A stretch of DNA of 63,977 nt, filler included, from Porpidia crustulata (lineage: Eukaryota), in NCBI GenBank assembly GCA_964255105.1. It is 3 parts of 3 records of this genome, joined end to end, with 100 filler letters (N's around TTAATTAATTAA, not from the genome) between each part and the next. Parts side by side here need not be neighbours in the genome. Positions count along the whole stretch, not along the records: positions 21,825 to 43,523 come from CAXUWE010000100.1; 2 more parts are not named here. One strand, 5' to 3'. The translations under genes were made by a program, and so were the position numbers. Under the pieces are notes generated by a model. It saw only the letters and a program-made list of their open reading frames with translations. It ran no database searches and was not told where the DNA came from. This document shows, piece after piece, positions 1-63,977 of the stretch. How positions within the stretch are numbered: position 1 is the first letter of the stretch; the number at the start of each line of letters is the position of its first letter.

Positions 1-235
1 CCTAACCCCTGATCATATCCAGTACCTAGATACAATGAGAAAAGCGGCTCGATACGTTCAACTCGATACCATAGCTAGCGGTCCCTGATCCATAATCGAC
101 CTTTCCATATCCCTCATAGTACACCCCCGATGTCTAGAGCCGCAGTCAGACCCAAAAGATTGTTGATCCCTCCGATTATCGTAAGCCAGATCTCAGAAGA
201 GGTTGGAAGCTTGGTGTGAGAACAAGAATCCTGAA

Positions 236-2306
<2,071 letters not shown>

Positions 2307-3285
2307 CTAGGTATCAGGAACACAATGGCGAAGGCTATATTGATGTGTTGTTGGGCGCGAAGGGTTGGGTTCGGACAGTTGTGGCTGAATCTGAAGAAGT
2401 CGTTTCTGTATAGGATGGACTCGGGCAGAGTGTAGCTGCACAGCCTCAGTGAAGCGACTTCTGGGATCGGATCTGATGCACGCTCGAAGTTCGAAGGTTG
2501 ATGATGGTCGTCTGTAGGGTACAGTACTGCACTCGAGCCAAAACGTGTTTATGCAGACCTGATGCGGTATCTGGTCTGTGCGCCGTAATTGGCCCAAACG
2601 AAGGTATAAGACTTAATAACGCAGCAAACACTCACGTTCAAGAGAAGTGAAGGAAGCAATTCAGACTTCTTCCACCTTGTCAACGTTAAGAGAAAGAGGG
2701 AATTGCAGACTTCGGTGAGGCGCGATCCATGTAGCTTGCTGAGACGCCCGGATGATGCAACGCGAGTGGCTGCAAATCAAGTCTAGTGATGCGGTTGTGG
2801 GGCTATGCCATGCCATATAAAATACCCTCAGTCACTATTTCATTCAATCGTGGGGTATCGGGCGTTAAAAGGTTTGTTGGATGACTAAATAAATCCTCCG
2901 TTTTACTTGGACAATAGATATTGTCGCCAGCGAATGACTAGGAGTAAAGAGTAAACTCCATGACGGTAGAACGAACTCCAGACCCAAATTCTGCAAGGCG
3001 TTTCTCAACCGCATCAATACCGGTTGACAGGAAGGCTGTCTGAGTGTTCGACACATCTGATGGCCTTCGTCATCCTGAAAGTACGGGGAAAATATGTGAT
3101 ATCTCCAACAGCCAATCCCCATCCGATTTCCCACCTTCCACTGTGCATACCCAATTTCAAATGCCAGCACCGCGCTATGCAACCGTCTCTTAGCTGTCTA
3201 GCAGCGGTATGCCAGTCCGTTTTGGCCCCCATGTCCGTGTTCCCATATGTACCGTGTGTGTCTTCCTGTGCAAGTCCTTTTTACA

Positions 3286-5217
3286 TCATTTCGTCCTATT
3301 CCCCATGTGCATTTCCCTCAATCTCGATTTCATCACCTTTCCACTCGCGTTCCTGGGAATCGTATCTACAAACTGTACCCCTCCATCAAGAGCTTTGTAA
3401 CGTGAGAGCTGTGATCCCAGAAATTCTTTCACCTCTGCTTCTGTCACTTCGTCGTCTTCGGCTACGCCATAAGTGGCAGCGGCGCCGTTGGCAAGTTTTG
3501 GTTTGCGGACAACGTATGCGCGTGGGACCTCGCCGGTCCCTTCGGGTACGGGTATACCAATGACTGCGACGTTGACGATTTGAGGATGGGTCAGGAGAAT
3601 GGCCTCCAATTCAGCGGGAGCGACTTGCCAGCCGCGTACTTTGATGAGGTCCTAATTGTCGAACAGTCCGATTTAGCAAAATTACAAAGGGCGAGCAGGT
3701 GTTTCATGCGAACGGACGAACCTTCTTTCGATCGACTATGTACCACTTGCCCCTGTTGCAATAGGCAATATCTCCAGTCCTCATCCAGCCATCGGGGCTG
3801 ACCGAAGCTGCAGTAGCTTTTGGATTATCGAGATAACCAAGCATCATACACGGACCCTTGATGTACAATTCTCCCTCTTTCATGTCTCCCTCAACGAGGT
3901 TGCCGTCCTCGTCCTTGAGACTATGTGCACTGTGATCAGCAACGTCCTTCAATGACCATAGCGCATCAGGCACTGACCACACGCCCATGCCCTGCATGAT
4001 TCTGCCAACGCTACCAGTGTCGTCTTCCTCCGGCCAAGTGAAGAATAGAGCCCAACCTGTCTCGGTCATGCCCCACACCTGTGAGAGCCTCGCTTCTGGG
4101 GCCAACAAAGACCGGAATTCCGCCTGAGTCGAAGCACGCAAGGGGGAACCGGCAGACCAAACATATCGTAGAGATTGTAATTGCTCCTTCGTTGTTGCCG
4201 GCGACATAAGGATGGCGACGATCATCGCCGGCACCATGGGAGCCTCTGTGATTTGGAATCTTTCAATGTCTTGAACGAATTGCTTGGTGTCAAATCTGCG
4301 CATGAGATAGACTGTCTCTCCATATCGTATCGCACAGCCGGAAATCAGTGGCATACCAAAGGCATGGAAAGCAGGAAGACATATGAGACGCCGAACCTAG
4401 GTTCTACCCGTAAGCCCAGTGATGGCATTCCATGCTTGGATTCCTACCTCATAGGGCTTGCCGCGACTTCGGATCCCAAATATCTGGGAGACTGAGTACT
4501 GGTGAGATACCATGGCAGCTTTAGGGAGACCAGTGGTTCCACTCGTAAAGCCCAGTGTCGCGATGGTCGTGCTAGCTTGTTCAGGGGTTTTGAACCTCAC
4601 CCATTCTGCCTCGCCATGATGCAGCAACTCTTGCCATGATCGGTAGCCAGTATATGCACCACGATCCGCGGCATCGAACACGAACAATCTCGAGGTTCGG
4701 ATACCACACTCTGCCGCGGTCTGGACTGCTGTCGAGAGCATGTGCGGTTCGGTGATAAGAAATTTCACGTGTGCCGTTCGGACATGGTGGTTCAATTCGA
4801 TGGAAGTGTAGGCAGGATTCGACCCTGTGTAGCGGGCCCCAGCTCCGATGATGGCCAGGTAGATCAGGGGATAATAGATCTGATCACACTTAGTCTTGCG
4901 TCTGGTTTGTAGCCCAGCCGAGAATCAGGATGTATATATGGTCCTACATCGTTGAAAGAGTGAACGCAAACGCAATCCCCCAATTCCAGTCCCTCGGCTC
5001 TAAATCCCGCGATGAGTTTCCTCACAATGGTGCGGGCGCTCTTAGATGTGACAAAGCGGGAAGGGTCGCCCGCATCAACAAGGACCTAGAAGATTCAGGA
5101 GAAGTCTTAAATAGATGCAGGAATCGGGAGGCTTACTGGCCTGTCTGGGTTACTCTCCACGTCCTCGAATGTATAGGAAAGTAGATCAGTCGGCGCAGGT
5201 TCACATTTCATAATCAT
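3286..5217 (-). CDS. AMP-binding adenylate-forming enzyme, 4-coumarate-CoA-ligase-like (AfeA-like)
   Basis: Motifs FTSGTTGLPKAA, QVWGMTE, GWMRTGDIAY, DRKKDLIKVRGWQV and IPRNASGK. Six exons, with introns about 5086-5136, 4880-4947, 4397-4447, 3921-3977 and 3652-3721. Confidence 0.9.
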
Positions 5218-7104
5218 GATCACGTTACTGTGTGGGCGGTGGTTCCAGCGTATCTGAAAGCGAAGACAAATAATTCGTAGAGCGATATCAGAGATTTGAT
5301 AGCCCGGTCATGTGAAGCAGCTCGCGAGGGATAGGCGCCGCTTGAATTGAATGGCTATCAAAGTGAAGAAATGGGAGCAATTGGCAACGTGCCTAGATCA
5401 GAATTGGGGGCCGATCACAGACGACCACGGGGTCTCGAAATTCGAGGTATGAGTTATGGTGCAGGACAAATCGATGCTCCAGCAGCAATTCTGAACCCGA
5501 GTAGAAGAAGTACCTGCTCCACGGTGTTGGGACCACCCGCTGGGGAAGTGTATCTAACCGCAACAAGATGCGGAGTTCTAGGGAAGTACGCGACGTGACG
5601 ACCAGGAGTCGTGCCCGGGACTTCGAATCTAGCGACGGCACAAACAATGAAAGCGTCTCATCATCAGGCTAGAGAAACCACAGAATTCCGCAATGGAAAT
5701 CCCAGCGACACCATAACTGATGCTCCCCGATCGGTGGAGAAGAGGCCTGAAGGGCACGGGTAACGGGTAGGAGGGAATCCCTCGGTCCCACCGTCGGGCC
5801 CGGGTAGCCTGATGGAGGAGGAAGGTTCCTAAACCGCCAGGGTTTGAGCCATGACAAGAAGGCGAACGGCCCGTGCAGAATAAGCAAGGTCCGCCTCAGA
5901 CTGCTACGTTGTTGGTTCTTAGCTGCACCGACCTTCGGTTCTCATGTGGCGCGCTTGGGACTTTCTCGATTCTTGAAGGACGTCAGGGTTGGTTCTCGAC
6001 TTGACAATCGTGGTCCTGGTAGCCGACCTGAGCGCAATCGGCTAGTCTCTAATGCCCGACCTAAGGTTAGCGCTAGTCATTAATGCCAACTCCGGCTTTG
6101 TATGCCATCCCGTCCTTGACAAGCCGAGGATTTGACGTATCACGTTCAAGGATTCTGAATCCTCTCTCACTTGAAGCGACTTTGCGATGATATTCATTCC
6201 TGCATTTTGTGCTCAATGTAGAATACAGAACTGTGTAAGTTCGAAGTAAAATGACAATGCATCAATGTTGAAATCCGAGATGCTGCACTCAAATCATCAG
6301 CAGGATATGAAGTAGCAATCTACAAATCCTCCCAAATGTTCTCTTGCTAGTTCTTCAAATATCTTCTATCAACCCTTTGCTCGCCAAGAAAAGAATACTC
6401 TACCCAGCTTTGAACAAGGCATTACAGTCGCCTAGTCCATTCCCTCCAAACCCCAGTAAAACACCGACCACGCACGCTAGTCCTGCAGTAGCCTGAGCCT
6501 GCAAAAACACAATTATGTCCGATGTCCGGCAATTATGGAGCAGCCTATTCTGGGTGGGTAGACGATCACCTTCCATGTCTGTTTGTTGACAACAGACATG
6601 GTTATTTGTGGTTAATTTGTTGACAAAAGGAAGTTTTTAAGGTATGTACCTATCTGACGGGTCCTACGGAAGAAATATCATTGCGCAAAGTGCCGCAGCA
6701 CGGAATGGTACCGCCCGTCAGCAGATTGACGGCGAGGATCGATATCGTCTTGGCATTTGCCCACCATGATCCTTCACTTCCCACTACATTTATTTATTCA
6801 CAGATTCATACCTTAATGGAAACAGCTTAGGATGGTTTTGAATGACGCCATCTAGCGAGCATTCTCTATATTGTAGCCTATATACCGAACGTGAAGTAGC
6901 ATGTACAGCAGAAGGACGATCTATGTAAAGTTTCTTTATATATTTACGATGGTCTGTCTTCACAATTTTCATCAACTCATCTAGTGTCGTAGCGGTAGAA
7001 AACCCCGTGGCCTGCAATGAACGTGCCGAAACCATAGAGTCTCAAGGCGCTGTCAACATTGCTCGGAAATCGTAGCACCATAACTCCTTCGATCCTTCTA
7101 TATT

Positions 7105-8843
7105 CTATGAATCCCATATAGGACCGTAAGCCGGAATGCCCCGGCTTTCCATGCCGTAGACCACCTTCCGGGTCAAGGAAGGGTTAGAAATGACAAAGAC
7201 GGCCTCGGCCTTAGATTCGAGGTACAGGTGGTATGTGAGGGCGACCATGTCCGGTCGACCAGAGGCCCGTGTGTTGATGATCATGGCTTGCGGGTCGGCC
7301 TTGACCACGGCCTCCATTATGTTTTCTCCGTACGTCTGCAGAGGATTCGGCGTAGACCACAGAATGCGGCTCGGCACCGGATGCGAGACGAGCATGGACA
7401 GACAGGGACCAATACCGGATCCCGTGGTCACGATGACCACCCTTCGGAATACTGCGGCCATACGAAGGACTCCGGTGATGGGGATGCCGCGGATCCAGTA
7501 GCTGTTCGAAGGTTCCTGGATTTGTTTCTTGGTCCAGTCTCCGGCATCAGAGACAATGAGAGAGAAAGAGGAGCCATCAGCTTCGGGAATAGTGGCAAAT
7601 GCATGCCATTCCGTCAAAGGGTTGTGAGTGATTCGGATCCCCACCACCGGCCCTACTCTCATGTATTTAAAATGTATTCGGATGGCGTGGTTGGATAAAA
7701 CTTCCGGAAATGCTTGAACCTTGNNNNNNNNNNGATCACAAGGAACCAGAATGCCGGAGATTTCACCACCAGTATACCCAGGGATTCCGAGCCAGGGGCC
7801 TTGGACTGTGCGTTTGTGACCAGCAGGATTTCGACCCAGAAAAGAGCGACTGCAATCCATCCAGCAAACCGGTGTACAGCCTCGAAAGCGTTGTGGGACA
7901 CGATGCGGAACCGTGGGATGGCAAAGACGCAAATGCACAGGAAGAGCAGGAGCAGTGCATAGGTGACACCAATAACAGCGGGCTCGACAAACACCCCTGA
8001 AACGTAATCTCTGGTGATCAAAACCGTGTATAGCAGGAACCATACCACAGCAGAAATGCCACATCCGCTATGAACCCCTCCGAAATGGTAGAGCTTCGCT
8101 ATCGAGCGCCGTATCCGAAGGGGAACGGACAACGGTGTCCAACAGCAAACTGTGTAGAGAGCGTTGACCACATACTCCTGCCGGATCAATATCGTACCAA
8201 GGACATTGGCCGCCGCAGCGGTAGCGACGTTAGATAGAGGTGGACCGGATGGATTTGTATTTCGATATGCGACCAGAATAATGATGAAGGCAATCATATT
8301 GGCAACGAAAACGATTGAAAATAAGCGCTGATACACGGCGAGAAGTTTATGTCGTATCCTTCTCCATATTCGTCGCTCACGCTTGTAGGGAAGCTTCGGC
8401 ATCTCGTTGGGCGGGATAGACATTCTCCACGTAGAATTGTAGGACGGCGTACTCGTGTGCGGGACTCGCCTCGGGGGCATGGCATCCGATTTTTCAACGT
8501 CATGCGCACCGAGTTCCTGCTGCACCAACACGGGAGCGACGACTCCCTTCTCTAGGTCATCGGATGAATTGCCGGAGCTCTTGCAGGAAAGCATCTCTTC
8601 AGTCGGGTAACCCATTTCTGTAGCTCTCTTCAAGTCGAGTGATTCAGGGCGGAAGTTGCGCTCTTTGGGCGAGTAGTACGGGGTGCTTCCATTCAACCCT
8701 TCGGCTTTTTCTGACTGAACGTCTCTTGCTGATGGTTCCTCCGTTGCGGTAGTTGTCGAGCCGAGAGTGGATGATATGGCACTGACCCTGTTTGCATCGC
8801 CTGGCGGATCTAGCCCACGCTCGCAGTCTCTGACTTCGTCCAT
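7105..8843 (-). CDS. tmpA: TmpA-like integral membrane flavoprotein (multi-TM region plus FAD/NAD(P)-binding domain)
   Basis: Multi-TM region with KLYHFGGVHSG and HNAFEAVHRFAGW. C-terminal EWHAFA, GDWT, VTTGSGIGPCLS and terminal GPIWDS. The two ORF halves are out of frame only across the 10-N gap at 7724-7733. Confidence 0.8.
7724..7733. other. Assembly gap (10 N) inside the TmpA-like CDS
   Basis: Run of N; the reading frame changes across it. Confidence 0.99.
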
Positions 8844-11643
8844 GGCTCATGGCAGCATCAACCAAAGCAGAATTCAACTGCTGTATCGATGTGAAAGAAT
8901 GAAACCAGGCGACTGAAACGGGTGTTTTGGTAGGAACAATTCACCGCGGGGGGAATGAATATAAAATAATGCAATCGGTTGCTAATTCTGCAGAAAGAGA
9001 CCGCTGACGATGCACGTGGTGACTGGGATGAAACTGCCGGGTTGGATCTTCATCCAGCCTCAACCGTAGAATTGCTACTTTGAGAAGGCACAACGGTCAT
9101 CCATCAGGCGAAGAGCTAGGGTGATCCCTGGGACAAGCGAAATCAAAGTTCAAAGTGCATGAAATTGTAAGAAGCGCTCGAACAGTATTTCCGGCGCGCA
9201 GATGCATATAACAGAAGGGGAATGAGCGTGAGCAGGGAACATGTCTTTAAGAAAGGACGACCCATCGCTGCATGTACTACTGCTATTGACCAAAATAGGT
9301 GATAACAACCTAATAATAATAATGATAATAGTTACCTTAATTAACTTACCTATCACCCTATCTATTCACCCTAGCACCTAGTCCTGGCCCCATGGGGAGA
9401 GACAGAGGAGAAGAACATAAGCGACATGTAGATCAGGTGGTCCAAAGCTAAAGAAACACACTATCACTTACTACCTCGCTGGATGACTGTAGTCACTTTG
9501 TTAGTGCTCAGAGTTAATAACAATCTTACCTCGGTGACGGTGGGTAGTTGGCGTGGAGAGGCATTGGTAGACACGTAGATCCCATCAGTTGGTGAGTGTC
9601 CAGCATTGCGGGGGTTTCGGAAGCGTCTGTGATGCTTCATTAAGGTCCATTCGCCATCTCCGTACTCGCATCATCGACATGCGCAACAGTGCGGCGCAGC
9701 ATACTACTGCTAGAGTGCATCGAGACCTGCATAAGGTAAGCTAGCGCCATGCAAAACAGTTAGACTCGGGCATTTCACACCGTTCGCACAAAACGTGATG
9801 AGGTGATTAGTAAAGTAAATCGACATTTGTGGACCCGACATTTGTGAAGCCATCCGGTAGAACTAGGTAAGTCAGGTACCATAACGGTACGACAGATAGG
9901 CAGGTACCATAACGATAGCTGGAATGGGAGTGTCCGTAGTGTAGGTACTCGAGCCATGTGTCGACGACAACGACGACGACGACGGACGAACCGGACGACA
10001 TCATTATTCACCCCCGATTCCCAATAAGTCAACCGGGGCTAAAATAGGTGGATTAATCTTACCAAGACCCTCCCCAACCTGCAGGTGCTACCTGCTTACC
10101 GCCATGTCCTAAATGATTTGGAAATCTTGTTGCGCGCCGATTGGACATTTATTTTGGCTTAGTCCAGGCATGATTGACAGGGTGGTGAGTGGCTAGGTGG
10201 CTACGCAAGTACCTACTTAGGTACACAGTACGTAAGCCTCGCATGTGGACGCCCCGAGACTGACATGAGCTTAGACCCGTACCCCACACGCTTATCGCCC
10301 CACTTACCTAGGAACTATTTGTGTATGTATGTACCTAGTCGGGTACTCCACCCATGGACGAAATATCAAGGACCGACGTGAACTCGAATACTAGAGATAT
10401 CAAGAGCCATTGGACTTGGATACTATCGATATCAAAAGCTATGTCACGGATGATTAGCATAAGAATCCTGCGAGTAAATGCGACTGTCCTTGCGTTTCTT
10501 GCACTGCGCTGGATATACTATTCTAGGGCTGCGGCTCGATCGTGGAGGTACCTATGCAACAATTGAGCGCTAACATCGCAGGATGCATACCTTGATCTTC
10601 GCAACTTGCCTATTGAGCCTCGGGAGATTGGAAGAGAATAAGCACGTCCAAACTCAAACGCGACATCCAACCGCTTCGCTGCATTAAAGCCACGCACAAC
10701 TCCTCCACAACACTATGTGCTTGGACGTTGCAGAGAACAGCTCACTTAGAGCACAGCTTTCATGGTCTGTGAGGTCTGTAAGCTTCGGTACCGCCGATCC
10801 CTAAGCAGGAGCATGCCATGTAAGGACGTTGACGTCCATTGCAGCTGCGCCATGTCCTGTTCTCTCTCTCTTTCGAGTGTACGTGCAAGAGTCTCGCCCT
10901 GAAGAACTCGTCGGTGCCAACTCATGTGGACCCGACCCATACTGATCAAGATTTGAAATTGCTCGCACGGCTTTGCATGTGCTCTTGAGTGTAGCCTCTG
11001 ATTGTATCACACTCACAAGATCGACCATACATCCACTCACTGGAAAGCTGGGCGTAAGCCTATGAGCCACAAATATAATTAGTGAATCAAGAGCCGAAGC
11101 TGGGTTGAAGGAGCTGTACCAGGAGATTGTGTACTCTGAAAACGTATCTAAGAACACCGGCGTAGTTACAATTGATGGCCTCCTTCAACGAGTCAGGAGT
11201 CGTAGTGAGGCACGCTACTCGGTTCGAGCCACACTCAATAATGTGATGCGTGAAGTACTCCTTCCCATAGTCATAGTACTCGGAAGATGAGGTTGTATAC
11301 TCTTCAGTGCCGACACTGCTCGTCAAACCCTACGCCATACGCATTACTGTCGCTGAATTGCATCAACTGTCAAGTGATTTTTCCATTGTTTATTGAGGAA
11401 CAGTGATGTACATCTCATACTTCCAAGCTCTCAAAGAATAGTATCCGTAAGTCAAGCTCATCTTCCCACTTGGAGTTGCTGTCGTGTCTCAGTCGAATAC
11501 GGGGTCCGAGTTCACGATTGTCACCTGGCTAATCCATGATCTGGCAGCAATCGAGGGGCTTGTGCTGGAATGCAATATGTATGTTCGGACACAATGCTCC
11601 TGGAGCAGATTGATAAGATTAAAGCAATCACAACGCTTCATTA

Positions 11644-11767
11644 CTCGATCCCCCTCAACGGACCACACCCCTCAACGGACTATCCTAGTCAGGACTGGTA
11701 GATAAAACCCCAAACCTACGTGGGACTGTCCGCTGAGGGGTGTGGTCCGTTGAGGGGTGGGAACGAG
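11644..11767. mobile_element. Small foldback/MITE-like element with internally repeated TIRs
   Basis: 11651-11680 (CCCCTCAACGGACCACACCCCTCAACGGAC) is the reverse complement of 11728-11757 at 29/30 positions. Each arm holds two copies of CCCCTCA(A/G)CGGAC. Weaker complementarity extends outward, and TA lies at 11642-11643. Confidence 0.6.
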
Positions 11768-11847
11768 GACAAGTAAAAGCTAGCGCTAGTCAATAATGCA
11801 CTGCCATCGCTTTGAGCTTTGAGCGAGTCGACGTGGTCGGTTTCCTA

Positions 11848-12102
11848 CACCAGGGGGTGTCAAAAGTCAGTGGACTCAGCCCTATCGAGGCATCTCCAGC
11901 CCCACCAAAACATTGAATAGCTATTTACATGAAGTCATCATCATAGATTTGATTTCATAAGCTTACCATCAAAATTTATTAATCAAACGCATCGCCCTGT
12001 ATTTCCTCTATGTTAATTTGGTCGAATTCGAATTCGATGTTTTGATGGGGTTGGAGATGCCTCGGTAGGGCTGAGTCCACTGACTTTTGACACCCCCTGG
12101 TG
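11848..12102. mobile_element. 255-bp MITE-like element with 71-bp terminal inverted repeats (Tc1/mariner-like ends)
   Basis: 11848-11918 and 12032-12102 are reverse complements at 67/71 positions, starting CACCAGGGGGTGTCAAAAGTCAGTGG. The spacer is 113 bp and AT-rich. TA lies immediately left and CTA right. Confidence 0.7.
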
Positions 12103-13590
12103 CTACATTGATATATCTTTACGTCACACTCAAACACAGTGCGTACTGCTATCATTTCGAGTGCAATGCGTTTACCTTCACCAGGCGTGTCACAGTGTCG
12201 CAAAAGCGGGTAGAAAATTGGCGGCTAACCTCCAACACAGATACGTATACCATGTCGGATACATGCAATATTTTGCAATGAGCAGGAATGTGGCAAGACA
12301 TCTTATTCGAGCGATAAAATATTTGGAACTTTCTGCTCACATGTTCTTGTAAATGAATAAGATTCATGAATCGAAAGTTCTCGGTTGGTCAAGGAGAAAA
12401 GTGCATATGAAGTCAGGGTTGACTGATTAGGTGTCGCACTCGCTGGTGTCGTAATCTGATCTGATGATAAAGGAATGGCTTACGTACTGCTTCTGTCGCT
12501 AACGAACCGCGGGTATCGATAATTTTATACGGTAGAAAAACCTAGACCATCTCTAACCAGAATGATATCAAAAGCGACCACATGAGGTAAGCATTTTGTC
12601 CTTTAAGTAAGCAGATCTTCTTCAGTGAAGCCGGGTACTAGATAGTTACTCCGCATTAGCGGACAGCCATTTTCGTGTCCTCGTCGCCGTTCGTTCCGAG
12701 AGCCACGCCCTGCCAATAAAAACCATGGTATGTGGATCTAGGTTTTAGTATCCGAGAGACCGAAACTGGTCTACCATAGATTGTTTACAGTACGGTCTTT
12801 GGCGCTTCTGTTATGTAAATTTTTCTATAGAATACTGATTTATACGGATGAACCCACCCTGGTAGTGATTAGAGTAGTAGTTGTCTGGTGGCCACATTAC
12901 GGCCGTCTAAGCTTCCGGCGCCGGTGTCACAAGGGAAAGTGATAAGATTTGAAGATAATGTTAATTCCTTGTAGTGATATAACAATTGACGTACTCGTGA
13001 TACTATCCTGCGTTTGGTAACATACAAGCGTATCTTATGTTATTTATACTGTCGAGAAAACAAGTTGCACGGACATGGGGGCTTAAATTTCCTTGGCGTC
13101 TGTACTACGTACTAATCTCTGCCACTACCAGAATAATAAGAATAAACCGTTACTTCAAGCAAGAGCCCATTGCCTACAAAAATCGACCCTGGAAGTGCTC
13201 GCGTGCTCAATGTTCTTGGCAGATCAGTGTCATACAACACGTCAGATACCCCTATTGATTGTTTCGTGGAACGAGAGGCAGTTCCCTGCATGGCCAAGCA
13301 TCATTCTAATCTGCTCACGGTAATGTAATTGTCCCGACCACCGGGAGTTTGTAGCTCTCACTCGTATCGCCTTACTTCCCGTGGGAAAGCGCCGGAATTA
13401 CTTGAATCCTACCATCATCATCATTTGTCCATCGATTCCAAGTCGAACTTGACTCAGTGAGCCGTCTCCAAACACTTTCCTTCTCGACCTTGCCATAAAG
13501 GCTCGAATGGTACGGAACGATCCAGCACCCATGGTTTGATGCGTGAGAGGAGCATAAGAGCAAGAGAGAGTGTGCTAGGGCTGCGAGATT

Positions 13591-15033
13591 ATGGCGCCGA
13601 TGTCGTCGGAGAAGAAGAATGTGGTGTGGGCTGATGTTTGTACCCCGTTCCCTGATTCTCAGCCTCAACGCTTAGAATTCTGCAATTACTGACATTCCGC
13701 TCGAATAGGGTCTGCGTGGTGTTGCTTCTGTCCTCGTCGTTACCGCACATATATGTCGTTCGCTGGCACCACATCTTCTCTCTCCATCCATGTCCGATAA
13801 ATTACCACCCATGCTTTTTCAATTACCCTTTATCCGCTGCTTGGTCATGGGCCGCGCCAGCGTAGCCGCGTTCGCTCTTCTTGCCGGCTATGTCAATTCA
13901 CTCAAGCCGATCAAACAGACACGTGCCGGGAACATTGAAGCTGCGTTGACTGGGATAGCAAGAAGCTCGTTCCGTCGGACTGGGCGATTTGTGCTGCCTG
14001 CTGTCATAGCTACAACTCTAAGCTGGCTGGTGTGCCAATTCGGAGCGTACAGGATTGCAAATCTAGCGGACTCGGCTTGGATACGGGACACAAGTCCGGA
14101 GCCAAGTCCATCCTTTTCGGCGGCGTTCTATGACTTATTCGCAAATCTGGGTTCGACTTGGATCGACGGATTCAACGAGTACGACAAAATCCAATGGACC
14201 CTGACGTATTTACTGAAGGGTTCGATGACGACCTACTTGACGTTGATTGCCTTAGCCTATGTGAAGCCAAGGTGGCGCATCGTAATACTCATTGGGCTTT
14301 ACTATTTTACGTGGAAGTGCGGGGACGGTATGTGCATGTGCGCTGCTTAGTGTATATTTTTGTTGCTGATAATAGTCCAGCTCTTGTCGGGTTCAATGTC
14401 TTTTGCGGCATGCTTCTCGCAGAAATTTCTTTGGATCCTGAGGTACAAGAATGGGTTTCAGATCATCCGTATACACGGTCCATCTCATCTACCGCCCTAA
14501 TAATTCTCGGCCTATATTTTTGCTCCTATCCCGAGGAGAACCCTTCCTGGAGTAGCTGGTCAAAGAACCTCGACAACTTTGGTCATTATATATTTCCAAA
14601 AGACGTCGAATACTCGCGGTACTACCCAGGTCTTGGCGTCGACGTTCTTACTGTAGGGGTAATGTTCAATGATACAGCTAAAAAAATTCTTTCTCACTCT
14701 TCGTTATTATGGATGGGCAAAGTGAGCTTTGCGATATATCTACTCCACGCTCCATTAATACGGACTGTCCTCACATGGGTACTGTTCGGATATTCTGTTC
14801 AGCCCGACCGCGGGAAAGATAAGGATGGAAATCAGCTGCCATTGGATTGGTTACCGATAGCAAACCGCTGGGTATGCACGCTCGCGATACCATTATTTTA
14901 CGTCTTTTTATATCGGGTCGCCCAAACCTGGTCTCGGTATGTTGACCCTTGGTGTGCACGAACCACTCAATGGTTTGAAGATCTGGTTTTCAGGGACGAC
15001 GCAAAGCAGGAGAAGCCCATTTTGATATCCTGA
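13591..15033 (+). CDS. Acyltransferase-3 family membrane O-acyltransferase
   Basis: The spliced N-terminus MAPMSSEKKNVVWAD|GLRGVASVLVVTAH restores the DGLRG motif. RRTGRFVLP, QWTL and MGKVSFAIYLLH are present. Introns 13636-13708 and 14328-14380. Confidence 0.88.
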
Positions 15034-15445
15034 AGGGAACGCTGCGTGGCGTACGGCTTATTCTTGCATATTGACGAGCGGGTTGGGATATCCCTTTGAG
15101 CGGGTCTGTTGCCGGAACAGGCGTATCATAAATCACACCCAAGCACAACACTGTATATAGTTCGCCCGTGCATAGAGATGAAAGTCTACATTGACTACTA
15201 CTGCTGAGTTGGGGCACCTGCCATTTCATTCGAATTAAGGTATCCTAATCAGGACAAGAACCTCGAGTAGGGCTGCATGTCGCTTAGATGGGTAGGTTGA
15301 GAGGTGATAATGTAGCTCGGTATGATTCTACCGGGATCAACATGGCATGAACTAGTGATAACAAACGTCTCTCCATGTTGTAAGTATATCTATCATCTTT
15401 GGTCCCTCCAAATCCTCTCCAAAGCTTCCGTGCCGCTTGATCTGA

Positions 15446-17469
15446 ATGAAAGATGCGTCGCTGGCCAAGGTGGGAGACCGGGCGGAACCTATGATGCTGC
15501 TTCACCTTCCGCCTGAGATCCTCCAGGCAATAGCCTGGCATATGGACCCTGGTACTTTTTTTGTGTCACTCCTTACTTGTAAAACAATATACGATGCTGC
15601 TAAAGATAGACGCAATCTGCTCCGCCACCTGCATAGTATCCCAGGCTTGAGATTAGGTCTCGACGACCTGAGCACCGCGGATCTGTTGATGCGCTTCCGC
15701 AAACGAGCGGCAGCAAGTCTCTGTGGTGCAGCGGTCCTAGCTGACATAGCGAGATATGCCCCGGCGGATAACAACAGCCAGATTAGCAAATCTGTGTTTT
15801 CGGCTGGTACTCACGGTACTCCAGCACAGCTTGCTACGGTCTACGAGTCCATGTTTGTCAGAATCTACGAGCTTACAGCGGATCACGTTCGTTTGAAAGC
15901 TGAACTTCGGATCATATCACGAGAAGATGTAGGCCATCCAGATTTGGAAGTCCTCAAGATTGCTTTCTCTAGCACCCGAGATCTAGCTGTGTTGTATAGA
16001 CACAGAAGAGCCCCAACTGACGTATCTCCTTTTGTGGACGAAGAGCCAACTCAAGCCAAATGCACTCTGAGATTGGTTACCTTTCATTATTACTATACCG
16101 GAATGAGAGGTTATTTCTACTCTTCCGAAGAGCAAGAAACCACGGACATCTCGCAAGATGTCGGGTTTGTACCAACAGGCCTCGCACTGGCGTCGAACGG
16201 GAATTTTTGCATTTCCTGGACCAGCTGTGACATCGAAAAGCATCCCGAGGTGTGGCTGTGCGGCCGAGATAAAAAGCTTATGGCGGCTATTCAATATGGT
16301 ACGTTAAGTGTCTACGATTAGTGGTTTCCGCAAAGCACCTGGAGTCCTCCCTTCTCCTGTCATTGAATTGGATGAGTTCCAATAGTCGTCCTGTAGCTCC
16401 AAGCTTGATTATTCCGTCAGTCCATCCTCTTCATCCCCTATTCTGTAACCTTATATTGAAGCTTTCTATCAGCGCATTATCCGGGTGCTGGGTCAAGGCT
16501 CGGTACACCTAGAAATCACATTTTCCTTGCCCTATATCTGGTTAAACATGACGGCGTCGTGAAGTACTTGGTTCGCTGATTCGAATGAACGTAGATCGCT
16601 CCCCTAAGAAAATCGTGTTTCGGGAGCAACCTAACTCCTATGGCCATAAATCGGACCGCCTCATTTTCGATGTACAGTTTGTTCGTGACAACAGATCTAT
16701 TAATTTCTATAAGCCTGGCGATCCTATCCACTGCTGGTACACCAACTCATGCGATCCGGATGGAACGGAAAGCGGCCCTGTATGGAAGAACCGAGCCCTC
16801 CTGGATCTAGAGAACGAAGAACGATGGCAAGAATTTCATATTGGGATGCCTTTCCATGGAATTCACACCATCGGGGTACTTGTGAGTAATCAGACTCTAC
16901 CTCTTTGTATAACTTCGTACCTCGCTATCGGCATCCATCACGATCTGGATCCTTGTAGTGATGATAGCTACGATGCATTCGTTGTGCAGGCGGAATTTCA
17001 CCACCAAACTACTGCCTGTCCCCATCGTATCGACTTAGAGTCTGGACGCAGAAACGCATCATGGAAGGCGATTGCGTTGCTTGCGGGCTGGCGTCAAGGG
17101 AAAAGCTCCCTTGGAACGGTGATGGCAATATCTCCAGGCGGCAGTAGCATCGCCTCAGCTACTTGGTCACGGGTGTTGATTTGGACTTTCAACCCGCGAC
17201 TCCTCCACCAAGGCGAGTTGCAGCATTACTTCCCGGTACATGACTACAACGTGAACAAGGGTATTGGTCGATTGAGACCTTTCATGTTGAAGCCTATGGG
17301 AGTGGTTCACAACCTGTTGTGGATTAGCGAGACGATATTGTACGCCACCACCGACCAAGGTCTTGTTAGATGGGACATGGGGAACCTGAGTGACGGAGAA
17401 AAAGAGGATCTTTCGTTGGCGTACGATGCTTGGCCCGACACGGCTGTTGTGATGCCCTTATACGGATGA
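15446..17469 (+). CDS. F-box-like domain protein
   Basis: N-terminal LLHLPPEILQAIAWHM motif. Two long ORFs join in frame through intron 16299-16594 (GTACGT...GCTGAT...GTAG). Confidence 0.7.
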
Positions 17470-18865
17470 TACCCAAGCGAGCGTGTCAATATTCTTTAGG
17501 ATAACGAGGCGCTTTTCTACTTTGGAGTAAAGGCCTGTATTCTTTATTGTGATACGAGGGATAGACTACTCGCTTGGCTCCATGCTTTCTCGCCTGGACA
17601 TACTCTACGTGTACAGAATCGCATGACGATCACATAGTCATGCTACCCACGCAACGATATGCGGTGGGTTGAGTGCCGGATTTACAGCAGCTGACCCTCG
17701 CAGCAGTGTCGGTCAGGCAGACGTAGATTCAATCGTGAATGGCTTATTCATGTACATGATAAGGCTGGCATTCGACGTCAACAGGGCTACTATAGTTTTG
17801 TTTCCTCGGGTGGTATTCCATGCTACTGCGTCCTCGAACTCAAGATGACAGCATGGGCGGCGGTGCGGTGTGCTGCGGACAAGGCGTTTTCAGGCACAGT
17901 GTCACAGCATGAAGATCCCGGCGAGCTAAGGTACTCTAGTCGTCGAGTGAAATCAATAACAATAAATTACTTTGTACTACAAACTCTTGCGTTTGTAGCG
18001 GCGGAGAGTTTGCTCCGACAGAAGATGTCTCACAGCATTACAGTCCGCGCAAGTTTGATCATGTCTTGACTATGAAAGTGTGCGCCAGCCGAGATCAATT
18101 TGTCTATCAAGGATCGTGGGGGATCTTTCAGTTCAACGGTGAACGATAATACCCAAAACCGTTGATGTATAGGTGGTAATCTAAGGTAATCTATCCATGT
18201 ACCAATAAGCAAATCTGACATTACCGTGTACCACAATCCCATCCGTACTTATGACGTTGTGGCGGGGATTCGGAGCAATCGGGAGACCCTGATCGCTTCT
18301 TCCACTGCAGCCCCCAGCGACAAAATCATACATACACACACACACCTCCCTCGTTCACATATCCAGACTGGATCTTATTCTCCTCATCTGCCTGCCTGTC
18401 CATCTTCATCATCGTCATTTCCCACCCTCACTGTCGACTGTCGACTGCTGGGGGCGTCTTGAATTACAACAAAGGCACCGGATTTGTAATCGTTAATTTC
18501 ACCACGTCGGGCCTGCGTTTCCTGTCACTGACCTCCAATCTATTTCACGTAGGGTAAGGAACGTCCGACAAGTTCTGAACTGGCTTCAATACCTAGGTCG
18601 CGTTCGCTCCTTCCTTCTAGTAACTTGGCCACCTTCTGTCCAGCGTATCTTGACGGTGCTCTATTGTTGGTCGATTTGATCGAGGTCAGCTTATTAGACT
18701 AGGACATTTGTTGGTGGTGAAATTTACACCTACGATTGTGGCCGCTTGAATATGGCCTTCTGGCGACTCCCAGATCGAAGGCCGAAGACAGCTTCATAAG
18801 GACCTCCTCTACTGCTTGCTTTTCATCAGAATTGTACAACGCCAAAGGCAACATCTATCCTAGTC

Positions 18866-21686
18866 ATGTCCACCGCTGCGACCAGTCGACCTTCTCCTCC
18901 TAGTCCGTGGGGCTCACAACATTCCTCCCGGAATCTCTCACGACCTTCTACAACCCCTCATGGACTCCCAGCGAGAGCTCCAGCATCTACAGCTCAGCAC
19001 ACTTCAACAGTGCTGTCACCTAAAATTCGCTCGCCTCGTGCGCAGCGCAACATTCGATCGCCCAGCCCAAATTACTTCGAATACATTGTTGACTCGCGCA
19101 GTATTGTCCCAAACGCCAACGCTGGGGGGCACGCGAAGACGAATTTGAGTCCTCCAGCTTTCGATGGCCGCCAACACGCTGGGAATGCCCAAACAGACCT
19201 ATCTTTGGAGCCGCCGAACTTTGAGGCTTTCAAGAAGCAGTCGGAGAAGAATAATTTCAAGCTGAGCCACGGTAATCTGGAACAATTCAGTATCGGTTCT
19301 GGTAATAGTTCGCCTACGCAAGAGAATTTGAAAGGAAGTGCGGACAGGGCAAGATCGTCAGTCTTCTCAACATCGGAAGATAATAATGTTCCAAGTGTGG
19401 CAAGGGCGACACCTTCCGCAGATCACATGGATGTGGATATTACGCCCAGAACTCAGTCAAATTCACTACAATCACCTGCTTCCGGCATGCCATCTTTTTT
19501 CGATCTGCCTAAAGTTCGATCTCCGTCAAACTCGTCTTCGTTAGATCTGTCAAATTTACAAAGAAGTCAACTTTCTCATATTGATGAAAGGCACCCTCGC
19601 CACTCACTACCACATAACCGAGTGGACCAGCCGTCGGCAGCTCTTCAGCGAGCCCTCAACCGAGCCGAGACCCTACCAGATGCCTTCATAAGTGATGGCC
19701 CGCTCATGTCTTCACCGGATGATGTTGCTGCATTATTGAAAGACCAATCCTCTTCGGACACACTTCTACTCGATTTGAGGGTATTCCCTCAGTACTCTCA
19801 GTCGCGGATTGCTGGGGCGCTGAATCTTTGTATACCAACCACTCTTCTGAAGAGGCCATCATTCAACATCCAGAAATTGGCAGATACTTTTTCTAAAGGT
19901 AAGGAAAAAGCGAAATTCAAGCAATGGAAATCGGCAAAATACATCGTAATGTACGACGCGGGCTCCGCCCAGATGAAGGATGCATCATCAGCTATCAATA
20001 CGATTAAGAAATTTACTGTTGAAGGTTGGCAAGGTACTGCGTACATTATCCGCGGAGGCTTCTCGGGGTTTTCGAACAAGTATCCCGACCGATTAGACAA
20101 ACGACCAGTAGATGAGATGGACGAATCTAGTACTAGAAAGCTATCTATTGAGCCATCTGCTGGAGCCCCTGTAGCCGGAGGATGTCTGATGCCTAACACC
20201 GACGGTGCTGCGAATCCTTTTTTTGGCAACATCAGGCAGAATATGGATTTGATCGGTGGGGTAGGCCAGATGCCAATCAATCTGCCAACGGCCATGAGAG
20301 AACTGGGTACGACAGGCCTGCCTACATGGCTGAGAAGGGTTACGGACGAACAAGACGGAAGCAAAATTGTTGCGGACCGTTTTCTTGGGATTGAGAGAGT
20401 AGAACAGCATCGGATGCAAAAAGCATTGTCTACGAATGTGTCGTATGGCAGCCCGAAGCCAGGTTCAGCCAATAGCATCCAGATTGCAGGAATTGAAAAG
20501 GGTATCAAGAATCGGTATAAGGATATGTTACCTTATGACCACTCCAGAGTGAAACTTCAGAACGTGCCACAGGGAGATTGTGACTACGTCAACGCCAGCC
20601 ATTTAGTAGCAGAATGGAGCAACAAACATTACATCGCTTCACAAGCACCTGTGCCTGCGACATTCCATGTGAGTTGTTTGTTTACACATCTTCGTGAGAT
20701 CTCGATTAACAATACATCAGGATTTTTGGCGCGTTGTCTGGGAGCAAGACGCCCGCGTCATCGTTATGCTTACCGCTGAATTAGAAGGAGGCCAACGAAA
20801 ATGCCACCCCTACTGGCTCCCTGGTGACTATGGCGCGTTCAAGTTGAGATCCCTCTCGGAACGCCGTGCATCGCTAGAATTACCGAAGCGTGTCGCCACC
20901 AACCCAGTCTTCGCCCGCTCCGACTCCAAGGCATCAAAATCTAACGCGGGTAACCGTCCCAGCCTGCCCAATCGTTCCTCCACCCATCATGGTAGTTTTA
21001 GCAAGAGCTCTCCTGTGGATCCCTCCTCTGATCTTGAAGTTCCCCATGTAATCATCCGCAAACTTAGTTTGTCACATGCTGACCAGCCTTCTGAATCTTC
21101 GCGCGAAATCACGCAGCTGCAATATTCTAGTTGGCCGGACTTTGGCGCCCCAGCACATCCCGCGCACGTGCTGGGGCTGGTAAAGCACTGTTGGCAAGTT
21201 TTGCAAAGCTACAATAATAACGGGACTAGCGGTGCAAGGGGCAAAGATAAGCCCGCCGAGAAGGGAGAGAGACCGGTTGTGGTGCATTGCAGCGCAGGAT
21301 GTGGACGAACAGGCACGTTTTGCACAGTCGATAGCGTAGTCGATATGCTGAAACGGCAGCGTCTGCATTACCGCCGAGCGCGACGGGAACAAGCAGAAGA
21401 TGGGATGGATGTTGACGGCGAGGGAAACGCAGCCGGAGATGACGGCGTGGCCGGACAAGAATGGTTGGCCAGGGACGACAACGACCTCGTGGCGAAAACG
21501 GTCGAGGACTTCCGTCACCAGCGATTAAGCACCGTGCAAACGCTCCGCCAATTTGTGCTCTGTTACGAGAGCGTGCTGGAGTGGATCGCGGGCGAGATGG
21601 AGTTTGAAGGGATCGGAGGATCGAGGGAGAGACCGAGCATGGAGCGGATGGAGAGTGGGGGCCGGGGCAAGAGTTATAATGGGTGA
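18866..21686 (+). CDS. Protein tyrosine phosphatase with N-terminal rhodanese-like domain (Pyp1/Ptp2-3 MAPK phosphatase family)
   Basis: LLLDLRV...ALNLCIPTTLLKR rhodanese region; KNRYKDMLPYDHSRV, WPDFG, HCSAGCGRTG and QFVLCY motifs. Intron 20669-20720. Confidence 0.93.
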
Positions 21687-21724
21687 CGTGATGGCGGGGG
21701 GATGGGACGGATGTATGCCATTAT

Positions 21725-21824
21725 NNNNNNNNNNNNNNNNNNNNNNNNNNNNNNNNNNNNNNNNNNNNTTAATTAATTAANNNNNNNNNNNNNNNNNNNN
21801 NNNNNNNNNNNNNNNNNNNNNNNN
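21725..21824. other. Artificial scaffold linker (44 N + TTAATTAATTAA + 44 N)
   Basis: The palindromic 12-mer gives stops in all six frames and is flanked by N runs, 100 bp in total. An identical construct occurs at 43524-43623. Confidence 0.95.
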
Positions 21825-22329
21825 GTGGTGGAGGGAATGGAGTTTGGCTGAGGTGGTGAGGAGGGGGTTGATGTGTGCGTGGATGTAAAACCATGGTCGG
21901 GAGATAAGCTGATGGGTGTTGTAACAAGGTCGCCGTGGGTATATGTGCTTTCCCATTTGATGGATCAAAACGTTGCGTTGACTGTCAATGTTGTTCCTCC
22001 GTGGTAAAATCCTTGGATCAGTGCTCCATACTGCACATGCACGCACACAGGCACGGATATTCTATTGCAAGAACATCGACTTGATTGACAACAATCTCAT
22101 TGTACGTGTTCCAGCCGTAAGCCGTCATTTCGTGGAGAAAACCCAGATGTTCCCTAAAGCAGAGTCCTTTCAGAATTGAAGTACTTTTGAAGGAAGGTAT
22201 CAACCGTTGCCGGACAAAAGAGATCTTGATGGAAATTGTTGCTTCTGATCAATACCATCACTCATGGTGCGTGCGTTCAAAGGAAAAGGCCGCTTGTACT
22301 AATTAGGGCGTCCCTTTTCGTTTCCGGGT

Positions 22330-23224
22330 TTAGATGTGCTTCTTGTTGATAGCCTTGAGCTCGACAGCACTAGGAAATAACGACGTTAGCGTGGGAAGCC
22401 TTGGTAGAGAGGGGCACGGAGACAACAATAGAGATCAAGGTCTGATGGAGATGGATGTCTCAAGTGCAGGGGATGGTCCAGCCTTGAGAATACCCGAGAG
22501 TACGCGGATACTGAAAGCCATGCCGTCATGGAGATGGCATGAAAGAAATTGACTGGCTGGTCAAGGACGGGACTTACAAGACAAGCGTGGCGTTCGGCGG
22601 GATCAGACCGGGAAAGCCTCTATTGATCAAGACAGATCCTAGTCAGTGAAACATGCCCTGACGTGTCTCTCTCCAATACTGCCTTTGTGGTATATCGAAG
22701 ACCATGGATTCTTTTCTTTGGCATAGACTCACTGGTTGCCGTATGCATAGTCTCTGTGCCGCACAACCATCATCAGCAAAATTCAAAACGGTAATTGAGT
22801 AGTTTCAGCGTTTGGACGCCTGAATCGAGGATGCCATACCCCGATATGGTCAAGATGCTCTTTTCACCCAAGGTCATCTCCATCACGCCTTCATCCCAAC
22901 CTGGAGTCGGTAAGCTTCTTATTTCCAGTGGCAGGATGTCTGCAGTCTAGCGGATCCACGCACCTCGAATGACCTTGCCGACGCCAATCTGGGTCTTAAA
23001 GTCCCCGCGGTCTACGGAACTGTCGAACCTGAGTAGAACGAATCAACATTGACCAAAGGTAGCACCGGCAGAGATCGACCATGTGCTTACTGCTCTCCTC
23101 TGTAGTCATTGTTGCTTGCTTTCTCGTCGTAGAGGTTACCAGTGTACTCGATGGTGACCTCATCCCCTTTCTTCGGCTTGTCAGAGCCGTTGCCTCGCTC
23201 GAGAACCTTTCTCGTGACACCCAT
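22330..23224 (-). CDS. fpr1B: FKBP12-type peptidyl-prolyl cis-trans isomerase (Fpr1B-like), 120 aa, six exons
   Basis: Exons 23091-23224, 22964-23028, 22840-22900, 22733-22753, 22578-22619 and 22330-22369 splice to MGVTRKVLERGNGSDKPKKGDEVTIEYTGNLYD...[75 protein letters not shown]. Confidence 0.93.
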
Positions 23225-23505
23225 TGTAGCTGTTGACAGGTCTTGTGGTGATGTGCAGTAAGCGGTGAGTATTAGTTGGTTGAAAGTACGGGAGATGGTC
23301 GAAGAAGATAGTCAGGAACGCAGTAGCGGATGGGCGAAAGTAAGCTTGAGAGCATAGAAGCTAGCATATCAAGGAAGGAAGGAGGTCTGTAATCTACAAT
23401 CTGCAGAGGTCTGCCAGTTGAATGAATGCAGCTCGGTGGAAGGACTGAAAGTGAAGGCCTGGAAGCATGTGTCATGGTGTCCGGGGCAAGGTGTCTAAGG
23501 TAAGT

Positions 23506-23649
23506 GGGGAAGGGAAAGGGAAAGGGAAAGGGAAAGGCGTCGGATAAGAGCATAAGAGTAGAGTAGGTAGAGTAAGGCAGGTAGATGAGGGACGTGGGTG
23601 TGAGTTTCAACGGGTTAATAATGATTAATTGATTAATTGATTAATTGAT
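23506..23649. repeat. Simple repeats upstream of the FKBP gene: (GGGAAA)n and (GATTAATT)3
   Basis: GGGAAA repeats at about 23506-23537; GATTAATT three times at 23623-23646. Confidence 0.85.
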
Positions 23650-25715
23650 AGGTCTATGGGGGTAGAGGCTTAATGCTTTTTCGCTCATAGTTCTTTAGGC
23701 TGAGGCAGGTATCTCGGAGAACCAATGATCGGACCAGAGGCTCTTTGGGTCCGCTTCACGGTCACGCCATATCCAATGAGTCCAGTCGATGAGGAGGAGT
23801 CAATGCAAGCCTTGCTGTCAACCTTGAAGCTTTTAGATTGCGGATGTGTGCGAGGTGGCTGGTGGAGTTCTTGGGCCAAAACACTGAAGACGTTGATTGA
23901 AAAGAGTAATCCAGTCCTCTAGCCCACATCGCTCCAGGGCTAAAGGAGGAAGCCGTAAGTGGCTAGACACGCACCCTACGCTTTCGGTCACAAAGCAGGC
24001 CGGGAAGGTTGAGAAGCACAAGACGCATCCACGACCAGATCTCCCTGCCATCGACATGTAAGGGTGGTCTTGCGCCTTGGGCAATTTGGAAGGCGTAATT
24101 ATGGTGTCGAAGAAGGAGGTAGGGACACAATAACCTTTTGGCGTACATTAGCCATCTCCGAGAGTATGGATTGAGGAACCTGTGGTGCTTGTGCAGATTA
24201 CTCGATGCACCACTGTGCTGCTCCTCTGCTACCACTTGCTTGAATAAGTGTCAACTCTCAAAAATCAAGATATCCAAACTCTTGATGTGTGCTTCTGTGC
24301 CGGGCGTAGTCAATTGTAAGACTAAAAAGCTACAGTGGGGGTTTTACACCTAACGCTTAAGCGTTCCTTAGTGCCCTGGCCAAGGCACTTTAGTCATATC
24401 CTTGCTCCCAAACTCTTCGTCTACTCGTCGTCTCTAACAATTCACGACTGAGAATGGCGTTCTGGAACGTCTCAACGAAACCTGTCGAACCTCCTCGGGC
24501 AAGTCTCCGCACCAGAGTACACTAGGCAGCTGGCATTCTCACATTCCCATCTTGGCAGTTCTTCGTCGTCGTCCGCTGCATTGTTATCAGTCGACTTGGG
24601 CTTCACAGTCTGTCCATATTGTTTTCCCCAGATAATACTGACAGCTGTCGTACTCACGCTGTGTAACATGAGACCCTGCCTACCGATGACACCCGCAATG
24701 CCAACCTCGTTGTACCTTCAAAGGCATGCATATCCGCGCAGACATTCTGCAGCCACTTCCTTCCGCTGCCTTTCACCGCAGCCACAAGCTTCCGGAATCA
24801 TGACCCTTAAGATCCGGCCAGCATACAGGCAAAGCCTGCTTTGAAGACATGATTCAGGATTACCGTCAATGAAGCTGCAGCATTGGATTCAACTCCTGTT
24901 TTTCACTCACCAAATAAGCAGGATAAACCACTTCGGTGTGCTGGCACTCGTGGGGTATAATTACTGACCATGCATGCTCAGCAACCAACGCCATTCAAGA
25001 CTACTGCAACACAGCGCGCGATTTCCGCATTGATCACAAGTTGATCCGACCTTGGCCCCCACAACTTTAAGCTTTCCACTTCTGAAAGGATTCAGTATCT
25101 TCGTCTATGTAGCTACGCAGTCACGCAGCATAGCAAGAGACATATGGAACTGTGACTTCTAAATGGACTGTTCATTACAAGAGACTCTTAGATTCGAAGG
25201 GGTCAAACACATTGCCAGGGCTTTGGCTGGATTTGTGGTGATTCTTAACGCCATTAATTGGGTATTACGCCACGGTGTGTGCGTATGTTGCAGAGCTCAT
25301 ATCAGAACGTGTAAATGGATTGGCTGGCTTGTCGGTAGCCACCTTCAAGCGTCGATTCGTTCCGATAAGCTTTACCCGATTATTGCGGGTCAGCGAAAAT
25401 GCTGGTGCATCGGCGTTGAGGCGCTCTCGGCTTTTCATATGCTGGTCTTCTGGTCTGGCATTTTCGCCGCCGTGTGCTACTTCTGGAAGTTGACTGTTTT
25501 CATAGGGAAGGTAGAACATACTCTCGCTAAGATTAAGCAAGTTTCAAGTCAAGCAACGCATTCCAGCTCGTAGTCATGCTATCAAATGCGTAGGAGACAT
25601 TAGTGGTCTTGAATATCAAGAGCTAATCATTTGCTTTGATGCGGTTGGGTGTTGAGCGAGAGACGAAGATGTGATGCATACCACTGTAGAGCAATGTCGT
25701 TGTCCATTCATCTGA

Positions 25716-26742
25716 TTACGACGCGAAGAATGCATGACTTCTTATGTTACATATGTTAGCAGTTCGAGTCAAAGTACTTGGATTTCGGTAGTCTGTGGTG
25801 TATTCGGATTCCTCAAAGTACGTGATAGTCGTAATGCCAACTTCCTCTGCGAACTTCATGAGCTCGAGGTATTTCGCACCCACCTGATTGACGCCATGAG
25901 AGTCATCCGAGAGCGTAAATCGTCCTCCTTTTGCAAGAAACGCCTTCTCACAACTTCAGCAGATCATTGCATCCGTATAAGTAGGGATTCAACTAACCTT
26001 GCAAATCACTGCTTCGGGATAGGGAGCGTTCAAGCCTTTTCTCAAAGCAGCGGAATTGAGTTCAATAATCCCTCCATACCCGGCGATGTAATCAAGGTTT
26101 CTCAGTATCTTCTCCCAAACATCTTTCCATCGTTTAAGGCTGGCATTTGGTTCACTACTTTTCAGCCTGATCAAATCGAAATGCCCAACCATAGGAGGTT
26201 TCAATGCTTGTAGCATCTTAAAATGGGAATCAAAGTAGTCTTCGGCGAGTTTTTCTTCACTGCCACCCGACATTTCGCAAGCTTTCCCATACGTTTCGTG
26301 ATCAAAGTCAATGGGGACGGCATGGACATGGTGGACCGAGCCGATAAATATGTCGAATCGGTACTTTTGCAGCAGATTTTGAATGAAAGCACTGGAGGAA
26401 GGCCGAATCCAATCTGTTTCCACACCGATGAGGATCTTGATCCGAGAAGAGTACGTTCTCTTCAATCGATTAGCCTCTTGAACATAGTCATCGAACAGCT
26501 TCTCCAATTTAGCTTGCGTACATCCTTCAGCGATCTAGAATTGTCAGTAAGTACAAGGGACGTTCAGCAACGATCCTACAATATACCTCCTCAGGGTAGA
26601 GATCACCGTCCTCTCGAGGCATATGTTCTGTTAGCGCGAAAACTTCCATTTTCCTCTCAATGGCATTCTTGATCACCTCTTCGAGCGTGTTGGTGGCGTG
26701 GCCGCAGAACTGGCCGGAATGACTGTGATGAGAGTATGGCAT
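25716..26742 (-). CDS. HIS2: Histidinol-phosphatase (PHP family)
   Basis: Motifs MPYSHHSHSGQFCGHA, LTEHMPR, IGSVHHV, GHFDLIRL, IELNSAALRKG and TLSDDSHG. Introns 26535-26586 and about 25944-25997. TAA at 25716-25718. Confidence 0.93.
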
Positions 26743-26976
26743 GTTGCAGGTAATGCTTGGGAGAGTCGGTTATAGATTGTCCAGAAAGTAATTAAAAGAC
26801 TCTATATGGGCTTGAAGCTATACAACTTCACCCAATAATAAATACTGGAGGAAATATCTTCAGTGGTCAAAACACGTAGCATAGGGTGAACAAAATTTCA
26901 TCACTGACGTTTAACAATGTCGTGGTGAATATCGCTCGGGAAGTGATGATTACAAGACTGGTCAGCGATGAAAGTT

Positions 26977-26988
26977 AAAAAGCAAAAA
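26977..26988 (-). terminator. Putative RNA Pol III terminator of the tRNA-Arg gene (TTTTTGCTTTTT)
   Basis: Two T5 tracts on the minus strand starting 12 nt downstream of discriminator G73. Confidence 0.7.
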
Positions 26989-26999
26989 CCGTACGATGC

Positions 27000-27123
27000 C
27001 GATGCTCAAGGCTATTCAGAACATTAGAAAGAATGGATGAAAAGTTGATAGGCGAGTACTTACGACTCGAACCCTCAACCTCGTCTTTAGGAGAGACACG
27101 CGCTACCATTGCGCCAAAGCACC
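27000..27123 (-). tRNA. tRNA-Arg(CCU) gene split by a 52-nt GT-AG insert (27012-27063) between tRNA positions 61 and 62
   Basis: Exon 1 is 27123-27064: GGTGCTT TG GCGC AATGGTA GCGC G TGTCT CT CCT AA AGACG AGGTT GAGGG TTCGAGT C. Exon 2 is 27011-27000: CCTT GAGCATC G. The joined sequence folds into full acceptor, D, anticodon and T stems. Confidence 0.9.
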
Positions 27124-27584
27124 AAATGCATTACCTAAGTTGTCCTTACTTAGTATCTATTAAAAAAGTATTCATCTGAGCCTCCTCTGCTTGTCTTTGA
27201 CACTCTTTCCCTTCTAGTGCCTCCTTCCTGCAATGCGGCCGGAGCCTTACTACAGGCAACTGTGACCTTGAAATTGAGGGGAGTTCCATATTGGCTAGAC
27301 TTTTCTTTTTTGAGATGACATGAATACTTGTATAAATCCCTCTCGTGTTCTGCTACTACGTCCTCCTATTGTGCTATGAATTACTAGTGCCTCTATCTCT
27401 CCTGCCTTGTCCCTGCCTAGCGATGTCCAGTCTTGATTAGAATTAAGGTTGATGGTGGGTAGGCTCTATATAGCTGAAAGGGTAAAAGCCGATTCCAGCT
27501 ATTGTAGGTCTACTTGTAGGATACGCTGTGGCTCTCAATGCTATGATAGATTTGAAAAAGGACGCGCAGTTAGAAGTACTCAGA

Positions 27585-28576
27585 CTAGATGCCTAAAGTA
27601 TCCACCATTTGGCCGAGCGGGCTTTCTAAATGTTGGCCGTTTCGGTCCAAACCAAGTCTCCATATCCGACATGGTTCATGAAGCCATCCTTTGTCGCCCC
27701 AATCTGGCTCATGTATAGGAAATCCGGATCCGTCGTCGATGATATAATCCATTTCTGCGGGACGATTGACTTTCTCGCTCAATGCCATACATACCGCAAC
27801 TACGTAGGGCCCGTCATGGCTGATACTCAACTCGGCAACTTGCCTGTCATTTTCCTGGACGAGTCGCTTTCTCAAAAAGAATGTCTCCGCGTTCGGACCT
27901 TGGCCTGGTACGAATTTACCGCTGATGATTTCTCCGGAAATTGTTTCGATTCGTCCCAATACCTTATCATTCACTAGTCGATCTCGTATAAATCCTCCTA
28001 ATCCACGTATTCTGGCTACAGCGGTACCCATTATGACGTATTGAGGAAGCGGTTCAATGAGGAGAATTGGTTTCTGACCTATACCAGTATCCTCCTTCGA
28101 TGCGACGTTCCGCGCCCGCACATTGGGAAGAATAGATACATCCCTGTAGTAGAGCTTGCGATGGCGGTGTGCTTTTATTGCAGCTTCTTTCGCGGCCCAT
28201 CTGAAGTCCACGTGTCAGCATACTCGAGGAATTCAAAGTATAGAAATTCAATGCCAGTTCCTAACCTTCCTGCCAAAAATTGTGCTAAACCATGAATCGA
28301 AGGTGCAATGGAATCCAAATCTCGCCCCCCGTCCACGTTGAGTGCCACTTTGTGTGAAGCTGTGGGCAAGAAAAGCCTGGCCTCTGACGATTTACTTGAT
28401 AGAGGGCTGTAAGCATGGTTGACTCGTTTGTAGACCCAAGGCCATTCCAATCGCGTGAAAACTCTCTTCGCCCATCTATTCAGACGAGCGTCGTTCTCCA
28501 AAATATCTAACATACGATCTGTTCGACAAGCATCTACGCCAACGCCCAAAGGAAAGGGAAATGGTCTGGGTGGCAT
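27585..28576 (-). CDS. AcpS-type 4'-phosphopantetheinyl transferase (holo-ACP synthase-like)
   Basis: Motifs PFPLGVGVDAC, FLAGR|WAAKEAAIKA (across intron 28201-28265) and LSISHDGPYVVAVC. Confidence 0.82.
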
Positions 28577-29406
28577 TTCTTTCCGTTTCGGTAAGCTCAA
28601 GTAGTCAGCGACAGGCCAGCAGTGAATTTCAGTGGGGCTTTTGACGACAAATATAATATGGCACAAGCCTGATCTAGGAGGTGATGCGATAAATATAAGC
28701 TAGAATACTGTGGGTGCTGTCGCAAATGAGCTCACTCTCTCCGTCTTGAAACTTTGTCCGGCTACCTGCCACTTCTAAAGATCTAGAGGAATTTGTCAGG
28801 GGACGCACGTCAACATGAAAATTATATGAAGAGAGGTTACCATCCTCGCAAAGGAAATTTGATAGCATTAGTCTCTGGCTAGACGCGTCTCCAAAGCAGA
28901 CCGCCTATATAAATGTACAAAGCATTCACAGAAGATTTTGAGCGCGGCTCGTCGTCGCACACCAGTGTCACGGGACGCCTTGTCAGAACATGAAAGATAG
29001 ACAATAATAATGAACGTGAGAGTTACTTGAACTTAAGATCAAAATGGTTCGAATTGACGATTATGAATTGAAATCTCATGTACCTACCTTGGATATCATT
29101 TCCGCTAACGCAACATCAGCGCGTAAGGTCCACATCTAGTCACGACATTGTAGATAGAGCATCAAAGTTTATCTACTTCAAATTTCATTGAGTAATTGAC
29201 TATTTGCATAGCATTGTATTTCTTCGGCGTCATCGGCGTTTTCACAGGACATATCATGCGATAGCGAGCACTAATTATCATACTAATTTACAAATAAAGG
29301 CAAGAACCATTCCTTTTTGTCCTTATGCATTCGAGTCCAGAGTTCAACCACGTAGGATTACAGCCATGCTGAGTCCAACGTCCTCCCAACTTGTTCCGAT
29401 CCGGGT

Positions 29407-30522
29407 TTACTCATCATCATTGAGCAAAGCTTGCCTTTCGCTGTCTAGACTTGCTGTAGAACTGCTGCGCCGAAAGGTTAATTCCTTGCCGAACATTGCT
29501 GGAATTGAAACTGCAAGCGTGGCAGCGAGCAGGATTGACATGACAATGAATGCAAAGATCCATTGAAGAGCAATGAGCTTGATATTGACCTGGTGAACAG
29601 CAAGTGCTAGAAATCTTGTTATTAACGGAATTCTCTACATACTATGACATGCTGAAGAGCTCACCTAATAAGAGCCAAGACATTGCAAAGCCGATGGTAA
29701 AGTCACCATAGGTGGCTAAATAGTACAATGAGTAAATTAAGATTGACCAGATGGCGATGTTCGCGATTAGTCTCGCCGGCAAATCGAAGGTAGTTACCAT
29801 TGCAGCACCGTTCAATAGCATCGCAATGAATGTCCAAGCCATTGGACCGGAGCTCGCTGGAATATGGATGACTATAGGGGTCCTAAGGTCAGCGCTTGCC
29901 TATCGGGGTAACACCAAAGCTAGTTGAAAAAATGACATGAAGTACGAGATCATACAGATATAGGGTGATATTTGGCCCCAAACCATTACTTACAAGGTGG
30001 AGTGGCCCGGTGGCGCCTGTAAAGCGATGATAGATTGATGAAATTGATGATGACCATGATCTCGGCGATCCAGAAATGCGAATTGACCCATAACATGATG
30101 AATGCTGAATGTAAGAGATTATTGACTATGAAGTGACTACCAACGTTTGCGGCAGCATTAGTCCAATCGGTGTTACTTGAAAAGAGGTGCAGAATATAGG
30201 CTGCTTGAAGGATCAGGAGGACAGTCCTATGCAGCTCTCATCAGTCTGAGGTATATCTGACGATTGGTATAAGTACGTACCAATAGATATTTGTTATAGT
30301 GGGATTCAGGGAGAATGGTGTCGGATGCGCCTTGTTCTGCTGCCAAATCGTTGCTTCATTCCATGGGCCTCGAAAGAAATTCAAAATGCTGACCGTAACC
30401 ACGAGAAGCCATGTGAGGATCGTGAGGAGTCTGTATACCAACAGAGATCGTCTGTCATGTTCATCACGTATCAAGAAGGGATTGTAAGTCTGCACTCTTT
30501 TGAGAGTCGAGCTTCTGTTCAT
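29407..30522 (-). CDS. Fungal multi-pass membrane protein (DUF1774-like)
   Basis: Four exons with introns about 30227-30280, 29872-29993 and 29607-29664. Hydrophobic segments TPFSLNPTITNIYW, FIHIPA and IALQWIFAF. TAA at 29407-29409. Confidence 0.7.
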
Positions 30523-30986
30523 TTTGTCCAGGATAGGCTAGAATGGAATCAGTATCCTCAAAGAACCTTTGACCAAGAATAGAACTATCACGTTCTAGGA
30601 AACAATGGCAACAGCTGTAGCGCGGGGGCGAAGGTCTCGAGGGCAGAGAATCTTGAGCACGACGTACCAGGGCTTGCGGGATCGTAGCTTTTCAAAATTT
30701 GAGGAATTAGAGACCAATTGAACGCAGAGAAGACGGCGAGTTCTGGGGAATCGACTTCCTTGGCACTCGCAAGGTGAGAATTGCAAGATGTTAAGAAAGT
30801 GTAAGGATTAGTTGGGTAATGAGTGCCCCTTGGACAACTGAGGAAAGAGCGACCTACGGTACACAGTAGTGTAGAGAAGGTAATTGCTCTCATCATAGGA
30901 TGAAGCTATGGGACTAGGTGTCACTATGCTGTATATCCAATTTTATTGACGATGAAGTAGATCTATCTAACTTTGGCTTCTGCAAT

Positions 30987-32281
30987 CTAATAAAACTTGG
31001 CAAAAGCCAGCTCGTAAACCAGACCCAAGGTCAACCTCGCATGCTGTAACATGTGGTCGAAGCTCAAGTACTCAATTTTGTCTTCCGTGGTGTGGATTTT
31101 GTTGTCGGAGTACTTGAAATCGGATTCAATTACAAAAGCCGAAGGGTAACCCGCTTTGGAAGCAGATGCATGATCAGAACATGCGTATCCACACTTCGTC
31201 AAAACATAAGGGATGTCGCAATACTAGATTAATGTCAGCCAAATTCTACGGCCAATGGTAAAGACCTCACCTCTGTAATGACTTCCTTGATGAACTCAGT
31301 AAGGGCTGGGTTGACATAGTCGGTGATAACACCGACACTGACAGGCTCCCCGGCATCAACTGTCTTTTGAACGTAACCAGTCATATCTTGCTGCAACATA
31401 GCCTTCACGTCACGTCCTTGCTTCTCATACGCAGAGAAGATTGCCTGGCTGCCCAACAATCCACCTTCCTCTGCAGAATACCAGTGAAATTCGATGGTGT
31501 TAGACGCATTACCTTGGATAATATTATCAGACTTCAGCAGAACCCGAAGAGCCTCTAGGATAGTCACGGTACCGCTACCATCATCATCTGCCCCTGGAGC
31601 AGCAAGAAATGATGGTAAGAATAGATTGATACTATCCTGATGTGCTCCTATGACAACGGTCTTGTCGCTTCGCCCTGGGATCGTCGCAATGACGCTGCTT
31701 TGGCCCCATGGATGTTCAAAGGACTTCACGTGTGCCCCGTATGCTCCCGCCCCCGAATTGTGTATAGTGCTGTTGACCTGGCTATAGAGCCAAGCGGACG
31801 ACTGGGCACCATAGCTTGACTTGTAATATCGAGTATGGAAGGATGTAAACTTCTCCAAGTGCTTGCGCATGTTTTTCTTTGACAAGTCACTCATCAACGG
31901 ACGAAGCGTAGAGTTGTGCATCGGCTTTCTTGGATATGTTACAGTGGTTCTCTTCTCAGCGTCTGCATATCTCTGAGCCCCTAGATTGGGGGTGTCTGTA
32001 ATGTCCATGAAGTTGATGCCCTTCTATAGACCTATCAGAATTTGACAACCGAGTGAGAACCGTAAGGCCCCACAATATCGATAGCTATTATTGATATGGC
32101 TTACCCGTCTCAGCGCCCACTTCTCATCCTCGGTAATCCATCTTGTGTTGCCATGTCCTAGTTCAATGAGATATTTCTCGGCTTCGACAATTTCTCCAAG
32201 TACAGCTTGCTCAGGGTGGGCGAAAGACAATGCTGTCGCCGTCGTAGCGACGAGGCCTGCTAGAAACAAACAGCACTTCAT
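30987..32281 (-). CDS. LAP1: Secreted leucine aminopeptidase 1 (peptidase M28)
   Basis: Signal-peptide-like N-terminus; [41 protein letters not shown] and [10 protein letters not shown] motifs; two introns. Confidence 0.93.
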
Positions 32282-32956
32282 ACTGAATGGTGGGTTTGTT
32301 GATTCAACCGCCAAGGCGAAATACCTTCTGCTCCGTCTGAATCTTTCTGGTAAAGCTTGCTTTTAAAAGTGCTTTAGCTCGAGATGGTGTTATCCTGGCG
32401 TATCTGGATATGAGATAGGTACCTTACTACAGGCAACTACCTTATCGTGATCGCCATGACACCGCGCTAGTGTAGCCAAGGGCCGAGGCTGAGCCAGACT
32501 GTGTGACGGTCATGATCCGCATCGAGCAGAGAGTGTCATGAGATGCATGAAAGAGCAAGTCATTGTTTCCCATGTAATTTTGTTGGACTGTGCCTGTGAT
32601 TCGGATGGATGAAGCATCCCGTTCTGCTGCTATAAAACTGCTCTAGGACATCGTGTCTCGCCATGAAGTGACTCAGGAGCAAATCACGAGCATTGTCTAG
32701 CGTGTCTGATTGGCCAGGACTCCCGTCCACAGTGTCGTATTGGACTTTGGATGACTCTGTCTCTCTGTCGCCCATTGTACTTCAACGGTTCTCCATATCA
32801 TACGCGTAAAGTCTTTGTGCTACTGTCAGTTGGCATAGCTTGAACATCCGAAATCGAATCTCCAAGACGTATAAACGTGTATTCTAAGACCGTTACCCTT
32901 GGAGGGCCTATCCCTCTACTCATTCCCTGTCGCCTCAACTTGGCCAGCTGACCTAA

Positions 32957-34091
32957 ATGGCAATCTACCCCAAAGCCAACCCCCAGGCACAGAGTGGCCC
33001 TCCACAGCCGATTGACATAGAGGCCTGGACTGAACAGGCCACTCAGTCATTTAATGCTATTTCACTGTCAAATCCGAATACCGCTCAAGGCGTCCCGGCC
33101 TCCCTGGCGATACCGCTGGATGAACACCCCGTTGCAGACCACAGTGCGACTGGTGGCTTCCCAGTCTTCCGACCAAGTCGCGAGCCTCTCCGGCGCGACA
33201 GTCTCAAGCGACGTGAAGCCCTCTTGAAAGGCAAGGAAGGAAGCCGTCGGCGTCAGAGATGGGAGAATGGTTGGTCTACCTTCTTCCACAGTACTCGAAG
33301 GACGCCGAGTATGGGCTCTTTGGCCTTGGTGACTGAATATTAACGGCGTGGATTACTGCAGATCGTCTTCTGAATAATCCTTGGGCCCAACCCCCACTTC
33401 CAGTTGACTGGGAGGTCCATCCCACGTATGCTAGAAAACCTGTGCCGTACTATCTTGCGCCATTGTGGGATGCGAACTTAGCCGCTGGAAATGCGGCAGA
33501 GAAGAAAAAACGGGATAAGGTTAAGAACCCAGCGCCAAAGGATGGAGGCCATGATCAAGTAGCCAAAGAGCTGAAGCAAAAACTCAAAAAAGCGAAGGCA
33601 GCAAAGGGCTTACTGCAAGATCTTGAGGAAGAGGTTAGAAAATTTGTCAAAAACTGGGAGGAAAAGGCAAAGAAGCTTGAGCAAGATGGGCTGCATGATC
33701 TTGACTCTGAAGACGAGGAAATTGTATTTGTTGGACGCAACGGGCAAATGAATGATACGCCATCATCTCCAAGTTCAATGCCTAACACAGAAGAGGAAGA
33801 TGTCAAAAGGGACAAGCTGGTTTTCGACAGTTTGGCAAACGATCATGGAGCCAGTTTCGGGTATTTTTCATTTGGCTCAATGTCAGGAGAATCACCCCAG
33901 ACTAATTTCTACTTAGACGTTGGCTTGTTCACTCGATAGCAACTTACTATGGTCTTCGGACCTGGTCTGTGACCGTCGGTAACCCGGCAAGGCGAGAAGC
34001 CTACGTTGGAATCAAAAGAGCCGAGCGAAGTGGTAGGCTCATCTCCACTGGCGGCAGCGGCTTACCTCGCCCACTTTGGGGCATGGTATGA
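32957..34091 (+). CDS. R3H-associated N-terminal domain protein
   Basis: RRDSLKRREALLKGKEGSRRRQRWEND; R3H-like RWLVHSIATYYGLRTWSVT after an intron at about 33861-33916; ends LPRPLWGMV*. Confidence 0.8.
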
Positions 34092-35788
34092 TGTAAAGCT
34101 CACTCGTGGTCTTCAACACATCTCCAACCATTGGAAATCTTTGGCAATAAATTTTGTATTTTCCTATTCTTGCACCATTTACCATTTTAATAAATATATA
34201 TACCTTTTTCTTTTCCTAGTTTTTATCACTGCCTGTGTTACTAGCTCCGTTATATGAAGCACCACATAATTCACAGGCCATTCCTAGGAATAATGGATCT
34301 TGAATAACTGTGGGTTTGGGTTTACATAGATAAACGTTATCCGCTGCATTTCCCTGTAATCTGCTAGTCCGCAGGTAGACTAAATGGATAGAGCCTACTC
34401 TTTTCGTCCTCGATGGGACGACCCGTGAGGTTTCGCCAAGGTTCTGCTGCTGTTGGACGCATCTCTTCAACTGCTGGCATCAGACACTTGATCCTAGTCC
34501 TTCCTCTAAGTTGGACTGTAGCGCATAGAATCCGTCAGCAGCAACGATGTCGACAACGCGCTTGAAGCTGACTCACGATGCAACATCTGGCGAAAAGGAT
34601 GGCTAGTTGGTGGCTCACTACAAGGCAGCAATCGCTAATGGTTAGTAGCTTCGGTTCACGAGACAGTCCATTGTCCAGATCAGTCTGGCAACCTAACAGA
34701 CATACTTTTTGGGCCCACTGTACGATTCCAAGAAGCTGGCTTGGAAGTACTTCCTGAAACCATCAAAGGCAGATGTGTGACATCTAAGTAGCTTGTTGTA
34801 GGGTGTGCAAGATGCGAGTGAACGATATTTGATGGAAGTTTTGGCGAAATTGCTCCTGTCATAACGAATTTTTCACATTGGCGGCGTCTACTCATGATCT
34901 GCTCACGGTCGCATCACTGTGAAACTTTTGTGAAGTGTTTGCGACTTTTGTTGGATAACTGCTCGGGACTCCCAGAATCATACGGGATCGGACAGATTGT
35001 CTCGCCTGAGCGGTTATTGAAGCTCTCATTAGTGATGGAAACATCTTGAGATATTTCGATCCCCAATTCCTCGAATGATACTGTTTGACAAATAAAAATA
35101 ATATCCAACCATGGACGGAAGTTTGCTTTCGTCAATACGCGCTCACCAAAGTGGTTGCTAACTTTATCTTTGTCTTTTCATAGATATTTGGTGACTGCGC
35201 CCGCTTACGCGCTTCTTCGCCAAGCCCTACGGTTGAACGCCAGACTTCTTGCATATTTATTTTCGAATGGGGCGTTGATTACATAGCGCAGAGATTGGTG
35301 TTATTGGACGCTCCCATAAAGAATAGATAGCGCTGAGATGATACTGCGCCCACAACGTTGTTGTCGTGGACCATCTCGGTGCTGAGAAGTCCCGTGTCTG
35401 GAATTGTGTGCTTTGATCTGCCATTGCAAGACAGTCCGGAATGGGACAACCGTCGAGCTGCCGATCTATGATTGTGATTTACCTACTCACACTTGGATGG
35501 CTGCCAATCCAAAATCTGACTGTGCATCTGGTAGTGAATTCTCCTTCAAGACTGTTGTTTTACTTGATACATATAAAACGGCCATCCGCTGTGAATTTAT
35601 TTTTTGGCATTCTCATCATCGTTTCCCGCAGCATTTCACTACAAGTACGAGCCTTTCCTTTGTGTTTCCTTACTCTCATATTTCCTAAAGCTTGATTTTC
35701 CTTCAACCTCAATTTTCTTATTAAACTCACAATTAGAACTATTCGTTCTTAAAAAGCCATCCTCATTTTCAACCATACGACCATCATC

Positions 35789-36836
35789 ATGCGTCTAATA
35801 GCTATCGCTTCGTTTGTTCTCTCGGCAGCTTCATCGGTCCTTGCAGCTCCCATGCAGGCCCGGTCCGATAATTTTGCAGATATCGCTGGTGGTGGGCCTC
35901 CCAATGGATCTCCGCCACCAAACATATCGGATGCTGCTATCATAGATTTCCAAGCTGTTAACTTTCTTGAGAACCTCGAAGCCGCCTTCTTCGAGGAAGG
36001 TTTAAAGAATCTTACCTCCTGGAACAAAGATCGTGGGCTGGATTACACCATTGAGGTTGTCAAAAAGGTCCACGCAGTGAGTTTTCCCAAACATATCCCA
36101 AAGTTTCGTCAGACATCCCAGCTGACTCAAAGTCCTCCTTTAGCAAGAAGTCATCCACATTCAGACCGCTGAGGCTATTCTAAAACACTTCAAGAAACCC
36201 ACGTTCGAGTCTTGCAAATACAAGTTTCCTGTCAACAGTGCCGACGAGTTCCTGAAACTTGCCAACATCATCACCTCAGTCGGGATCGGTGGCGTCATCA
36301 ATATAATCTCAGGTCTCGCCGAATCCGACCCGGGATTAGTACAAGGTCCGGCATCTATTTTGGCCATTGAAGCCCGCCACGATGCGTTCTTCCGCGAGAA
36401 AGGCTTGAACCTCGTCCCTAATCCTGCCCCGTTCGATACCCGAATCTCCGCCGCTTACGCCCTCAACCTCGCCAACGCCTTTATCGTCCCAGACTCTTGC
36501 AAAGCCACGCCTCACTTTCCGCTTATTACTCCTCTGACCGCCGACGTCAAGGGAGGGTCAACGATCAGCGGCGGCTCGATCACATTCTGCTTCGACGCCG
36601 CCAAGGTCGCCAAGTCTTACGGCAGCGCCCCCCTCTTCATCGGCTGGGTGAACCAAGCCAATGTTGTCAATTACACTCCTGCCAAGCCTGCAGGTGACGG
36701 AAAGGTCGAGACCATGATTCCAGACGGAATGGCGGGCGTTGCGTTTGCGGCTTTGACCTCGCAGAAAAACGCGTTGGACGTCAACGCCTTGACGGCGAAG
36801 ACCTTGGCTGGACCTGCACCGGTACAGATCTCTTGA
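35789..36836 (+). CDS. Secreted ferritin-like domain protein (LsdA/Rds1-like)
   Basis: Signal peptide; FLENLEAAFF, QEVIH and ILAIEARHDAFFR carboxylate/His helix motifs; intron 36077-36143. Confidence 0.78.
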
Positions 36837-38158
36837 ATGGGTCGAATTGAGTGTTGCATAATCTTGACTATATTATTGGGTTTGCTTGGAAATTCAGCGT
36901 GTGCGCGGTGTTTGGTCTAGCATTAATGTGATACCCTGCGGTGGCCTGCTGTTTCCTTTTTTTTTGTTGTCTATCATTACCTACGCTGTGGTTTACATGT
37001 ACACACATTTCATGGACTTAATAGCATGATGTATGCCTCAATTAATTATATTCTTCATGTTTCTAAATGATAATCCACGAGGTCTATGATCTAAATATAG
37101 CAGCAAATTCCAATGTCGTCTCAGATGCTTCCTTGCCAGCCTCCAAGAATCTTCCATGACTGGCTCGGTCGGGTCTTCTTCCAACATTAGAGCGACATAT
37201 AATTGGGATATGCTACCACCAATTGTCATGCAGACAATGTTCAGCTGAGCATGGAAAGAGGTAGACTACGGAGACAAGAAGAAGCAGGTTTCAGTAACGG
37301 ATTTTCACACATTGTTCACATTATATCACCCATTCGAAGGCAGCTACGTCCCAGCGACATACTACGAATACGTACAGCCATGAGAAATGAAACATTGAGA
37401 TCCGTCAATCTGCCTCAGGCGGCCGACGTGCAACATTGAGAGTTCGTGCTCAACCGTCAAGGCGTACGTCACAACAATCAGTCGAAGCTTTACCATAAAC
37501 GCTGAGATCAGAGGATCACTCGGAGGCCAGGCTGTACTCGCAACCCTCGTTTTCATAGCGAGCGTACCTCCATCCACTGCCAAAACAATAATGGACACCT
37601 ACTTACGGGTACACGTCAACGATTGGGGGCAAACTCATACCCTACGAACATGAATCCCTAGAAAGAAAAGAGCCGCAGAGTGTTCCTAGACACTTTGGGC
37701 TTAGGGAACGGCAGGTGGGAGTTCTACATGTGCGATATAATGTTCAAAGCTGGTTCGGATATCATTGCAGGTGGTACATGACCGTTCTGTCATAACCCAG
37801 GATGGAGGCAAGGAACGGACTGACTCGCTTTACGTGAAGGGGGACGTCTGTATGACCTCGTAGATTTAGAAAGCTGGATAAGTACGGTAGGTCTGAGAAG
37901 GGAGTCGGCCCTGTCTTGAGCATCTAAATCTTCTGAAGTTTCGGAGCAGTTTTATTAGTAAATATTGACATGCAATGGAAAAACTTAACGGAATCGTTTG
38001 ACATGATCAAGATATTAAGAGGACTTGCAGAATTGAATAATTTTAACAATTAGCAATGTCGTAGTCTAATAGTGGTAAAGCATTTTGCACCCGAACAGTT
38101 TTCACAAGAAGGGAAACCTGATAAACTACGCTAGCAAGATAAATTACACCACGCCTCA

Positions 38159-38175
38159 ACGCGTCGGCGTCGCGT
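38159..38175 (+). promoter_or_regulatory. MCB (MluI cell-cycle box) elements upstream of thymidylate synthase
   Basis: ACGCGT at 38159-38164 and TCGCGT at 38170-38175, 40-60 bp upstream of the ATG. Thymidylate synthase is a known MBF target in yeasts. Confidence 0.6.
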
Positions 38176-38216
38176 ACATTTAATGTTGTATCCAGTCCTC
38201 ACTTTCAGCATCGAAA

Positions 38217-39318
38217 ATGGCGTCGCTTGACGTACACGCAGATACTGCCAATAATGAGCCCTCTGCTATCAACAGTATTTTATCTAAAGGGCAGAACATA
38301 GAAACTTCCCACGAAGAACACCAATATCTCAAACTCATAGAGGAGATTCTACAGCACGGCGAGTTTCGCCCGGATAGGTACTTTGTTATCAGCAATCCAA
38401 ACCCTGCCTACATGCTAATTTGAGGTATACAGAACAGGGACAGGAACTCGCTCCATCTTTGCACCTCATCCTCTCCGATTTTCGCTTTCGCGGCCTTCGA
38501 ATGACTCTTCACAACCCCCCACTCCAATCCTGCCACTACTGACGACTAAACGTGTTTTTCTTCGCGCTGTAGTCGCTGAGCTTCTCTGGTTCATTTCTGG
38601 CAGTACATCTTCCATACCTCTCTCAGAGGCCGGGATAAAAATATGGGATGGCAATGGCAGCCGCGAATATCTCGATAGTGTTGGTCTCACACACCGGGCG
38701 GTTGGAGACCTTGGGCCTGTGTATGGTTTTCAATGGAGGCACTTTGGGGCCGAATATATTGACGCAGAAACGGACTACACCGGCAAAGGAGTAGATCAAC
38801 TGGCGGAGATTGTTGATAAACTTAAGAATAAACCTTATGACAGGCGAATCATACTGAGTGCATGGAACCCGGCCGACCTGGTGAAGATGGCTCTGCCGCC
38901 CTGCCACATGTTTGCTCAATTTTATGTTTCGTTCCCGCGATCCAACAGTTCGTCGGATTCTAGCGCTATCCAATCGCCAGTCCCTCGTGGCGTTCTCTCC
39001 TGCCAGCTCTATCAACGCTCGTGTGACATGGGTCTAGGTGTCCCATTCAACATTGCGTCTTATGCTCTTCTTACGCACATGCTAGCTCACGTATGTGACT
39101 TGACCCCAGGGGCATTTACACAAACCATGGGAGATGCACACGTATACCTGGATCACGTTGACGCGTTGAATGTACAACTGGAAAGGGATCCGAGGGCATT
39201 CCCTGAACTGGCAATCAAGAGAAAACCAGGAGGAGAAATCGACGGGTGGAAAGCCGAAGACTTCGAGATACATGGTTATAAGCCACATCCGGGCATTCCT
39301 ATGAAGATGAGCGTATGA
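38217..39318 (+). CDS. CDC21: Thymidylate synthase
   Basis: Motifs HEEHQYL, DRTGTGT (across intron about 38378-38432), [29 protein letters not shown] and [18 protein letters not shown]. Confidence 0.97.
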
Positions 39319-39951
39319 TCGGGATAGCGCCTACCATGTCATAAAATGCGAGATTATCGAAGCTGACGGCTACTTAACTTCACTTCGATCGACAGAGGTC
39401 ATTGGCACATCTACATCGACTGTGAACTTTCGATCTGATCCAATTGGCAAGACGAACAGACGTGGTGATTCTGGGCGAGGAGCATCGAGATGACAGTACC
39501 GCCTGTCACGCTGCGAGTATCAGTTCCCCGTGTCTGTACGGAAGTCTAGCCCGTCCAAGGACGAGTCCCTCGAGTCACGCATAGCCAGACTGATAGGGAT
39601 ACCCTGCGCGAACGACACGTCTACACTAATCAATGGAGTCTGAAGGGATGATGATGATGCACATCGAGAGCAACAGAGAAAGGTGTTTGTACATAGTAAC
39701 ATTGGCGTATGATTCATTGGCAGCACAGCGCAATAGAAACAGAGACTTCGAATAGGCGCAGGAACACTTTGCCTGTACGATCTAGCACAAGGAGCTTTAC
39801 TACTTGGTTATCCAACCACTGTTATCCAACCACTGCAAAACCTCTTGAATACGTTTCTTCAAGAGTACCTCCTGCGATACTCTATTAATGTTGACTGGAA
39901 GTCAAACATCTCGTTTAGTAGGTAGATTAGGGCTAGGGTTATTAGTCCCAT

Positions 39952-39961
39952 ATGGCGTCAT
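39952..39961. promoter_or_regulatory. Candidate CYS-3/MetR bZIP site ATGGCGTCAT
   Basis: Exact match to the Neurospora CYS-3 consensus ATGRYRYCAT, about 260 bp upstream of the cystathionine beta-lyase ATG. Confidence 0.5.
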
Positions 39962-40221
39962 TGGAGCTAGCGGCTCAAGGGAGTTGAGATCTGGGGAACC
40001 CTTGAACAGTCAGACCGAAGAAATGTTTTGGTGTCACAGAGACACAAACAATTAAATTTGGTCCAATCTGACAGTCGGCTGATAATAGTTCTTGTTGGCA
40101 TAATATCGAGCGCCAGCACGTCAACTTTGGGACTCAGCCGTTCAACTTTGCAAAAGCTCCGAGATACCACTGACCATATACACTGCCAAAATAACACCTC
40201 TGATTCAAAGCTGTCTTCACA

Positions 40222-41762
40222 ATGTCCGGTGCCGGATCTGGCTCTTCATCCTCGAAGGGAAGACCTTTGACCAAAGCTTTCTCGAAGATTGATCTTGATG
40301 GCCACGATCTGCCTCCCTCGCCCGCACCTTCAAGCCCTCGGAATGGCATAAAGTACGCCTTTGCTACAGAGTTAGTATATACCGAGGGGAACGATCAATA
40401 CAATGCGAGCAGCACGCCCATATATCAGGTATGGTGCTTGTAATTACAACTGATATCGAAATTGCTTCCACGACTTAGAAAATCTTCAAAACCGGCTTTC
40501 AATCTTAATAACCGTTGGCTGACCTCTTTCTATCAATAGTCTGCTACTTTTAAACAGGCGCCTGGAGGGGGCCCTGGCGAATACGACTACACAAGGTCCG
40601 GCAATCCCACGAGGACACATCTCGAAAGACATCTCGCCAAAATCATGAGTGCTGAACGCGCCCTAGTCGTTTCCTCTGGGATGGGTGCTCTAGACGTAAT
40701 CACGCGACTCCTACGGCCTGATGATGAGGTTGTGACAGGGGACGACCTCTATGGGGGAACCAACCGACTGCTGAAGTATCTCGCCACCAATAACGGGATT
40801 ATCGTTCATCATGTTGATACAACGACCCTTGAGAAAGTACGGCAGGTCCTTGGGCCGAAGACTGCCATGGTACTCCTAGAAAGTCCAACAAACCCTTTAA
40901 TCAAGATTTGCGATATTCCCACAATCTCCAAGCTTGCGCACGAGGCGAACCCCAGCGCGCTGGTGGCTGTGGACAACACTATGCTTTCACCTCTTCTACA
41001 AAACCCTCTGGACCTAGGTGCAGACATAGTTTATGAGAGTGGCACGAAATATTTGTCTGGTCATCATGATCTCATGGCCGGTGTAATAGCCTTCAACGAT
41101 AGCGCCCTTGGGGAGAAGCTCTTCTTCACCATCAATGCCTCTGGCTGTGGTCTTGCACCCTTTGACTCATGGCTACTCATGCGAGGCATCAAGACGCTCA
41201 AAGTTCGCCTTGAGCAACAACAATCAAATGCCCAAAGAATAGCGGAATTCCTCGAAGCTCATGGTTTCAGGGTTCGATATCCTGGCCTCAAATCACACCC
41301 GCAATATGCACTTCACAATTCCATGGCGCGCGGCGCTGGTGCTGTACTATCCTTTGAAACCGGTGATACTATCGTCAGTGAGAGAATCGTAGAGGCGGCA
41401 CGACTGTGGGCGATTAGTGTCAGCTTTGGCTGCGTCAATAGCCTGATCAGCATGCCTTGTCGGATGAGCCATGCCAGCATTGATGCGAAGACTAGACAGG
41501 AACGAGCGATGCCTGAGGATATCATCAGGTTATGTGTCGGCATTGAAGATGCTGATGACTTGATTGACGACCTAAGCAGAGCAGTAAGTACCTCTCCGCC
41601 CTATCGCTGTACTTGGCTAATGGTATATCAAAGCTTGTTCAAGCTGGAGCAGTGAAGCTGACACCCGATGGCGGATTTCATGCCAATGGTATCCCAGAGG
41701 TAGTGGGCGAAGAACCGCCATCCACAAACATATCATTCCTTCGCGAGGACCCAGCTTTATAG
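40222..41762 (+). CDS. STR3: Cystathionine beta-lyase
   Basis: Motifs TPIYQ|SATFKQ, YDYTRSGNPTR, LESPTNP, VDNTM, the PLP lysine motif ESGTKYLSGHHD and IIRLCVGIED. Introns about 40429-40539 and 41584-41633. Confidence 0.93.
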
Positions 41763-42042
41763 ATTTAGATATCCATCATGTGAAACCAGATGTCAGTACA
41801 AGAACTACCCCATATCGCCCGATTGAAGCCCTAAGGACTTTACAGCTGCAGTTGTGGTACAAAGTGTGTTATCGTTTTAGGCCTAGCTTAGGTTGAGCGG
41901 AAACGCCGGTAAAATTCCTCCGTCATCGGCACTTCAGCAAGCAGCATCTTAATTCCTTACTTCTTACAATCGCGCGACGAGCAGTTCATTTCTTTGGTCT
42001 TTCCATGGATCCAATCATCACGTGCCGTTTACATTACTCCTC

Positions 42043-43035
42043 ATGAGCTCCAACGTCTCACAAAACGTTGGTCATGGCAAGATCGAGAGCAATCCTCCCT
42101 GTGGTAGTTCGCCAACATCTGCCACAAGAATGCGAAATAGCGTTGCAGATACTTCTATAAAAGAGACCAGATGGAATACAGAAAAACTGCCCTGGCGAGT
42201 CACTTCTGACCTCGCTTCTGCAGCGTGCGCGTCTGGCCTCATTGCGCCTCTCATAACTATCATTGACCGGTACCTTCCCTTGTTTACTCCGGCAGCAACC
42301 ACATGAGCATTACCTCCACAAAACGCTGACTTCAACAGCGCCATAATCGAAAATGCTGCTTCTCGGTCTACCATCCGCTCTTCCATGCTCGCTTCCCTCA
42401 GAATTCTCCTCACCCGTCCTCATGCCTTCATCATCTCCCGCCCGTTCGCCCTAATCTCAACCCTCTACTTTGGCACCTACCTCACCGCAAATACAATCGA
42501 CACCCTCTCCTCTACATTTTCAAACACCTCTCCCGAGTCCACCACCGCGGGATCCTCGAAATTCCTCGCCACAAGCGCCGTCAACATGTCACTCTGCCTC
42601 TACAAAGACCAACACTTTGCGCGTTGCTTCGGCGCTCCAGCCATGAGCGGAGCCGGCGCCGTGCCCAAGGCCAGCTACGCCCTGTTCGCACTGCGCGACT
42701 CCCTCACCATCTTCGCCTCCTTCAACCTCCCACCCCTGATCGCACCCATCCTCCCAATCTCCAAGGAAGCCGAAAAGACCATTTCGAGGGCCAGCGCGGC
42801 GCAATTCCTGGCGCCGGCGGGCAGCCAGGTGTTTAGCACGCCGCTGCAGCTGTGGGGCCTGGATCTCTACAACCGGCCTGGCGTGGGCGTACGACAGAGG
42901 ATGGCCAGGGTCGCGAGGGATTGGGCGGGTAGCACGGTCGCCAGGATGGGAAGGAGCGTTCCGGCTTTTGGGGTGGGCGGGGTGGTGAATGCGAAGCTGA
43001 GGAGGCGGATGCTGGGAGGGAGAGAGGAGGTGTAG
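42043..43035 (+). CDS. Membrane protein with mitochondrial-carrier-like repeats (uncharacterised fungal family)
   Basis: DLASAACASGLIAPLITIIDR|AIIEN across an intron at about 42270-42338; LFALRDSLTIFASFNLPP, STPLQLWGLDLYNR and PAFGVGGVVN. Start codon uncertain. Confidence 0.65.
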
Positions 43036-43523
43036 AGCGCATTGTTTACCCTTTTTTTGTGCTTCTTGTTCGTTAGTTTTTGAACGCGAGCATTCCACGG
43101 TGTTTCAGACGTTACGTATTCATAGAAACATAGCGTTGGCGCTTGGGGATCGAGTCATGTACACGCATCGAGCACGGGTTCAAAATAGACGGTTCCTTTT
43201 CTTTTTTTCTCTTTTCCTTTCTCTTTTAGAAAATAGACTCATTGGCCATTCAAAACACGCGTTCATCCGCTTTACCTCGCCGAATCCCTCATCCCCCTCT
43301 CCCTCTCCCCCTAATCACCTTATAATGTTCACCCAAAAACCAGATCCTTTGCATTTCCACGCATCACTTATCATTTCAACTGCACATACACAGAATTCAT
43401 ATTTCGAAAAAAAGTTATACCAGCGGTAGCAGCAGCAGCAGCAGTCACGCGATATGATGTCTCACAAACCCCCTCCCTCCGCGGATGCTATGGTTCTTCT
43501 GAACCATATATCTATCTATGCTT

Positions 43524-43623
43524 NNNNNNNNNNNNNNNNNNNNNNNNNNNNNNNNNNNNNNNNNNNNTTAATTAATTAANNNNNNNNNNNNNNNNNNNNN
43601 NNNNNNNNNNNNNNNNNNNNNNN
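43524..43623. other. Artificial scaffold linker (44 N + TTAATTAATTAA + 44 N)
   Basis: Same construct as at 21725-21824. Confidence 0.95.
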
Positions 43624-43840
43624 GTCCGTGCCCCCACCCGCTTCCCCCATTCAACAAAACCCAACGACGGCTCAAAAAAACTCGTTGAAATCGTGGCCGC
43701 CCTTCATTCGCAACGCGCCATGTTCTTGGGGGAAAAAAAACAACTCAAACAAGTTTATTCCGTTGCGCCATGAGAGATCAACCACGCTTGACGCTCGACG
43801 CTTTCGATGTAGGAAAAATCTAGAAAAGATAGAAAAGAGA

Positions 43841-46800
43841 CTACTGGTGCATATAATTATAACCCCCCTGCTGCTGCCCAGGTCCCCGCGGCGGCATGTA
43901 CAGATTCCCCATGTTTGACGCACTCGGGCTGTACCCCATCTCGGGCGTCCCGGGTCCGAACCCCATGGCGGTGGCGCTCGCGAGCGGTTGCTGCTGCGTC
44001 GGATATGACGTCGGTGGCGGGTTGGCGCGGTACGAAAACAAGGGCTGGGCTTCGGCGACGGCCGGGAAGGTTGGCTGGGGTTGTTGGGTTTGGGCGGTAT
44101 AGGTCGACGGATAGTGGGAAGCGTCGCCGGGAAGGGCGTAGAGGGGGCCGGTGGTGGTGGATTGGGAGGGAGAGCGGAATTTGGTGAGGATATTCTTCGG
44201 GGAGCGGGTGAAGGTGTTGCTCTTGTTGGTGTTGTTGGACGGGTCGCGGAATTGGGAAGGGGATTGGAGTTCTTCATATTTGAAGCCAGGGATCGAGGCG
44301 TTGGCGTAGGGGTTTCCGCGAACAGGGCCCCAACCGACGGGTTGGTAGTTGGGAAGTGCATAAGTGGAGGAGGCACTTGCGCTTCGGTGGACGGATGTGG
44401 AGCTTTGGTTCGATTGGTTAAAGTAACTTTGTTCGGACTGGAGAGGCGGGTAGGAAGAGGGACTTGAATTGACAGCGTTGGAATTGCCATGGCCTGTTGG
44501 ACGTGGGCTAGCGGTTGTGGGAGACATGGTAGTTGTATTGCAGATGTGGTTTTCAATTGGGCTGATGATGGTATCGGATGAGATGTTCTGCTGGTTAATC
44601 ACATTCAACACAGGCATGCTAATCTGCTCCATGTGCTTGGCCAAATGGACGGTGAGCTTCTTCCAACTGTTACAGATATTCCCGCAAAACTTGCATGTCT
44701 CGTCTTTTGGATTCTTGGTTGTCTCATATCGACATTCGTCAACTAGCCTCCAGACAATATCAACACCATCGTTGGCATCTTCTTTGTCTTGGGCTTTTGT
44801 CCGGGCCTTTTGAGCAGAAGGTCCTCGGACGGCAGGCTTTCCCGGCTTGGCGACCTTGACCTTGGGCTCGGGCAGCTTATGTTCACGGACGAGATGCTGG
44901 ACGAAATTATCTTTCCGGTAGCATTTGTGTGTGCAGTCACGGTAGTTACACGTCCACCACTCCAGCTGTCTATGCCGTTCGTTCTCATGTCTCACCCAAT
45001 CTGCTTTGCGCTTGAACGACTTAGGATCGGCGCAATGTTCAAAGGTGCATGTAAATGGTTGCACGTCTTCATGGACATGCTTCGACCAATCTGAAGGCTT
45101 GTGGAACTTCTTGACTTTGAAACACAGCGAACACTCAAATTCGGCAGGTAAGCGCTTGACCGGCGGCATGGGAACTCCTGGAGGGAACTGCGCTGCAGTC
45201 ACGACCCCATCGGCCAATGCGCTGGAATCGTCGTCGGAACCACCCAGCCCCGAAATAGAAAAGCCGGTGTGGGATAGTTCAGGCTCCTTGGTGCTAGCTT
45301 TGGAAGGTAGGTACGTCGGCTCGCCTCCAAGCTCAATGCAATGCTTACGCGAATCACACTTGCGTGCCTTTATCGCCTGAGAATGCTTGACTTTGAAATC
45401 GACCAGTTTCTTGTAGCGTCGTAGCTGCTCCTGGGCAATCCGGTCAATCAAGAACTTCGGCAGGCGGGGGTTCAATTGTGAAACATTCGACCTAAAACCT
45501 TCCAAAGTAGGTACAATGGGGTCGAGCCGAATGGTGAGATCCATCGTGACTCCTCTATCTTCAAGAACTTCATCTTCGTCTTCGTCCTCTAGATCTGCCG
45601 GAAGCGCCGAATGTGCTGGCATCTCGCTTTCCTGGTGTGGCGTGGCAAGCGTTGGCATTGGTGGTCCTCCTTGCTTGGTCCACAATTCGGCTATTTTGGA
45701 CTGAGAGGGTGATGTAGGCCTCTGCATATCACTTCGGCTTCTGCTCCGTTTCATCACGTTCTTGGCTGATGCCCATGGACTGGAAGGAGAAGCCATTGTG
45801 CCATTTCCAGCGCCATTTCCGGGACCGTTGGCGGAAGCATTGTTCTGCTGGAATGTGGCCGCTGCTCCGTTGGTATCTATTCTTGCAGGCCATGAATTTT
45901 GCATCATCGACGGCGATACAGCATGGCCTTCTGATTCGTGTCGACTTCCAAAACTGTTCTTCTTCTCGCTCTCGACCACGGCAGGTCGTACATCTTCCTG
46001 CTTAGAGTTGTCGCTCTGATTTCGCTTGAGGTTACTGCCGTCTCGTCGCCTGGATAGCAATTTCGCACCAACTTGTTCGAAGAAACCCCGACGTTTCTCA
46101 TCTTTTTCTTTGTCCTGGGATACCTGTTTGAACGAGAGGTCATGGAATAGACCTTCCAACCCCCCGTCACTGAGCCGACGTGTGCCCCAGGTAGCGGCTA
46201 ACGAGACTGTCTCGAAATCTTCGGCCCGTTGCTTGAATCTCATCATGGCGTCATTCGAGGTCACAGGTTGGATTTTAGACTCGGGATCATACGAATCAAG
46301 CAAAGAGTCCTGCCAAACTCGCATGCGGTCTGCGGGGGCCTGGTTGACGGCTTCGTCCAAGGCTTCCGGAGACTGTACAATATCCGGCGGAGCCGGCAGA
46401 TCCGGCAAACCCTTTTCATCACCGGTGTCGTACCCCTCGTCGTCTTCATCATCCTCGTCACCGCTTTCTATGTCAAGCAACAACCCAGGCCCAGGTATGT
46501 GTGCATCCGGGCGTGAGGGCTTCAATCCTCGAATGTTTGCGTGAGATAGACTGTGATCTCCTGCGCTTAGCGCTCGTAGTCGCGGCTTGTGTGCTGTGGG
46601 CTTGGTAGGTTTCGACTTGTTGGGATCGGCCACCCGGCCCTCAGGCCCAACGGCGCTTCTCGACAGCCAGTCCTCAACGTCTGCTTTCTTCAATTGTACC
46701 TCGGCAGTTCTTTCCTGGTCTTTGAAGTTGGGGACCCCATTGCCACTAAGCTTGACTCGTGCCTCCGGATCCAGGCCGCCTCTCCCATTGACCGATTCTG

Positions 46801-47893
46801 CCTCGCCTTCATCGCTGCCTGCATGGGTAGATATTGGTACCGCAGTACCTTGTGAGTCCTGCCTACTGCTGTCATCGTCATCGTCTGAGCTGTTACCATC
46901 ATCTTGTACAGCGAGGTGGGTAGGCGATTGACTGCCTGGGCTCCGTTTGAGTCCATGTCGAAATGACGGGCCCACTGCACGAGATGGGGAGTCACCGCGA
47001 CTGTAATTTTCCACAAGAACACGGGGGCTTGGGACCGGGAAACTGTTCGACACTGCAGGCCCAACTCCCGAATCATTGGGCCCGCTTTGTAGACCCAGTC
47101 CATATTGCATCTGATTTGAAGAGGTGCCACTGTAGCCTGGGTATCGGGGCTGGCCGAAAAAGGCCGAGGATACCTCGTTGGAAAACCCATTTATGGTTGG
47201 ACTCGTCCTTTCGTCTCTTGATCCAGGACTTGCGGTATCCGTCAACATCGGGCTCATGAGATGCGACGAGAGTGTTGCTTTTCCCGACGACGCCCAGTTC
47301 TTGTGTTCGGACCCGCGATTGTCGTAGGACCCGATGCTGATCGATCCCGGCGGTAAAGCGCCGACTTGCTCTGGCGAGCGACCTGAACTCAACTCATAGT
47401 CTGGATCGAGCAAACCGTAGTTGGTCTCGAGATAGAATTCATCGTCAACTTCGGGGGTCACCGAGTGATCGCTTGGTTCGGTATATCCAGTGTCGGACAG
47501 ATAAGGAGCATGCGGGCTTAGAAGATTATTCGGTGTACCTACGTTTTGATAATCCTCGTGGGACTGGGCAATGTAGGAGGGGTACAGGCTGTCCGCATTC
47601 GAAGGAATTGGTGGCTGCTGATATGGCTGATTGTAGGTATTTGGAGGCGATGATGTAGGGTTTCGATGAAATTGACTTCGAGGAACTTGGTCGATGAGGT
47701 TTGAGTTGGCTGGGGATGAAGAGGTGTAGTACGACTGTGGGTTTGCTAGGAGATTGTTCGCAACCGGCATCAATCTTTCGTCGCTCGGCGATGATGGAAA
47801 GAATGGGTCATAGTCGGTGTGGTCATTGAAGCCTACTGGATGGACACCCTTGGTCATGTTGACGGGCGCCGTGGATCCAGCAGCGGTGTACAT
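43841..47893 (-). CDS. C2H2 zinc-finger protein (putative transcription factor), 1350 aa
   Basis: Tandem fingers FECSLCF...WSKHVHED, FTCTFEHC...WVRHENERH, WTCNYRDC...FVQHLVREH and CKFCGN...LTVHLAKH, flanked by low-complexity regions. Confidence 0.88.
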   Translation of the reverse strand: MYTAAGSTAPVNMTKGVHPVGFNDHTDYDPFFPSSPSDERLMPVANNLLANPQSYYTSSSPANSNLIDQVPRSQFHRNPTSSPPNTYNQPYQQPPIPSNADSLYPSYIAQSHEDYQNVGTPNNLLSPHAPYLSDTGYTEPSDHSVTPEVDDEFYLETNYGLLDPDYELSSGRSPEQVGALPPGSISIGSYDNRGSEHKNWASSGKATLSSHLMSPMLTDTASPGSRDERTSPTINGFSNEVSSAFFGQPRYPGYSGTSSNQMQYGLGLQSGPNDSGVGPAVSNSFPVPSPRVLVENYSRGDSPSRAVGPSFRHGLKRSPGSQSPTHLAVQDDGNSSDDDDDSSRQDSQGTAVPISTHAGSDEGEAESVNGRGGLDPEARVKLSGNGVPNFKDQERTAEVQLKKADVEDWLSRSAVGPEGRVADPNKSKPTKPTAHKPRLRALSAGDHSLSHANIRGLKPSRPDAHIPGPGLLLDIESGDEDDEDDEGYDTGDEKGLPDLPAPPDIVQSPEALDEAVNQAPADRMRVWQDSLLDSYDPESKIQPVTSNDAMMRFKQRAEDFETVSLAATWGTRRLSDGGLEGLFHDLSFKQVSQDKEKDEKRRGFFEQVGAKLLSRRRDGSNLKRNQSDNSKQEDVRPAVVESEKKNSFGSRHESEGHAVSPSMMQNSWPARIDTNGAAATFQQNNASANGPGNGAGNGTMASPSSPWASAKNVMKRSRSRSDMQRPTSPSQSKIAELWTKQGGPPMPTLATPHQESEMPAHSALPADLEDEDEDEVLEDRGVTMDLTIRLDPIVPTLEGFRSNVSQLNPRLPKFLIDRIAQEQLRRYKKLVDFKVKHSQAIKARKCDSRKHCIELGGEPTYLPSKASTKEPELSHTGFSISGLGGSDDDSSALADGVVTAAQFPPGVPMPPVKRLPAEFECSLCFKVKKFHKPSDWSKHVHEDVQPFTCTFEHCADPKSFKRKADWVRHENERHRQLEWWTCNYRDCTHKCYRKDNFVQHLVREHKLPEPKVKVAKPGKPAVRGPSAQKARTKAQDKEDANDGVDIVWRLVDECRYETTKNPKDETCKFCGNICNSWKKLTVHLAKHMEQISMPVLNVINQQNISSDTIISPIENHICNTTTMSPTTASPRPTGHGNSNAVNSSPSSYPPLQSEQSYFNQSNQSSTSVHRSASASSTYALPNYQPVGWGPVRGNPYANASIPGFKYEELQSPSQFRDPSNNTNKSNTFTRSPKNILTKFRSPSQSTTTGPLYALPGDASHYPSTYTAQTQQPQPTFPAVAEAQPLFSYRANPPPTSYPTQQQPLASATAMGFGPGTPEMGYSPSASNMGNLYMPPRGPGQQQGGYNYMHQ

Positions 47894-49262
47894 ATTCGGT
47901 CGGTGACGATGATAATGCTGTCACGGTGTCGTCGTCAAGGAAGATGACTTCTCGCGTGCGCAGTAAAGTTTTGAGGATACGGTAGCTGTAAAGCGCGGCG
48001 TAGGCAATGCGATCTACATCTGGGATCAAGACCGAGAGTAGATTCTGAAACACATACCAGCAGGTTCTGGGGAGTCCAGTACTGTTTCTGTTCCGCGTGC
48101 TTCCAAGAACAGACACAGACTTGGCTTTAGTGAGAGCCGGTGGGGCGGAGGATAATGAGTAGTGTCGATTGGCAACAAAGTGAGGCGTGGCACAAGGGAT
48201 TATGAAAGTTGACGATACCGTGGTCTTGGGAGCGTTCAGAGGCTCTAACACTCAGATACCGTGAGAGTAACGAATGTGTCAGGCTGTCAGGTACAAAGAT
48301 ACGGTGGGGGGTTACCAATGGTCATCGATACCCGGAAGGACAGTGAGAGAACGACTACTGCCAAATATACTGGCACACTTCCAGGATACTATAAGCACTA
48401 AGCGTATCGGCCTGTCAACTGAGGACAAGGTGATACAATTGATATGATTTATGAAGCACTACTTCAGATAATTGATTGTATTACCATGCACGGCATCCTC
48501 ATCGTCCAAAAATCCAGTAGTTAGTGCAAGGCCGCCAGATCGATGATTAAATAAGAGACACATGAATTCAATATGTTACCTACTCTATTGTCCATCTCTA
48601 CTCTAGCGGGCTCACCGCAAGGCTCATCTTCTCCCCATCCACTGAGCGCGCACCACCACCACTCTCTAGCTGTTTCTGCTCATCCAGTGACACTTCCCAC
48701 ACGCGAGAGACAGGTGGGAAGGGTAGCGCAGGGCTATGGGGCAGACATCACGCCAAGGCAGAAACGGGGGGGAATCACCAATCACCACCTGATCAGCCTC
48801 ATGCTGAGTCATGCGATAATCTCTCGCTCGATGGCGTGGTCTCCTATACGCATTCAATGATAGAATCGAGAAACACCCAGTTGCCTATTTGGATGTGGAT
48901 TATCTTGAAGCTTGGATCACGGAGAGAACAATCGAGTCTTCGAGGTCCCGTATTCCCTTAATTTTTAATGTTGTAAACTCGCATCATCTTATTATTGTAA
49001 AATACACTACATCCCGGAAAGTCCCGCCCTGTCTCGTGAGATTACTGTTTGTGGCTGTGCTGCTATGCCTTCCCCTCCGCCCGATTCCTTGTGATCAGGA
49101 TCAACATGCCACCTACACTGTCCACAATCCGTGTCATGAACAGCCCCGTAGTAATCATTCCAATCCGGTAATGCTGCAGGAGTGGTAGTTCAGATGAAAG
49201 CCTCAGCGCTGAATGACAGCACTGAACGAACGGTTCTTGGTAGCGTCCGTGGGCCGACCGCT

Positions 49263-52200
49263 CTAGGGTGGGATCTGCCTGCGCGAACTGGTCGACTGTA
49301 TAGCCGCCAAGTCTTCCACAGGCGTTGCCAAGGTTGATGGTGCTGCCCCATTCATCGGCTCCGACGTGGGTGGAGCGACCTTGACGCCGTCGAATGGTGG
49401 CTGAAGTGTAGATAACAGAGGTAACTCCGTGACCAAAGGCCATTTGGCCCCATTGCCGGTCTTGAGGGGTTTCATTTTGCACTCTTGAGTATCGATTCTA
49501 AGTGTCGAGGTATCCCTTTGATTACTGAGGTCTGTGCAAACTGAGGTCTTCCGCTCTGAGACATTATTCTTATCCTGCCCCTGGCCCTGCTCCTGCTCCT
49601 GCTCACATCGGTTGGGGAGGAGCAGAGGGTCATCAGTATACAGCATGCGACCTGAAGTGTATACGCATTCTCGACTGTCTTCTTTCAACTCTCCCCGAAG
49701 CTCTTCAGGTATAGGCTGCTTTTCGATGACTGGGAACAGCGGTAGTACAACTTCTCGCGACTGCTGCCCTAATGACTTTGCACTTGTAGAAGGTTCACCA
49801 GCATGCTCGGGTTCAAGAGCTCCCCGACGCTTTTGATCGGATAGCGAAGCAGTAATGACCCCTTTTTCCAATCTCGCATATCTCCAGGTCTCCACCGCAA
49901 GCTTCACGATTCTCCGGATACCCACGTTGATTGAATGCCAATTCGTGCTATCAGCGAAGAGTTTGACTGCCGCGAAAATCCGATCTGCAACAATTCCAGC
50001 AGCCGTGTTGATAGACTGCTTTGAGTTGGAGCTTGTGTAGGCTGCATGGAGGATATGTTGCCGGAAAATTGTCTCTCGCTTCGCCGACTTTTCCCGTAGG
50101 CTTGCGGACCATTCAGTGATCAGGTTATCCATCGATTTGCGGCGCACGGCCAGGGTGAAAAGAAAAGGTTCAAAGATTTGTTGTGTGATAGCGTTGGAAA
50201 CGAGGTGCTCGATATACGCCACTCGAAGCTGTTTCGAGCAGTGCATATTTAATAGGATAGAAGGTAGTCTTGTGGGTATCTTCCCAAGCACTTCGTCCGG
50301 GGGTCGTCGTACGGGGCCATCTCCAAAGTATCGCGCTGCGAGGTGCGAAATTTGACTCTGTAGGGAATTGAAGGCATCGTAGCTATCACCATCAATGTCA
50401 GCTATCGCCAAGCCCTTGAAGATTCCACGAGACTGCTTGAAAACATGTACGAACCTGCGATCAAAATGTGAGACACAGTATGGAATGATCAAGACAGCAT
50501 CGTCAACAGCGTCGACTTACTAGAATCCATCTCCTTTGGACTTGAGCTCCGCGATGTTTCCAAAGGTCTCGGCCAGTTTCTGCAATTTGACATTCTCGTC
50601 GTTCAATTTTTTGGCAGCAGCTTTGAGCTCTGCCGTTGCCTTGTTGTATTTGGATCTGTCACTGTCCCAGCCTGCCTTGGTCCTCTCCAATTCGCTCTGC
50701 AACTTCATATAACTATCTTCCGCTTGCTTTCGGATGCGTGTCTCGGACTGCCTATACGATCTTTCCAGCTCGTCTCGATCAATTTGATTCTGAGCGATGA
50801 GAACTTTCCTTTGCTCTTCCGTCCCTTTCCCAAGCACGGTTCTCTCTTTATCCCAGGCTTCTTTGTGCAGCTGCTGTTTCCTTTGGTCCTCTTCGAAATT
50901 TATCTTCTTCGCTTCTAGTGCTTCGTCCAAATCTTGGCGCATCCGAGCACTACTGTTTTCAAGCTCACGTCTGCGACGGGACCAACCTTCCTTTTCTTGG
51001 GCATGAGTTTTGTGAACTTGGCCCAGTTGAGCCTGCATAGTCGCTTCTGAGTCTCGGGCCCGCCGAATCTCGTCCTCAAGGGTCCGCTGTTTTCTGGCGT
51101 GTTCTTCAGACATCTTTTCCTTCCATATTTCGAGTTTCCGGTTCATTGTCACCTCTTTTTCCTGCAATGCTCGTTCGGCTTGCTGTAGCCTTACTTGGAG
51201 ATCTCGATGTACTACTTCCAACTCAACTCTCGACTTCTTCTCAACGACTAAGCTATCTTGAAGACTCTTTTGCTTTTCCTCCATATTGCCAACCTCAAGC
51301 CTTAACTTACTACTCTCTGCGGAGTATTTATCAGAGAGTACCTGAAGTTCCTTGGCTAGCTGCTGTATGTAGCTTTCTTTCTGTTGAAGTGCTGTCGCCT
51401 TCTGTGCTTCTGACTCTTTCATCCGTGATTCTCGTTCGCCTAGAAGGCCCGAAGTCTCTCGGTACTTGTTTAAAAGAGTGTGTAAGTCAGGTATAGCGCT
51501 CTGTATGCGTTGCAGAAGTTCAACAGCGTCATCTTCTGGACCATGGCTCTTTGAACCTGTGCCCGCAGACCATTGAGTGGAGTCCATTGGATACGATGAC
51601 GGTGGTACCACGCCTGGGAAATTAGTACCCGAAACGCTTGTAGACGAACTCGGAGAGCTATGCTGTGCTGGTGGACTTCTAAAACCTGGAAGGGGAACCT
51701 GCCCCTGGTATGGGAGCTCGCGGGGTGGATGGTATGGTTGAAAATCCATGGGTATATCGGCAGATTGCGGCATTGGAATATACTGCGGTCCGCCGTAAGA
51801 GGCCGCAAGGAAGTGCTCGCTTGGACCTCCCGTGTGGAACGGTACCAGAGGTCCCGCTACGGCTTGAGCTCCAACGTAAGCCAAGCTCTGAGAGTAAGGT
51901 TGAATCGCGTAAGGACTTGGCGCAGATACTGGTGGGCCCCAAAATGGAGATAGAGATGATGGTGGTGGCGATGGTGACTCAAATGGAGCGTTTGCAATTA
52001 ACTTTGGTGATGGCGCTCTAAGCGGATCTACTACACGTGTTTCCGAAGGGTTTGCAAAGAAGCTGGGAGATGTTGATCGAGGATGAGCTTGATCTTTTTC
52101 CCATCGAGAGTCGATTGCAAGTGGCGTTGCAGTATGTGAATCGTAGAATTTGTTAGCCGGCTCAGCTATAGCAAAAGAGAGAGTGGGTGAATCTTCGGAT

Positions 52201-52604
52201 TGTTGAGTGGCTGATGCGACCCTGGTCAAGGTGTCGCTGCTAGGTTCGTCGTCGTCGTACTGTAGATACGGTTGCAAAGCTGCTGGAGTGTGTATGTGTG
52301 CTATTGATGTCAGTGAATCCGTGGAGCCACGGGTAGAGGATCTCGCACGAAGTATTGGCGATTTTATTGATGATGGTGACTGGGTTCCAGACTCGGGCAA
52401 AGGAGGGAGCTGGTCATTTGGCACATTCCCTTGGGTATAAGTGGAAGTAGGGCGCGATGTTTGTGGCGGCGATCTGTTGCTTGATCTCGATGATTCTCTT
52501 TGTCTTTTGCCACTGCTACTCGCTGTTGTGCTACGAGCATCTTTATCTTTGGTACGACGTGGCCGTACAAAGGCATCCGCGGTCTTGTATTCGTAGGGCA
52601 TCAT
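49263..52604 (-). CDS. Hypothetical Pro/Ser-rich plus coiled-coil protein
   Basis: A 703-aa and a 409-aa ORF join as SKGDGFY|YDAF through intervening sequence 50383-50520. LLQRIQSAIPDLH is followed by a long E/K/Q/R heptad region. Confidence 0.7.
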
Positions 52605-53651
52605 AAACGTCTTATCCAATGCAAGTCTCAATGACTAAAATGAAGAGACGCTCCTTGCTTCCGGACCTGATTGTGAAGACAGTTCCCTTGATTCCCCCCG
52701 TGAAAACCGCAAACAATAATCCCGAAACACCTGCAATTGAAGCAATCTACGGTTATACACTTAAAGTCCAAACATATGATAGTACAAGAAGCCTGAGTAT
52801 TCGCATTATCAAACTATAGGCTAGGGCATTTTATGACAAAACACTGGAAGTAAGCCGCGATGCATACTAGGAGATGACAACATGTTCAATCGGAAAAGCA
52901 AACACCAATACAACCTCATCTTCAGCCAGCGCGAATTACACATACGATATACAAATTGGAGCAAACGGAGATGCGTACTGGCTGAGGCGTGGGGAGTTGC
53001 ACCAAGAATTCAGGAGGTAGCGAGTAGCAAATGACAGACGGAGGTTGAAAGGAATAGATAGGAATGTACTACGAGAATTGAGATGTAAGTATGTCGAGCA
53101 TGAATCCAAGTAACTCAAAACTGCCACGCATGCATTAGATATCACGCTCTAACGCTCTATATTTGGCTGATTGACGAAGGGGAATAGCAATGATGGATAT
53201 CATAATGTGACTGGTTGATCGTTAGGCTCGTTGGGCAGCAATTGGGGGGGATAAGGTGGTTAAATCATGTAGATACCTTACCGGAGTCGGTCATTTTGGC
53301 AGTGTGGCCACTGGTGATCTGCAGTGGTTCATGCAAGCGACTTGGAATTGTTTGGGGCCTCCAACACACCTGAGAGAGCTCGAGGGAATCAACCAAATCC
53401 AGTCGGGAGTGTTCTTTGAACAAATTTGTCGTGTACATCCTTGATACATCTCTTGCGAGAAGCTAACCTGCATCCTCGTCTACGACTGGGTTTTCACCCC
53501 GTCGACGGGAATTTGCAGGTCGCTACAGAGCATACCAAGCCAGTGCATGAACTACAGCAAATAGCAATTGCATCCAGTGTCCTAGATCTCTACCCAGATC
53601 GCCATAATACTCGTCGCTTACATGTAAACTACAATGATCCTGTAGATCAAT

Positions 53652-56280
53652 TCATTCGGTCCGGAGCACCCTCGCCCCTCGTCGTTTTGCCGTCTTCTTC
53701 TTCTTGTTCCCTTTATCAAATGCCACCGCGCTGGCGTGATCTCTGCCAACGTTATCAAGGTCCTTGACTTTGTAGATTCTAATGATCCAGTTCTCGCTTG
53801 TGAACGCTTCTTCGAGCGTGTTCAGTTGCGGCCCTTCCGCCGGCATCTTAGATCCTCGAACTCGATCTTGAGCTTGCCCCGCGGGAAAGAGCGAGTTGTA
53901 GTTGTAGTAAGACATTTTATACCTGAAATAGTTAGCAGGTTCGTTGCGGTTCACTGTTGAAGACCCAGGCTTACATCAGGCTATTTCTCATGGTTGGTGT
54001 GGCCTCATCATCGACCCTGTACTCTCCTCTGGCGGTGAAGAAGTCTCGTTCTTTGACTTCGTCAGGCCAGATACCTTCGGCAATCCGGACCATCCAAAGG
54101 AATTTGTTGATATCGTCGCCCGAGTAACCCAACAAGCCGCCAAACACGACCAGCACGTAGTCAACGTCATGCTGCCTCAGAATAGGATAGCTTACTTCCT
54201 CTTGAGAGCTCATAGCCTTTCCGACAGTGGCTATATGCGTGTTGTTCCAAGTATTATTATCCACGAGGGTAGGCCTATCAGCCATGCCTCCGATCTGATA
54301 ACCATAGTCCCACCAGGACATGATCTTGGCGTTGTCGGCGGTGTTTTGCCGGAGCCAATAATATGCTTCACGATAGTCATCAATAATATGTTGACTGCCA
54401 TCAGGCATCTTGCTGGCCAGTACTACCGACGGCGACGAGTATGCGTTCGAAGTCACCCAAGTGCAATGAAGCACAAATAGAAGCAGGTACGTCGTGATAG
54501 CCGAGACCATGGAGATTTTGGAGACGTAAGAATATATGCCCAGAATCGGCTTCCGAGTAGATCTCAGCGAATCTAGCACGGCTGAAGTCGCGCTCTTGGC
54601 ATTGTCGCCAGTTGCATGCCCATTCGACTGGGCTTCCGTTGGTGGGGAGTCTGCGACGAGATAGGTGTCCAAGATGCTGGAAAGAGCCAAGGCTGCAGCA
54701 ATACATACAACAGGTGTGAGGGTCAGCATCAGCCTGACCATCACGCCTGCAAAGTAACTTGCTAAGACGGCGTAAATTACCACAAAAACTTGCTCGTCTG
54801 TCAGTCTCTGGAAGCACATGTAGACCCCAGCGGGGAAAAGCCATATCAAAAGGTTCAAATCGAAGAAGAAAGCTGGCCACGCTGTTGGCTGATGTTCCGA
54901 TACCGATGCGATGATGGGGATATGAATCTTTGCGTAGCCCGTGTCCCAGAGTGAGTAGAAGCGACCGCTCCAAGGGGCGATGACTCCTGATACAGTCAAG
55001 AGGACCAGAAGGCCAAACGAAACAGCAAATACAACCAGAATTAGGCTGCGGAGTAGTGTTTGGAATTGCTTATTCGGTACTTGTTGGCGGATGAATTCAA
55101 CGAATGCCACAAGTTGAAGGAGGCCGAATACACCTAATATCGTTAGTCTTATCCTAACATTAGATAGATCGCTCCGTACCTAGAGCCGACATGTGTTCGC
55201 TACTTCTGATCGGGAGAAATCCGACAAACGGTACCTGCATACTAGCCAATGTACCGAGGGCGAACCAAGTGCTATAGCTGACATACAGTCTAGGACTATA
55301 TCTGCCCATGCAAATCAAGACAAACGCATGGAGTGGCAGCAGGTTCGTGATGAAGACATAGCCTCCCCACGCGGACACCATGTAGCCATAGAACAACGCG
55401 GTCCACGCACCCCACATAGCAGACCCGTTTTTGATAGCCTTAATCCATAGATAAAACGTGAAGACAAGAAGGAATATAGCAATGGCCTCATTGTCATAGC
55501 TTCCAGCCACAGATCTTGATATATAGCCGGGCGTGATCCCCATGAATGCAGCTGCCAGAAGACCAGCGGACGGTGACGTTGTCATCTCCGATGTGATGAG
55601 GTATGAGGCTAAAGCTGTAAGGCCAGAGCATGCTGGCGCAAGAAGAACGCATATGTTCCGGATATCAATAGGTAGCGACAGAAGGCGAAGGATATGGTAA
55701 ATGACACCGCTAGTCACCATCAGACCAGGGTAGAGCGTCCCACCAGTTACACGACCTAGCGGATGCCATGTTCCTGTGAAAATAATGTTGTAAGCTCGAG
55801 CAAGTCCTCAATTGCAGGGTAGTATAGCCATATTCTGCCATTTCTTGTGCCGGGTGGATATGTAGAAAGGCTTACGGTCATCGAACCAGTCCCAGAAGCT
55901 GTAGAACCCGTTCTGTACAAGATATTTTGTGGCTCTAAAGTTGAACCAAGGATCGACTGGAACGCTGGTCAGCGTTGAAAATCAATTGCCTTGTAGCAAG
56001 ACTGCTACAGGTCATTCGCGACTTCGGGCTCGCTTGGAGGGAGACAAACACTCGTGTATGATGCTCTCGAAACCTAGAACCCATTAGTCTTCTGCATGTG
56101 TCACAGATATTGAAGCCTCTTGCAATCAAGAGAATTCAGGGTGTGCGTACGAATGACACTGAAAAGCCGACTGGCAACTGCGGCCGCAGCAATGGTTAAG
56201 AGAATGACCAGTCGGAGTAGCCCTCGTGTGTTTCTACCTGTATCACCCTTTAAGAAGGGCTCCACAGAAGTTGGCGGCAT
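53652..56280 (-). CDS. STT3: Oligosaccharyltransferase catalytic subunit STT3
   Basis: Motifs [46 protein letters not shown] and DDINKFLWM. Six exons including a 24-nt mini-exon at about 56050-56073. Confidence 0.97.
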
Positions 56281-58377
56281 TGCAACGGGCGTGAATGGTA
56301 AGAAAGGTAGATTAGCTAGGTTATGAACAGAAGATTCTCTAAAGCCAGATCTTCATGGTTTTTGAGCCTCAAAGATTTAAGCTCAAGCTCCCGTCCGCCA
56401 AGCTTAACGGACTCAATTTCACGCCCAGGTTGCCGACACAGTCTGTAACCACATCAAGAACGGCTCCGTAAAGAATGATACTACAGTTCTTTTGGCGATG
56501 TGTACCAGTTTCCTTTCAACTCCTTGACTTATCAGTTTTTAATCTTGCTGTCACAATTTCGATCAACAATCAATTCTCTCGTCCATATTGCTACCCGCAC
56601 CATGCCCAGCTTTCAATTACTGTGGTATCTTCTCACCTCCGATCCAAAAGTATTATTTCCTCTCAAACAATGTCATATACTCAATGTCACCAATTAAAGT
56701 ATAAGTGTACTACCCTTCGTCGCCAAAGCATATCAGAGAGTCCAAAGGTTACTGCTGTTGCCCTGAGTTCTTCAAAGCAACTGATTATTCACTTTCTTAT
56801 GATCGGATCTCGCTTTGTACCAGAGTCTAGCGACGCTATATGATAGACTTCCTATCTGTGCGAAATATTTCTTCTTGATCTACCAATATAGATTTCTGAG
56901 ATTTACAGATCCGCTGCATTGGTACCCAGGCACAACCGCCTGGTGTCGGCTTCAAGAAAGCTCCGTCGAACATGAGGACGAGAGCCACCTACGAACTGGA
57001 GAGCGATGGAACATTGTCAACATCTACGAGACAATCGGAGAAGATCCATGGTGTTTGTGTGTTGGTCAACGTTCTTGGCGCGCAATGCTAGAGGTTCTTT
57101 TCTTAGAAAGATCAAGTCTAGTTACGGTATTTTAAGAGAGCTTCAAGATGAGCGAGAACTTAAAGGCAACGTTAGAGTGTCCAAATCTACTGAACTAATC
57201 TTTTTACTATGGTCAAAGGCTTTGAAAGATCTGTGTCTTTGTGTATGGTAATAGGATGACATGTGGTCTACGAGCGTGAGTGTTTACAAGGGACTTTCAT
57301 AGCAGCAGAAGACAACAAAGATGTTGAACTACTGTCACATATCCTGATGTCGATTTGGGTCTGTCTTGACTAAATCCAGATCGAACAAACATCTAGTAGT
57401 GTAGTCTTTCCCTCAAACTAGACTGGTCATTTTTTTGGCGATAGGCTCAATATGCTGCTGCCTGAATCCCAATTGCCGTTCCTCCTCGCTTCGAGAAGGA
57501 AAACGACTAACAATGACACGCGTGGTAGAACAGTATAGTGGACGGCGTGTATTGAACGTCGAACCGTTACGAATAGATCACAACATACCATACAATTAGG
57601 GCGATTAGGAGGGTAGAAGCTCAATTGGCAGTTGGTAGCAGACATCCTGGTGACTCTGTAGGTGCCCATGTACTCCATACGCTGGCCCGTGCGAATACAC
57701 ACTCGTCACCCTCCACGCTTTGAGCCGTTAACGTCAAATAATGTTAGAAGGAGGAAGTGGACAGGCCGCTGCAGTCATGCAACTAGCTCAAGGCATTTTG
57801 GACGCCCGGTGGTCTTCGCGAAGTAAAAAGTAGGTAACACCCCGTACTACTGGTCCTCGGGGGGGCCTCGGGGTGTCCTCAGGGTTCCTTTGGCACATCT
57901 AACCGACTTTTAGGCTTTAAAGGCCAATAAACATATGGCGGGACGGTCGGGCGTCGCTCGCCTCACTTTTTGCACACTTCCCGTGAATCCGAACCTCTCA
58001 AGCAATCCTCCATGCGCTCTCGAAAGACTCCAACCAGGCTTGTTTCTTACTTTAGTGTGCTTGAGGCATTTCTACACACTGGCCATTCTTCAGGTTTGCA
58101 TCAGCACGCCTCTGATCTGGAGTCCTCAAATATGCAAACCATGTCCGCATGTCCCCCACCATCCTGACTCTCTTGTGCCACTCTACTGTACTTTTTCGCT
58201 CCACCATCTTGATTGCTCGCCCTCCGTCTTTTCCAAACACGCACAGTAATTCAGACCTGAAAGCCAATGTGAGTGTAATCATAGATGCTCTCTCGTTAAT
58301 GGTGTTGACCGAGATACAGTCACGTAAATTCGAGTGAAATCGATCAAGACCCATCTCATGATCCGACAGACGCAAAT

Positions 58378-60529
58378 ATGAACACTTCACCAAGCTTCTC
58401 CACCGTCCGGTCTGTTCTCAATGCTATGTCAATGGAGAAGGAGATCTTCTGGCTTGAGAACAAACACCTGCCACACAATGAACTTCAACGGCAATGGTCG
58501 ATCAAAACCGCTGGGCTCACCTCCATCCTCGGCCCTTCAGCACCTACCCCTCGACTCGACCTTGGCATGGAAAATCCTGATGAAACAGCAGTGCAGCAGG
58601 CATCTAGTAGACCTCGGATGGTACCACACTTAGCGGGCCCTGGCTTGGTACGATTTCCAACCCAACTGGATGGCCGTTTCGGGCTGACTTTGGTTGCAGG
58701 ATAACCCTCACGCTTACGGCCTGGATCGGGACGATGACCTTTCCCAGGATTCAACCCCAATGTCTCGAAAGCGCTCCAACAGCTCACGGAATGGACCTTC
58801 GCCGTACCCGAGCACTAATAGCACAGTCCCTCCACTCACCATCCACAATTACCTCGATGACGAAGAGCCGTTTAGCAATTACACTGTAAACGCACCACAC
58901 AAAATGCGGCGCACTGCTTCCGGGCGCCATCCATCAGCTGCTGCACTTACCATTTACGAAAACCCCGGTGACTTTATCAAAAAGTCTGAGAATGCCCTGT
59001 CACCCGCACTTCCCATTCATCAACGCCAGCGACGTAATTCGCGTCGCATATCATCTTCGCCTGGGCAGACTGCAATTTTCGGACGATTCTCGCCCTTGTC
59101 TGAATCGCCTGCAACGCCGACGAGCGATGGCCTGACACATGCAACAACTTACACAAGTGGTAACATGTCTCGTCAGAGCAGTCATGTGGGAAGCTCTATA
59201 GTTGGCGGCTTCGATATGTTGAAGCTCAGTTCTCAAATGTCCGATGTCAATTCGAATCCTAGCACCAGTCTGCAAAATTCCCCTCTCGATCTCAAACAGT
59301 CGTTGGCTCCACCCAAGGACTGCAATTTCAGTCAATTCGACGATGATTTTTCTTTTCTCATTGGTCATGCGGGAGGAATGCACGGCGATACATTGCATTC
59401 CCAATTTTCGTCTGTTCCTGACATTTCTACTTCCTTTAAATCTACCATTGAGGCAGAGCCGGTCGTCATGAAGCGATCGAGTTCAACTGAAACTAATGGC
59501 TCATCTCCATCCCGCGTCTCTCGGCGCAGCCAAGAGCAACTCGCACAGAGTTCGCGTCCGATTGCACCGAAGCTTGACAATGCAACACTGATGTCACGAC
59601 AAGCGTCGGCATCGTCAACGACATCGTCTGATCATCAAATGATTCGTATACCGTCAGCGGATGGGTCAATGAAGGATGTCGTGGCTATCGCGAAGGCGCC
59701 TTACGTTCGCCCAACGCACGATAAGATCAAATGCGCACAATGTGACCAGCATCCTGAAGGGTTTCGGGGAGAGCATGAGCTACGTCGACATACGGATCGT
59801 GCTCACAGTGTACTTCGCAAAGCCTTCGTTTGCATCGACATCTCCCCAGATCAGCAGTTTCTAGCCTCGTGTAAGGCTTGTCGTAACAACAAAAAATATA
59901 ATGCTTACTACAACGCTGCTGCACACCTACGTCGAGCTCACTTCAATCCTAAGCCTAAAGGCCGCAAAGGCAGCAAAGGCAAGGGTACCGTCAAGCCCGA
60001 GGAAAAGAGAGGTGGCAAAGGTGGAGGTAATCATCCGACCATGGAGGTACTGAAGACATGGATGAAAGAAATTGAGGATAGAGTCTCTCCGGACATGCCT
60101 CCGTACGAGGACGAGGATGATGAGGAAGAGCTTGCGATGCATGGCATGTCTGACGATGCTGTCGACAACCAATTCCTACAATCACCATACGACACCCTGT
60201 TCAGCCAGCACAACTTCGTACCCACGACCCTGGCGATAAGCGTCCCAACCGCCGACCGTAACCCCAATCCTTACACTCCGTCAACATTCGCCATACCCGC
60301 TCCCACTCAACAATCGTCCTTTAATACTCCAGCATATTTTACTCGTGCTCAGCACGCTGTCACTCACGACGATCTTGACGTTTTGACCTTTTCTCAAAAT
60401 GTCAACTCTGATGATTCACGCAACGTTGTTCCTAATGACTTTGATGATGATTTCAATATGTCTTCGTTGTTCGAAGATTCTCAATTTTATGATGGGTCAG
60501 ATGGTGCTAGCTTTCCAGGCCCTTTTTGA
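58378..60529 (+). CDS. Putative Zn-binding transcription regulator, KLAP1 (key lime pathogenicity protein)-like
   Basis: CAQCDQHPEGFRGEHELRRHTDRAH, CKACRNNKKYNAYYNAAAHLRRAHF and KRGGKGGG; intron 58648-58699 joins the two ORFs in frame. Confidence 0.72.
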
Positions 60530-62791
60530 GTTCCTCGTCTATCTTGATACACTTTTGCGCATCCCTAAACCTTTTGTCCTGAACAAGGAATTTCCCTTCA
60601 TTACGAAGTTTCATTTGGAGAAATGTACACTTCAGATGTAACAGCTATATCTTGGTTGGTAGGAAAGTCAGTGGCTTTGGCGGAGGGTTCACGGGACTTT
60701 GCTTTGGCTTTCTGGCGCTTTCTCCGTCAGTGTCTCTATAAAGTTTTTGGGAAGGTATCTTGGTGCGATGTCTGTATCATCTTTCCTTCCGCGGTTTCTG
60801 CGCGGAAGCTTCGTCTTCTCTACGGTAGTGGGATTGTACTGTACCGGGAGGATGACTGTACGGCCATATTGCCTTGCCGCAGAGCGTTGTATCTTACATG
60901 ACTGCGGGGCTTGAGTTATATACATCTTTGAACATCATTGGTTGATGGTCAACAGAGAAACACCTTCTACACTACGCTGCATGCCTCTGCTCCTGAAACA
61001 TTGCTTCGACAACGGTACAAGCTCTCTCGTCCACTCTTCCATGAACGAGACAGTCCACCCACCCTTTCAACTAAACTCCAAATAACAAAAGCCAAGCTTA
61101 CGGCATTGATCACCAGAAGGACTTACAATCCATCCTTGTGGATGCGAGACATCATCGACTCTTATATTCCCATTGCAAAATTCCCCTAAGCGCCAGTGCC
61201 ACGTAAGTCAGGATTACAGCCACAGCCACATCCTACCATCGTATCCTCTCACTCCAGAAACCAGCAGCGCCACCTCTTGCGACCGTCTCACCATCTCGAT
61301 AGTTGATATGATGACGACAGTTACGTCCTCAGAAATACACCCGCGCTATATCTCAGCACCTATGATACTAGACTCTTGTCAGGTTGCAATGGAAGACTAT
61401 AATTGACCCAAAGAGGTTCATTGTTTTGCCTCGTATCCGGGGTCTACACGCGTAAACCGTAAAACGACGATACTCAATCAAGTTAGAGCACTGCCCATTG
61501 GTGCTGTCTACGACAAGGGGTCTAGATTCATCTGCAGCCAGCCATTGCGGAGACGTATCTCCAGTAGGTGGGTGGGTGTCTTGGCTGAGCGAGGTGCTAC
61601 ATTGATTTTCTGGTGGGGATGGGTTATTTGATGATGGTGAGGGTTGGAGATGGTGATGGTTTTGTGGTGTTTTGGGGGACGATTGGAGGTTTTGATGGAT
61701 CGGATTTGAGGGGGTGATTGGTGGCGCTTGGTGGATCATGGGGGGATGTACGGGTAAAAGTCATTGCGGTACTTAAGTGGGGGATTAATCTTAGAGTGTA
61801 ATGACTTTTGCGCAGCTTCGTTGGATCGATGGACGATATCATATTCAACTTATATTATACGCATGATTTTAGATTGTTAAGCATTTTGCCAAAGATTCAT
61901 CACCGCCTTTACATATCTTATGCTGGAGGAGAATACAATCCTTCAAGTGAGCTCTTTAGCGAGTCGACTGCTTGAAAAGTGCTATGGTCTCGCAGCACGG
62001 CTATCTTGGAGAAAACTACTTGAATTTATATAGATATCTAGTTTCGGGATCAACTGTAGGACTGGGGATTTCTCAGCCAATATCACCTCCCTAGATCAAG
62101 AAGACCTTGTTCCAGGAGTGGGGAAAAACAAGACTTGTCGAGTTCCAGCAGAAACATTAGAGTACGGATATTGCGGTGAATTGAAAGTCTATGGAAGGTC
62201 CATGGCGGAGACAACAGCGCAATCAGAGACTGTCACAAAGGGAAATGCAGAGATATCAAGGTGGGCTTTTGTTACTTATGAGTATCAGACAAATCGGTGA
62301 AAATTGTGCGAATTGGCATAGCACACTAAATCGCCGTGTCTTTAATTATATGATGCCCATTCCAGTTAGGGCTTTGGCAGCCCCCTAGTCGAGCCCAGCT
62401 GTGACTAGCGCATCCATGACCTATCAGTGAAGGAGCCATCGAGCCACACAAGCTTTCCTAACCCGCGCCCGTGCCCTACTTCGCCTTCTTCGCTTTTCCT
62501 TTGTCCGCTTCACCTCAGCTTTGTGACGTTCTCCGTTTCATACCAACTATTTACAACATAGACGCCACCTTGACAAAATTGGTACTTGACAGCTGTCTCT
62601 TCCTGAACCATCGTCAAAACTTATTATTACAAGAGTCAGAGGACATTCACAGTCAGAACGATCAGAGTGAGTGGATCCTGTCCGGCCGGAGCTGAGCGGT
62701 GGGTACGCGGCGCATCACTTTTCGCTGACTTTGGAGGACTGTTAGAGAAGCATATTCGGAAACCGTCCATACCAATCAAAAAGCAATCACT

Positions 62792-63492
62792 ATGTCGAAC
62801 CAGGGCTACTACGCACAGCAGCAACCGTACCCGCCTCAGCCAGCGTACGTTCCCCCTATCAAGGAGAAAGGAGAGCCATAGAGATCTGCCTTCTTCCCTT
62901 TCGTCGATCTTTGCACAAGATTTCAATCGAGAATAAAATATGATCAATTTCAGCATTCGACATCGCTGACTTGCCTTTCTTCCTTATACAGTTACGGTGG
63001 AGGAGGTGGCTACGCGCCTCAACAAGGTTACCCACCTCAGGGCTACCCACCCCCACAGGGCAATTACGGAGGACCACCACAGGTATGTTCTCAAACGATA
63101 AAACCACTAAATTTCTACCTTGCTCGCCCGGCGAATGTGCAGAAGCATACGGCCAGAAAACGCAGAACGAAGGATAGATTGCTGACCGGTTTTGATAGAT
63201 GCAATACGCCCAAGCGCCTCCCCCAAAGAACAACTCAAGTAATAAAGGTTGTCTAGCCGCTATGTGAGTTTCCCTATCTTGAGATCCTCTCTTTGCATCA
63301 CGAACTTCCTTCCAAGCACGACCCAGGTAGCGCTTGGCACAACCGTGGTTACAACCCAAATTTCCTCTTATAAATCAGACTTTGCAACACATTACTAACT
63401 CGCATCAACCAACCAGTCTCGCCACCATCTGTTGTTGCTGCGCCTGCGAGGATTGTCTGGAGTGCTGCGAATGCTGCGCCGATTGCTGTTAG
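62792..63492 (+). CDS. CYSTM-family cysteine-rich tail-anchored peptide, 94 aa, four exons
   Basis: Exons 62792-62844, 62992-63082, 63199-63263 and 63417-63492 give MSNQGYYAQQQPYPPQPAYGGGGGYAPQQGYPPQGYPPPQ...KGCLAAILATICCCCACEDCLECCECCADCC*. Confidence 0.88.
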
Positions 63493-63977
63493 GCACTTCC
63501 TCACCGGACGGAATATGGTTGAGTCTGCTGGGAAGGGGGGGGAACTGGATCGTTAGTTAGGGGGGACAACTCACAAGCAATGGGGAACCTGTCGGTAGTG
63601 GACTAGGCGAGGTGGAGCCTCATGGTTGTACGTTGTTGTTGTCGAGGGTTGTCACAATCATCCCTGGTCCCCTGGCAACGGTTTGACGGCCGTAGCATGC
63701 ATGTACTTTTCTCTCCTTTGGGTGTTGTTCGTTTCGGTTGCGTGGTTGCGAATGTTGTGGTCTATGTGAATTTTAGTCGATAAAATATGCGTGGTTTTGC
63801 TTGGGTCTTGTCAGCTATGAGTGTGTGTGTTATCTCTGGCGTTGCTCGGAGATGTGTTTTGAGATTGAGATTCTGTGATGATGAAATATTTGGGAACGGC
63901 GTCGTTGCGTTGCACCTTTTTCTTCTTTCTTTCCTCCATGCACTCTCGCCTCTCCCTTCTTCTTCTTGTGGCCCTTG

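Follow-up and report, generated by a model that had tools for sequence, protein, structure and literature searches.

The question raised by this locus is whether a tRNA can owe its completion to the spliceosome: in the window, i.e. the whole stretch of 63,977 bases that has been analysed, a tRNA-Arg(CCU) gene is split in its T-arm by a 52-nt insert that carries the signals of an mRNA-type intron. In the textbook division, spliceosomal introns reside in Pol II transcripts and in a few snRNA and rRNA genes, while tRNA introns are located at position 37/38 and are cut by TSEN. The same division is drawn in the introduction of a 2025 paper (PMC12530127), where the eukaryotic intron types are treated as unrelated classes, with separate hosts for spliceosomal and for tRNA introns. 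The reading that we favour, to which we give a probability of roughly one half, is that of a nuclear tRNA-Arg(CCU) gene that has gained a U2-type intron between tRNA positions 61 and 62, and whose transcript would be spliced to a working tRNA; the main rival of this reading is an allele that the insert has inactivated.

The gene extends over positions 27123-27000 of the minus strand. Exon 1 (27064..27123, minus strand, 60 nt), identified by ARAGORN, by folding and by direct reading, represents tRNA positions 1-61: it holds the 5' strand of the acceptor stem, the D-arm, the anticodon arm, a 5-nt variable loop, the 5' strand of the T-stem, the T-loop and C61. The anticodon loop, CTCCTAA, with the arginine anticodon CCT, is uninterrupted, and position 37/38 is free of any insert; the break occurs between tRNA positions 61 and 62. 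Exon 2 (27000..27011, minus strand, 12 nt), placed by ARAGORN, by the fold and by coordinate comparison with homologues, supplies the last four bases of the 3' strand of the T-stem, the seven bases of the 3' strand of the acceptor stem and the discriminator G. The elements that an earlier note on this DNA had described, including the intron signals and the T5 tracts that are treated below, are all located where it had placed them.

Two elements of exon 1, both found by direct reading, resemble the internal promoter of a Pol III gene: an A-box-like element at tRNA positions 8-18 (27106..27116, minus strand), and a B-box-like element, GGTTCGAGTC, at tRNA positions 52-61 (27064..27073, minus strand); both labels presume the general A-box and B-box consensus. 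The B-box-like element is intact, because the insert begins directly after C61; the same stretch is identical in 10/10 intronless homologues, as it was part of the pattern with which these were searched. Two T5 runs (26988-26984 and 26981-26977, together 26977..26988, minus strand) are located 12 and 19 nt after the discriminator, where a Pol III terminator is expected, and the tRNA-type internal promoter boxes together with the T5 terminators point to Pol III as the likely polymerase of this locus. The codon AGG is in use, since it accounts for 28 of the 243 arginine codons in six long open frames of the window.

As it stands, the split gene is either overlooked or misread by tRNA finders, which the earlier note had foreseen. 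ARAGORN reports 0 tRNAs in the 63,977-base window, and no tRNA in the unspliced locus either with or without its option for anticodon-loop introns. The Rfam model RF00005 matches the unspliced DNA at 27054-27123 (minus strand) with 37.2 bits (gathering cut-off 29); the match covers exon 1 and describes a spurious tRNA of 70 nt, in which the 3' end is wrong and three pairs of the T-stem are broken. This false call occurs because bases 3-9 of the intron (AAGTACT, 27055..27061, minus strand), which can pair 7/7 with the 5' strand of the acceptor stem (two of the pairs being G-U), stand in as its 3' partner. By our own estimate, a random 7-mer would pair in this manner in about 0.4% of cases per register; the pairing could be due to chance, could rival the true acceptor stem, or could mask the 5' splice site. 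tRNAscan-SE 2.0 seeks non-canonical introns in archaeal mode only, by means of BHB models (PMC8450103); in eukaryotes, a gene of this kind would go undetected.

The outcome is different once positions 27063-27012 are cut out by coordinates: ARAGORN then calls tRNA-Arg(cct), as had been predicted for the spliced sequence. The minimum-energy fold of the joined 72-mer is a cloverleaf (-22.6 kcal/mol) with 21/21 standard pairs and with all the invariant loop bases present, and it is only after the excision that a cloverleaf is obtained. Since the bases beside each of the exon-insert junctions differ, the boundaries cannot slide, and the sole excision that restores the tRNA is the exact GT...AG one, which bears out the claim that precisely this removal completes the molecule.

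The insert itself (27012..27063, minus strand), delimited by direct reading, by ARAGORN after its removal and by a scan of segments, is of the spliceosomal type. Its donor, GTAAGT, is located at 27063-27058 and its terminal TAG at 27014-27012; the branch motif CTAAT is located at 27027-27023, its branch A being 12 nt before the last G, and the stretch that separates the two is free of AG. The exon bases that directly precede the donor, GTC, deviate from the consensus. The scan was based on a strict rule, by which a segment has to start with GTAAGT, carry a CTRAY branch 6-30 nt from its end with no intervening AG, and end in YAG: among all 52-nt segments of both strands of the window, 1 in 127,126 passes, and among window segments of 40-90 nt, 1 in 6,516,474, the one that passes being the tRNA insert in both cases. 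With the donor relaxed to GTRNGT, nine window segments of 40-90 nt pass. A chance origin of intron signals that fit the tRNA this exactly is excluded, and the insert is, to judge by its sequence, very probably a bona fide U2-type spliceosomal intron.

The closest standard of comparison is found in the adjacent gene, a HIS2-type histidinol phosphatase gene with a PHP domain (25716..26742, minus strand), identified with the PHP profile and by reading by eye, which shares its strand with the tRNA and whose ATG (at 26742) comes about 258 nt downstream of the latter. Intron 1 of this gene (26535..26586, minus strand) has a GTATAT donor, an ACTGAC branch and a CTAG end, and its length is 52 nt, the same as that of the insert. 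This intron was read by eye and then checked against an uninterrupted homologue from a metagenome contig (locus L007, described below) and against the PHP profile: it falls at profile position 43, the domain being split over two frames and the profile resuming from 43 to 43. The remark that the insert has the size of neighbouring mRNA introns is thereby supported by an intron that has been verified by homology. Elsewhere in the window, a crude ORF-joining heuristic, which yields candidates only, gives introns of 48-67 nt, whose donors are GTAAGT, GTGAGT or GTATGT and whose branches are CTAAT, CTGAC or CTGAT; given the likeness of the HIS2 intron and of these candidates, the insert is typical of the introns of this genome.

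The wider surroundings consist of genes of ordinary appearance, and the gene content of the window looks fungal. On the other side of the tRNA from HIS2, open frames on the same strand (27585..28699, minus strand), with a stop 462 nt before the tRNA, possibly encode a 4'-phosphopantetheinyl transferase, although their match to ACPS, with E 0.05 and 14.1 bits, stays below the cut-off of 25 bits; the tRNA is thus located between two same-strand genes. Housekeeping genes with short candidate introns are also seen in the window at 38419-39318, 40540-41655 and 53971-55179 (thymidylate synthase, a PLP enzyme of Cys/Met metabolism and STT3), and a candidate intron at 41584-41633 is 50 nt long, with a GTAAGT donor and a CTAAT branch.

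Within the 64 kb of the window the insert is unique: its best other match is 10 nt long, and a 29-nt probe taken from it, with up to 3 mismatches allowed, has 1 match, namely itself; neither a target-site duplication nor a terminal inverted repeat has been seen at the insert on direct reading. The marks of introner-like or transposon-derived introns, which are numerous near-identical copies and duplicated target sites or terminal repeats, are thus not seen within this window. In the predicted fold of the precursor, the acceptor and anticodon stems are kept and the 5' splice site is held in a small CGAGT/ACTCG hairpin, with a stability that is not above that of shuffled sequences (z = -0.83). 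The two arms of this hairpin, CGAGT in the T-loop and ACTCG in the intron (27053-27069, minus strand), form a 5-bp inverted repeat, with most of GTAAGT in the 7-nt loop.

An insert in a tRNA may also be sought among the substrates of the tRNA splicing endonuclease: it could be a non-canonical TSEN intron recognised through a BHB-like fold, as in Cyanidioschyzon and nucleomorph tRNAs, in which case its GT-AG ends would be coincidental. A relaxed helix-bulge-helix can indeed be drawn, with GUUCG of the T-loop and UGAAU of the intron beside the four natural T-stem pairs, and in a search with relaxed rules a fully paired central helix occurs in 6 of 432 arrangements, the forms with cleavage at the bulge edge occurring in 6 and in 27 of 432. 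A canonical BHB at the junctions, i.e. one with 3-nt bulges, a 4-bp helix and, as is the rule for this motif, a cut after the second bulge base, occurs in 0 arrangements; moreover, the best relaxed fold would be cut about three bases upstream of C61, which would leave the tRNA unrestored. These two results make the endonuclease an unlikely agent, and on this reading donor, branch and acceptor would all have come together by chance, at odds of about 1 in 10^6. With no canonical BHB and a position other than 37/38, we have rejected an intron of the BHB/TSEN type and consider it highly improbable.

An error of assembly or of sequencing is a further way in which a tRNA could appear split. The locus is contained in one public run, with a word depth of about 11, and the run is possibly the assembly's own source; this run is not recorded as RNA, and a search of public runs returned no RNA run with the locus. 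In the Logan contigs of this run, which come from a second assembler, positions 26800-27350 are found with 0 differences within a contig of 20,826 nt; since the assembly may itself derive from this run, the agreement excludes a misassembly by the assembler, which had been named as a point to be checked, but not an error at the level of the reads. An artefact would not, at the same time, produce a flawless intron precisely where the two halves of a tRNA meet, and we find such an origin scarcely credible. When the contigs of the run were aligned to 26800-27350 at 80% likeness, 1 of 430,130 was placed, and it is near-identical; no contig of a second copy that lacks the intron was placed, a count that does not establish a single copy. 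The runs of N in the window, which are two pairs of 44-base runs with 12 bases between them (21725-21824 and 43524-43623) and a 10-base run (7724-7733), are masked stretches or gaps and are unrelated to the tRNA.

The history of the insert can be read from related loci. A scan of metagenome contigs with a pattern that extends from the anticodon loop to the T-loop of the tRNA has returned 10 loci, and the tRNA-Arg(CCT) is uninterrupted in 10/10 of them; five (L001, L002, L005, L007 and L008) are eukaryote-like and agree with the tRNA as spliced in silico at 62-63 of 72 bases. One of them, L007, is syntenic with the window: a tRNA-Arg(cct) without the insert (257-329) precedes a HIS2 homologue that shares its strand, shows up to 59.6% identity to the HIS2 of the window over 136 aa in tblastx and contains a PHP domain (E 5e-24). 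The orthologous locus beside HIS2 that had been proposed as a check on the gain of an intron has hence been found, and it lacks the insert. As L007 shares the order of tRNA and HIS2, the pair is old; as all of the other homologues are likewise without the insert, the insert is a lineage-specific intron gain. The remaining four eukaryote-like loci have the tRNA alone in common with the window, with no synteny. Three of these (L002 1471-1542, L005 998-1069 and L008 1489-1560) are the same intronless tRNA-Arg(CCT) locus over the approximately 200 bases compared, i.e. the tRNA with about 15 bases upstream and about 130 downstream, and look like one widespread eukaryote. HIS2 intron 1 is also missing from the L007 orthologue (at about 840-850), where the frame runs through; at this locus, consequently, two or more introns of the window's lineage are lacking in L007.

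The comparison with L007 also shows how the tRNA has changed. MAFFT, as Infernal had done, put the first bases of the intron against the 3' ends of the homologues and opened no 52-nt gap, for which reason the tRNAs of the window and of the homologues have been compared by coordinates. Between the window and L007, 63 of 72 bases are identical, and 9/9 differences are located in stem pairs, with no unpaired position changed: four pairs are changed on both sides and one on one side, none is broken, and three of the four compensated pairs join exon 1 to exon 2. Such stem-preserving changes are the signature of a tRNA under selection, and they cannot be dated relative to the insertion.

This last point leads to the main rival, i.e. 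a recently inactivated allele, in which a real intron has been inserted by reverse splicing or transposition, the Pol III transcript stays unspliced or is ended at a T4 run, AGG is read by tRNA-Arg(UCU) or by another copy, and the event is too young for decay to be visible. We regard this as quite possible, if short of probable. The insert could be young, as it is missing from L007 and in 10/10 homologous loci. It also contains a T4 run (27043-27040), with no longer T run in the intron, which could stop Pol III ahead of exon 2; the T run that comes first after the tRNA is likewise only T4 in L007 and L002, so that T4 may matter in such fungi. Transcripts of Pol III are, in general, poor substrates for splicing, and S. 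cerevisiae can do without its single tRNA-Arg(CCU) gene, so that a dead copy could persist. Set against these points, the tRNA (21/21 pairs, invariant loop bases), the splice signals and the terminator show no decay, and the core of the B-box has been spared; furthermore, the U6 gene of S. pombe shows the splicing of Pol III transcripts to be possible (PMC5855946). It also counts against a working gene that the insert is seen in one genome only, so that, with the L007 orthologue being without it, no conservation of the splice signals is seen; the same holds for the non-consensus exon bases before the donor and for the predicted precursor fold, with its hairpin at the 5' splice site and its ordinary stability.

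It is also conceivable that the locus has been kept for something other than a tRNA, either as a TFIIIC/Pol III boundary element that separates its two neighbouring genes or as part of a spliced Pol II transcript, such as a long leader of HIS2. The intact A and B boxes, the position of the locus, which precedes the same-strand HIS2 ATG by 258 nt, and the tRNA-HIS2 linkage that is kept in L007 would all agree with such a role; a boundary element, however, would keep neither exon 2 nor the pairs that it forms with exon 1, and two T5 runs stand between the tRNA and HIS2. We consider a role of this kind improbable.

Returning to the favoured reading of a tRNA that is matured by splicing, we infer the transcription, splicing and function of the split gene in the following manner. 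The internal A and B boxes are untouched, no T run in the intron is longer than T4, and T5 runs stand in the place of the terminator; Pol III should therefore yield a precursor, which would be about 140 nt long. In this precursor, the acceptor, D and anticodon stems would be able to form, and the T-arm would not. The spliceosome would read GUAAGU, the CUAAU branch and the first AG downstream, and would join C61 to C62; only then could the T-arm form, after which RNase P, RNase Z and CCA addition would complete the tRNA. That the gene produces a Pol III-type tRNA-Arg(CCU) precursor that becomes functional only when the spliceosome has excised the insert from the 3' strand of the T-stem is a proposal that we hold tentatively, at somewhat less than even odds. 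The intron most likely entered the tRNA transcript, or the transcribed DNA, in the sense orientation, either by reverse splicing or by intron transposition; this orientation fits reverse splicing whose target is RNA or the DNA strand that an R-loop displaces (PMC11146597).

Several consequences would follow if this reading is correct. The locus would be the first tRNA gene with a spliceosomal intron, crossing the divide between the intron types; it would give direct evidence that spliceosomal introns can colonise abundant, structured RNAs outside splicing, and would extend the precedent of U6, for the splicing of Pol III transcripts, to an RNA that is not spliceosomal. Because an orthologous locus without the insert exists, the gain would be a clean and datable one, and it would bear on the models of reverse splicing and of R-loop intron transposition (PMC11146597). 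It would also imply that tRNA finders in their eukaryotic mode can overlook functional genes. Even if the gene is dead, the locus is a rare snapshot of an intron that has landed in a non-coding RNA gene. The earlier note knew of no described spliceosomal intron in a tRNA, and a full-text search, with most subscription journals outside it, has likewise found no published description of one in a tRNA gene.

Among the known systems with which the locus can be compared, the group II introns of plastid tRNA genes are organellar, are self-splicing or dependent on a maturase, and range in length from hundreds to thousands of nt. They share with the process proposed here a lariat-type removal from a tRNA precursor, group II splicing being a cousin of spliceosomal splicing; they differ from the insert in that the latter is nuclear and has a length of only 52 nt. 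The ectopic and multiple tRNA introns of Cyanidioschyzon merolae and the non-canonical tRNA introns of archaea are defined by the BHB and are cut by the tRNA splicing endonuclease (PMC3728597, PMC3978253, PMC8450103). In these cases too, the tRNA is broken outside position 37/38 and is missed by finders in eukaryotic mode; unlike them, the insert of the window has no canonical BHB, and its ends are GTAAGT...TAG.

Closer parallels are provided by mRNA-type introns in other non-coding RNAs. In Rhodotorula hasegawae, the genes for the snRNAs U1, U2 and U5 contain spliceosomal introns, as do ascomycete rRNA genes (Takahashi 1993, 1996; Bhattacharya 2000, via PMC5855946), and the abundance and the structure of the RNA are named as possible determinants of insertion (PMC5855946). 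The resemblance lies in a spliceosomal intron within a non-coding RNA, including RNAs, such as U1 and rRNA, that are located away from the catalytic centre; the difference is that the host RNAs of Rhodotorula and of the ascomycetes are products of Pol II or Pol I. The host classes listed in PMC5855946 are U6, U1, U2, U5 and rRNA, and tRNA is absent from them.

The nearest counterpart is the U6 gene of S. pombe, a Pol III gene with an mRNA-type intron that the spliceosome excises, as also occurs in other fungi (Tani and Ohshima 1989, 1991; Canzler 2016, via PMC5855946). U6 is located in the spliceosome's catalytic core and, for this reason, meets excised introns, whereas a tRNA is not located there; in addition, the splicing of U6 has been demonstrated, whereas that of the tRNA insert is proposed from its sequence. 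For the U6 introns, PMC5855946 gives as the proposed origin an insertion by reverse splicing, followed by reverse transcription and recombination, which parallels the arrival that we suggest for the insert. In both cases, the intron is short and lineage-specific, its two splice sites and its branch are canonical, and it is located in a small, structured non-coding RNA gene of the Pol III type; the canonical signals and the exact, restoring excision that characterise mRNA-type introns in non-coding RNAs are also those found in the insert of this tRNA.
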